32,000 bases of DNA from Nitratidesulfovibrio vulgaris str. Hildenborough. Its GTDB lineage: Bacteria > Desulfobacterota > Desulfovibrionia > Desulfovibrionales > Desulfovibrionaceae. This document shows, piece by piece, positions 1-32,000 of the stretch. The position numbers and the translations under genes are program-made. Positions within the stretch are counted from its first letter, which is position 1, and each line of letters begins with the position of its first letter. The notes under the pieces are model-generated. The model had not been told where the DNA came from and did not search any database. It was given only the letters and a program-made list of their open reading frames with translations. The stretch covers positions 840,001 through 872,000 of the forward strand of contig NC_002937.3 in the NCBI RefSeq assembly GCF_000195755.1, written 5' to 3'.

Positions 1-321
1 GATGCACCAGGAGCGTTGAAAGGCGTGTCATGCGCAGCCTGCCGTGGGTTGGCGTCAAACGATGCCAGCATGATACATGCACGGGGCCGGGAAGGAAAGT
101 GCGGGAACACCGGCGAACCGGCATTCCCGCACTCTGGCTGCACAGTGGCTGTGCTTGATCCTGCAAGGGCACAGGCGGGCGTTAGCCGCCTTCATGCCTG
201 CCGCCTCGGCAACCGGGGGCACTGTGCCATGGCCTCGCCGGTGATACAGTGGCGGGGGGGCAGCCCCCATCTGGTGGTCGCACCTTGGGCAGGCTTCTCG
301 TCTGGCCCGGTGGCCGGTGCG

Positions 322-2331
322 TCAGGCGGTGCGCATGGACTTGATGATGTCTCCAAGCCCCGTGGCTTGCCCGCGAAGTCGTTCCAGCTCCTCACGCAGC
401 CGGGTCATGCCCTCGGCGTTGTCAGCCGCACTGCCGCGTATCTCGTCGGTGGAACGGGCTATCTGCTCACTGGCTGCAGACTGCTGTTCAGCGGCGGTGG
501 CTATGGCCCGCACCTGGTCGGCGGTCTCGGCAGTCATGCCTACGATGGAACGCAGGGCCTCGCCCGCGCCCGAAGCCAGTTGCGTGGTCTTCTCCACCTC
601 GGTGGCGGTGGACTGGGCCGTTGCAAGGCTGTGCCGTGCGCTGGTCTGTATGGCGCGGATGAAGTCTTCGACTTCGCGGGTGGCGGTCATGGTCTTTTCG
701 GCCAGTTTGCGCACTTCGTCGGCCACCACGGCGAAGCCTCGCCCCGCGTCGCCAGCCCGTGCCGTTTCGATGGCGGCGTTGAGTGCCAGCAGGTTGGTCT
801 GGTCGGCGATGTCGCCGATGACGGCGATGATGCGTCCGATGCCCTCGGCCTGCTTGCCGAGGTCGTCCATGGCCTCGCCAAGGCGGGTCGCGTTGTCGCT
901 GACGCCTTCGATGGCGTCCAGTGCCTGCATGACGACATCGGCCCCGCGGTCGGCATGGTTGCGCGCCATTTCGGCACTTCCGGCTGCGGCGGCTGCCGAC
1001 CTTGCCACTTCAAGCACCGAGGCGTTCATCTCTTCGACGGCGACGGCGACTTCAGAGGTGCGTTGCTGTTGCGAGACCGCCCGTGTGAGCGATGCCTCGA
1101 CCTCTTCACCGATGCTGCCGGTGGTGGTGTTCAACTCCCGTTCTGTCTTGCCTGCGGCGTCTGCGGCCTCGGCGAGATGGGCGTTATGGCGGTGCAACTG
1201 TTCCTGCTGGTTGCGGAGTGCCGTCAGGTCGAAGCACGAGGTGAGCAGGCCGCGCAGCGAACGGTCCTCGCCCAAGACGGGCGCGACGGTGACGACCTGA
1301 AGGCTGCCGTCTGCGAAGGTCATCTCATCTTCGCGCGTCATGCCATCGTCCTGCGCCCTCTGAAGCAGCGCAAGCAACTCTGATGATGTCACGACCTGTC
1401 GCACGGGCAATCCGCTTTCCGGGGCCGTGGTGGCGCACTTGGCGATGGCTGCGAAGGGCTGGTTCCACCATGTGGCCCTTCCTTCAGCATCCACGAGAAG
1501 GCAGGGCTGCGGCAGCGCGGTCAGTACGCCACGCGCGAAGGCCACACGTTCGCGCAGGTCGTGCACCATGCGCTCAAGCGATTCGACAAGCACCGCCACT
1601 TCTCCGCAGGTATTGCGCAGCATCAGCGGAGTGTGGTCGCCCGCCGCGACCCTGCTGGCGTAGGCGGTGACAGCCGAAAGAGGACGCACGATGGAACGTG
1701 TGATGAAGAGGGCAAGAACGGCGAGAACCAGCGTGATGCTGCCCGCCAGCCACATGGCTGTCGTGCGGGCGCTGTCCAGTTCGTCACCGAAGGCGGTGTT
1801 GGCCGTTTCGAAATGGGCGTCCTTGCTCTCGACGATGCGGTTGAAGGTGCGGCGTGAGGCCTCGGCCAGCGGTGTCGCCTCCTTCTCGTAGGCCGGGTAG
1901 TGCGTGTGCCGTTCCGTATCAGGAACAGCGGCAAGGCGCTCGACAAAGGCGAGTCCACTCTCGGCGAAGGCGAGGGTCGAGCGTTCCGCCTCGGCGATGA
2001 GGGCTGCTTCGGCTGCGTCCACGGCACTCGCCCGCAGGGCCACGAAACCCTTGCGCATGGAGTCGATCGTCTTGCGCAGTCGGTCGGTGTCCTTGTCGAT
2101 GTCGCTTCCGAGCATGACGTTGCGGGTAAGGCGGCTGACATAGTTGAGGTCGCGACCGATGGCGAGTGTGGCGATTTTACCGTTGATGTCGTGCCGCGCC
2201 ATGAGACGGAAATGCTCACGTGCGTCACCAAGGGAATGTGTCATGAGCCATCCCACGGCAAGGACGGCTATGACCGCGCAGAGCGCGAGAAGATGGATGC
2301 GGCAACGGATGGACAGGTTACACTTGGTCAT
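322..2331 (-). CDS. methyl-accepting chemotaxis protein (2 TM, periplasmic sensor, HAMP, PAS-like linker, MA signalling domain)
   Basis: 669-aa ORF. It has an N-terminal TM ([17 protein letters not shown]), a second TM ([19 protein letters not shown]) followed by a HAMP-like segment, and the conserved MCP hairpin core near the C-terminus ([38 protein letters not shown]). Confidence 0.9.
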
Positions 2332-2514
2332 TCAGGGCTCCGGAGGGCATGTCGGTGTTCACTGGGCAGTCATGGTCTTCCGGTGGCGGTTGCGTCGCTG
2401 TGCGTGACCGTCATCGGGAGACCTCGGGTTTCGGGTTGGGGCAGCGGGAAGGCAACAGACTGATGATGGGGCAATCGAGATAGCCCCGTAGGTTTGATGC
2501 CGGAATGTCATATC

Positions 2515-2530
2515 AGCAAGAGCAGTGCCA
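2515..2530 (-). promoter_or_regulatory. sigma54 (RpoN) -24/-12 promoter, exact consensus TGGCAC-N5-TTGCT
   Basis: The reverse complement of 2515..2530 reads TGGCACTGCTCTTGCT. It is intergenic, in the correct orientation, and ~185 nt upstream of the MCP start codon at 2331. Confidence 0.6.
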
Positions 2531-2668
2531 TTCTTGTTTCGGGTGTCGCCTCTATCTTGACGTGTGGTTGCAGGGGCCGGAGTCGCCGGAGATACGGAGG
2601 CTGTTCCTGTACGGCCCGCAGAGGAGGGGCTGGTGTGCTGTAATGGAACATCGCTCGACCATAATCGA

Positions 2669-2700
2669 ACAGGGGCCTCCCGTTGTCGGAAGGCCCCTGT
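2669..2700 (-). terminator. intrinsic terminator-like hairpin after the ABC permease gene
   Basis: The minus-strand RNA reads ACAGGGGCCTTCC-GACAACG-GGAGGCCCCTGT (about 13 bp) followed by UUCGAUUAUGG. It lies 27 nt downstream of the permease stop at 2727. Confidence 0.6.
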
Positions 2701-2726
2701 ATCTGGCGATGGGATTCCGGTCGGTG

Positions 2727-4517
2727 TCACATGCGGAGATTGATCTTCTCCGGCGAAAGCCTGCGTTCAAGGCGGGCGGCGTAGACCGACATCGACCAGC
2801 AGCAGATGAAGTACAGGAAGGCGACGGTGCCGTAGATTTCCATGGGGTAGACCATGAGGCGGTTGTTGATGCCCTGCGCCACGAAGGTGAGTTCAAGCAC
2901 GCCCAGCACGAACGCCAGCGAGGTGTCCTTGAAGATGGCGATGAACTGCCCCACGATGGCGGGAATCATCTGCTTGAGCGCCTGCGGCAGGATGATGCGC
3001 CGCATGGTCTGAACGAAGGTGAGTCCGGTCGAGTACGCCGCCTCGACCTGTCCCGCAGGAATGTTCTGGATGCCAGCCCGCACGATTTCGGCAAGGTAGG
3101 CACCCGTGAACAGTGTCAGGGCGATGGTCGCCGACCAGAACACGTTGAAGAACGTGTTGAACAGCACGGGAATGAAGAAATAGATCCAGAAGATGACGAT
3201 GATAAGCGGGTTGCCGCGTATCAGCTCGATATACAGCAGGCAGGGGATGCGGCAGATGCGGTTGTCTGATGTGCGGCCGATGCCCACGACGAGACCGATG
3301 AAGAAACTCACGCTGATGGCGATGACCGCCATGAGCAGCGAATAGGCAAGGCCGCCAAGCCCCATGAAGAGTTCATCGGACTGCCCGTTGGGGAAGTGCC
3401 ATATGAGCAGCGTACGCAGGTTGTCGGCGATGACGCCCCAGTTGAAGTTGTAGAGTCCCCGCGCCGTGACGAAGAGAAGCCCGCCCAGCGCGAGGATGAA
3501 TGCTCCCTTGCACAGAAGGCTGGCACCCTTGCCCGCCATCTGCATGGCGACACGCATGGTCGCCATGGCGGGTGAATAGGTCGCGCTCGTCGCTGCGCGG
3601 CGTCTGCGGCGCAGGGCGCGTCCGATGGGGCGCACGAACACGCGCCGGATGAGGCTGACGGGCAGCAGCACGGCGTCCACGAACATGACGGATAGCGACC
3701 GCTTGGGAGCGGTGTCGAGACGCATCTTGCCGTTGACGCCGTTGAGGATGAACGAGATGAGCAGCGACAGCGAGAGATAGAGGACGGTGGCGGCGGATGT
3801 CGCCTCGAAACCCTTGAAGGTGAGCGATTCGACCTGTTGCGACTGCCATGTGAGTTCGGCCACACCCACGACCATGGCCAGCGACGAGTTCTTCATGTTG
3901 TTGAGGAACTCGCTGCCCAGCGGCGGGATGATGGCCCTGAAGGCCATGGGCAGGATGATGGTGCGCAGCACCTGCACGTAGTTGAGCCCCGACGAGTAGG
4001 CGGCTTCAAGCAGCCCCTTCGGGATGGACTGGAGACCGGCGCGGATGACTTCCGCCATGAACGCGCTGGTGTACACCGAAAGCCCGATGGTGGCGCACCA
4101 GAATTCGAAGTTGCCGGTGAAGAGCAGTTCGCGGATGTTTTCCGGGAGTATGGCCGGAAAGGCGAAATACCAGAAGAACAGCTGCACCAGCAGCGGCGTG
4201 TTGCGGAAGAACTCCACGACGGCGGTGGCGGTGAGGCGCAGCGGTGCAAAGAGCGACAGGCGCGCTATGCCGAGAACGGTGCCAAGGCCGAGGGCCAGTG
4301 CGGAACTGATGAGCGAGATACGGACCGTGACACCAAGCCCCTTGAGAATCTCGAGACCGAGATGCGTACCGTAGGTGGTGTTCCGGGTGAAGAGGATATC
4401 CCACTGGAACTGGTAGCCGAAATCGAAGACCCAGCCCCAGTAGTAGACGGCGAGCAGGGTGATGGAACACAGTACGAGGTACTGTACCCATGTCTTGTCC
4501 AGCCAGTATCGGATCAT
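2727..4517 (-). CDS. amino-acid ABC transporter permease, two fused His/Glu/Gln/Arg-opine family permease domains
   Basis: There are two tandem permease modules, each with an EAA loop (LEAAYSSGLNYVQVLRTIILP and VEAAYSTGLTFVQTMRRIILP), joined by an Arg-rich linker (RALRRRRRAATSA). I chose the ATG at 4517. The ORF-track TTG at 4559 lies inside a 12-bp hairpin stem and remains an alternative start. Confidence 0.88.
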   Translation of the reverse strand: MIRYWLDKTWVQYLVLCSITLLAVYYWGWVFDFGYQFQWDILFTRNTTYGTHLGLEILKGLGVTVRISLISSALALGLGTVLGIARLSLFAPLRLTATAVVEFFRNTPLLVQLFFWYFAFPAILPENIRELLFTGNFEFWCATIGLSVYTSAFMAEVIRAGLQSIPKGLLEAAYSSGLNYVQVLRTIILPMAFRAIIPPLGSEFLNNMKNSSLAMVVGVAELTWQSQQVESLTFKGFEATSAATVLYLSLSLLISFILNGVNGKMRLDTAPKRSLSVMFVDAVLLPVSLIRRVFVRPIGRALRRRRRAATSATYSPAMATMRVAMQMAGKGASLLCKGAFILALGGLLFVTARGLYNFNWGVIADNLRTLLIWHFPNGQSDELFMGLGGLAYSLLMAVIAISVSFFIGLVVGIGRTSDNRICRIPCLLYIELIRGNPLIIVIFWIYFFIPVLFNTFFNVFWSATIALTLFTGAYLAEIVRAGIQNIPAGQVEAAYSTGLTFVQTMRRIILPQALKQMIPAIVGQFIAIFKDTSLAFVLGVLELTFVAQGINNRLMVYPMEIYGTVAFLYFICCWSMSVYAARLERRLSPEKINLRM

Positions 4518-4546
4518 GTGAGGCGCCGTGTGCTTGTGCCGTTGGT

Positions 4547-4582
4547 GGAAGAAGCGCAAGCCCGGTCGAGCCGGGCTTGCGC
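4547..4582 (-). terminator. intercistronic hairpin or partial terminator between the binding-protein and permease genes
   Basis: A perfect 12-bp stem, GCGCAAGCCCGG / CCGGGCTTGCGC (4554-4565 and 4571-4582), has a 5-nt loop. On the minus-strand RNA it is followed by UUCUUCC. Confidence 0.55.
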
Positions 4583-4605
4583 GGTTCTAGCCTGTACGGT
4601 GGCGG

Positions 4606-5433
4606 TTAGGGCCACATTTCGATCTGACCGGCGAGGGGCATTTCGAAGGGAGTGCCGGGGCCGTACCACTTGTTGTAGATGGTCTTGTAGGTGCCGTCCT
4701 TCCACATGTCCTGCAGGGCGGCGTTCACGGCGTCACGCAGGGCGGAGTCGTCCTGCGGCATGGCGATGCCGTAGGGCTCTTCGGCGAGGAAGTTGCCCAC
4801 CAGTTCGAACTTGCCGGGTTCCTTCGCGGAGTAGCCCACGAGGATGGAGGCGTCGGTCGACCAGCCGGCCACGCGACCCATCTGCAGAGCCTGGAAGCAC
4901 TCGGACTCCTTCTGGAAGGAGATGACGCTCTGGTCGGGGTTGGGGTCACCGGCTTCCTTGAGGGCGCGCTTCACGTTCACTTCGGACGTGGTGCCCTGCA
5001 TGGTGGCGATCTTCTTGCCCACCATGTCCTTCACGGACTTGAACTGGCCCTTCTTGGCGAGGACCTTCTGACCGTCGAAGAAGTAGGTGATGGAGAAGTC
5101 GACCGACTTGTCGCGTTCACGGGTGTGGGTCATGTTCGACACGGAGATGTCGACGCGGCCCTGCTGGACGTAGGCGATGCGGGTCTTGTTGTTGACCTGC
5201 ACACGCTCGATGTCCACGCCCATGCGCTTGGCGATTTCGGTGGCGATGTCGTAGTCGAAGCCGCCCCATTCGCCCTTCTCGTTGTAGAAGCCGCCGGGGA
5301 TGGAGTCGGTCATGAGGCCGACGCGGATCTTCTTGTCCTTCATCACGTTGTCATAGGCGGGGCCGGCAAGGGCCGCAGAGCCGGTGAAGACCAGAAAGGC
5401 CGCGGCAAGGGCGATGATCTTTCCAAGACGCAT
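4606..5433 (-). CDS. amino-acid ABC transporter substrate-binding protein (family 3 SBP)
   Basis: 275 aa with a signal peptide (MRLGKIIALAAAFLVFTGSAALA) and polar amino-acid SBP-like sequence (GFDYDIATEIAKRMG, KIATMQGTTSE). There is a GGGAG SD upstream of the ATG. Confidence 0.92.
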   Translation of the reverse strand: MRLGKIIALAAAFLVFTGSAALAGPAYDNVMKDKKIRVGLMTDSIPGGFYNEKGEWGGFDYDIATEIAKRMGVDIERVQVNNKTRIAYVQQGRVDISVSNMTHTRERDKSVDFSITYFFDGQKVLAKKGQFKSVKDMVGKKIATMQGTTSEVNVKRALKEAGDPNPDQSVISFQKESECFQALQMGRVAGWSTDASILVGYSAKEPGKFELVGNFLAEEPYGIAMPQDDSALRDAVNAALQDMWKDGTYKTIYNKWYGPGTPFEMPLAGQIEMWP

Positions 5434-5530
5434 GGGTGCACTCCCGTTTGAGATGTTCCGAACCCGTCGGCCGCCCCTCGCGGCACGACGTAAACCGAAG
5501 GCCCGCCGCGCCGACGGGCCATCATGCCGT

Positions 5531-6262
5531 CTAGTGCGTGAGTATCTTGCTGAGGAACTCGCGCGAACGCTCGTGCTGGGGATTGTTGAAGAAGGCGTCG
5601 GGCGTGTTCTGTTCGACCAGTATGCCCTGGTCCATGAAGATGACGCGGTCGGCCACTTCGCGGGCGAACCCCATTTCGTGCGTCACGCAGACCATGGTCA
5701 TGCCCTCGCGGGCGAGTTGACGCATGACGTCGAGAACTTCGTTGATCATTTCGGGGTCGAGGGCGGAGGTCGGTTCGTCGAAGAGCATGATGCGCGGCTT
5801 CATGGCGAGACCGCGTGCGATGGCCACACGCTGCTGCTGCCCGCCTGACAGCTGCCCCGGGTACGCACCTGCCTTGTCGGGGATGTTCACCTTCTCGAGC
5901 AGTTCCATGGCAGTACGCTCCGCCTCGGCACGGGGGATGTTCCGTACGAGGGTGGGCGCCAGCGTGATGTTCTCCAGTACGGTCATGTGCGGGTACAGGT
6001 TGAACTGCTGGAATACGAAACCCACCTCGGCCCTGAGCAGGGTGAGGTTGGTGCGCGGTGCGTTGATGTCTATGCCGTCGACGACGATGTTGCCTTTCTG
6101 GATGGCTTCGAGACGGTTGATGCAGCGGATGAGCGTGCTCTTTCCGGAGCCGCTCGGCCCGCAGATGACGACCACTTCGCCCTGGGCGATGTCGAGATTG
6201 ATGTCATTGAGCACGTGCAGACCGCTCGGGTACCACTTGTGCACATGTTCGAAGTGGATCAC
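5531..6262 (-). CDS. amino-acid ABC transporter ATP-binding protein (GlnQ/HisP-like)
   Basis: Walker A (GPSGSGKST), ABC signature ([13 protein letters not shown]) and Walker B ([12 protein letters not shown]) are all present. The start is GTG at 6260-6262, preceded by GGAG. Confidence 0.95.
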
Positions 6263-6504
6263 GTGATGCTCCGTTCTGTTCGGTGAGGGGAAAAGGCCCC
6301 CGCTCCCGTGTAGCAGAACGGTTCCCGGAGCACAAGACGCGATGTGGTCGGCTTTACAAAACTGTCATTTGCGGGGTCTGATGCCGCGACCATGCTCGTC
6401 AGGGGGAATGCGGCCCGCCATCCGATTGGTCGTACAATCAGATGGTTGACGAGGGTAGGTGCCCATGCCGTTTTTCCTGAGAGGAAGGTGTTATTTCAAA
6501 AACG

Positions 6505-7872
6505 TCAAGACGGAGGGTCGCTGTAGGGGAGCTCGAACCAGAACACGTTACCGCAGACATCATGGTGGTAGCCCGTATGTCCGCCGTGCAGGTCGACGAT
6601 TTCGCGCACGAAATGCAGCCCGTGTCCTGTGCCGTATTCGCCTGTGGTGTTGCGTCCACGAAAGTCGGGTTCGAAGAGGTGAGGTACGTCGGCGGCATCG
6701 ACAGGCGGTCCGCTTGTGCACACCTCGACGCGTACCGCGGGTTTCCCCTCTCCGAAGGCATTCTCCACGAACACGATACGGCAGCACATGGTGAGGCTTT
6801 CGTCATCCGGGTCGGGGCGGGTGTACTTGACGGCGTTGGAAAGCAGGTTCGCGATGACCTGACTGATGAGCCCCGTATCGGCAAGCACCAGACGCGGTGT
6901 GTCATCGTCGTAGAGGGGCATGCAGACCTTCACGCCCTTCTCCTCGAGTCTGCCCTTGAAGCGCTCGACCTGCGGCAGCACTACGCGTTGCAGCAGGTCG
7001 ATGTGGCTCTTCTGGAGCACATAGTGCCCCTGATCGAAATGGCTCTGTCGCAACAGGGTCTCGAGAAACATGCTCGACTGCTGGAAGTGCCTGTATATCT
7101 CACTGTACTGTTCTTCAAGGCGCTCATGGAGATAGCCGAGCTGATGCATCGCCTCGGCAAGGACGTTGGTGCTGGAGCAGTCTCCATGCAACAAGGTTTC
7201 ACGCACCTGTGACATGGACTGGATCTTGCCTTCAAGCTGTCTGAAAAGAAGCTTGAAATACATGTTCGGCACGATGACATTGTGCCCTATGTCGTGGACA
7301 AGGCTGCGTATGAAGCGAATGTGCTCGCGGTTCTTGAAGAACATGAGCTTGTTGTGCAACTGGAAGCCGACCCTGTTCGCATACTTTTGCAGATACAGTA
7401 TCTGGTGGTCGGTGAGGGGCTGACGCGGATGCACGACAAGCATCCCGAGTGCATCGCCCACCGGAGTCACGGGCAGGCTCGACCTCTCTGCACTGCGCCC
7501 CCTGACAGGAATACGGTATTCGCCATCCCGGAAGGCGGGCTGTTCTGCAAGTTCACCCGGTAGTGGAGGTGTCGCCGTGGTCGGTCCGAGGTCGGGTGAG
7601 CGCCGGACAAGACTGCCTGAAGGGTCGAGCGTATAGAGTTCGGCTTCAAGGTCGAAGAACTGTTTGAGCACCAGTACGGCCAACGAGTAGAGGTCTTCGA
7701 GAGAGTCGAATTCCTGGGCGAGGTCGAAGAATACATTGAGGGCGCACGTCTGGCGAGGGCTGAAACCGTAGCTGCCGTAGTCCGAGACCTTGGCCCCGAT
7801 ACGTTCGGCGACGGAGGCATAGCCTGCCGCCTGTGCGGTGATGGCGCGGCCCTGTTCGGTGAGGCTGCTCAT
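6505..7872 (-). CDS. cytoplasmic sensor histidine kinase (GAF-like N-terminal region, HisKA + HATPase_c), no adjacent response regulator
   Basis: H-box (SLVHDIGHNV), N-box (NLLSNAVKYT) and G-box (GTGHGLHFVREIVDLHGG) are present, and there is no TM segment. The start was moved to the ATG at 7872 (MSSLTEQ), which has an AAGGAG SD 7 nt upstream. Confidence 0.85.
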   Translation of the reverse strand: MSSLTEQGRAITAQAAGYASVAERIGAKVSDYGSYGFSPRQTCALNVFFDLAQEFDSLEDLYSLAVLVLKQFFDLEAELYTLDPSGSLVRRSPDLGPTTATPPLPGELAEQPAFRDGEYRIPVRGRSAERSSLPVTPVGDALGMLVVHPRQPLTDHQILYLQKYANRVGFQLHNKLMFFKNREHIRFIRSLVHDIGHNVIVPNMYFKLLFRQLEGKIQSMSQVRETLLHGDCSSTNVLAEAMHQLGYLHERLEEQYSEIYRHFQQSSMFLETLLRQSHFDQGHYVLQKSHIDLLQRVVLPQVERFKGRLEEKGVKVCMPLYDDDTPRLVLADTGLISQVIANLLSNAVKYTRPDPDDESLTMCCRIVFVENAFGEGKPAVRVEVCTSGPPVDAADVPHLFEPDFRGRNTTGEYGTGHGLHFVREIVDLHGGHTGYHHDVCGNVFWFELPYSDPPS

Positions 7873-8083
7873 GCACGGGCTCCTTGAAAGGTTGCCGTTT
7901 GAAGCAGTATGCATCATTTAAAGGTATGCGCCAAGGCGTTACCGAAGCCTGCCTGATGCTTTTCGATGGCAGTGGTTTTGGCTGGAACTCTGTCAATGTC
8001 TTATTTTCTAACGTATTGACGTGCGTATCTCTAACATGGCAACAGTTTATAGTTAACAGTTGATTGTCGGGGGGGGAGGTCGC

Positions 8084-8797
8084 ATGTTTCTGGTTACTGG
8101 CGTGTTCGTCTCTGTGCGGCACGAACGCACGGGTACGGGCACTACCGCGCGTGAGAGTGTCCAGCGGATTACGTGGTTCGGAACGCTACGGGATGACGGG
8201 GTGGCACTTGTCATGCCGCTTTCGGACAGGATGCTTCCCACGGGGATAATCCGTGAGGTTCCTGAAGAGCGATTCCTTGAAGAGTTCATGCCTGACCAGG
8301 CAACCTATGAAGAGCATTTCCGCGAGACTGCCGAGAGTCTGAGAGGGCGCCTTCAGCTGGCGTCGACACTGCCTACCGACCTGTATCCCGAAGAGCGCAT
8401 CCTGCTTGACGCCCTCTCCGCACTGTTGCACGGGCGAAGTGCCGCGAAGCCGGTAGATGCGGATATACCCGCCGTGCTCGAATTGCTCGCGCACGGGCAG
8501 GAAGGACGCTCCGCAGGTGCGTTCCAGACCCGGCTGAGTGGGGCTGCGGTGGACTACAGACGGCAGGGAGACTATCCGCGGGCCCTGCTGTTCTACGACA
8601 GGGCGCTGACCATGCAGGGGCAGGAGGACAGGCTGCTCTTCAACGTCGCACGGGTGCACTACGAGATGGGCGAACTTGCCGAGGCCGAGACGTGTCTGAA
8701 GCGTGCCCTCGAAAGCAATCCGGCACTGGAAGAGGCCGGAAGGTTTCTGGCTTTCCTCCAGAAGACGACCCTGCAACCACAGGCGGGAGATGAATGA
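8084..8797 (+). CDS. TPR-repeat protein
   Basis: The C-terminal half has TPR-like repeats (GDYPRALLFYDRALTMQG, MGELAEAETCLKRALESNP). The ATG at 8084 is preceded by a GGGGGGGGAGG SD. The stop overlaps the next start as ATGA. Confidence 0.75.
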   Translation: MFLVTGVFVSVRHERTGTGTTARESVQRITWFGTLRDDGVALVMPLSDRMLPTGIIREVPEERFLEEFMPDQATYEEHFRETAESLRGRLQLASTLPTDLYPEERILLDALSALLHGRSAAKPVDADIPAVLELLAHGQEGRSAGAFQTRLSGAAVDYRRQGDYPRALLFYDRALTMQGQEDRLLFNVARVHYEMGELAEAETCLKRALESNPALEEAGRFLAFLQKTTLQPQAGDE

Positions 8798-9117
8798 TGG
8801 AACGCCGACTCGCCGAACGCCTCGCCCTTGATGCCCCATGCTTCATCGAAGCGGATACGGCAAAGGGGCGGTTTCCCGTGATGCTGTGCAACGTGAGTCC
8901 CGGCGGCGCCATGATAGGACTTCCTCCCGGAGAGGAGGTCATGGCGGTGGGTGACATGCTGCGCCTTCGGGCAATGCCCGCCAGTCTTGCCCCGTTCTCC
9001 GAAGGCGTTTCAGGGCGCGTGATGTGGTGTGCGGGCAACAGGTGCGGCGTGCAGTTCGACATGCCCCTTCCTGTCACCACGGAAGCATTGCGCACACTGC
9101 TGCTGGAGATGGACTGA
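8794..9117 (+). CDS. single-domain PilZ protein (c-di-GMP receptor)
   Basis: Both PilZ signatures are present with the expected spacing: RxxxR (RLAER, residues 5-9) and (D/N)xSxxG (NVSPGG). It has a 4-nt overlap with the upstream TPR gene. Confidence 0.8.
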   Translation: MMERRLAERLALDAPCFIEADTAKGRFPVMLCNVSPGGAMIGLPPGEEVMAVGDMLRLRAMPASLAPFSEGVSGRVMWCAGNRCGVQFDMPLPVTTEALRTLLLEMD

Positions 9118-9321
9118 AGGGCAGCTGTTTGCGGTGGCGATGGCAGGGTTGAACGAACCCCGAAGTCATGCCGCCCGGAAACGCCGTTGTCGTCCTACGC
9201 CCACCCGTTCGGGGCGCGTAACAGTCTGGCACACAGTCGCCCCCTTCAGCCATGTCCTTGCCCTGACATCCAGCGCCGTGAGGCCTCTCGCCCATGTCGG
9301 GTGTGCCTCCCACGGGCCTTG

Positions 9322-9639
9322 CTAATGGCCCGAGAAGTCTAGCACATTGTTCAGCCCGCTCTCGCGTGATTCGATGGCCGTCCCCTTGATGAAGTGCCGG
9401 TGCAGCCGCCATGCGTCCATGTCGATGTAGTCCACGCGGCCTTCGCTGTCGGGGGTGAGGTGGGGCCGCAGTGCATCCATCAGTTCTTCGATGGGAAACC
9501 AGACGCCTTCGAACGATACCCGCAGCAGGTCGCCGTCCAGTTCGATATGTTCATCCCCTGCAACGGAGGCCGCCAGACGGCGCAGGTGCTCCCCTGCGGG
9601 ATGCAGGCTACCGTAGACCTTCACCAGAACGTGTTCCAT
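9322..9639 (-). CDS. hypothetical protein (105 aa)
   Basis: The in-frame ATG at 9639 (MEHVLVKVYG) follows a GAGGAAGGA SD. The longer ORF-track N-terminus is Arg/Pro-rich and would run into the upstream gene's stop region. I recognise no family. Confidence 0.55.
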   Translation of the reverse strand: MEHVLVKVYGSLHPAGEHLRRLAASVAGDEHIELDGDLLRVSFEGVWFPIEELMDALRPHLTPDSEGRVDYIDMDAWRLHRHFIKGTAIESRESGLNNVLDFSGH

Positions 9640-9748
9640 GTTCCTTCCTCGTAGCCGGATGTGCCGACGCCTGCCGGATTGCGGGTTTGCGATGCCTGTC
9701 GTTGCCGTCGCCCTTCCCCCTTCAGGCGAGGCGGGGCTTGCGTTGCGG

Positions 9749-10954
9749 TTACAGAATGCGGAACATGCCATCCTCGTAGATGGTCGTCCGCTTGCCGCCA
9801 TGCAGGTGCGCTGTCACCCTTCTGGGGGTTGTGGCGACCATGTCCCAGTGCAGTGTCGAGGTGTTGAAGCCGAGACGTTCACGTGTTGCTTCATCGAAGT
9901 CCGGGGCCGCACCGGCAAAGGTGTTGGCATAGGACTGCCCGAGGGCGATGTGCATCGACCCGTTCTCGCCGCCATGATTCTCGTCGAAAAGCGTATTGGC
10001 CATGAATCTGCCGATGGGCGAAAAGCGCTTGTCCACAAGGGCGAATTCGCCCACGCGTGCAGCGCCCGCGTCGATGCTGGTCTGCCCGGCGGCGAACGCC
10101 TCCCCTTTTTCGGCTGCGAGTGCGGTGACCACACCCTTCCTGAACGTGAGTCGTATGCCGGAGGTGATGTTGCCGGAGCGGAACGACGGAAGGTCGGCCA
10201 CATACGAGCCTTCAACAGTGCGCCAGTCCGGCGAGACATAGAGTTCGAAACTGGGGATGTTGCGTCCGGTCACCCCGGCCCAGCGTCGTTGCTGGCCCAC
10301 CGATAGACGGAGGTCTGTTCCGTCATCGGACTCGACATGCAGGACGACGTCGCCGAGGGCGTCGAGTGCTGTGCGCAACGCTTCGGCCTCTTTGGCTATC
10401 CGTCGCCAGCGCGCCACGGGGTCGGCCTCTCCAAGATGGCAGGCGCGCGCGATCTCCTTGGCGTACGCCTCCACATTCATCCCCGCCCATCCGGCAAGGG
10501 CTGGTGTGGGCCACAGGCAGAGCGTCCACCCGTAGGTCCCCATCTGTTCGCGGGTGCGTGCGATGGCCGTCAGCGGGGCGCGGGCGCGTTGCGCGAGGGC
10601 GATGTTCTCGGCGGGCACGGAGGCAAGATGCGACAGCGACTGGGGGGCAAGCAGTGAGATGGTGCCGTTGAGCCTGTTCTGGAGTTCGCGTTCGCCGGGA
10701 ATGAGGGTCGTGAGGCGCTTGTTGTTGGCTAGCGTGTAGAAATCATGCTCCATGCGTGGCGTATGGGCCATGCGCGGCACGGGTATCTGCCCGCGTTCGT
10801 GCAGGCGGGCGCATATCTCCTCGGCCAGAGGCAGGGCTGGCAGGTCGAAGCGTACGAGCACGAAATCGCTTTTGCGGTACGGGTGACCGCGTCCTCGTTC
10901 CAGGCCCCACAACAGGACGGCCGCATAGCGTTCGAGGGTCGTCTGGTCGAACAT
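9749..10954 (-). CDS. aminopeptidase, peptidase family M29 (AmpS/PepS-like)
   Basis: 401 aa from the ATG at 10954 (MFDQTTLERYAAVLL), with M29-like blocks (GSMHIALGQSY, TLHWDMV). The ORF-track N-terminal extension of 132 codons looks non-coding (Arg/Pro/Cys-rich). Confidence 0.82.
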   Translation of the reverse strand: MFDQTTLERYAAVLLWGLERGRGHPYRKSDFVLVRFDLPALPLAEEICARLHERGQIPVPRMAHTPRMEHDFYTLANNKRLTTLIPGERELQNRLNGTISLLAPQSLSHLASVPAENIALAQRARAPLTAIARTREQMGTYGWTLCLWPTPALAGWAGMNVEAYAKEIARACHLGEADPVARWRRIAKEAEALRTALDALGDVVLHVESDDGTDLRLSVGQQRRWAGVTGRNIPSFELYVSPDWRTVEGSYVADLPSFRSGNITSGIRLTFRKGVVTALAAEKGEAFAAGQTSIDAGAARVGEFALVDKRFSPIGRFMANTLFDENHGGENGSMHIALGQSYANTFAGAAPDFDEATRERLGFNTSTLHWDMVATTPRRVTAHLHGGKRTTIYEDGMFRIL

Positions 10955-11109
10955 GTCGTCTCTCGTAAGGTTATCATTGCCGCCTTGTGGCGGTGGTGTA
11001 GGGTGACAGTGTGGCAGTGCCTTGCGGGGATGTCCTCGGGCCGCACGGGAGTGAAGGCAGCAGCACGCCCGTCGCAGGTCGCCCCGCCACGCATCCTCCC
11101 CCTTGCAGT

Positions 11110-11146
11110 GCCGACCGTGTCGTGACCCCCTCACGGCACGGTCGGC
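11110..11146 (+). terminator. very strong hairpin (16 bp, CCCCC loop) with a plus-strand U-tract
   Basis: Positions 11110-11125 pair with 11131-11146: 15 Watson-Crick pairs plus one G.U that exists only in the plus-strand RNA. The hairpin is followed by CAUUUUC on the plus strand. It lies in the 262-nt spacer between two minus-strand genes. Confidence 0.5.
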
Positions 11147-11216
11147 CATTTTCAATGGTAAGACGCGAACCGTGCAAGACAAGTGCCCTTGCGGGATGGG
11201 AAGGCGGGATGCTGGG

Positions 11217-12494
11217 TCAGTCGTCTGCCTTGACGGTTTGCGGGCGGGCAGGGGCCAGACAGTGGCCCGCATCTCGTGCGGATGCCAGCCCTTCGCAATC
11301 GCCAAGGTTGCATGCCTGTATGAAGTCTTCGCACATGGGCCCGTATTCACGGCGCATCATGCGTGCCGCACCACGGGCGCGCCACGCAGGCGCAAGCCGC
11401 GGTGCTTCCCGCAGGACACGCGAAAGGTCATCCACTGCGAGCGCGGTGAGGTCGAGTCTGAGGTTGGCGATGCCCCTTGCCAGTCGCGCCCGTACGGGGG
11501 CGTCGGGCAACGCCAGTGCCCTGTCGAGGGCTTCGACGGCGTCCTGGGGCCTGTCCAGTTGCAGGAGTGCTTCACCGAGGAACGTCCAGCCGAGGGGCAT
11601 CTCCGGGGAGGCCTCGACCACCTGACGCATGTCGGCTGCAAGGATGATGGGGTGTCTCCATACACCATCAAGATAGGACAGCGCACGTTCAAGGGTGTCG
11701 AGACTGCGCAATGTCCTTGCGAGGGCGGCGAACCTCCTGTCATAGGGGCTTTCCGATTCCGTGCCTGCCTTCTGGCGATGTCGTGCGGCATCGAGGGCAA
11801 GCTGCCTCGCTTCAAGAAGGTTCTCACGTGTATGCAACAGGATGCCTTCTCTGAGTTCGAGCTTCTCCGGCGCGCGGAGGGCCGCCCGCAGGGCCGTCGC
11901 GGCATCTCCTCCGCGAGGGGTGGTGCGGATGTTGACGGCGACCTCGACTTCTGGCGGGTAGCCGACGACACTCGTGGCCGTGGTGTGCGCTTCGAAGGTC
12001 GCCGCCGTGAGAGACAGAAGTCGGGCGGGCGTCTCGGCTGAAAAGAGGGCTGCGGAGTCCCTTCCGAGGGATGCCGTGGAAAGGCGCAACGCCTCGATAC
12101 GGGCGGCTGCGGCTGCGACGGTCTGGGCGTCGTCGCGCAAGATACCGCCACCGAAGGGGACGATGACGGTGGCTTCCGCGGCCTGAAGACCTGCGGGCAG
12201 ACTCAGCATGAGCGCCAGTGTGGCAACGATGCAAGTCAAGAGGACGAAGGCCCGGGAGGACTGGTGGAGGTCGCGGCGATGCCTTCCGGGTTGGGGACGG
12301 GGCGAGAGAACCGCAGGGTGAAGGTGGGGGGCGGCGTCGAGAGTCATGGGAGTGAGGCCGCGACCGGGCAGTCTCCTGTCATGCACCGTCGTGCACATGG
12401 TGCAGGAAGGGAAGCCGGTGCGCCGCGCGGCGTGGCCGCTGCGCTTCGAGGGGGTCGGCACCGCGGGCGATGCCGACCGTCCTGAAGCGTTCAT
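11217..12494 (-). CDS. secreted or membrane-anchored TPR-like protein with a Cys-rich C-terminus
   Basis: A hydrophobic signal/anchor (AFVLLTCIVATLALMLSLPAGLQA) is followed by TPR-like helices (GEALLQLDRPQDAVEALDRALAL) and a C-terminal CEDFIQACNLGDCEG..GHC motif. The start is uncertain: 12494 (4 nt after the upstream stop), 12398 or 12347, none with a clear SD. Confidence 0.65.
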   Translation of the reverse strand: MNASGRSASPAVPTPSKRSGHAARRTGFPSCTMCTTVHDRRLPGRGLTPMTLDAAPHLHPAVLSPRPQPGRHRRDLHQSSRAFVLLTCIVATLALMLSLPAGLQAAEATVIVPFGGGILRDDAQTVAAAAARIEALRLSTASLGRDSAALFSAETPARLLSLTAATFEAHTTATSVVGYPPEVEVAVNIRTTPRGGDAATALRAALRAPEKLELREGILLHTRENLLEARQLALDAARHRQKAGTESESPYDRRFAALARTLRSLDTLERALSYLDGVWRHPIILAADMRQVVEASPEMPLGWTFLGEALLQLDRPQDAVEALDRALALPDAPVRARLARGIANLRLDLTALAVDDLSRVLREAPRLAPAWRARGAARMMRREYGPMCEDFIQACNLGDCEGLASARDAGHCLAPARPQTVKADD

Positions 12495-12497
12495 GTG

Positions 12498-13088
12498 CTA
12501 TTGCACCGCGCTGCTGATCTTGCGGGCGGCGGGCTGGATGACTTCGCGCAACGTGTCGGAAAGGAGCTTCTCGGCCACGTCGGGAGCGGGAATGACCTGA
12601 CGGCTCTGGCTGCTGCTCAGCGTCTCGCTGAAGATGCGGCCCTTGCGTCCGGAGAGCGTGATGCCGAGGCTCATCTGCGAGGTGAAGTCGGTGGTCTTCA
12701 CTTCGCGCAGCGTGACGTCGTTGACGATGCCGGTGACGATGAAGTCGGGGTTGCCGGTACGGGCATGGTCGAGGGTGGTGGCGTACGAAACCTGAAGCCC
12801 CTGACGGGTGAGTTCGTCGGCGAGGTTGCGGGCGACCCAGTCGGCCACGGGGGCGGAAGCGACGAACGAAGAGCCGTCACGGCGCTCGCCTATCTGCATG
12901 GTGCTGCGCTTGTCTTCGAACATGACCACGGCCACGCGCGGGGCGTTGGGCATGGGCAGGATGCTGGCGTCCGGCGGTGCGTAGAGCAGACGCACGGTGT
13001 TGCCGGGGGCACAGGCCGAAAGGGTCAGCATGGCCATTGTGGCGACAAGTGCCGCGACAATGGGGCGGAGATTGCGGATAGTGAGCAT
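12498..13088 (-). CDS. lipoprotein (YajG-like, uncertain family)
   Basis: Signal peptide with a lipobox (MLTIRNLRPIVAALVATMAMLTLSAC), in a 196-aa protein. Confidence 0.8.
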   Translation of the reverse strand: MLTIRNLRPIVAALVATMAMLTLSACAPGNTVRLLYAPPDASILPMPNAPRVAVVMFEDKRSTMQIGERRDGSSFVASAPVADWVARNLADELTRQGLQVSYATTLDHARTGNPDFIVTGIVNDVTLREVKTTDFTSQMSLGITLSGRKGRIFSETLSSSQSRQVIPAPDVAEKLLSDTLREVIQPAARKISSAVQ

Positions 13089-13113
13089 GGAGCCTCCTGA
13101 AGGACGTTTGATG

Positions 13114-13584
13114 TCAGATGGGGGACAGCGGCAGGTGCAGCCGTGTCAGCAATTCGTGGTCGGGTGTGGAGTCGGGTGCGTTGAGGTAGACCTCCACACA
13201 CGGGGCCTCTCTCGTGATGCGTCCGCTGGCGGGCAACCATTCCCAATACAGTGACGCCCAAACCTCCGCAAGGGTCTTGTGCGGGCCCTTGTGGACGATG
13301 GTGGCACAGGGTCCTCCGGCGATGATGCGTACGGACACATACCCGTCGGCTTCGATGTGCTGTGGTACACTTACTCCGGCGTCATACCCCGTGGACTCTG
13401 AGGCGAGTCCGCACGGCGTGTCACCAAGGACCCCCACGAAGAGGGTCTCGAAGGTGAGCATCTGGTTGTGGCCCATCCACGCGGACAACTCCTGCCACGC
13501 TTGCGGCGCGGCCGTGGCATACGGCCCCGGTGCGTGGATGCAGGCGACCCGCAGGTCGGGCATGTCTTCGATGCGGACGTTCAT
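13114..13584 (-). CDS. GyrI-like small-molecule-binding domain protein
   Basis: 156 aa from the ATG at 13584 (MNVRIEDMPDLRVACIHAPGPY), with a GGAG SD 7 nt upstream. It shows the typical GyrI-like/AraC-effector-binding pattern (..ATIVHKGPHKTL..VWASLYWEWLPASG..EVYLN). Confidence 0.78.
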   Translation of the reverse strand: MNVRIEDMPDLRVACIHAPGPYATAAPQAWQELSAWMGHNQMLTFETLFVGVLGDTPCGLASESTGYDAGVSVPQHIEADGYVSVRIIAGGPCATIVHKGPHKTLAEVWASLYWEWLPASGRITREAPCVEVYLNAPDSTPDHELLTRLHLPLSPI

Positions 13585-13646
13585 GCGTGACTCCAGAAAC
13601 ACCAATATACCGCAACATGCAGAGTCGCAACGGAAAGTGGTTTTTA

Positions 13647-13675
13647 TTGACTTTGAAAATCATAATCAATAAAAC
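13647..13675 (+). promoter_or_regulatory. sigma70-like promoter TTGACT-N17-TAAAAC for the GGDEF gene (leaderless geometry)
   Basis: The -35 is at 13647-13652 and the -10 at 13670-13675. The A of the ATG (13682) is 7 nt after the -10, and no SD is present. Confidence 0.45.
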
Positions 13676-13681
13676 GTCGAC

Positions 13682-14617
13682 ATGACAATCCATGCCAGAC
13701 GCTCTCTGCCGGGACTCGGCGTCAGGGGACGCATCGCCATCATCTACGTCGCACTGGGCATCCTGCCAGCGGTCGCCGCGCTGGTGCTGCTGCATGACAA
13801 GGGGCCCCGTGCCGCTGAAACGGGGCTCGCCCTCTTTGCGGGGGGGCTGCTGGTCTTCATGGGGCCATGCGTCGCGTTGCTTTCGCGATGGGTCGTGTTG
13901 CGAGATGTGCGCGAGGTGAACGCCTTCTGCCGTATGCTGCGCCAGGGGCGGTGCGAGGTGGCGTTCACGTTGCCGCCCGAGAGGGAGGATGAAGAGGAAT
14001 TGCTGCGCCTCAAACGCGACCTCAACTGGATGGCGCATGTCGTGTCACGTCGTGAGGGTGAGCTTCTGTGCAGCCTTTCCGAAACGCTACGCAGCCGCGA
14101 ACGGTACAGGCGTGAAGCCACGACGGATGCCCTGACCGGGGTTGCCACGAGGGGGCATATGGAATGCGTGGGGCAGGCGCTTGCATCGAGCAGTCTGCCA
14201 TTCGCACTGCTGTTGTTCGACCTCGACGGGTTCAAGGGGGTCAACGATACCCAAGGGCACGATGCGGGCGATGCTGTGTTGCGTGCACTGGGCGATGTGC
14301 TGCGTTCGTCGTGTCGCCAGCAGGATGTGCCGTTCCGTCTCGGGGGGGATGAGTTCGGTGTGCTGTGCCGTGGCATGGACACCGAAGAGGCTCTCCGCCT
14401 GGCTCACAGGTTGCGGCGTCTGTTCGCAGAGAAGCGCACAGGCACGACCATGAGCGTTGGTGTGGTCGCCGTGCAAGAGCGAAAGACGTGTGAACCCGGA
14501 TTGTTGGAGAAGGTGTTCAAGGCCGCCGACACGGCTCTGTATGCTGTGAAGCGATGCGGTGGCGATGGCGTACATGCCGGAGAGGTGGCGTGGACGAGTG
14601 AAAAAACGGCGTCATGA
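13682..14617 (+). CDS. membrane-anchored diguanylate cyclase (GGDEF domain with RxxD I-site)
   Basis: Two N-terminal TM segments, a coiled linker, then a GGDEF domain ([11 protein letters not shown], intact GGDEF in [11 protein letters not shown]). The I-site RQQD lies 5 residues upstream of GGDEF. Confidence 0.9.
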
Positions 14618-14640
14618 CTGGCTTTGCACGGCTTGCCCAG

Positions 14641-14668
14641 TTGACAAGGGCTGCAAGCTCTGTAAAAC
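14641..14668 (+). promoter_or_regulatory. sigma70-like promoter TTGACA-N16-TAAAAC upstream of HU
   Basis: A perfect -35 at 14641-14646, TG immediately before the -10 hexamer at 14663-14668, about 70 nt upstream of the HU start. Confidence 0.5.
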
Positions 14669-14736
14669 GGACTGCGCGTAACATCGTACCCAAGGCCGCA
14701 AAGCATGTGCTGCCTGAGAAACAGACGGAGATATCC

Positions 14737-15012
14737 ATGACCAAAGCTGAACTTGTTGAGAAGATCCACGCGAAGGCCGGTCTGGCCACCAAGGCTCAGG
14801 CCGAGAGCGCTCTTGACGCCACCATCGCCGTCCTCGCCGACGCCATGGCTGCCGGTGAGTCCGTGACCTTCACCGGTTTCGGCAGCTTCAAGGTTGCCGA
14901 CCGCGCCGCCCGCAAGGGTCGCAACCCCCGCACCGGCGAAGAGATTGTCATCCCCGCTGGCAAGGTGGTCAAGTTCACCCCCGGCAAGCTGCTCAAGGAC
15001 GCCGTGAAGTAG
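14737..15012 (+). CDS. hup: DNA-binding protein HU
   Basis: 91 aa ([16 protein letters not shown]...[44 protein letters not shown]), which is canonical HU/IHF family sequence. A GGAG SD lies upstream. Confidence 0.96.
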
Positions 15013-15035
15013 GCATTCCTGCAGCCGACATTTCG

Positions 15036-15071
15036 AAGGCCCCCTGTATCGGTAAGATACAGGGGGCCTTT
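15036..15071 (+). terminator. intrinsic terminator of the HU gene
   Basis: A perfect 15-bp stem, AAGGCCCCCTGTATC / GATACAGGGGGCCTT, with a 5-nt loop and a short U run. It lies 24 nt after the stop. Confidence 0.8.
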
Positions 15072-15304
15072 GCATGTCTGCGGGGGCATCTCATCGGAGT
15101 GTCAGGGCTGCGTGTCCGGGCACTCCCTCGTGTGATACCTTCCGGCGGCAGCATCACGAGGCAGCGTGCAGGGCTGTCATGCCCTGTCGCCATCGGAGGT
15201 GTCAGAACTGACCGAGGCCTTTACGTTTCCTGTCCGCGGATAGCGTTTCGTGCCATACCGCGTGCCCCGGCCCTGCGGTCACTGCTGCGCCGTGCTGCAT
15301 CCGT

Positions 15305-15571
15305 TCATGGCTTCCCGCTTTTGCGCAGACGCGACCACCAGAACCAGTCTCGCTGGACGGCCGGGAGTGCCGGGTCTTGCGCCTGTGCAACAGCGCACCG
15401 CAACACGTCGAGAACGCACGGGTCATGCGGGGCGCCGTCCAACTGGCCGAGTCTCTCATAGAGCGCTGTCGCCTCATGCCGCGCCAGGGCATCCACGTCA
15501 TGGATTCCCAGTCGCGCGAGGTCGCGCACCGTAGCAGGGCCCACAGACCGGAGGTCGCGCAGTCTACGCAT
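15305..15571 (-). CDS. helix-hairpin-helix domain protein (Cdd1/'pathogenicity locus' family-like)
   Basis: 88 aa (LRSVGPATVRDLARLGIHDVDAL...HDPCVLDVL), resembling the small HhH family PF11731. It overlaps the upstream gene's stop by 8 nt. Confidence 0.7.
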   Translation of the reverse strand: MRRLRDLRSVGPATVRDLARLGIHDVDALARHEATALYERLGQLDGAPHDPCVLDVLRCAVAQAQDPALPAVQRDWFWWSRLRKSGKP

Positions 15572-16928
15572 CGCCGTCGGGCCTCATCGGCATGGTATGG
15601 GGCGCATCAACGAGGACGGCGGTGATGTCCATGACGTTGGTCAGTGTCGGGCCTGTGCGAAGCAGGCATCCCGTGCCTTCGAGAAAGGGGTAGGCGTTGT
15701 TGTCGTCAAGGTGGCGGTGCGGGTCGAGTCCGCGTTCGCGGGCCGTGCGGAGTGTGAGCCCCGATGCGAAGCCCCCAGCCGCGTCGGTGGGGCCGTCGCT
15801 GCCGTCGGTGCCGAGGCAGAGCATGGCGATATGGTCGGCGCCGTCGAGGGCGATGGCGGCGGCGAGGGCCATCTCCTGATTGCGTCCACCCGTTCCGTCT
15901 CCGCGCAGGGTGACGGTGGTCTCGCCTCCGGCGAGAAGGCAGCATGGGCCTTCGGCGCACACGAAGGTGTCGGCGGTTCGGAACGCCTCGTCGACGAGTT
16001 CGCTGGCCTTATGGCGCGCTTCGCCGGTCATGGAGTCGGTGAGGATGCGCGGGATGTAGCCGCGGGCACGTGCCGCGGTGGCTGCCGCTTCAAGCGCCTG
16101 CCGGTTGGTTGCGACGAGCCTGTTCTGCACGTGGTCGAAAAGCGGGTCGCCCGGTTTGGGGGTCTCGGGGGCGTGCCCGGCGAGTCCGTCCTCAAGGCGG
16201 CGGCGTATGCTGGCGGGCAGGCGCGTGCCGATGCCGTACCGTGTGACGATGCCGTGGCAGTCGGCATAGGTGCTGGCGTCAGGGGCGGTGGGGCCGGAGG
16301 CGATGACATCGAGGTCGTCGCCCACGACGTCGGAGATGATGAGAGAGGCAGTGCGTGCGGGGGCGGCGCGGCGTGCGAGATTGCCGCCGCCGAAGGCCGA
16401 GACGTGCTTGCGAAGGGCGTTCACCTCGTGGATGGTGGCTCCGCATTCCAGAAGGAGGCGTGTCGCCGTGCGCATGTCGTCGAGCGATATCCCGTCGCAC
16501 AGTGCCGGAGTGAGAGCACTTGCCCCCCCGGTGAGGACGCAGAGGACGAGGTCGCGTTCTGTCGTCTGCGCCACGAGGTCGAGTACGTCGTGGGCGGCGC
16601 GTTCTCCGGCGGCATCGGGCACGGGGTGTGCGGCTTCGCGAAGCCTGACGCGGCGCAGAGGCATGGTGTGACCGTATTTGACGATGACGAGTCCACCATC
16701 GAGCCTGTCCCCTAGCACGCCTTCGAGGGCATGGGCCATGGGGGCCGCCCCTTTGCCCGCCCCGACCACGAGGATACGCTCGTACCCTGCGAGGTCGTAG
16801 GGGACATCGCCGATGTAGAGGGTCTCGTCATTGCGGCGGACGTGGCGGTGTACGGCCCTGTCCGGGGCCACGGCACCGAGGGCGGCACCGATGATGTCAT
16901 TGAGGACACTACGTTGTTCGGGGGTCAT
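15564..16928 (-). CDS. glycerate 2-kinase / putative hydroxypyruvate reductase (DUF4147 + MOFRL family)
   Basis: 454 aa with typical MOFRL-family blocks (ILVVGAGKGAAPMA, CVLTGGASAL, LLAGGETTVTL..GTGGRNQE, GTDGSDGPTDAAG). Confidence 0.88.
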   Translation of the reverse strand: MTPEQRSVLNDIIGAALGAVAPDRAVHRHVRRNDETLYIGDVPYDLAGYERILVVGAGKGAAPMAHALEGVLGDRLDGGLVIVKYGHTMPLRRVRLREAAHPVPDAAGERAAHDVLDLVAQTTERDLVLCVLTGGASALTPALCDGISLDDMRTATRLLLECGATIHEVNALRKHVSAFGGGNLARRAAPARTASLIISDVVGDDLDVIASGPTAPDASTYADCHGIVTRYGIGTRLPASIRRRLEDGLAGHAPETPKPGDPLFDHVQNRLVATNRQALEAAATAARARGYIPRILTDSMTGEARHKASELVDEAFRTADTFVCAEGPCCLLAGGETTVTLRGDGTGGRNQEMALAAAIALDGADHIAMLCLGTDGSDGPTDAAGGFASGLTLRTARERGLDPHRHLDDNNAYPFLEGTGCLLRTGPTLTNVMDITAVLVDAPHTMPMRPDGDA

Positions 16929-17126
16929 GGGGCCTCCACAAAAGAATGTATGTCATGCTATGTTGGCACACGATGACGGTCAAGGAGAGGTCATGCACGC
17001 CCGGCATGCAGCCGGGGGCGGGCTGGCCGGAAGGTAGTTCATGCGTAGGGCATGGGGTTGCGCAACGTCGGTTCATCAGGGACGTTGCGAGAGACTCGGG
17101 TGTTCGGCAAATAAGGGAGTTGCAGG

Positions 17127-17657
17127 ATGAACAGACTCTTCAATCTGGTACTGGCTGCGGCCCTGCTGCTGTCATTGGCGGGGTGCGCCGTGTATTCCGT
17201 GCCGCATGACGAGCGCAGTGTCGGCACCATCGTGGATGACAGCGTCATCGTCTCGGACATCAAGGCCGACCTCGTCGGCATGGACGGCAGTGACGGTCTG
17301 GCGACCAAGGTCTATAGCTTCGGCGGGCGCGTCTACCTCGTGGGTGAGCCCAGCGTCTCTTTCCGCGACAAGGCCGTTCGCGCCGCGCGGCAGGTCAAGG
17401 GGGTACGCTCCGTGACGCCGCACTGGTTCGCGCCGGGAACGGGGCGTACCATGGATGACACGGTGGTCGCTACGCGCGTGCGTACCAATCTCATCGCCGA
17501 AAAGGCCCTCAGTTCGACGCAGATAGAACTGGAGGTATACGGTGGCCATGTGGTGCTGATGGGCATGGTGCGGGCCGCTGCCGACGTGGACCGGGCAGTG
17601 CGGGTGACCCGCGCCACGCAGGGTGTCCGTGGCGTGTCGTCATACCTCATCCCCTAG
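17127..17657 (+). CDS. BON-domain lipoprotein (OsmY/DolP-like)
   Basis: A lipobox signal peptide (MNRLFNLVLAAALLLSLAGC) is followed by two BON-like repeats (DDSVIVSDIKADL..., DDTVVATRVRTNL...VVLMGMV). There is a GGGAG SD. Confidence 0.88.
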   Translation: MNRLFNLVLAAALLLSLAGCAVYSVPHDERSVGTIVDDSVIVSDIKADLVGMDGSDGLATKVYSFGGRVYLVGEPSVSFRDKAVRAARQVKGVRSVTPHWFAPGTGRTMDDTVVATRVRTNLIAEKALSSTQIELEVYGGHVVLMGMVRAAADVDRAVRVTRATQGVRGVSSYLIP

Positions 17658-17735
17658 CACGGCTGAAGCTGTCCTGCCGCTGTGATGCGCTGGCAGACTG
17701 TGGTGTCGCCGGTGCACAGGACGATCGCCTGAAGA

Positions 17736-17761
17736 ACAAAGGCCCCGTAAGGGGCCTTTGT
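17736..17761. terminator. bidirectional terminator hairpin ACAAAGGCCCC-GTAA-GGGGCCTTTGT
   Basis: An 11-bp perfect stem with a GNRA loop and A/T runs on both sides, between the convergent BON and aminotransferase genes. Confidence 0.8.
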
Positions 17762-17777
17762 GTTGTGTCTGACGTCT

Positions 17778-18884
17778 TCAGCGCATGCCGTGCAGGGTTC
17801 CGGCGATGACATCGAGCGCGGCGTCTACGAGGTCGAAATGCGCCTGCGTGCCCATGTGCCCAATTCTGAACACCTTGCCTGCCATGGGGCCGAAACTGCC
17901 TGTTATGGCGAGGTCGCGCTCAAGCAATGCCTGCTTCCAGCGCGGCCACGAGATGCCCACGGGCAGGTTCACGGCCGTCACCGTGGGCGAGTTGACCGCG
18001 TCGGGTGCCGTCCACAATGAAAGGCCAAGTTCAGCGATACGTTTGCGGCAATGGGCGGCTACCTCGGCATGACGCCTGAACACGTTGTCCATCCCTTCGC
18101 GCAGGATGGCTTCGGCCCCGGCGGCCAGTGCGGCGATGCCGTGCCAGTAGGGGGTATAGGGGCAGCGGCCCTGCCTCTGTACGTTGCGGAACGGGGCCAG
18201 GGCGTCATACCCTTGGTAGCCGACCTCTTCGATGCGTTCCCACGCGGCGGGGCTCACTCCGACGAAGCTCATGCTGGGCGGGGCGGCAAGGCATTTCTGC
18301 GAACCGCCGAGGATGAGGTCGACGCCCCATGCGTCGGCTTCGACAGGTGCCCCCCCGACACTGGCCACGGCATCCACGTAGAACAGGGGCACCCCGAGTT
18401 CACGGCGCAGGTCGCCGAGGGCCGCAAGCGGGTTGAGCGTGCCCGAAGGTGTCTCGCAGTGGACGGCGGTGAGCATGTGCGGCCTGAACCGGGCGATGGC
18501 CTCTTCGATGGGTGCCAGGGCCTCGCGGGTCGCCCCTATGGTCTCGTCATAGGGGAGGGAGACCTTGCACACCTCGCAGCCGATGGAGGCTGCCATGTCG
18601 CCGATGCCGTCGCCGAAGACGCCCGTACCCACGGAAAGCACCTTGTCTCCGGGGCGCAGGGTGCTCTTCAGCGCCCCCCAGAGGGCGAGCATCCCCTCGC
18701 CTGTCATCAGCACGACGTCGTTGGCCGTGCCCATGAGCGCTCCGAGGGCCACGCCCGTATGCGTGTACAGAGGCATGAAGGCCTCATCGACCTGCCCCGA
18801 AGGATAGTCGCGCGCAAGGGCTGCGAGCACATCGGGGTGCAGGGTGACGGGGCCCGGAACCATGGGGATGGTGGTATAGCGCAT
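17778..18884 (-). CDS. class V aminotransferase (serine-pyruvate/alanine-glyoxylate type)
   Basis: 368 aa from the ATG at 18884 (MRYTTIPMVPGPVTL), with an AAGGAG SD. The PLP-lysine context GGSQKCLAAPP is typical of AGXT-family class V enzymes. Confidence 0.88.
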   Translation of the reverse strand: MRYTTIPMVPGPVTLHPDVLAALARDYPSGQVDEAFMPLYTHTGVALGALMGTANDVVLMTGEGMLALWGALKSTLRPGDKVLSVGTGVFGDGIGDMAASIGCEVCKVSLPYDETIGATREALAPIEEAIARFRPHMLTAVHCETPSGTLNPLAALGDLRRELGVPLFYVDAVASVGGAPVEADAWGVDLILGGSQKCLAAPPSMSFVGVSPAAWERIEEVGYQGYDALAPFRNVQRQGRCPYTPYWHGIAALAAGAEAILREGMDNVFRRHAEVAAHCRKRIAELGLSLWTAPDAVNSPTVTAVNLPVGISWPRWKQALLERDLAITGSFGPMAGKVFRIGHMGTQAHFDLVDAALDVIAGTLHGMR

Positions 18885-18972
18885 GTGGTTGCTCCTTGCC
18901 CGGGTGGCGGTGTGGCAGACGACCGGCCCTCGCAAGTCCGGCTCATGCCTGCCTGATAGTCCGGTGGCTGGC

Positions 18973-19821
18973 CTACAGGTCGACAAGTTCCACTTCATCC
19001 GGGGCGATGGGCGTTCCGAGGAACAGCCCGCCCGTGCGGGCGAAGCGTGGCACGTCATCGGTGGTGAGAAAACGCGTCGTTCCGCAGTCGTCACCATGCT
19101 GCGGGTGGATGAGGCCGCGCGCATCGAGTTCCTGATGCACGGCGAAGGCGGTGGTCGCCGCCGAGTCGACGATGACCACGTCAGGCCCTATCACGTTGCG
19201 GATGGCGCGCGCCAGCAGGGGGAAGTGCGTACAGCCAAGCACGAGACAGTCGGGAGTCTCGACACGGTCGCTGCCAGAGGCAGGCTTGAAGATGGGGTCG
19301 AGGTAGCGGGCGGCGATGCTCTCGGCTATGGGGCCGTCCACCCAGCCTTCTTCGGCGAGGGGAACGAACAGGGGGCAGGCCTGCCCCACGATGTGCGCCT
19401 GCGGGCGCAGGCGATGGATGGCCTTGTGGTAGGCGCGCCCACGGATGGTGGACTCGGTGGCGATGACAGCGATCCTGCCTTGTAGCGATGCGCGACAGCT
19501 TGCCTGTGCCCCCGGTTCCACGACGCCGATGACGGGAATGCCGGGGTAGGCCTCACGCAGGGTGTCCAGCGCCACCGAGGTGGCTGTGTTGCAGGCGACC
19601 ACCAGCAGCTTGATGCGTCGTTCCACAAGCTTGGATGTGGCCTGAAGCGCATAGCGGGCGATGGTCTCGGAGCTCTTTGTACCGTAGGGCAGCCGGGCGG
19701 TGTCGCCAAGGTAGAGCATGTCCTCGCAGGGCATACGCTGGCGCAGGGCCTTCAGCACGGTAAGCCCCCCCACGCCGGAGTCGAAGAGGCCGATGGGCAG
19801 GCGGGCTTGTTCGACGGTCAT
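18973..19821 (-). CDS. murI: glutamate racemase
   Basis: GLFDSGVGGLTVL, the catalytic Cys motifs VVACNTA and LGCTHFPLL, 282 aa. Confidence 0.94.
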   Translation of the reverse strand: MTVEQARLPIGLFDSGVGGLTVLKALRQRMPCEDMLYLGDTARLPYGTKSSETIARYALQATSKLVERRIKLLVVACNTATSVALDTLREAYPGIPVIGVVEPGAQASCRASLQGRIAVIATESTIRGRAYHKAIHRLRPQAHIVGQACPLFVPLAEEGWVDGPIAESIAARYLDPIFKPASGSDRVETPDCLVLGCTHFPLLARAIRNVIGPDVVIVDSAATTAFAVHQELDARGLIHPQHGDDCGTTRFLTTDDVPRFARTGGLFLGTPIAPDEVELVDL

Positions 19822-19822
19822 C

Positions 19823-20734
19823 CTATTCCTCCAGAAGTTCGTAGCTGCTCATGGTGACAGGGGCGCGAAGCGTATCGAGCACCCGTTCGAGCAGAATGCC
19901 TTCACGGCTTGGCGAGTTGTGGCCGAAAGTGGCGCGGATGCCCATGGTGACGAACTGCACGGCGCGTTCGATGGCGATGGGCAGACTGTCGCCCTGCAGG
20001 ATGCTGCCCGTCAGCACGCTGGCGAACGTGTCGCCGGTGCCGGGGTAGTGGGCGGGAATGTACTGGCAGTCCACTTTCCAGAAGCGGTCGTGCGGACGGT
20101 TGTAGGCGACCACCGATGTTGTCGTTCGGCTGCCCTCCACCGGAACGCTGGTCACCACGGCCACATGGGGCCCCATGGCGGTGAGGCGGCGCAGCCAGTC
20201 CTTGAGGGTCGGCTGGTCGATGTGCTCACGGTAGGGTTCATCCAGCAGCAGGGCGGCTTCGGTGAAGTTGGGCGTGATGATGTCCGCCTTGCTCACCAGC
20301 CAGCGCATGCGATGCACCATCTCCATGTCCATGGTGGGTTCGAGTTCGCCGTTGTCGCCGAGTACGGGGTCGACCACGGCGAAGCCGTCAGGAGTGCGGA
20401 ACATGTCGATGCACTGGGCCACGATGGCGACCTGGTCGGGAGAACCGAGAAAGCCCGAATAGATGGCGTCGAAGCGTATGTTCAGGGACTTCCAGTGGTC
20501 GAAGAAGCGGCGCATCTCGGCGGTGAGGTCGATGAAGCTGAACCCTTTGAACCCGGATGTATGGGTCGAGAGCATGGCCGTGGGCATGGGGCAGACCTGT
20601 ATGCCCATGGCAGAGAGCACGGGAATGGCGACCGTGAGCGAGGTGCGGCCGAAGCCTGAAAGGTCGTGGATGGCCGCAACGCGGGGTACGGGGCTGCGCA
20701 CGGGGTCCTCCTTGTTCACGTCCGGTGGATACAT
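19823..20734 (-). CDS. pdxK: pyridoxal/pyridoxamine kinase (ribokinase superfamily)
   Basis: 303 aa from the ATG at 20734, with an AAGGAG SD. Sequence features include VAAIHDLSGFGRTSLTVAIPVLSAMG and a GTGDTFASVL anion-hole motif. The stop lies 1 nt before the murI start. Confidence 0.83.
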   Translation of the reverse strand: MYPPDVNKEDPVRSPVPRVAAIHDLSGFGRTSLTVAIPVLSAMGIQVCPMPTAMLSTHTSGFKGFSFIDLTAEMRRFFDHWKSLNIRFDAIYSGFLGSPDQVAIVAQCIDMFRTPDGFAVVDPVLGDNGELEPTMDMEMVHRMRWLVSKADIITPNFTEAALLLDEPYREHIDQPTLKDWLRRLTAMGPHVAVVTSVPVEGSRTTTSVVAYNRPHDRFWKVDCQYIPAHYPGTGDTFASVLTGSILQGDSLPIAIERAVQFVTMGIRATFGHNSPSREGILLERVLDTLRAPVTMSSYELLEE

Positions 20735-20907
20735 GGCACTCCTTGTGGCCGGTATGCCGGGGCTGCGCACTCAGACGGCGAAGCCCCGGAACGCGGGCCA
20801 GCGGTGGGGACACCATCACGGAGTGGCGAAAAAGGCAATAGTCGGACGAGTGCGCGTTCCAAGAGAATCGAGTGGAGAACATGAAGGAGGGACGGGGGGA
20901 GGAGAGC

Positions 20908-20941
20908 CTCCGGTCATCCTCTCGGTGGAGGATGACCGGAG
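20908..20941 (-). terminator. 14-bp perfect hairpin downstream of the TauE gene (no U-tract)
   Basis: CTCCGGTCATCCTC-TCGGTG-GAGGATGACCGGAG, located 42 nt after the stop at 20983. Confidence 0.45.
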
Positions 20942-20982
20942 TATGATGCAGGGAGGGACGCGGACAGGGCTTGATGCCCCGG

Positions 20983-21933
20983 TCAGAAGAAATAGCCGGC
21001 GACGTAGCGTGTCGCCGTGGTGGCGAGCACGACAGCGAGCATCCACTTGATGAGGCGCGCAGGCACATGCTTCTGGCACCGTGCGCCAAGATACATGCCG
21101 CACATCCCCCCGAGGCCGAGCATGAGGCCGAGCATCCAGTCGGGGGATACAGAGAGGGCCGGATAGAACGGGGCGATGCCCATGTAGAACAGGACGCCTG
21201 CGATGGATGTGACGAAGGTGCCCATGAGTGCCGCCCCGGCTACGGTATGCACCGGAAGCCCGAAGACGGAGATGAGGAACGGGGCGATGATGGCGCCGCC
21301 GCCAATCCCGTACGTGCCGCCTATCATGCCCACCACGAGGCTGAGGATGAACGTGCCCTGCACCGGGAAGGTATGGGGTTCACCATAGAATTCGTATTCG
21401 ACGGTGCGCCATGTGCGACGGACGACACGGGTCGTGGGCAGGCTTTCGGGGGCGACGCCCAGCGCCTCGGCCTGGGCGCGGTGGCGGGCGGCAAGTTCGG
21501 CGAATCGTTCGTCAGCACGTGCCTTGCCATTGCGTGCGGGGCGCAGCAGGTCGCGTACCATGCGGAAACCGATGTACAGCAGTACCAGCCCCACGAAGAG
21601 CTTGAAGTCGCGGGCATCGGGAAGCCACCTCACCCGGAGGAAGGCGCCCACGAGTACACCGGGCAGTGTGCCCGCGACGACCACCCATACGAGAGGCCAG
21701 ACCATGCGTCCTTCGCGGATGTAGCGGGCGACACCGCTAGGGATGGCGACGATATTGTAGAACTGGTTCGTGGCGCTCACCGAGGGGGCGGTGTAGCCAA
21801 GCACGGACATCTGGAAGGGCAGGAGCAGAAACGCTCCGGAGATGCCTCCCATGGAGGCGAAGAACGATACGACGAAGGCGACACAGACGGGAAGCAGGGG
21901 ATTGGCTTCGATGCCGGCGGTGGGAAAGTACAT
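20983..21933 (-). CDS. TauE/SafE family anion (sulfite/sulfonate-type) exporter
   Basis: 316 aa from the ATG at 21933, with a GGAGG SD. It is a polytopic membrane protein with the duplicated 4-TM TauE pattern (FFASMGGISGAFLLLP ... VVGMIGGTYGIGGGAIIAPFL). Confidence 0.83.
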   Translation of the reverse strand: MYFPTAGIEANPLLPVCVAFVVSFFASMGGISGAFLLLPFQMSVLGYTAPSVSATNQFYNIVAIPSGVARYIREGRMVWPLVWVVVAGTLPGVLVGAFLRVRWLPDARDFKLFVGLVLLYIGFRMVRDLLRPARNGKARADERFAELAARHRAQAEALGVAPESLPTTRVVRRTWRTVEYEFYGEPHTFPVQGTFILSLVVGMIGGTYGIGGGAIIAPFLISVFGLPVHTVAGAALMGTFVTSIAGVLFYMGIAPFYPALSVSPDWMLGLMLGLGGMCGMYLGARCQKHVPARLIKWMLAVVLATTATRYVAGYFF

Positions 21934-21942
21934 GGGCACCTC

Positions 21943-22038
21943 CACGATTATTTGAGGCACGAAAATATCATGTATCGTGTCAGTGAATCTAGCGTACAAG
22001 CCCGAACTTGTCACGAGGTTTCCGCGCCCTGTATCATG
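21943..22038. promoter_or_regulatory. repeated TATCRTG / TGTATCRTG boxes in the divergent TauE / TOBE-regulator intergenic region
   Basis: TATCATG is at 21966-21972, TATCGTG at 21973-21979, and TATCATG at 22032-22038. The last two share the 9-mer TGTATCRTG. An inverted partial copy, CACGAT, is at 21943-21948. Confidence 0.4.
22008..22037 (+). promoter_or_regulatory. sigma70-like promoter TTGTCA-N18-TATCAT for the recombinase-fold/TOBE gene
   Basis: The -35 is at 22008-22013 and the -10 at 22032-22037 with TG immediately upstream. The -10 coincides with one TGTATCATG box. Confidence 0.4.
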
Positions 22039-22087
22039 CCGCCAACGTCTTTGCCGCCACACGGTTCATCGGAATAACGGAGATTTC

Positions 22088-23158
22088 ATGGAAGGTTCCC
22101 TCGAAACGCTTTTTGCCGGCGTCGCCTCAAGAGCCAATCCGGCAGGCATGCTCACCATTCCGGACGAGGTGCGTTGCCTCGATACCAACGACCTCGAAAA
22201 GCTCGAGTCCGCGTTCAGGGCATGGGTCGCCAAGGGACGAGGCGCAGGAGTCACGTTGGCACGCAGGCGTATTCTCGCTCTTTTCCTTCTCCTGCGGCAT
22301 ACGGGGGCACGTCTGGGAGAAGCCTCGGGTCTGGAGGGGCGGTCGCTTGTGCTTGAGAAGGGGCTGGTGAGGCTCGGCACGCCACCTCGCGATGTGCTCG
22401 TGGCGGAGACTGTGCTGGCAGAGATAGTGGGACTGGTCACCACGGGCGGAGGGCGTGAGTCGCCCGTGCTCCCGGAGTATCCCTTCGCGGTCGACCCGGG
22501 GCATGTGCGTCGCAAGTTCTACGCGTGCGCAGAGGCTGCGGGACTCGGGCGTGAGATGGGGTCACCATCGGTCTTGCGGCGTTCGCGGGCTGTGGAGTTG
22601 CTGCGGGGGGGGGTGCCTCTCCCCGCCGTCCAGCGGCTTCTGGGGCATGGCAATGCGGAACTCACCGCCGCCTATGTCGCCGTGCCGGATGACGCCATGC
22701 GTCGTATGGTGGGGGATGCCCTCGACAGGGAGCAGCGCAGAAGCAGTGCCCGCAACGCCTTCTTCGGCAGGGTAGAGGACGTCCGTATCGGGGATGTGCA
22801 GGCTTCAGTGCGTCTGCAGACACCGACCGGGCTCGAAGTGCTCGCCATCATCACCAATGACAGTCTCGAGGCCCTCGGTCTCGCACGGGGTGCCTATGCC
22901 CTCGCCGAGGTGAAGGCACCGTGGGTCGTACTGCAACGCGGTGAACACCCGCGCTCCAGTGCGGGCAACGTCTATCCGGGAGAGGTCGTCCGTGTCCGCA
23001 AGGGGGCTGTCTCGGCTGAGGTCATCGTGAGGCTCGATGCTGGAACGGAGGTCTGTGCCGTCCTCGCCGCTGACACTCTGGCGACGCTTGAACTGTGCGA
23101 CGGGGCTCATGTCTGGGTCGTGATCAATGCCCTCTCTGTCATCCTCAATGCCGTATAG
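22088..23158 (+). CDS. tyrosine-recombinase-fold (XerD-like) domain fused to two Mop/TOBE domains; TunR-like oxyanion-responsive regulator candidate
   Basis: 356 aa from the ATG at 22088, with a GGAG SD. Recombinase catalytic-domain boxes are present (LLLRHTGARLGEA; LLGHGNAELTAAYV), followed by two TOBE repeats (SSARNAFFGRVEDVRIGDVQASVRL.. and AGNVYPGEVVRVRKGAVSAEVIV..). Confidence 0.85.
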   Translation: MEGSLETLFAGVASRANPAGMLTIPDEVRCLDTNDLEKLESAFRAWVAKGRGAGVTLARRRILALFLLLRHTGARLGEASGLEGRSLVLEKGLVRLGTPPRDVLVAETVLAEIVGLVTTGGGRESPVLPEYPFAVDPGHVRRKFYACAEAAGLGREMGSPSVLRRSRAVELLRGGVPLPAVQRLLGHGNAELTAAYVAVPDDAMRRMVGDALDREQRRSSARNAFFGRVEDVRIGDVQASVRLQTPTGLEVLAIITNDSLEALGLARGAYALAEVKAPWVVLQRGEHPRSSAGNVYPGEVVRVRKGAVSAEVIVRLDAGTEVCAVLAADTLATLELCDGAHVWVVINALSVILNAV

Positions 23159-23327
23159 CGGCGCGTGTCGATGGCGAGGGGGGACACCGGGCCACATCTC
23201 CGGCGGGAGTGGCATTCGCTGGATGGCGCGTAGCGAATGGCTGTTGCATGCTCCCCTGCGCCGTCACGACAGGGAATCGTAACGGTCAGCCGATGTCGCG
23301 GCGAGTCCACCCGGTGCACGGATGCGA

Positions 23328-23352
23328 CAAAGGCCCCGTGAGGGGCCTTTGT
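23328..23352. terminator. bidirectional terminator hairpin ACAAAGGCCCC-GTGA-GGGGCCTTTGT
   Basis: It has the same 11-bp stem as the hairpin at 17736-17761, with a GNRA loop. It lies between convergent genes ending at 23158 and 23400. Confidence 0.75.
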
Positions 23353-23399
23353 ATGACGTCATCATGCCGTTCATGCGGTGGTTGCCTGCAGGCCACATC

Positions 23400-23747
23400 T
23401 CATTCGTGTCCGAGTTCCTTGCGCAGCCAGGCCTTGATCTCGGGCGTCGGTTCGAAAATTCCCTTCAGGTCACCGTATTCGTTGAGGAAGCTGTTCGCGA
23501 GTTGCTCGGGAAGGGCCACCGTTGCAAGTTCCTCGGCATGTTCCGAGTTGCGCCTCACAAGGCGTACTACGGGCCAGCCTGCCCATGTATCGACCACGAA
23601 GTAGGTGGATACGTCATCCTTCGAGCGCACAGGCGGATACTCCGCATGCCAGTCGTTGTTGCCCCATTCCAGATACATGGTAACCGCATGTTCAGGGGAA
23701 AGGTTCCAGTCTATATGGTGTCCGCTGAATGCCTTGAGGTCGTTCAT
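23400..23747 (-). CDS. hypothetical protein (115 aa, Trp/acidic-rich)
   Basis: The ATG at 23747 (MNDLKAFSGHHIDWNL) has a GGAGAG SD. Codon usage looks coding. I recognise no family. Confidence 0.65.
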   Translation of the reverse strand: MNDLKAFSGHHIDWNLSPEHAVTMYLEWGNNDWHAEYPPVRSKDDVSTYFVVDTWAGWPVVRLVRRNSEHAEELATVALPEQLANSFLNEYGDLKGIFEPTPEIKAWLRKELGHE

Positions 23748-23854
23748 GGTCTCTCCTCGTAGTTTGAAGGGACGGGCCGGACTGCCACTTCCGGCCCGTG
23801 GGTAGGCCCTTGCTTGTGAAGGAGTGCATGCCTGAGGAAGCATCACTTGAGTCA

Positions 23855-23882
23855 ACAATAACTATTACTGATATGGTGTCAA
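23855..23882 (-). promoter_or_regulatory. sigma70-like promoter TTGACA-N16-TATTGT for the 115-aa hypothetical gene
   Basis: The reverse complement gives a perfect -35 (23877-23882) and a -10 TATTGT (23855-23860), predicting a ~100-nt leader containing the hairpin GGGCCGGA..TCCGGCCC (23774-23797). Confidence 0.4.
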
Positions 23883-23889
23883 GCAGGTT

Positions 23890-23916
23890 TTGAAAACACG
23901 AGGGCTTGACCTCGTG
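23890..23916 (-). terminator. terminator-like hairpin immediately upstream of the promoter above
   Basis: The minus-strand RNA reads CACGAGG-UCAAGC-CCUCGUG followed by UUUUCAAAA. Confidence 0.4.
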
Positions 23917-24022
23917 CGCCATGTATGACTTTATCAGGATTCAGGAGACCTGAGCAGGTCAAGGGCGGCCCGGTTGATGCGGCCGTATCGTCAGTAACCC
24001 CCAACCAGACAAGGGAGAGTTC

Positions 24023-24262
24023 ATGATGAAACCCGAAGAGTTCGCCCAGCGTTTCATACAAACCGCTGAACAGATGGGCCATGTGCTCACACCGGGAGGG
24101 AACGTCATCTGCGATGGCGGCAAGAACATCTCGCCCGGCAAGGTGCAGGTCCTCTACAAGCGCTACGGCGAAGGATGCGTAGGCTGCGCATCCAAAGAGT
24201 TCCAGAACGATGCGCGCGGGTTGAAGCTTTTTCGTAGCATAGCGGAACGCGCCCTCGGGTAG
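24023..24262 (+). CDS. small hypothetical protein (79 aa, three Cys)
   Basis: ATGATG start with a GGGAGAG SD. It lies in an otherwise empty 640-nt interval. I recognise no family. Confidence 0.55.
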   Translation: MMKPEEFAQRFIQTAEQMGHVLTPGGNVICDGGKNISPGKVQVLYKRYGEGCVGCASKEFQNDARGLKLFRSIAERALG

Positions 24263-24330
24263 CAGAACGCGTTTGCTTCCTGCTGCGCAACATTACGTAG
24301 CACCCACTGCTGTCACTGTGCTGCCTGCAT

Positions 24331-24365
24331 GAAAAGAAGGCGGGCCGGAGTTTCCTCCGGCCCGC
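24331..24365 (-). terminator. intrinsic terminator of the atp operon
   Basis: A 12-bp stem, GGCGGGCCGGAG / CTCCGGCCCGCC, with a 4-nt loop, followed by UUCUUUU on the minus-strand RNA. It lies 24 nt after the atpC stop. Confidence 0.85.
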
Positions 24366-24388
24366 CGTTGTCGCGTATGGAGCGGCCC

Positions 24389-24793
24389 TTAGGCGTTGCC
24401 GCGTACACGCATGCGTGCAAGTGCGCGCTGCAGGGCAGCTTGCGCCCGAGCGTGGTCGACCTTTTCCTTGATCTGGGCAAGGCGTTGCTCGGCGCGGTCC
24501 TTGGCTTTCCGGGCTCTGTCGATGTCGATGTCCTCGGCACGTTCGGCGGATTCCGCAAGCACGGTCACCTTGTTGTCCGAGACCTCTGCAAAGCCGCCGG
24601 AGACGAAGACATGGTGCGTCTTGCCATTGGCCTTGTAGTAGAGGCTACCAATCGCCAGAGCGGACAGGAAGGGGATGTGGCTCGGCAATACGCCGAACTC
24701 GCCTTCGAAGCCCGGGGCACCCACGTAATCAACCTGCTCGCTGAGAACCAGCTTGTCAGGCGTCACGATTTCGAGGTGGAGCGACTTTTCCAT
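24389..24793 (-). CDS. atpC: F1 ATP synthase epsilon subunit
   Basis: 134 aa ([42 protein letters not shown]), with an AAGGAG SD. Confidence 0.96.
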
Positions 24794-24804
24794 TGGTCAG
24801 CTCC

Positions 24805-26232
<1,428 letters not shown>

Positions 26233-26235
26233 TTA

Positions 26236-27111
26236 TTAACCTTTCAGCGCTTCAGCGCCGCCGACGATGTCCATCAGGTCGCGCGTGATCGAAGCCTGGC
26301 GTGTCTTGTTGAAGAGCAGCGTCAGTGCGCCAATCATGTCGTCACAGCTCCGGGTCGCGTTGTCCATGGCCGCCATACGGGCAGCATGTTCGCTAGCGGA
26401 GGTGTCGAGCAGACCACGGTAGATCTGCACCTTGATGAACCTGGGCAGCAACTCAGCCAGCAGGCCCTCGACAGCGGGTTCGTAGATGTACTCCTTGGAA
26501 GGTGCGGCTTCCGCCTCATCCTTCTTCTCGGAGGCAATGGGCAGGATGGGCAGCGTGATGGGCAGCTGCTTCGCCGTGCTCACGAACTCGCCGTACACCA
26601 GTACAACCTCGTCAAGTTCGCCGGTCAGGTAGTGGTTGATGACTTCCAGACCCAGCTTGTTGGCCAGTTGGAAGTCGAACGAACCCATCTGGTCGGCGAT
26701 GGCGGTGACAACTTCGAAGTCCGCCTTGCGGATGGTGTCACGACCTTTCTTGCCCACACAATAGAACTTGACGGTCTTGCCTTCGGCGGCCTTCTGCTTG
26801 GCCAGCTTCAGCGCGGTACTGATAAGGTTCGCATTGAAGCTGCCGCACAGCCCGCGGTCGGAGGTGGCGAGAACGATACCACAGGTCTTGATCTCGTCAC
26901 GTACCTCGAGCAGCGGATGCGCGGAGCCGTCCGCCTTGCTGGCGAGGTCGCCGAGCATGCCATAGAACTTCTCGGCATAGGGCCGGAACCGTTCTATGCG
27001 CTGCTGGGCACCGCGCAGTTTCGCCGAGGCCACCATGTTCATGGCCTTGGTGATCTGCTTGGTCTTTTTTACGCCAGCAATCTTGACTTTGACGTCTTTC
27101 AACGAAGGCAT
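26236..27111 (-). CDS. atpG: F1 ATP synthase gamma subunit
   Basis: 291 aa (MPSLKDVKVKIAGVKKTKQITKAMNMVASAKLR ... ITRDLMDIVGGAEAL). Confidence 0.97.
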   Translation of the reverse strand: MPSLKDVKVKIAGVKKTKQITKAMNMVASAKLRGAQQRIERFRPYAEKFYGMLGDLASKADGSAHPLLEVRDEIKTCGIVLATSDRGLCGSFNANLISTALKLAKQKAAEGKTVKFYCVGKKGRDTIRKADFEVVTAIADQMGSFDFQLANKLGLEVINHYLTGELDEVVLVYGEFVSTAKQLPITLPILPIASEKKDEAEAAPSKEYIYEPAVEGLLAELLPRFIKVQIYRGLLDTSASEHAARMAAMDNATRSCDDMIGALTLLFNKTRQASITRDLMDIVGGAEALKG

Positions 27112-27127
27112 CTGCTACCTCCCGGTC

Positions 27128-28636
<1,509 letters not shown>

Positions 28637-28640
28637 AGCC

Positions 28641-29192
28641 CTACTCACCCCTCTTGATGTTGTCTTTGAGGATTCCCAACTGGGCCCGCAGGCTTGCATC
28701 GAGAATCCGATCGCCGACCTTCAGCACGACACCACCCAGAATGTTCTTGTCGACGCTGAATCCCAACTCAAGCTTGCGACCGGCCTGGGCCTCGAGCTGG
28801 GCCTTGACCTTGTCGCGCTTGGCGTTCGCAAGTTCGATGGCCGTCACCAGCTCACCGCGGATGACGCCCTTTTCGGCATCGAGAAGAATTCCGTAGTACG
28901 CCTGAATATCCTGGATGAAGGCAAGGCGTTCACGGTCCGCAAGCAAAAGGCAGAAGTTGCGGACGGTGGGGCAGACCTTGAGTTTGTCCAGAAGCTTCGC
29001 AATGACGTTGCGCTTCTCATCCGGGGTGAAGACCGGGTTGCGGAACATCCTTACGAGTTCAGGCGCGGTCTCAAGAGTTCCGGCAAGAGCAGCGAGGTCG
29101 TTGCCGAACGTCTCGAGGTCCGAGAGTCCCGACTTCTTGCCCAGGGCAAACAGCGCCCGGGCATATCTCCGTGCGACGATGTTGCCGGTCAA
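28641..29192 (-). CDS. atpH: F1 ATP synthase delta (OSCP) subunit
   Basis: 183 aa ([14 protein letters not shown]...). It has a TTG start overlapping the atpF stop (TTGA) and an AAGGTGGTG SD. Confidence 0.93.
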
Positions 29193-29755
29193 TTGAGCAC
29201 CACCTTGGTTAAGTATTTGTCGATGAGCTTTTCGTGCTCGTTGGCCGTGAGCTTTTCAGCCAGCAGCTTCTCGGCGGCAACGATGATCTCGTCGGCCATC
29301 TGGGCGCGCATGGCGTCGATGGCAGCCTTGATTTCGTTGTCGGCGGTACGCTTGGCCTGCTCGGTGATGAGCGACGCGGACTTCTCGGCCTTATCGATGA
29401 TAGCGGCCTTGATGTTTTCGCCCTGAGCACGGTAGTCGGCCAGAATGGCCTGACGTTCGCTCTCAAGGTTCGCGATGCGACGCTCGACCTCTGCAAGCTG
29501 CTTCTTGGCTTCGGTCTTACGGGTTTCGAGATCGTTGAGCTCCTGCTCGATGCCCTGGCGACGTCCGGTGAAGAAGCCCACTATCTTCTTGCCGGCCGCC
29601 TTCCAGATGATCCCTGCGAAAATGACGAAGTTGACGACGCGGAACGCGAAGTTACCCCAGTCGGGGCCGTGTCCGCTGTCGCCGGAGGCATAGGCCATGC
29701 TCGCAAAGAAAAGCGTCATGGCTCCTGCCGCTGCCGTGATTTTCAGCCCTTTCAA
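29189..29755 (-). CDS. atpF: Fo ATP synthase subunit b
   Basis: 188 aa with a signal-like N-terminus plus a single TM, then a long charged helix. The TTG start at 29755 has an AAGGAGG SD 8 nt upstream. Confidence 0.9.
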   Translation of the reverse strand: MKGLKITAAAGAMTLFFASMAYASGDSGHGPDWGNFAFRVVNFVIFAGIIWKAAGKKIVGFFTGRRQGIEQELNDLETRKTEAKKQLAEVERRIANLESERQAILADYRAQGENIKAAIIDKAEKSASLITEQAKRTADNEIKAAIDAMRAQMADEIIVAAEKLLAEKLTANEHEKLIDKYLTKVVLN

Positions 29756-29791
29756 TGCCCAACCCTCCTTGCTGTGCGCTCGGTGCGCTGG

Positions 29792-30208
29792 TTATCCGAG
29801 GACCTTAGCAGTAGCCTTGGCGGCGAGGGCACCCACCTGGCTCCTGAGGCTGTCCATGGCCGTGGCGACCTGGGCGGACACATCGGCGCGGGCCTTGAGC
29901 AGATAGTCCTGTGCCTCCTTGTTGGCGGCAAGAACGATATCATGCTCGCGGGCCTGCCCCGCTGCCCTCGCCAGTTCGCGTTCGGAAGCGGCTTCCGAAC
30001 GTGCCTGTGCGAGGATTGCCTCATAGTTCTTGATCTTGGCCTCGGCCTGGCCGGAAAACTGCTCGGACTCTCCGAGCAGCCCCGCCATCTTGTCCTGCCG
30101 CTGCTTGATGATCTCCCGAACCGGACGGATCAGGAGAGCGTTGAGCACGACCAGCGTGACAAGAAAGTTCACCAGCTGGAATAGCATTGTGATGTTTAAA
30201 TCGATCAT
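29792..30208 (-). CDS. atpF2: Fo ATP synthase subunit b'
   Basis: 138 aa with an N-terminal TM (MLFQLVNFLVTLVVLNALLIRPV) followed by a charged coiled helix. There is a GGGAG SD. Confidence 0.9.
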   Translation of the reverse strand: MIDLNITMLFQLVNFLVTLVVLNALLIRPVREIIKQRQDKMAGLLGESEQFSGQAEAKIKNYEAILAQARSEAASERELARAAGQAREHDIVLAANKEAQDYLLKARADVSAQVATAMDSLRSQVGALAAKATAKVLG

Positions 30209-30255
30209 GCCTGCTCCCTAGGTGAGGTTGTGAATTAAAGCTCAAAGTCGGATTG

Positions 30256-30284
30256 GCTTTAGCTGTTTTCAACCCTTGTGTCAA
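30256..30284 (-). promoter_or_regulatory. candidate sigma70 promoter TTGACA-N17-TAAAGC for atpF'FHAGDC
   Basis: The reverse complement gives a perfect -35 at 30279-30284 and a weak -10 at 30256-30261. It sits in a relatively AT-rich 320-nt spacer. Confidence 0.35.
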
Positions 30285-30534
30285 AAGCTTTTTTCTTTGC
30301 ATTCGCTTCTTTGCGACCATTTTCAAGGCGCAAGTGTGCGGTATGGTGATGTAAAATCACACAAGTCCCGCGAGGCACCCAAAAAGACGTCTTTGCCTGT
30401 TCGTACTTTATTGCAGCTATCCGATCTCACTGATGTTATTGTTTGAGAGAACACTCAATTCTGGGCCGCTTGCATCAGTCCGCGCTCGAAATGCCATTTC
30501 GGAACGCCTTCATTCCATAGCCGGGGTGCAGATG

Positions 30535-30561
30535 AAAAAAAAGCCCGTCTAACCGACGGGC
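30535..30561 (-). terminator. canonical intrinsic terminator (7-bp GC stem + U8)
   Basis: The minus-strand RNA reads GCCCGUC-GGUUA-GACGGGC followed by UUUUUUUU (plus-strand A8 at 30535-30542). Confidence 0.85.
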
Positions 30562-30984
30562 GTGACGAATGCGAATGTGCTTGTTTTCGGGCTTCGCCGG
30601 GTGGGCTCGCGTGTCGCTGCCCGGCGTGATGCTGCCGTATCCCAAGGGGACGTGCCCTTTGCCGTACCTGCCGGATTCTCTGAAAGGCCTCGGTGATAAG
30701 AGGGGAATCCCGTAAAATCCTTAGGGCGTATGCCGCAAAGCGTGTCTTGCCATTGACACGCCACGCAGGGAGGATGGGGCAAACGCGACCATGACTGCGC
30801 CTGCATACGCTCATACCCTGATGAGTGGGGTTAAAAGGGCCTACAGCGGGTTTCCGTGGTCATATGCGAGAGTGTGTGCGAAGCGGGGGCTTCGCGTCTC
30901 CTGAGGCCTTCTGGGGCTGTTCGCGGCCTTGCTGCCAAAGAGCGCCATGCCGGGACAGGTGGTTCTTTCTGGCTATAGTCGAGC
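30562..30984 (-). other. ORF-free, GC-rich, hairpin-rich transcribed spacer: candidate ncRNA or long structured 3' UTR of the bactofilin gene
   Basis: This is ~420 nt between the bactofilin stop (30985) and the terminator. The only ORFs are Arg-rich with rare codons. It contains several local hairpins (e.g. GCGAAGC-GGGG-GCTTCGC at 30878-30895 and CGTGTC-TTGCCATT-GACACG at 30741-30760, plus-strand sequence). Confidence 0.3.
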
Positions 30985-31332
30985 TTACTGTGCGGTGGCG
31001 GTGCTGTCTGCACCCATGTGCACTTCGCCCTCGATGCGGGCACCGTCTTCCATGATGAGCGCAGGTGTGCGGATGGTGCCGTTGATGATGCCGGTCTTGT
31101 GGATGACGATCTTACGTGTCGCTGTCACCTCTCCGTTGACGGTACCGCTGAGCACGAGTTGGCCCACATTGAGCGTGCCGTCGATGATGGCGTCGGTGCC
31201 GACGATGAGTGTGCCGTCGGACGTGATCTCGCCGGTGAATGTACCGTCGATGCGCACTGCACCCTGAAAGTTGAGCTGTCCTTGGTAGCGGGTTCCCGAA
31301 CCGAGGAAGGCGTTGATTTCATCTTTGCTCAT
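30985..31332 (-). CDS. bactofilin (polymer-forming cytoskeletal protein, DUF583)
   Basis: 115 aa from the ATG at 31332, with an AGGAG SD. It has the beta-helical repeat pattern typical of bactofilins (G.LNFQGAVRIDGTFTGEITSDGTLIVG..AIIDGTLNVGQLVLSGTVNGEV). Confidence 0.85.
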   Translation of the reverse strand: MSKDEINAFLGSGTRYQGQLNFQGAVRIDGTFTGEITSDGTLIVGTDAIIDGTLNVGQLVLSGTVNGEVTATRKIVIHKTGIINGTIRTPALIMEDGARIEGEVHMGADSTATAQ

Positions 31333-31369
31333 CACTGGCTCCTGATGTGTGTTTGCAGCGGCAGAACGG

Positions 31370-32000
31370 CTAGTTGGTCTTGAAGACGAAGCGTCGCATG
31401 GAGACGTTGAGAACGAGTCCGATGAGGGAGAAATTGACCAGTGTGGCACTGCCCCCATAACTGATGAAGGGTAGCGGGATGCCCACGACCGGCATGATGC
31501 CGACGACCATTCCCGTGTTGATGAGAATCTGCCAGAAGAAGTAGAAGAATACACCTGCTGCCAGCGTGCTGCCGAACCTGTCCTTGGCGTCGCGCGCGGT
31601 GTTGAAGATGCTCAGCAGGAAAAGGCTGAACAGGGCAAGCAGGGCGACGCAGCCGACAAATCCCCACTCCTCCCCGAAGACGGCGACGGCGAAGTCGGTA
31701 TGCTTTTCCGGCAGGAAGCGCAGCTGGCTCTGTGTGCCCCCCAGAAAGCCTTTCCCCCATAACTCACCGGAACCGATGGCAATCTGTGACTGGATGATGT
31801 GGTATCCCGCGCCAAGGGGGTCGTTCTGCGGATCGAGGAACGTGAGAATACGCTGCTTCTGGTAGTCGTGCAGGCAGAACCAGCCTAGCGGGAGAAGGGG
31901 AGGGACCACGGCAAGGCAGACCTTGAGCACGCGCCACTGGATGCCGTGGTAGAGGATCATGCCGCCGAGAAGCAGCAGGAGATTCAGGGTCGTGCCGAGG
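31370..32000 (-). CDS. rodA: rod shape-determining protein RodA (SEDS family), C-terminal part; the gene continues beyond the window
   Basis: DPLGAGYHIIQSQIAIGSGELWGKGFLGGTQSQLRFLPEKHTDF..., PLPFISYGGSA. The frame stays open to position 32000. Confidence 0.9.
   Translation of the reverse strand, partial: LGTTLNLLLLLGGMILYHGIQWRVLKVCLAVVPPLLPLGWFCLHDYQKQRILTFLDPQNDPLGAGYHIIQSQIAIGSGELWGKGFLGGTQSQLRFLPEKHTDFAVAVFGEEWGFVGCVALLALFSLFLLSIFNTARDAKDRFGSTLAAGVFFYFFWQILINTGMVVGIMPVVGIPLPFISYGGSATLVNFSLIGLVLNVSMRRFVFKTN

Follow-up and report, generated by a model that had tools for sequence, protein, structure and literature searches.

What drives transcription of the chemoreceptor (MCP) gene DVU0750 of Nitratidesulfovibrio vulgaris str. 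Hildenborough (D. vulgaris in the following), and which protein activates its promoter? The question is raised by an exact match to the sigma54 -24/-12 consensus in the spacer in front of the gene. The DNA analysed here, referred to as the window, is 32,000 nt long, and its positions equal genome positions minus 840000, an offset inferred from the start of DVU0751 at 844517 in the DAP-chip tables, which is window position 4517. The gene order consists of a histidine kinase, an ABC ATPase, a solute-binding protein, a fused permease, the MCP, a LytTR response regulator, and an acetyl-CoA synthetase, and corresponds to the DVU0748-DVU0753 region (Table 1). The ATG at 2331 is taken as the true start of DVU0750 because a GGAG precedes it by 6 nt and because homologues can be aligned to the protein from the first residues on (MKCRLSIRARI / MSHRLSSVRARI). 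The spacer between permease and MCP covers positions 2332-2726 (395 nt), as the permease ORF ends at 2727 including its stop codon. An ORF at 2359..2730 (123 aa) in the spacer was considered as protein-coding and rejected, no family being found for it.

In the wider neighbourhood, an orphan histidine kinase (6505-7917, minus strand) without an adjacent response regulator is encoded immediately 5' of the amino-acid ABC operon, and its position is kept in a syntenic Nitratidesulfovibrio-like locus (L110, positions 3995-5401). Further along the window, a 393-aa ORF at 21977-23158 (plus strand) encodes two Mop/TOBE molybdate/tungstate-binding domains in addition to an N-terminal part resembling tyrosine recombinases, and it is divergent from and overlaps the ORF of a TauE/SafE-family membrane protein (20983..22062, minus strand). 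This 393-aa protein presumably resembles the TunR-type tungstate/molybdate regulators of sulfate reducers.

Table 1 Features of the DVU0750 locus in window coordinates, and sigma54 motifs upstream of homologous MCP genes (positions relative to the MCP start).
Feature	Position	Strand	Remarks
MCP gene DVU0750, 669 aa	322..2331	-	Weak TarH-like periplasmic domain, HAMP, PAS, MCP signalling domain
Predicted 5' leader, ~173 nt	2332..2504	-	+1 predicted from -12 spacing
PhoB-box-like repeat CGTCGC-TGTG-CGTGAC	2393..2408	+	1 mismatch to YGTNAC-N4-YGTNAC; in leader, opposite strand
Published 19-mer AATGGCACTGCTCTTGCTG	2514-2532	-	2532-2331 = 201
Sigma54 -24/-12 element	2515..2530	-	GG 2529/2528, GC 2517/2516, exactly 10 nt apart
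Candidate UAS, three DVU0118 half-site-like elements	2602..2672	-	TGTTCG 2672-2667, ATGTTCC 2651-2645, GGAACA 2607-2602
G+C-rich hairpin	2669..2700	-	27 nt past permease stop; 14-nt arms, 93% complementary; no clear T-run
DVU0118 DAP-chip peak	2675..2772 (genome 842675-842772)		log2R 2.16, FDR 0; mapping via inferred offset (PMC3333781)
Fused double amino-acid ABC permease DVU0751	2727..4559	-	Last gene, DVU0753-0751 operon
DVU1949 sites for DVU0753	6353-6368; 6493-6508		ATGACAGTTTTGTAAA, -106; TTGACGTTTTTGAAAT, -246; exactly where Kazakov places them (PMC4641369)
Motif in L086/L110	-63		CGTGGCACGTCCCTTGCTC; fully syntenic: ABC operon, MCP, LytTR regulator, acs
Motif in L089	-82		GGTGGCATTTAATTTGCTT
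Motif in L090	-92		CGTGGAACTTTTCTTGCTT
Motif in L092	-72		CGTGGAACGCTGGTTGCAG
Motif in L109	-130		TGTGGCACACTCGCTGCAC

Read as the reverse complement of the forward strand, positions 2515-2530 give TGGCAC-TGCTC-TTGCT (TGGCACTGCTCTTGCT). As noted in a preliminary description of the locus, this is an exact consensus with canonical spacing. It is the single match to TGGCACNNNNNTTGCW (TGGCAC-N5-TTGCW) on both strands of the 32-kb window. The same description had put the number of matches expected by chance below 0.1, and dinucleotide-preserving shuffles bear this out with a mean of 0.02 and at least one match in 2 of 100 shuffled sequences. When up to two mismatches are allowed, the consensus occurs at chance level in the window (15 matches seen vs 17.5 expected), and thus only the exact promoter site stands out. 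The site is intergenic, 201 nt 5' of the MCP ATG, and its placement in the spacer in MCP orientation, also described earlier, is borne out by the ORF boundaries at 2331 and 2727 on the same strand. With a position weight matrix (PWM) trained on the 86 remaining promoters of the published D. vulgaris sigma54 set, it scores 15.9 bits, the top value of the window, the catalogue median being 17.2 bits. The spacers of two near-identical strains differ at positions 2546 and 2490 of the window, and both of these SNPs leave the promoter untouched. The second- and third-best matches to the PWM in the window, CATGGACTGGATCTTGCCT at 7213-7231 (plus strand, 14.5 bits) and CATGGTACGCGACCTGCTG at 21544-21562 (minus strand, 12.6 bits), are both inside coding regions and probably due to chance.

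A competing sigma70- or sigma28-type promoter, which the preliminary description had named, together with a TSS mapping elsewhere, as one finding that would speak against sigma54, was not detected in the spacer by sequence scan. No sigma70-like -35/-10 pair was found in 2200-2900 by a promoter scan, and the best spacer match to a sigma28-like TAAA-N14-16-GCCGATAA element carries mismatches at 4 of 12 positions. Enteric sigma28 (FliA) class-III chemoreceptor promoters likewise control an MCP gene, yet DVU0750 differs from them in being without a TAAA-N15-GCCGATAA-like element. In its core element and its GG/GC spacing, the site instead equals classical NtrC/glnAp2-type promoters, and an AAA+ activator is expected. 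Unlike those promoters, DVU0750 has no recognisable tandem palindromic enhancer or IHF site, the IHF consensus having no match with one mismatch or fewer near the promoter.

Judged by its sequence, the element at 2515-2530 is a sigma54 promoter on every count. It very probably functions as a sigma54 (RpoN)-dependent -24/-12 promoter transcribing DVU0750, with +1 near 2504 and with an enhancer-binding protein (EBP) encoded elsewhere; the TSS, the reliance on sigma54, and the choice of EBP are the parts of this best explanation that we infer. The sigma54 holoenzyme would form a closed complex on TGGCAC-N5-TTGCT and would fire only upon contact by an AAA+ EBP, encoded elsewhere in the genome, from an upstream site. 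Transcription of DVU0750 would then begin near window position 2504 and produce a leader of ~173 nt without evident structure.

The promoter is already known as a published prediction. In Kazakov et al. 2015 (BMC Genomics 16:919, PMC4641369, Additional file 6), DVU0750 is listed with AATGGCACTGCTCTTGCTG at -201, under Chemotaxis, and with a blank regulator field. The 19-mer, the offset, and the gene are identical to those found here, meaning that both are the same object, published in 2015 without an EBP. The catalogue admits only promoters that are conserved among Desulfovibrionales genomes or have 5'-RNA-seq support (PMC4641369). Its Table 2 reports sigma54 control of 19 flagellar and 2 chemotaxis operons in D. 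vulgaris, and chemotaxis genes are explicitly among the 23 sigma54 promoters without a UAS found (PMC4641369). In addition, the two DVU1949 sites that Kazakov et al. place upstream of DVU0753 match the window exactly. The promoter itself therefore adds nothing new, and that motility and chemotaxis genes are under sigma54 control has already been catalogued in the organism.

Conservation of the promoter was followed through the MCP sensor region, which has few relatives. The relatives' loci were gathered by exact-protein look-up and by scanning metagenome contigs with an alignment of the sensor domain. A full-length MCP alignment scan of genome contigs was discarded; it returned only paralogues (L005-L084), because its patterns came from the conserved signalling domain. 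Six relatives are of Desulfovibrionaceae type (G+C 56-67%; sensor region 35-51% identical). In five of these, a correctly oriented sigma54 motif scoring 11.8 bits or more precedes the MCP start by 63-130 nt. Conservation upstream of orthologous MCP genes, on which the preliminary description had staked its claim, is thus seen in most of these relatives. At the same threshold, the 87.5 kb of two-strand sequence of the relatives' loci contains 4 other matches, i.e., ~0.024 per 530-nt region, so that the co-occurrence of motif and MCP gene is far beyond chance. L085, the closest homologue (~51% identity), has no convincing sigma54 motif in its A+T-rich 325-nt spacer, where the best score is 8.2 bits, and a GG-N10-GC search of L085 was uninformative (214 matches vs 213 expected). 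The motif is likewise absent from more distant, low-G+C relatives.

Two observations were made alongside this comparison. At L085 2311-4000, the MCP is found directly 3' of a sCache histidine kinase and an NtrC-type sigma54 EBP. Furthermore, the 12-mer CATTCCGGCATC, which spans the predicted TSS (2496-2507, minus strand), is identical at L086 3969-3980 (plus strand), in spacers that are otherwise unalignable. In L086 it is located just 3' of the promoter, its distance from the -12 element differing by 7 nt, and by our own estimate the chance of a 12-nt identity between two post-promoter stretches is ~5e-4.

The position of +1 near 2504, and with it the leader of ~173 nt, follows from taking C2516 as -12. 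The length of ~170 nt given in the preliminary description thus stands, whereas its view of the leader as unusually long does not, because 15 of the 83 gene-relative catalogued sigma54 promoters of D. vulgaris (~18%) are at least 196 nt 5' of the start codon (PMC4641369). The leader has no Rfam match at E<0.1 and folds no better than shuffles (MFE -44.5 kcal/mol vs a mean of -45.9, z = 0.38), and a riboswitch, an attenuator, or an sRNA within it was rejected on these grounds. Its ORFs are trivial mini-ORFs only.

With four sigma54-driven ncRNAs catalogued in D. vulgaris (PMC4641369) and the promoter as far as 201 nt from the start codon, it could be speculated that the promoter yields a short non-coding or leader transcript and not the MCP mRNA. 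Such a transcript would have to end before the gene, and a consensus scan found no terminator-like site between 2504 and 2331, nor in the spacer as a whole; the leader also has neither excess structure nor an Rfam match. In the homologues, the promoter motif is nearer the MCP start codon, only 35-102 nt ahead, leaving leaders of that length. Among the sigma54 promoters of D. vulgaris, the distance in DVU0750 is at the long end but unremarkable, and a separate short transcript is highly improbable.

A different route of expression is suggested by PhoB (DVU1083), for which DAP-chip peaks at genome positions 842331-842816, listed as 'Dvu0750 MCP', were obtained in three replicates with an average log2R of 1.82 (PMC3333781). 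This PhoB pull-down of the spacer leaves room for a second, sigma70-type expression route. The sigma54 consensus would then contribute little, and DVU0750 would be expressed mainly from a sigma70-type promoter in the leader, possibly assisted by PhoB at the one-mismatch box found there, or by read-through from the ABC operon. The hairpin after the permease gene bears on the latter, as it is a terminator-like end of the ABC operon, yet is without a T-run and was not called by the terminator consensus scan. We consider expression by these routes rather improbable, given that no sigma70-like -35/-10 pair is found in the spacer and that conservation of the sigma54 motif across homologues would be hard to explain if the motif were idle. 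Moreover, the PhoB-like box has the wrong strand, and chance suffices to account for it (~0.1 expected; 8 one-mismatch matches in the window). DVU0750 is also absent from the authors' conservative PhoB target list (PMC3333781), as judged from its name occurring once in the supplement. The same PhoB list names the DNA upstream of six further MCP genes, i.e., DVU0668, DVU2309, DVU1884, DVU0645, DVU2317, and DVU2295 (PMC3333781), and PhoB peaks at MCP genes may reflect either a phosphate-chemotaxis link or sticky DNA.

If DVU0750 is transcribed from the sigma54 promoter, its activator is to be sought outside the window. Pfam scans detected no Sigma54_activat domain in any large ORF of the window, GAFTGA-like, GESGTGK, and ELFGH signatures are missing from its six frames, and neither RpoN nor an EBP gene is encoded in it. 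The preliminary description was therefore right in seeing no EBP here, and the distant EBP that it proposed agrees with the catalogue entry without an EBP and with the location of the nearest EBP gene, DVU0744, outside the window, ~7-9 kb beyond the MCP judging by the syntenic L110. Motifs of known EBPs were scanned as PWMs for DVU1063, DVU2894, and DVU1949 and as the heptamer TGTNACA for DVU0744. None of the three PWMs gave a score near its training range around the promoter, and the sites of DVU1063 and DVU2894 near it reached 8.3 bits at most, vs a training minimum of 14-17 bits. The DVU0744 heptamer gave single unconvincing matches 5' of the promoter, at 2725-2731 in the window and at 9920-9926 in L110, and the TGTGACA in the window may be explained by coding, because it overlaps the conserved permease stop codon.

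Quite possibly, the promoter is real and its activator is one of the EBPs other than DVU0118, i.e., DVUA0024, DVU2960, DVU0744, or the flagellar DVU1063/DVU2894, acting via an unrecognised or remote site. DVUA0024 or DVU2960, the two EBPs without a known regulon, or remote enhancers have been proposed for the 23 orphan promoters (PMC4641369). For DVU0744, the conserved location of a gene of its type near the MCP in L110 and the single TGTNACA shared by both loci are favourable, but the heptamer in the window coincides with the permease stop codon and, in the part of the supplement covered, no peak at 842xxx is given for DVU0744 in its blind DAP-chip (PMC3333781). For DVU1063/DVU2894, the lack of any site above 8.3 bits near the promoter is unfavourable. 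The absence of DVU0118 half-sites from L110 also argues for an EBP other than DVU0118.

As for DVU1949, a nitrogen EBP, its sites of the TTTACA-N4-TGTAAA type in the window score 20.6 and 16.5 bits and precede the gene for the ABC ATPase (5531..6262, minus strand). No sigma54 promoter was found in the 258-nt region upstream of that gene (best 0.7 bits), making them EBP sites without a sigma54 promoter of their own. The nearest co-oriented sigma54 promoter is that of DVU0750, 3.8 kb downstream, and it is unlikely that the sites serve as its remote enhancers over this distance.

DVU0118 is a sigma54-dependent two-component response regulator, whose published regulon is DVU0123-0121 alone and whose published motif is the 20-bp palindrome ATGTTCC-N6-GGAACAT. 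Its third-best DAP-chip peak, after two operon-proximal peaks (2.67), is the one at genome positions 842675-842772 (Rajeev et al. 2011, PMC3333781, Table S4), and this peak is 145-240 nt 5' of the -24 element. The annotation of the peak reads 'inside DVU0751, -1745', with 'no gene within 200 nt' given in addition, and the authors did not call it a target (PMC3333781). A link to DVU0750, if real, probably went uncalled because more than 200 nt separate the peak from the start codon of that gene, and because the peak had been placed in the 3' end of DVU0751.

The preliminary description had suggested looking for upstream palindromes of known EBP motifs, and the outcome is mixed: canonical sites were not found, while split DVU0118 half-sites are present with the DAP-chip peak adjacent to them. 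The canonical DVU0118 20-mer does not occur in the spacer at up to 3 mismatches. The half-site pair ATGTTCC-N37-GGAACA occurs once in the window vs 0.03 expected, as the result of a post hoc motif search, and three TGTTC/GAACA pentamers within 75 nt are seen in 0.08% of stretches of that size. Taken as a generic palindrome, the inverted repeat formed by the pair (I2, 2602-2650) is not significant, with 28 of 300 shuffles as good, and interest in it arose only from the match of its arms to the DVU0118 motif.

A comparison with the DVU0118-dependent promoter of DVU0123-DVU0121, a validated target, reveals both likenesses and differences. Both promoters are of the sigma54 type, strong DVU0118 DAP-chip peaks are found at both regions, and ATGTTCC starts 112 nt 5' of the 19-mer in DVU0123 vs 119 nt in DVU0750. 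DVU0123, however, has a contiguous 20-bp palindrome, whereas the half-sites of DVU0750 are 37 nt apart and accompanied by a third, degenerate copy. In DVU0750, moreover, ~75 nt separate the centre of the peak from ATGTTCC, and the syntenic orthologue L110 does not share the site, neither GTTCC nor GGAAC being found there in the 450 nt 5' of the promoter. We tentatively put forward DVU0118, encoded ~690 kb away, as the best candidate for the missing activator of DVU0750, acting via the split half-sites at 2602-2672, and we regard this assignment as possible but less likely than not.

Further features related to DVU0118 were noted in passing. The degenerate TGTTCG half-site overlaps the end (2669) of the 3' arm of the hairpin on the minus strand, and the hairpin is at the edge of the DVU0118 DAP-chip peak. 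A further sequence, CCGTTCCGTATCAGGAACAG at window positions 1909-1928 (plus strand), within the part coding for the MCP, has a GTTCC-N6-GGAAC core with canonical spacing and 3 mismatches overall, and it is located ~590 nt 3' of the predicted TSS.

The value of the present analysis is in an independent confirmation of the conservation of this promoter, in the removal of the idea of a specially long leader, and in offering DVU0118 as a candidate. DVU0118 is a specific and cheaply testable candidate for one of the 23 activator-less sigma54 promoters in a model sulfate reducer. If true, the chemoreceptor would be tied to the DVU0118/DVU0123 membrane-transport regulon, and half-sites set widely apart would be shown to suffice for the action of an EBP. 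Gaps in the regulome could then also be filled by going back to raw DAP-chip peaks and dropping the 200-nt gene-proximity rule.

Follow-up and report, generated by a model that had tools for sequence, protein, structure and literature searches.

A putative TunR-family regulator paired with a divergent TauE/TSUP permease gene in Desulfovibrio vulgaris Hildenborough: a candidate molybdate/tungstate circuit

Introduction

To sulfate reducers, molybdate and tungstate are at once essential cofactor metals and toxic analogues of sulfate, and molybdate is used in industry to suppress these organisms. TunR proteins were reportedly described by Kazakov and co-workers in 2013 as activators of modABC and as repressors of genes encoding TSUP-family (TauE/SafE, PF01925, TC 2.A.102) transporters. 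The characterised TunR of D. vulgaris Hildenborough is the mod-linked DVU0179, and we know of no direct experiments on the paralogue treated here, DVU0771. TauE/SafE proteins characterised so far export sulfite or sulfoacetate.

A motif, CGGTCACG-N14-CGTGACCG, was described in 2004 upstream of modA and modBC of D. vulgaris, and a chimeric integrase-MOP gene adjoins the mod genes that bear it (PMC545781). TSUP proteins in general have been tied to sulfur anions, and the family includes uptake carriers such as TsaS and the CysZ-type sulfate carrier of Corynebacterium glutamicum (PMC5840216). A highly conserved TSUP "clade B" has been put forward as a candidate sulfate carrier (Marietou 2018); this lead was dropped for the present permease, since the D. 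vulgaris Hildenborough member of that clade is DVU2958.

The divergent gene pair and its surroundings

The window, i.e. the whole stretch of 32,000 nucleotides of the Nitratidesulfovibrio (Desulfovibrio) vulgaris Hildenborough genome that was analysed, contains at 22088..23158 on the forward strand an open reading frame whose translation of 356 amino acids plus stop is assigned to a TunR-family regulator by Pfam and NCBIfam matches and is an exact match to AAS95251.1. The start codon is the ATG at 22088, homologues of 348-375 amino acids beginning at the same Met, and a GGAG ribosome-binding site is read at 22079..22082 on the forward strand, as kept in the related loci L090, L091 and L003. 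The reverse strand at 20983..21933 encodes a TauE/TSUP-family permease of 316 amino acids plus stop (AAS95250.1/WP_010938071.1 by exact look-up), whose GGAGG ribosome-binding site at 21939..21943 (reverse strand) is the same in relatives. By accession arithmetic, we infer that the regulator/permease pair is DVU0771/DVU0770. A TauE/SafE-type gene diverging from the regulator gene at a distance of 154 bp had been noticed in a first-pass annotation, and this is borne out by the gap at 21934..22087 and by a PF01925 match with E 3e-43 (148.5 bits, where the cut-off is 32.6). A perfect hairpin with a 14-bp stem and a 6-nt loop (inverted repeat I6, 100% complementary, 20908..20941, reverse strand) lies 42 nt past the tauE stop codon and is a possible terminator, though it has no U-tract.

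The neighbours are housekeeping genes (pyridoxal-kinase-like, MurI, aminotransferase and ATP synthase F1 genes), and relatives keep the locus in synteny, with the pyridoxal-kinase-like gene on one side and atpC on the other. A tRNA scan and an Rfam search of the window gave no match, the repeat search found no att-like repeats flanking the locus, and PHROG matches were limited to weak integrase ones to the regulator and a weak one to TauE (phrog_18885, unknown function). These searches, together with the nature of the neighbours, agree with the earlier statement that att-like repeats, tRNA and phage genes are lacking nearby.

A recombinase-type domain joined to a di-Mop sensor

The regulator had been described as a recombinase-catalytic-like part joined to two tandem Mop/TOBE domains, and this two-domain architecture is agreed upon by Pfam, in which both parts gave significant matches, NCBIfam, the PDB sequence search, the AF2 model and Foldseek. 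The recombinase-catalytic-type fold, a putative DNA-binding domain, covers residues ~27-214 (22166..22729, forward strand) according to the PDB sequence search and to AF2 with Foldseek. Pfam places Phage_integrase (PF00589, E 5e-10) at residues 140-199, and the NCBIfam XerA/XerC/XerD catalytic-domain matches are far under their cut-offs. For this part the PDB sequence search returned XerA (5hxy) and XerD (1a0p/5dcf), and Foldseek with the AF2 model (pLDDT 83) returned XerA, XerH, XerD and integrases. In the model the catalytic-type fold begins at about residue 27, and an N-terminal core-binding domain is absent from both the Pfam matches and the model.

The motifs quoted in the first-pass annotation were found at their places. 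TGARLGE (residues 72-78) contains Arg-I as R75, and SPSVLRRSRA (residues 159-168) contains S161 at His-I, R164 as Arg-II and R165 at the next His, so that HxLRH is indeed degenerate in SVLRRSRA. H187 lies within LLGH, Y196 within AAYV, and the column of the beta-hairpin Lys is occupied by T98; the window protein (R75, T98, S161, R164, H187, Y196) does not have the full R-K-H-R-H/W-Y catalytic set. An alignment of 109 sequences has Arg-II (R164) in every member and H187 in 107, and family-specific basic residues such as R141/R142/K143 are kept too. The His-I column is occupied by E (60), D (18), S (16), N (13) or T (2) and never by H, and the Tyr column has Y in 93 sequences and F in 12, the replacements (F, W, H, L or V) numbering 16 altogether.

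Since His-I is never His, the Lys column has T in the window protein and the Tyr is replaced in 16 of the 109 sequences, the alignment shows a family that, judged by its residues, is not under selection as a recombinase and has lost the catalytic constraint. An active molybdate-regulated site-specific recombinase, with the 28-bp inverted repeat described below as its recombination site, is therefore very improbable. R75, R164, H187 and Y196 are all in the window protein, as such an enzyme would have them, and the palindromic site resembles a Xer core site; against it stand the missing core-binding domain, Ser in place of His-I, the missing beta-hairpin Lys, the loss of Tyr in relatives and the syntenic position between the pyridoxal-kinase-like gene and atpC. 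The earlier view that the protein is not a mobile-element integrase is upheld; it is a TunR-type fusion in which a DNA-binding module of recombinase fold is joined to a di-Mop sensor.

The putative molybdate/tungstate-binding domain (di-Mop, two TOBE) occupies residues 218-354 (22739..23149, forward strand). It contains two stretches of TOBE (PF03459, E 2e-24) and matches the NCBIfam Mop model TIGR00638 (1e-27). The NCBIfam ModE model is matched over its own C-terminal half only (profile 115-260 of 263) and scores 80 bits, where the cut-off is 369; the N-terminal winged helix-turn-helix of the ModE type is lacking. The name given by JGI, "molybdate transport system regulatory protein", therefore refers to a function, not a family. 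For the di-Mop part the PDB sequence search found ModG (1h9j, E 3.5e-19) and ModE (2e-13); by Foldseek, ModG matches at TM 0.92, and the dimop domain of ModE in complex with molybdate or tungstate at TM 0.9. All 109 sequences share SARN (220-223), T256/S259 and KAP (276-278), and all but one have W279 (108 of 109). In alignment with E. coli ModE, SARN, the T..S pair and KAPW correspond residue for residue.

Because these ModE-type anion-binding residues are invariant and a MOT1-type molybdate permease is the alternative partner in relatives, molybdate or tungstate is a far more likely ligand than either sulfite or selenate. A circuit in which another oxyanion (sulfite, thiosulfate, selenate or sulfate) is sensed and carried would suit a sulfate-reducing host, the Pfam name of PF01925 ("sulfite exporter TauE/SafE") and the general tie of TSUP proteins to sulfur anions (PMC5840216). 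It is improbable in view of the invariance of all residues that contact molybdate or tungstate in ModE, the closest folds (those of ModG and of the ModE dimop domain in its molybdate- and tungstate-bound structures), the operator, which is of the D. vulgaris mod-gene type (PMC545781), and the partners in relatives, i.e. MOT1, TupA-like, ChrA and molybdenum-storage-like proteins, with no sulfur genes among them.

A candidate operator on the tauE promoter

The intergenic region contains a candidate operator, the inverted repeat AGGCACG-N14-CGTGTCA with an AT-rich spacer, at 21955..21982 (half-sites 21955..21961 and 21976..21982). Its CACG-N14-CGTG architecture is the same as that of the published mod-gene motif (PMC545781), and a 28-bp inverted repeat, T[GA]ACACG-N14-CGTGT[CT]A, is found at nearly all regulator loci compared. 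When the TauE-linked intergenic regions were searched with spacers of 12-16 allowed and a score out of 14, the best site had a spacer of exactly 14 in 43/43 (scores 11-14 of 14), and 12 or more was reached by 10 of 2150 shuffled controls. At the chosen threshold the operator is present in 70 of 82 sources, always with a spacer of 14; in the whole-locus listings no locus has more than one copy, and the copy lies upstream of the regulator gene. The left half-site in the window, AGGCACG, is weaker than that of most relatives (12/14).

Of all matches in the window, this site alone has an AT-rich spacer and this site alone is intergenic. Other matches to CACG-N14-CGTG or, with one mismatch, to ACACG-N14-CGTGT (at 3550, 17458/17459, 17614/17615, 21334 and 26079) were rejected, because they have G+C-rich spacers, lie inside presumed coding ORFs and are near the chance expectation in number. 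Reading the operator as a dif-like 11-6-11 site is likewise unsupported, the symmetry being found at positions 1-8 and in a central TATA and being weak at positions 9-12 (0.37-0.54). An active recombinase is also opposed by half-sites 14 bp apart, not 6-8, with weak symmetry inside the spacer, and by the single site per locus, with neither a second copy nor flanking repeats.

A sigma-70-type promoter is predicted for tauE at 21986..22014 on the reverse strand (-35 GTGACA at 22014..22009, 17-nt spacer, -10 TAGATT at 21991..21986), and another for the regulator gene at 22008..22037 on the forward strand (TTGTCA-18-TATCAT, 10/12 in the consensus scan), both hexamers of which are kept in L090; the consensus scan gave 2 sites against 0.1 expected. 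The predicted tauE -10 stops 3 nt short of the operator, which overlaps the predicted tauE transcription start (near 21979), and the same layout, in which the -10 ends -8..+1 nt from the edge of the operator, is seen in about two-thirds of 43 related intergenic regions. In a phylogenetic footprint of the window's own lineage the conserved islands are the half-sites, the tauE -10 and -35 and the ribosome-binding sites. The candidate operator, immediately past the -10 predicted for tauE, is thus in a repressor position.

The permease and its alternatives in relatives

Among the matches listed, 84 regulator loci from Desulfobacterota and Nitrospirota were compared. A divergent and adjacent TauE gene, whose product is 50-75% identical to the window TauE, is found in 45 of these 84, so that the pairing, proposed earlier as a thing to be checked, is conserved in two phyla; in 19 others an MFS_MOT1 molybdate-type permease replaces TauE, and in three further loci both permeases lie below the regulator. 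MOT1 is encoded head-to-tail with TauE, in an apparent shared operon, in L018, L030, L046 and probably L020, and the MFS_MOT1 permease genes of relatives are preceded by the same operator. In the reverse test, 3 of 4 independently picked TauE-clade genes adjoin a regulator gene, and the one without a regulator is also without the operator. Other genes near the loci of relatives encode TupA-like binding proteins, ABC ATPases and ChrA, and an amino-acid-kinase-family neighbour is read as molybdenum-storage-like. Adjacency conserved in both directions across two phyla and the conserved operator on the tauE promoter support a functional tie of the regulator to the divergent TauE gene.

The TauE clade itself is strongly conserved (61-95% identity among the best 120 matches, mean column identity 74%) and has a conserved central insert of ~60 amino acids (YEFYGE) outside the Pfam profile. 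The AF2 model (pLDDT 82, pTM 0.81) is read as eight transmembrane helices, 4+4, around this insert. A Foldseek search of the PDB with the TauE model yielded nothing significant; BacA 6fmt had the highest TM-score (TMq 0.49/TMt 0.57, E 0.15). Judged by its genomic context, the permease is a putative exporter whose substrate would be molybdate or tungstate rather than sulfite or a sulfonate.

Proposed mechanism

The reading to which we lean, at about even confidence, is that a TunR-family repressor sits on the tauE promoter and is released by a molybdenum or tungsten oxyanion, and that the TauE/TSUP permease then exports the dianion. The 356-amino-acid protein would be a TunR-family transcription factor that dimerises through its ModE-like di-Mop domains, and its two catalytically degenerate recombinase-type domains would read the two CACG half-sites of the operator at 21955..21982. 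The bound protein would block transcription of tauE, repression being proposed from the position of the operator immediately downstream of the tauE -10. Molybdate or tungstate bound at the di-Mop interface may alter DNA binding; we lean to release of the repressor, so that the permease would be made at high molybdate or tungstate and would let the dianion out of the cell.

Tungstate diminishes activation by the paralogue DVU0179, which counts for efflux, whereas ModE, a DNA binder in its molybdate-loaded state, speaks against it by analogy. Under ModE-like logic, the oxyanion-loaded regulator would bind the operator and shut tauE, and TauE would be a secondary molybdate/tungstate uptake system, closed when the metal is plentiful; we hold this to be a serious contender, tentative and less probable than efflux. 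It draws on the di-Mop domain and its binding residues, which are those of ModE, a protein that binds DNA only with molybdate, and on MOT1-type permeases being the alternative target of the same operator, in places head-to-tail with TauE. A decrease, not an increase, of DVU0179 activity by tungstate runs counter to this logic, as does export by the TauE/SafE proteins characterised so far, and a dianion leaving the cell downhill requires no coupling ion. Characterised members of the MOT1 family import molybdate to the cytosol (Tomatsu 2007, cited in PMC5840216), which favours uptake and argues against efflux, and the uptake carriers TsaS and CysZ-type within the TSUP family (PMC5840216) point the same way. 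A D. vulgaris RB-TnSeq study highlights other genes under molybdate stress, and neither DVU0770 nor DVU0771 appears in its text and the two supplements examined; that these report no molybdate-sensitivity phenotype for DVU0770 would also fit uptake. In the literature searched no experiments on DVU0770/DVU0771 or their operator were found and neither gene is named, and a molybdate-inhibition paper and a Caldarchaeales paper contain nothing on the regulator/TauE pair.

To know which permease carries molybdate and tungstate, and whether inward or outward, would explain part of the tolerance of sulfate reducers to them. It is conceivable, at somewhat less than even confidence, that the insert-bearing TauE clade is a dedicated molybdate/tungstate carrier that is swappable with MOT1, and that the two TunR paralogues of D. 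vulgaris divide the work through GTCACG versus ACACG/GGCACG half-sites, one controlling ABC uptake and the other this carrier; the TSUP family would then gain a new class of substrate in molybdate and tungstate. The first-pass annotation had supposed an uncharacterised paralogous circuit: the regulator does appear to be a paralogue, the characterised TunR of this organism being DVU0179, and the circuit cannot be called undescribed, as a TSUP-repressor group of TunR proteins is reportedly on record. The remaining value is narrow because the kind of regulator and its pairing with TSUP genes are reportedly already in the literature; it consists of a paralogue in a genetically tractable model organism, a precisely located candidate operator and two opposite testable models.

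Comparison with known systems

On in silico grounds the locus belongs to the TunR family, because its operator has the CACG-N14-CGTG architecture found at the D. vulgaris mod genes; the regulator has an N-terminus like the XerC/XerD catalytic domain and a ModE-like tandem Mop with intact anion residues, and the operator lies by a Mo/W-type transporter gene. TaoR/TupR also control W/Mo genes of Desulfovibrio in a tungstate-dependent way (Rajeev et al. 2019, cited in PMC12327845 and PMC11980592) and are unrelated in architecture, consisting of HTH_17 and a periplasmic-binding-protein-like domain. E. coli ModE and Azotobacter vinelandii ModG, which act in molybdate/tungstate homeostasis, have the tandem Mop and the same oxyanion-contacting SARN, T..S and KAPW as the regulator, but ModE reads DNA by an N-terminal winged helix-turn-helix, in place of which the regulator has the recombinase-type fold, and the ModE site, ATCGnTATATA-N6-TATATAnCGAT (PMC545781), is unlike the window operator. 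With XerA, XerD and XerH the regulator shares the catalytic-domain fold and the Arg-I, Arg-II and LGH motifs, and it differs from them in the absence of the core-binding domain, the incomplete catalytic set, the lack of a pair of recombination sites and the added C-terminal sensor. The permease shares PF01925 and the 4+4 transmembrane layout with TauE of Cupriavidus necator, SafE and CysZ-type TSUP proteins and differs by its central insert, and MOT1 molybdate carriers hold its regulated position in relatives. The closest likeness is to TunR DVU0179 of the same organism, with its XerC/D-like domain, ModE-like di-Mop and operator of the same class. DVU0179 adjoins modABC, whereas the present paralogue (inferred DVU0771) adjoins a TSUP gene, its half-site preference is ACACG/GGCACG versus GTCACG at the mod genes, and its candidate site lies on the promoter, in a repressor position, in contrast to the upstream, activator position for DVU0179.

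A recombinase fold joined to a probable oxyanion sensor

The regulator gene (22088..23158, + strand; 356 aa, ATG start with GGAG ahead) encodes a protein identical in sequence to AAS95251.1, annotated as 'Molybdenum-pterin binding domain protein/site-specific recombinase, phage integrase family', and the divergent tauE (20983..21933, - strand; 316 aa; PF01925, TauE/TSUP, E 3e-43) encodes AAS95250.1 (UniRef100_Q72E09). Since AtpD of the window is exactly AAS95255.1 (ATPB_NITV2) and its gene is DVU0775, accession arithmetic suggests that the regulator and TauE are DVU0771 and DVU0770, respectively. No mention of either tag was found in the papers searched, and neither the D. vulgaris RB-TnSeq paper nor two of its supplements mention a phenotype for either gene.

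The first-pass annotation had read the regulator as a fusion of a tyrosine-recombinase-like domain with two TOBE domains, and every motif it quoted lies where it placed it. Pfam matched both Phage_integrase (PF00589; residues 140-199, E 5e-10) and two TOBE stretches (E 2e-24), and NCBIfam matched a Mop domain (1e-27) and, through the C-terminal half only, ModE, together with XerA, XerC and XerD catalytic domains, all of them below threshold. The closest solved structures by sequence are ModG (3.5e-19) and ModE (2e-13), along with XerA and XerD. The AlphaFold model (109 homologues as input, mean pLDDT 83) resembles ModG (TM 0.92) and crystal structures of the ModE dimop domain holding molybdate or tungstate (TM 0.9), while its first half resembles XerA, XerH, XerD and phage or transposon integrases. 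The fused family comprises about 100 representatives at 50% clustering (E <= 1e-30). One 63%-identical relative (P0004, at 6001..7374 of locus L003) is called as 457 aa and aligns in two pieces, which points to an insertion, or to an error in the gene call, within or close to its DNA-binding domain.

In ModE structures the oxyanion is contacted by SARN, T..S and KAPW motifs. These align residue for residue with SARN 220-223, T256/S259 and KAPW 276-279 of the regulator, where SARN, T256/S259 and KAP are invariant in 109/109 family sequences and W279 is kept in 108. From this alignment, the C-terminal half looks like a molybdate/tungstate sensor.

Judging from the catalytic columns of the same 109 sequences, the regulator is evidently not a working recombinase. 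It has no N-terminal core-binding domain; the β-hairpin Lys is T98 (K in 72 sequences), and His-I is S161 in a column that never holds His (E 60, D 18, S 16, N 13, T 2). Arg-I is R75 (R 89, K 20), Arg-II is the invariant R164, the later His is H187 (kept in 107/109) and the Tyr nucleophile is Y196 (Y 93, F 12, and W, H, L and V once each). R59, R61, R70, R101, R141, R142, K143, R164 and R167 are invariant, a pattern expected where the fold is retained for DNA binding. The earlier view that this is no mobile-element integrase also holds: a search of the window found no tRNA, Rfam match or flanking repeats, housekeeping genes surround the pair, and the order pyridoxal-kinase-like gene, tauE, regulator gene, two small ORFs and atpC is syntenic in relatives of 87%, 68% and 63% identity, as far as tauE in the 68% relative, where the contig ends. 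The small ORFs (23403..23858, -; 24023..24262, +) gave no match in Pfam or PHROG, and their syntenic counterparts in three relatives' loci (L003, L090, L091) are called at lengths of 115 and 78-79 aa.

Predicted operator and divergent promoters

The 154-bp gap between the two genes contains a predicted palindromic operator at 21955..21982, AGGCACGAAAATATCATGTATCGTGTCA. When 43 TauE-linked intergenic regions were searched for pairs of the half-site TGWCACG with spacers of 12-16 allowed, the best site had a spacer of exactly 14 bp in all 43, scoring 11-14 of 14; of 2150 trials with shuffled regions, 10 scored >= 12. No locus, scanned in full over as much as 13 kb, holds more than one such site, and the site always precedes the regulator gene and adjoins the start of TauE or of another permease, MOT1. 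The consensus of 68 distinct sites is A-n-T[GA]ACACGA-(AT-rich, central TATA)-TCGTGT[CT]A-n-T. Apart from the predicted operator, no match in the window has an AT-rich spacer, and none is intergenic. Two further CACG-N14-CGTG matches, 156 bp apart at 17459..17480 and 17615..17636, lie inside a BON-domain gene (17127..17657) and, having G+C-rich spacers, are probably due to chance. The one gene of the TauE clade that has no regulator next to it (L085) lacks the operator as well. When the intergenic region is aligned with those of the 87%, 68% and 63% relatives, the conserved islands are the two half-sites, a -10-like and a -35-like hexamer and the two ribosome-binding sites.

A consensus scan found two promoter-like sites, against 0.1 expected: one for tauE (-; GTGACA 22014..22009, 17-nt spacer, TAGATT 21991..21986) and one for the regulator gene (+; TTGTCA 22008..22013, 18-nt spacer, TATCAT 22032..22037). 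The predicted tauE -10 ends 3 nt ahead of the operator, which would thus overlie the expected start of transcription and roughly the first 25 transcribed nucleotides. Of the 43 related regions, about two-thirds have a best tauE-strand promoter whose -10 ends within -8..+1 nt of the operator. As predicted from sequence, this is the classical position of a repressor of tauE. With respect to the predicted promoter of the regulator gene itself, the operator is placed ~60-90 nt upstream, a position that does not imply autorepression. The two predicted -35 hexamers overlap back to back at 22008..22014, 7 bp for which the two polymerases may be in competition.

Permease partners and the direction of transport

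Scanning a single genome from each species gave at least 80 regulator loci, those listed coming from Desulfovibrionales, Desulfobacterales, Desulfobulbales, Syntrophobacterales and Nitrospirota (Thermodesulfovibrionia). Among 84 loci counted (80 listed minus one duplicate, plus the window and a few fetched otherwise), TauE is directly upstream and divergent in 45, with 50-75% identity to the window protein, and starting from TauE-clade proteins the regulator stood alongside in 3 of 4 sampled genomes. The adjacency first noticed in the window is thus conserved, and by gene neighbourhood the pairing is real, old and two-way. Relatives also carry nearby genes for TupA-like binding proteins, ABC ATPases, ChrA and a protein of the amino-acid-kinase family, read as molybdenum-storage-like. 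A Solidesulfovibrio-type clade of regulators (L038, L043, L044, L049, L075, L080, L088) lacks both the operator and a transporter gene alongside, so its targets must be elsewhere; its neighbours are Usp, endoribonuclease L-PSP-like and porin-like genes.

TauE homologues of 310-323 aa share an invariant first Met, supporting the ATG at 21933; the same protein of strain DP4 (ABM29216.1, 343 aa) would by length arithmetic start at a GTG (22012..22014, -) within the predicted -35. The TunR-linked clade is unusually conserved (mean column identity 74%, 36 sequences) and carries between its two four-helix halves an insert of ~60 aa (21364..21543, residues ~131-190), which the Pfam profile does not cover. 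The insert is modelled as a helix followed by a three-stranded sheet and bears a YEFYGE motif in which Y180, F182, Y183 and E185 are invariant; a PDB fold search with the TauE model found no solved structure alike. That this clade is a dedicated Mo/W carrier has in our estimate somewhat less than an even chance. A hairpin 42 nt past the tauE stop (20908..20941; perfect 14-bp stem, 6-nt loop, no U-tract) is a possible terminator.

Calling TauE an efflux permease, as was done at first, is a guess. Characterised TauE/SafE proteins are exporters and export of a dianion is energetically easy, both of which count for a model in which the oxyanion releases the repressor and TauE exports it. This model is favoured by the behaviour of DVU0179, the D. 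vulgaris Hildenborough relative linked to mod genes, which reportedly activates modA/modBC in a tungstate-sensitive way; we give it about an even chance. In the opposite model, which we hold somewhat less probable, it is the oxyanion-loaded repressor that binds, as with ModE, and TauE serves for uptake. Its evidence lies in the alternative partner: an MFS_MOT1 permease (PF16983, E 1e-50) takes the place of TauE in 19 of the 84 listed loci (L016, L017, L035, L040, L045, L047, L051 and L062 among others), and characterised MOT1 relatives import molybdate, according to work cited in PMC5840216. Moreover, in three relatives (L018, L030, L046) a single operator precedes both genes, with MOT1 first and TauE head-to-tail after it on the same strand, and this is probably so in a fourth (L020) with a more distant MOT1 homologue. 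MOT1-linked and TauE-linked regulators interleave in a neighbour-joining tree, indicating that the partner permeases were swapped repeatedly. Both models fit the data, and we lean to release of the repressor and export.

Relation to the TunR family

The regulator can be assigned to the TunR kind, as the first-pass annotation had supposed, by its XerD-like fold, di-Mop architecture and CACG-N14-CGTG operator. Kazakov and co-workers are said to have named this family in 2013, to have found that DVU0179 binds a 30-bp motif, and to have sorted 40 members into activators of modABC and repressors of TSUP-family transporter genes. Because of this latter group, the pairing with TauE cannot be called an undescribed circuit: descriptions exist both of this kind of regulator and of its pairing, and the family was defined in this very model organism. 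Earlier still, Rodionov et al. (2004; PMC545781) had described an inverted repeat, CGGTCACG-N14-CGTGACCG, ahead of modA and modBC in both D. vulgaris and D. desulfuricans, and had pointed out that the mod cluster includes a chimeric PF00589+MOP gene. The operator of the window shares the CACG-N14-CGTG architecture with this mod-gene repeat, and the exact GTCACG/CGTGAC form is present in some relatives (L001, L084).

Follow-up and report, generated by a model that had tools for sequence, protein, structure and literature searches.

A candidate TunR-type palindromic operator over the predicted promoter of a divergent TSUP transporter gene in Nitratidesulfovibrio vulgaris

A conserved 30-bp imperfect palindrome lies between a TauE/SafE (TSUP family) transporter gene and a divergently transcribed regulator gene in the window, the stretch of 32,000 nucleotides from N. 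vulgaris Hildenborough that was analysed here. The palindrome (21954-21983) very probably acts as one TunR-family operator, at which a dimer of the putatively oxyanion-sensing regulator would repress the TSUP gene. The original prediction had interpreted the same region through direct repeats of TGTATCRTG. These boxes are real, while the model built on them is wrong; judged from sequence and placement, what the region holds is a palindromic operator of TunR type over the predicted TSUP promoter. The divergent intergenic region measures 154 bp, as had been stated, and runs from 21934 to 22087, between the TSUP ATG at 21933 on the minus strand and the regulator start at 22088. The genes, the parts of the palindrome, and the predicted promoter elements are located as follows.

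20983-21933, minus strand: TauE/SafE (TSUP family) transporter gene, 316 aa, the proposed regulated target (Pfam TauE, 3e-43)
21954-21983: candidate operator, 30-bp imperfect palindrome GAGGCACGA-AAATATCATGTA-TCGTGTCAG, from matrix and ortholog conservation
21954-21962, plus strand: left arm GAGGCACGA, with the core GCACGA at 21957-21962; half-site 12.4 bits
21963-21974: A/T-rich 12-nt spacer AAATATCATGTA of fixed length, holding the first TATCATG (21966-21972)
21975-21983, plus strand: right arm TCGTGTCAG, its core covered by the second of the predicted boxes, TATCGTG (21973-21979); half-site 11.9 bits
21986-21991, minus strand: predicted TSUP -10 (TAGATT), from the promoter scan
22008-22013, plus strand: predicted regulator -35 (TTGTCA), 10 of 12 matches, overlapping the TSUP -35
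22009-22014, minus strand: predicted TSUP -35 (GTGACA; TTGACA in most orthologs), with TGTCAC invariant in syntenic orthologs
22032-22037, plus strand: predicted regulator -10 (TATCAT) within the distal box, from the scan; lost in the relatives L086-L088
22088-23158, plus strand: TunR-type regulator gene, 356 aa (Pfam Phage_integrase 5e-10, two TOBE 2e-24)

Conservation and placement of the palindrome

We compared 43 divergent regulator/TSUP regions, namely that of the window and 42 of other genomes, and found the element ACACGA-N12-TCGTGT with at most three mismatches in all 43, N being always 12. The family consensus, symmetrised from 41 unique sites without that of the window, is TTGACACGAATATTATAATATTCGTGTCAA, and the palindrome ranges over Desulfovibrionales, Desulfobacterales, Syntrophobacterales, and Nitrospirota. 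Scored with a matrix derived from the 41 ortholog sites without the window, the window site GAGGCACGAAAATATCATGTATCGTGTCAG reaches 22.0 bits, and the next best of the ~32000 positions in the 32 kb reaches only -2.7 bits, so that the site is the single match in the window. It is among the weaker members of the family (22 bits versus a median of ~33), and its left-arm core GCACGA carries one mismatch to ACACGA. The centres of the two arms are ~21 bp apart, which corresponds to two helical turns.

The palindrome is also kept in the syntenic relatives (L085-L088), which were found by exact-protein look-ups and whose regulators are 87% (L085), 68%, and 63% identical to that of the window; the sites score 22.3 bits in the 87% relative, 30.7 to 33.0 bits at 68%, and 26.0 bits at 63% regulator identity. 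Among these syntenic orthologs the sequence of the 12-nt spacer varies, while its length is kept. A repeat finder reported no inverted repeat in 21900-22120, since the arms are short and imperfect, and the palindrome came to light only through the comparison of orthologs. The relatives share the gene order murI, pyridoxal/HMP kinase, TSUP, regulator, two small genes, and atpC. The two small genes of the window, located between the regulator gene and atpC, encode 115 aa (~23400-23747, minus strand) and 79 aa (24023-24262, plus strand); they have no Pfam match, and their order is preserved in every syntenic relative.

The promoter scan of the window returned two promoter-like sites versus 0.4 expected, GTGACA-17-TAGATT on the minus strand and TTGTCA-18-TATCAT on the plus strand. 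Across the orthologs, TTGACA-17/18-TAnnnT is present on the TSUP strand in 37 of the 42 scored regions, and in most of these the palindrome begins 1-8 nt past the -10, the distance being 5 nt in the window. The syntenic orthologs keep GTGACA-17-TAATGT and GTGACA-17-TATGTT, and the 87% relative has a poorer -10, TTGATT. As the predicted -10 occupies 21991-21986, the TSUP transcript is predicted to start within the right arm, near 21979, and the palindrome spans approximately -5 to +26 of this predicted transcript. Relative to the predicted promoter, this is the position of a repressor. Moreover, the distance from the palindrome to the regulator start varies from 27 to 532 nt, whereas that to the TSUP -10 varies by no more than a few nucleotides, which suggests that the operator is tied to the TSUP promoter and not to the regulator's own. 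The two divergent -35 hexamers overlap back to back at 22008-22014 (TTGTCA on the plus strand, GTGACA on the minus strand), where two polymerases might compete.

We considered whether the palindrome forms an RNA hairpin, attenuator or riboswitch-like, in the 5' leader of the TSUP mRNA, a reading to which we give hardly any credence. The predicted TSUP leader (21934-21985, minus strand) does fold at -14.8 kcal/mol (z = -2.3 versus shuffles), and the fold pairs CACGAU of the right arm with AUCGUG from the CACGAT region beside the ribosome-binding site. However, the full hairpin would not be transcribed, because the predicted start lies within the right arm, and L086 and L088 have lost the partner of the CACGAT pairing. 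Across phyla the arm cores CACG/CGTG are kept as sequence and not merely in their pairing, and wherever the regulator gene occurs, this palindrome is found in front of unrelated transporter genes. An RNA family was likewise rejected, with no Rfam match at E up to 1.

The repeated boxes and their relation to the palindrome

According to the original prediction, the regulatory unit consists of direct TGTATCRTG repeats, a tandem pair controlling the exporter and a distal copy serving autoregulation. As a literal description of the sequence this is accurate. TATCRTG occurs three times on the plus strand, at 21966-21972, 21973-21979, and 22032-22038; the 9-mers TGTATCGTG (21971-21979) and TGTATCATG (22030-22038) are 59 bp apart; and CACGAT is found at 21943-21948. 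The tandem pair, described as near the TSUP start codon, measures 33-46 nt from the ATG, and the distal copy indeed falls on the predicted regulator -10 recovered by our promoter scan.

To weigh the repetition, we used 5000 dinucleotide-preserving shuffles of the 154 bp, counting any motif with one R/Y position. Some 7-mer reached three copies in 118 shuffles (2.4%), and some 9-mer pair appeared in 1123 (22%). In the 32-kb window TATCRTG was found nine times versus 3.3 expected, and TGTATCRTG with at most one mismatch was found eight times versus 7.8 expected, that is, without enrichment. The statistical weight of the boxes is modest, because the motif was picked post hoc, a free choice for which the shuffles allow.

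What is conserved is the inverted repeat ACACGA-N12-TCGTGT and not a direct repeat. The first tandem copy (21966-21972) consists wholly of spacer and changes in every relative, reading TATCATA, AATTTTT, and TGACATT in the three syntenic lineages, while the second box (21973-21979) contributes the right-arm core TCGTG, the only conserved part of the boxes, its two leading bases belonging to the spacer. The claim that the boxes mark the regulator's operator controlling the TauE/TSUP gene therefore holds to the extent that the tandem pair sits inside the palindrome, and fails for the direct-repeat motif. Phylogenetic footprinting over 46 orthologous intergenic regions, the check proposed with the boxes, recovered the palindrome as conserved, but not the TATCRTG layout. 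Specifically, TATCRTG coincides with a palindrome arm in 12 of the 46 regions, lies inside the 12-nt spacer in the window only, and occurs elsewhere in the intergenic region in four, which are the window, L085 with an identical offset, and two more whose offsets differ. The three-copy layout is found in no other of the 46 regions.

The distal copy was assigned an autoregulatory role, yet its half-site score is -2.8 bits compared with 11.9 bits for the true right arm. It is conserved only in the 87% relative and is gone from the 68% and 63% orthologs, which keep the palindrome. Its possible partner, CACGA at 22011-22015, is 17 nt away, where the family has an invariant spacing of 12, and the corresponding 30-mer, at 22008, scores -19.7 bits. 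As far as the sequence indicates, the distal TGTATCATG most plausibly represents the predicted regulator -10 and nothing more, and the geometry of the boxes does not indicate autoregulation. CACGAT at 21943, taken originally for a partial inverted copy, was rejected as a half-site as well: it scores -2.6 bits, overlaps the TSUP ribosome-binding site (CCTCC, 21939-21943), and is not conserved beyond the 87% relative. In the leader of the regulator gene, TGCCGCCA occurs as an exact repeat at 22037-22044 and 22052-22059, 15 bp apart; this repeat is probably due to chance, since it is not conserved in the 87% relative.

A genuine second site exists in related species. Other Nitratidesulfovibrio species (L001-L004, L089) carry a second full operator, TTGTCACGGATTATTTTATTTTCATGCC, which scores 15.5-22.4 bits, compared with 4.0 bits at the 99th percentile of shuffles. 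It stands at a distance of exactly 56 bp from the first, where it overlaps the TSUP -35.

L001:2854-2883: second operator, with equivalent places in L002-L004
L089:268-297: second operator

This second operator is absent from the window and its syntenic relatives. Measured on L083, whose sequence is identical, the best non-overlapping 30-mers of the window reach -18.7 and -19.7 bits, the latter score being that of the homologous 30-mer at 22008, in which CACGA (22011-22015) faces TCATG (22033-22037). By this comparison, the second site is either absent or decayed in the window. The half-site-like TTGTCACGAGGTT (7.5 bits) was rejected as an operator; it equals the conserved -35, and only its TGTCAC is kept in the syntenic relatives.

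These sister species supply a point in favour of the direct-repeat proposal, the right arm of their second operator, at the homologous place, being TCATGYC, close to TCATGCC in the window. Together with three real copies, the rarity of a 7-mer triple in shuffles, and the overlap of the distal copy with a predicted -10, this still leaves the direct-repeat reading very unlikely in view of the conservation pattern described above. We also think it very improbable that the distal TCATG and CACGA form a decayed but functional remnant of the sister-species operator; if they did, the remnant would be a lineage-specific, low-affinity D. vulgaris site coupling autoregulation to transporter repression.

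The regulator and its pairing with the palindrome

An exact protein look-up showed the regulator to be the same protein as AAS95251.1 and ADP85876.1 of Nitratidesulfovibrio (Desulfovibrio) vulgaris; it is annotated 'Molybdenum-pterin binding domain protein/site-specific recombinase, phage integrase family'. From the accession order and the adjacent atp operon, the TSUP and regulator genes would be approximately DVU0770/DVU0771. The protein consists of a degenerate XerC/D-like domain (residues ~55-210) and a ModE-like di-TOBE/Mop domain (residues 218-354). NCBIfam gives partial XerA, XerC, and XerD matches and a Mop domain match at 1.4e-27. Residues 56-208 align with the catalytic domains of XerA (5HXY, E = 3.5e-7) and XerD (1A0P, E = 4e-7), and residues 198-354 align with the Mop domains of ModE and ModG in the PDB, with E values of 2e-13 to 3.5e-19. 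A ModE-type winged helix-turn-helix was not found, the Pfam scan returning no helix-turn-helix domain, and the NCBIfam ModE model is covered over profile positions 115-260 of 263 only, at 79.9 bits versus a cut-off of 369. At the positions aligned with the molybdate ligands of ModE, which comprise S and R in SARN, T..S, and K in KAPW, all 81 of the 81 homologs carry the same residues.

The recombinase fold raises the alternative that the palindrome is a recombination site of the recombinase-like protein, or else is bound by another factor; we regard this as highly improbable. The inverted arms around a central spacer do resemble recombinase core sites, the fold is that of a tyrosine recombinase, and among the residues examined (75, 161, 164, 187, and 196) four catalytic positions of the window copy are still occupied by Arg, Arg, His, and Tyr. 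However, the His-II position is never His in the 81 homologs (E, D, N, S, or T instead), 22 of the 81 have another residue for the catalytic tyrosine, and 43 of them carry Lys in place of Arg-I. The window protein itself has Ser for His-II, with the hairpin Lys not aligned, which leaves the R-K-H-R-H/W-Y set incomplete. An active recombinase was rejected in view of this degenerate active site, and the fold has evidently been retained as a DNA-binding and not as a catalytic module. Additionally, the locus is stably syntenic in the relatives, with no sign of inversion, and the site and the regulator gene occur together in ~72 of the 80 loci listed.

These loci come from a scan with one genome per species, which gave at least 80 loci with homologs 36-53% identical to the window regulator; in more than 40 of those listed, a divergent TSUP ortholog lies directly upstream. 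Outside the regions used to train the matrix, the palindrome is found 100-250 bp upstream of the regulator gene in 29 of 37 further loci. For ten of the 29 we extracted the divergent ORF, and nine of these encode ~400-465 aa. Pfam identified the two of the nine that were scanned as MOT1-type molybdate transporters (PF16983, ~1e-50). Their N-terminal motif is also visible in most of the other seven, one of which reads like a translation in the wrong frame; the tenth, in L018, encodes a chromate-transporter-family protein.

L016, L019, L021, L026, L034, L036, L059, L066, and L074, at ~2780-2870: palindrome before a divergent MOT1-type gene, with no adjacent TSUP gene
L018:2810: palindrome before a chromate-transporter-family gene

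The palindrome thus travels with the regulator and not with one target, since the same site adjoins MOT1-type and chromate-type genes. This pattern links the operator to the regulator and points to a regulon of oxyanion transport. To our knowledge, MOT1-type and chromate-transporter-family targets do not figure in the abstract of the TunR report considered below.

Together, the placement of the palindrome and the domains of the regulator suggest the following mechanism. By analogy with ModE, a regulator dimer most likely binds the palindrome, with one degenerate recombinase-fold domain on each arm and the TOBE domains joining the dimer. Since the palindrome covers approximately -5 to +26, the bound regulator would block RNA polymerase, and the transporter gene would be repressed. 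DNA binding is most likely switched by the C-terminal ModE-like domain in response to tungstate or molybdate. An association with MOT1-type importers would suit an oxyanion acting as co-repressor, and one with exporters would suit an inducer.

Relation to known systems and significance

The TunR family of tungstate-responsive regulators was reportedly defined in 2013 in sulfate-reducing deltaproteobacteria. Its members are said to combine XerC/D-like DNA-binding and ModE-like effector domains and to recognise a 30-bp motif, one class reportedly activating modABC and another repressing TSUP transporters. The experiments were reportedly carried out in D. vulgaris Hildenborough, and the protein characterised is said to be the modABC-adjacent activator paralog. 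The system in the window resembles the TSUP-repressor class in every feature compared, and no differing feature was found here: the regulator has a Xer-type N-terminal domain and a ModE-like di-TOBE C-terminal effector domain, the ~30-bp palindromic motif overlaps the predicted promoter of a divergent TSUP gene, and the host is a sulfate-reducing deltaproteobacterium of the same species as the model organism of the TunR study. By its sequence features, the window system is of TunR type, a kind already described, and the arrangement is ordinary, since it has been described for sulfate-reducing bacteria before.

Two better-known families share part of this design. ModE of Escherichia coli (PDB 1B9M, 1O7L) has the same di-Mop/TOBE module, aligning over residues 198-353 at E = 2e-13; of the two SARN motifs the first is conserved, together with T..S and KAPW, and the second is degenerate in both proteins. 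In both cases a palindromic operator lies at an oxyanion transporter promoter, the binding here being putative. ModE differs in its winged helix-turn-helix, in place of which the present protein has a recombinase fold, and the operator sequence and the 12-nt spacer differ as well. XerC, XerD, and XerA with their dif-type sites share the catalytic-domain fold and the layout of two inverted arms flanking a central spacer. In contrast to these recombinases, the present protein has a degenerate active site, largely lacks the N-terminal core-binding domain (~55 residues precede the match), and is probably a transcription factor. The spacer is 12 nt here, whereas Xer core sites have spacers of 6-8 nt.

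For mutation or footprinting, the functional unit would be CACGA-N12-TCGTG at 21954-21983 and not the TGTATCRTG repeats, and a genome scan for TGTATCRTG pairs would define the wrong regulon. The comparative data lend modest support to the view that the TSUP protein handles molybdate-like oxyanions, since the regulator/operator pair elsewhere adjoins MOT1-type and chromate-transporter-family genes. The locus thus appears to hold a recombinase-derived transcription factor, a putative tungstate/molybdate sensor controlling a TSUP transporter in a sulfate reducer, of the kind described in 2013, and the result matters mainly as a correction of the direct-repeat reading.

Follow-up and report, generated by a model that had tools for sequence, protein, structure and literature searches.

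The 423 nt that separate the stop codon of a bactofilin gene from a strong intrinsic terminator in Nitratidesulfovibrio vulgaris str. Hildenborough are best read, with a probability that we put at roughly 0.72, as lineage-specific, fast-turnover non-coding DNA between two operons, forming the untranslated tail of the mrdA–rodA–bactofilin operon. The sequence has no detectable sequence-specific function, and it is not a member of an RNA family, a conserved structure or a recognisable gene remnant. An earlier note had offered an unassigned non-coding RNA, a long 3′ UTR and a decayed gene as explanations, and among these the long 3′ UTR, or simply a plain spacer, survives as the default reading. 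On this reading, transcription of mrdA–rodA–bactofilin would run on beyond the last gene, adding some 420 nt of C-rich RNA that is not translated, and would be stopped at the latest by the terminator at 30535–30561; Rho may end part of it earlier, inside the untranslated stretch. The terminator would insulate the conserved atp promoter, which lies about 250 nt further on and serves a highly expressed operon.

Anatomy of the locus

Positions given here are those of the window, that is, the whole 32,000-nt stretch of DNA that was analysed; adding 840,000 gives the coordinate in the genome (NC_002937.3), in which the stretch under study occupies 870,535–870,984. The order of genes on the minus strand is PBP2, rodA, bactofilin, a spacer of 776 nt, atpF′, atpF, atpH and atpA, and the features around the spacer are as follows.

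30985–31332, minus strand: bactofilin (DVU0784), identified as an ORF with Pfam PF04519; last gene of the mrdA–rodA–bactofilin cluster
30562–30984, minus strand: non-coding stretch of 423 nt; presumed untranslated 3′ end of the mrdA–rodA–bactofilin transcript
30878–30895, minus strand: perfect hairpin GCGAAGC-CCCC-GCTTCGC, without a U tract
30740–30761, minus strand: perfect hairpin or inverted repeat GCGTGTC-AATGGCAA-GACACGC
30535–30561, minus strand: intrinsic (Rho-independent) terminator GCCCGTC-GGTTA-GACGGGC, then U8
30300–30534, minus strand: region of lower GC (0.41–0.48) upstream of the atp promoter, including the island ATTGAGTGTTCTCTCAAACAA
30209–30299, minus strand: atp operon promoter and leader, predicted from reading of the sequence
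29792–30208, minus strand: atpF′ (ATP synthase F0 subunit B′, DVU0780), with which the atp operon begins

The flanking proteins, among them bactofilin, the F0 B′ subunit and the delta subunit, match those of the Hildenborough strain exactly. The bactofilin protein is AAS95264.1 (WP_010938085.1), its gene is placed at 870985–871332 on the minus strand in a supplementary gene table (PMC10102598), and its stop codon, TAA, is at 30985–30987. Downstream of that stop the earlier description of some 420 nt without a credible ORF is borne out, the 423 nt containing only ORFs that are flat in codon-position GC, as is the remark that GC is as high as in coding DNA from the terminator to the bactofilin stop: it is 0.58–0.62 over 30550–30999 and drops to 0.41–0.48 past the terminator (30175–30549). 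On the RNA strand, 30562–30984 has 34% C and 26% G, with GC of about 0.6. At 776 nt, the distance between bactofilin and atpF′ is long for this locus, where most of the relatives examined have 180–325 nt.

On the far side of the terminator the predicted atp promoter consists of a −35 element TTGACA (30279–30284) and a −10-like element TAAAGC (30256–30261), and by reading of the sequence a Shine–Dalgarno motif, GGGAG, precedes the atpF′ ATG at 30208. This region is strongly conserved, being 93% identical to the sister species (L094) over the 198 nt compared at 30150–30346 and 95% identical to a more distant relative (L084) over 110 nt, and an isolated 21-nt island further upstream, ATTGAGTGTTCTCTCAAACAA (30439–30459), is 90% identical in the sister species. 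Such conservation suggests candidate regulator-binding sites upstream of the TTGACA/TAAAGC promoter.

Hairpins, folding and database searches

The terminator has a 7-bp stem with six G–C pairs (30543–30561), a 5-nt loop and a run of eight T (30535–30542), occurs on the minus strand only and fits the sequence definition of a GC-rich stem-loop followed by a U tract, as had been claimed for the 7-bp GC stem plus U8 at 30535–30561. Its 7-bp GC-rich stem, 5-nt loop and U8, and its place past the last gene of one operon and upstream of the promoter of the next, are those of a canonical operon-end terminator with a long 3′ UTR. It stands 424 nt past the stop codon, whereas in two relatives (L086 and L087) a terminator lies about 50 nt past the stop and in the sister species there is none. 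The two other hairpins named in the earlier note, at 30878–30895 and 30741–30760, are both real, each having a perfect 7-bp stem, and the second spans 30740–30761. Compared with dinucleotide shuffles, perfect hairpins of at least 7 bp are in excess, with three observed against 0.27 expected when the terminator is counted (p ~0.014) and two observed against 0.19 expected when it is left out (p ~0.034).

For the stretch as a whole, the description ‘structured’ is not borne out. The whole 450 nt fold with a minimum free energy (MFE) of −158.8 kcal/mol, compared with −151.5 ± 5.5 kcal/mol for the shuffles (z = −1.34), and 9 of 100 shuffles fold as well; the folding energy clearly below that of shuffles that would be expected of a structured non-coding RNA is not seen. 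Of the sliding 120-nt segments, the one holding the terminator alone has a notable folding energy (local MFE z = −2.1), the others being unremarkable, with z from +1.9 to −1.2. For the other two GC hairpins the simplest view is that they are incidental, or generic stems that stabilise a 3′ end. A scan of the minus strand of the stretch for σ70-like promoters, an insensitive one, found none, and inspection by eye for a σ54 promoter gave just weak GG-N10-GC matches. Elsewhere in the window, a 26-nt palindromic hairpin, ACAAAGGCCCCGT(A/G)AGGGGCCTTTGT, is present twice (17736–17761 and 23327–23352) at 96% identity, and resembles a bidirectional terminator that has been reused, or else a REP-like element.

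The lack of any match by eye to RNase P, tmRNA, SRP, 6S RNA or riboswitches is upheld by covariance-model search, Rfam 15 at gathering thresholds giving no match in the whole window. When E values up to 10 were admitted over 30150–31100, the sole match inside the stretch was a terminator look-alike, the others being weak chance matches; this look-alike, anti-hemB, reached 14.6 bits against a gathering score of 49.5, covered the terminator hairpin only and was rejected. In searches of Pfam and NCBIfam with all ORFs and the six full-length frames of the stretch nothing was found below E = 0.02, and a Pfam TraN match in a frame overlapping the 3′ end of bactofilin (E = 0.024 and 0.15; 12.8–15.3 bits against a cut-off of 27) is attributed to chance.

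The concatenated six-frame translations returned no protein at E ≤ 10 among the 8000 candidates listed from 5.8 billion proteins, which is a weak negative, ORF calls of the same species likewise not being returned. A full HMMER scan of the longest minus-strand ORF (119 aa) against 1.84 billion cluster representatives gave two repeat-protein matches only, and both are artefacts: a 4444-aa protein accumulates its score from summed weak repeats, with no single stretch passing, and in a 448-aa tandem-repeat protein the same 28 residues are matched six times. The suggestion of a decayed gene thus finds no support in any of these blastx-like tests (Pfam, NCBIfam and the large protein collections), codon-position GC is flat, and no frame searched resembles a protein or family in the way that a pseudogene would.

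Nor does the stretch look like the remnant of a mobile element (IS, MITE or REP), as its ends were found in repeat searches to be without terminal inverted or direct repeats and there is no second copy within the 32-kb window. Comparison with plasmids and phages by blastn in distant mode gave no similarity, and a 24-mer from the centre of the stretch was found in the JGI metagenomes solely at the same locus of the same species. The literature searched, a body that did not extend to the transcript study of Price et al. 2011, makes no mention of the locus, of DVU0781–0783 or of a local sRNA.

Variation within the species and among relatives

Variation within the species was followed in the window sequence and seven conspecific sequences (L081, L082 and L089–L093; n = 8), which are about 98.5–100% identical over the locus. 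Polymorphic sites were distributed as follows.

Non-coding stretch, 30562–30984: 18/423 (4.3%), plus one 1-nt indel
rodA: 2.5% of all positions; 15/210 third codon positions
Bactofilin: 1.2% of all positions; 3/115 third codon positions
Region past the terminator, 30300–30534: 4/235 (1.7%)
atp leader, 30209–30299: 0/91
atp genes: 0–0.9%

None of the other longer segments varies as much as the stretch, whose 18/423 is statistically the same as the 18/325 of the third codon positions of rodA and bactofilin together (Fisher p = 0.49); its rate of change is thus close to that of neutral sites nearby. Of the 18 polymorphic sites, eight fall within the 100 nt before the terminator (30562–30660), the part in which an sRNA derived from the 3′ UTR would have its seed. 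Eight are also at positions paired in the MFE structure, a slight under-representation that is not significant (62% of positions are paired), and seven of these eight break the pair; the one pair that is changed on both sides (30829/30817, on the same haplotype) becomes G–A and is not compensatory. The hairpin at 30878–30895 is invariant in all eight sequences, the hairpin at 30740–30761 has a loop polymorphism (A/G at 30754), and the terminator is intact in seven of the eight, the exception being L093, a contig whose name gives a coverage of 2.4×. The bactofilin stop is itself polymorphic, TAA being replaced by GAA at 30987 in four of the eight, which extends the protein from 115 to 119 aa by adding four residues up to the next in-frame TAG (30973–30975). 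In three of those four sequences the change is accompanied by a non-synonymous A/C difference at 31002.

A scan of GTDB genomes with the bactofilin gave only relatives at 63% identity or less, none of them N. vulgaris, and the close relatives were taken from exact-protein look-ups. Four of their sequences (L094, L095, L096 and L083) represent a sister species that is 92–94% identical in atpF′, atpF and atpH and 84% identical in rodA, and whose spacer at the same position is 1065 nt long, with GC of 0.66–0.70 over about 700 nt, above that of its flanking genes. From the bactofilin stop to about 30460, global alignment with this species gives identity at the random level, and its spacer is unalignable with 30460–30984, the best Smith–Waterman score being 16 against 12.5 ± 1.5 (maximum 21) for shuffles. 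Neither the terminator nor either of the hairpins at 30878–30895 and 30740–30761 has a counterpart there, and no terminator-like site was found anywhere in the sister spacer. Its six frames gave no match in Pfam, and its one Rfam match, to a norovirus CRE (E = 0.0025), is below the gathering score and spurious. Short imperfect tandem-like motifs occur in this spacer (L094 2936–3700), for example GGGTTTCGTGGGCTTCGCGGGTTTCGTGG and repeated GGCGGATGC units.

Beyond the sister species, spacers are about 180 nt long in L084 and L098, whose atp genes are about 83% and 75% identical, and 285–325 nt long in L085, L086 and L087; L084 has the atp promoter and leader in common with the window, but none of the stretch. 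Among the relatives compared, only N. vulgaris and the sister species thus have a long GC-rich spacer, and even these two show no sequence conservation in it. Synonymous divergence also jumps across the spacer: third codon positions are polymorphic at 15/210 in rodA versus 3/509 in atpF′, atpF and atpH together, and the sister species agrees at 59% of third positions in rodA versus 82–86% in the same three atp genes. This jump could reflect strong codon-level constraint on the atp genes or a recombination boundary within the spacer.

Considering the first of the earlier suggestions, an unassigned non-coding RNA, these comparisons tell against it: there is no Rfam match, polymorphism is near neutral, no change is compensatory, and neither the sister species nor the outgroups have an alignable counterpart. 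A lack of sequence or structure conservation in related genomes had been named among the findings that would refute the claim; sequence and structure are both unconserved, compensatory changes of the kind expected in a conserved structured RNA are not seen, and the non-coding RNA options fail on that ground. In the enterobacteria, sRNAs derived from 3′ UTRs (CpxQ, SroC, DapZ) have a seed and terminator region that is conserved across species. The stretch resembles them in lying directly downstream of a coding gene, with which an RNA processed from it would share the mRNA terminator. It differs in that the 100 nt proximal to the terminator are the most polymorphic and that nothing is kept in the sister species, from which 30562–30660 and the terminator are both absent.

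Tests of conservation would not detect young, species-specific sRNAs, of which other bacteria provide examples. An sRNA of this kind, either with its own promoter within 30562–30984 or processed from the 3′ UTR, would end at the terminator at 30535–30561 and act by base-pairing. The strong terminator that closes the stretch and the two extra perfect hairpins above shuffle expectation fit such an RNA. Several sRNAs that are absent from Rfam have indeed been reported from RNA-seq of D. vulgaris Hildenborough (bioRxiv 10.1101/803072). A 966-nt Logan contig (L099, run SRR3212894) matches window positions 31533 to 30568 at 100% identity and ends 7 nt before the terminator stem, which is at most a hint of one RNA with bactofilin; if SRR3212894 is an RNA-seq run, the contig would be evidence for co-transcription of the stretch and that gene. 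Against a young sRNA stand the lack of an Rfam match, of excess folding stability and, in the insensitive scan, of a σ70-like minus-strand promoter, together with near-neutral polymorphism that is densest just before the terminator and that breaks pairs without compensating for any. The lack of an alignable counterpart in the sister species, despite the 93% identity of the adjoining atp promoter region, also counts against it, and we consider this reading quite unlikely.

Open reading frames in the spacer

Whether the spacer encodes one or more small proteins has to be asked, since ORFs are present in the stretch and genes appear to have been placed there before. The candidates are minus-strand ORFs of 119, 85 and 35 aa and a plus-strand ORF of 48 aa (30569–30715). 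The accessions of atpF′ (AAS95260) and bactofilin (AAS95264) leave room in their numbering for three genes between DVU0780 and DVU0784, and three hypothetical genes, presumably DVU0781–0783, were thus probably once annotated in the spacer. On one MAG contig (L082) a gene caller has called three plus-strand ORFs of 56, 39 and 48 aa (30276–30715), and these probably correspond to DVU0781–0783.

In GC-rich DNA stop codons are rare and chance ORFs are usual. Real genes at this locus have GC of about 0.6, 0.4 and 0.77 at the three codon positions, whereas the ORFs of the stretch all have a flat profile of 0.5–0.76. Polymorphic sites are not enriched at third positions, where they number 2 of 10 in the 85-aa ORF, 2 of 9 in the 48-aa ORF and 7 of 14 in the 119-aa ORF, and starts are polymorphic, with ATG>TTG at 30806, an indel at 30814 and ATG>GTG at 30569. 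There are no family matches. The 119-aa minus-strand ORF, the longest in the stretch, is the candidate frame that had been seen to run through the terminator, and it is not among the called genes in a collection that lists this bactofilin in 417 blocks; the 48-aa ORF is recorded on a single contig. That any of these frames encodes a protein is highly improbable. The plus-strand ORFs of 56, 39 and 48 aa, having no family, no coding statistics and polymorphic starts, are almost certainly spurious, and they do not differ from the spurious hypothetical ORFs of long intergenic regions in GC-rich genomes, which are likewise short automatic calls without a family or coding statistics.

Origin and possible role of the long spacer

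Several points speak against the preferred reading, a fast-turnover non-coding tail. Besides the modest excess of perfect hairpins and the slight, non-significant deficit of polymorphic sites at paired positions, they concern base composition and length: GC in the stretch has stayed as high as in genes, not fallen to the level of the intergenic DNA next to it, and a long GC-rich spacer is also kept in the sister species. This hints at a recent coding or foreign origin, or at selection on length or composition.

Under the first of these possibilities, a gene or piece of foreign DNA would have entered the locus before N. vulgaris and its sister species diverged and would have decayed separately in the two lineages since; this is an account of origin and is compatible with the preferred reading. 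It would fit the restriction of long spacers to these two species (776 and 1065 nt, with 180–325 nt in the outgroups), the GC of both spacers, which is at or above coding level and unlike that of the adjoining AT-richer intergenic DNA, and a weak colinear local match between about 30596–30656 and L094 3541–3607, found at a similar spacing from the 21-nt island. We nevertheless hold it to be doubtful. No Pfam match was obtained in any frame of either spacer, nor an NCBIfam match for the window spacer; the six-frame query of 5.8 billion proteins was empty at E ≤ 10 among the 8000 candidates listed, and the 119-aa ORF found two repeat-protein artefacts alone among 1.84 billion representatives. 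Codon-position GC is flat, terminal repeats and similarity to plasmids or phages are lacking, and a tblastx-like comparison of the two spacers gave nothing convincing, its best match (E = 7e-4 over 38 aa) being on strands that are not colinear.

Selection on length or composition would take the form of a role that does not depend on sequence, with a long, untranslated, C-rich zone serving for Rho loading or as a spacer that shields the strong atp promoter from read-through. Such an insulating role would account for the retention of a long GC-rich spacer by two sister species despite the free drift of its sequence. Both have high-GC spacers of at least 776 nt, and the sister species, being without an intrinsic terminator, would need another mode of termination. 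The RNA strand is moreover C-rich and G-poor right past the stop (C 0.40 and G 0.21 over about 30860–30932), but an excess of C over G is also found in neighbouring minus-strand coding DNA and is thus not specific to the stretch, and close outgroups manage with 180–325 nt. We judge this role unlikely, and the same holds for the joint claim that the locus harbours either a young N. vulgaris RNA regulator ending at 30535–30561 or an insulating, Rho-loading spacer kept in both species. Either would, if true, have some modest interest for gene regulation in sulfate reducers.

Read as the untranslated, fast-changing tail of the mrdA–rodA–bactofilin operon, the stretch is an ordinary finding, and the result removes one candidate non-coding RNA. 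A further indication is that the spacer's short hypothetical ORFs, probably DVU0781–0783, are not genes. For Nitratidesulfovibrio, the locus offers a clean local example of fast non-coding turnover beside a strongly conserved promoter region.
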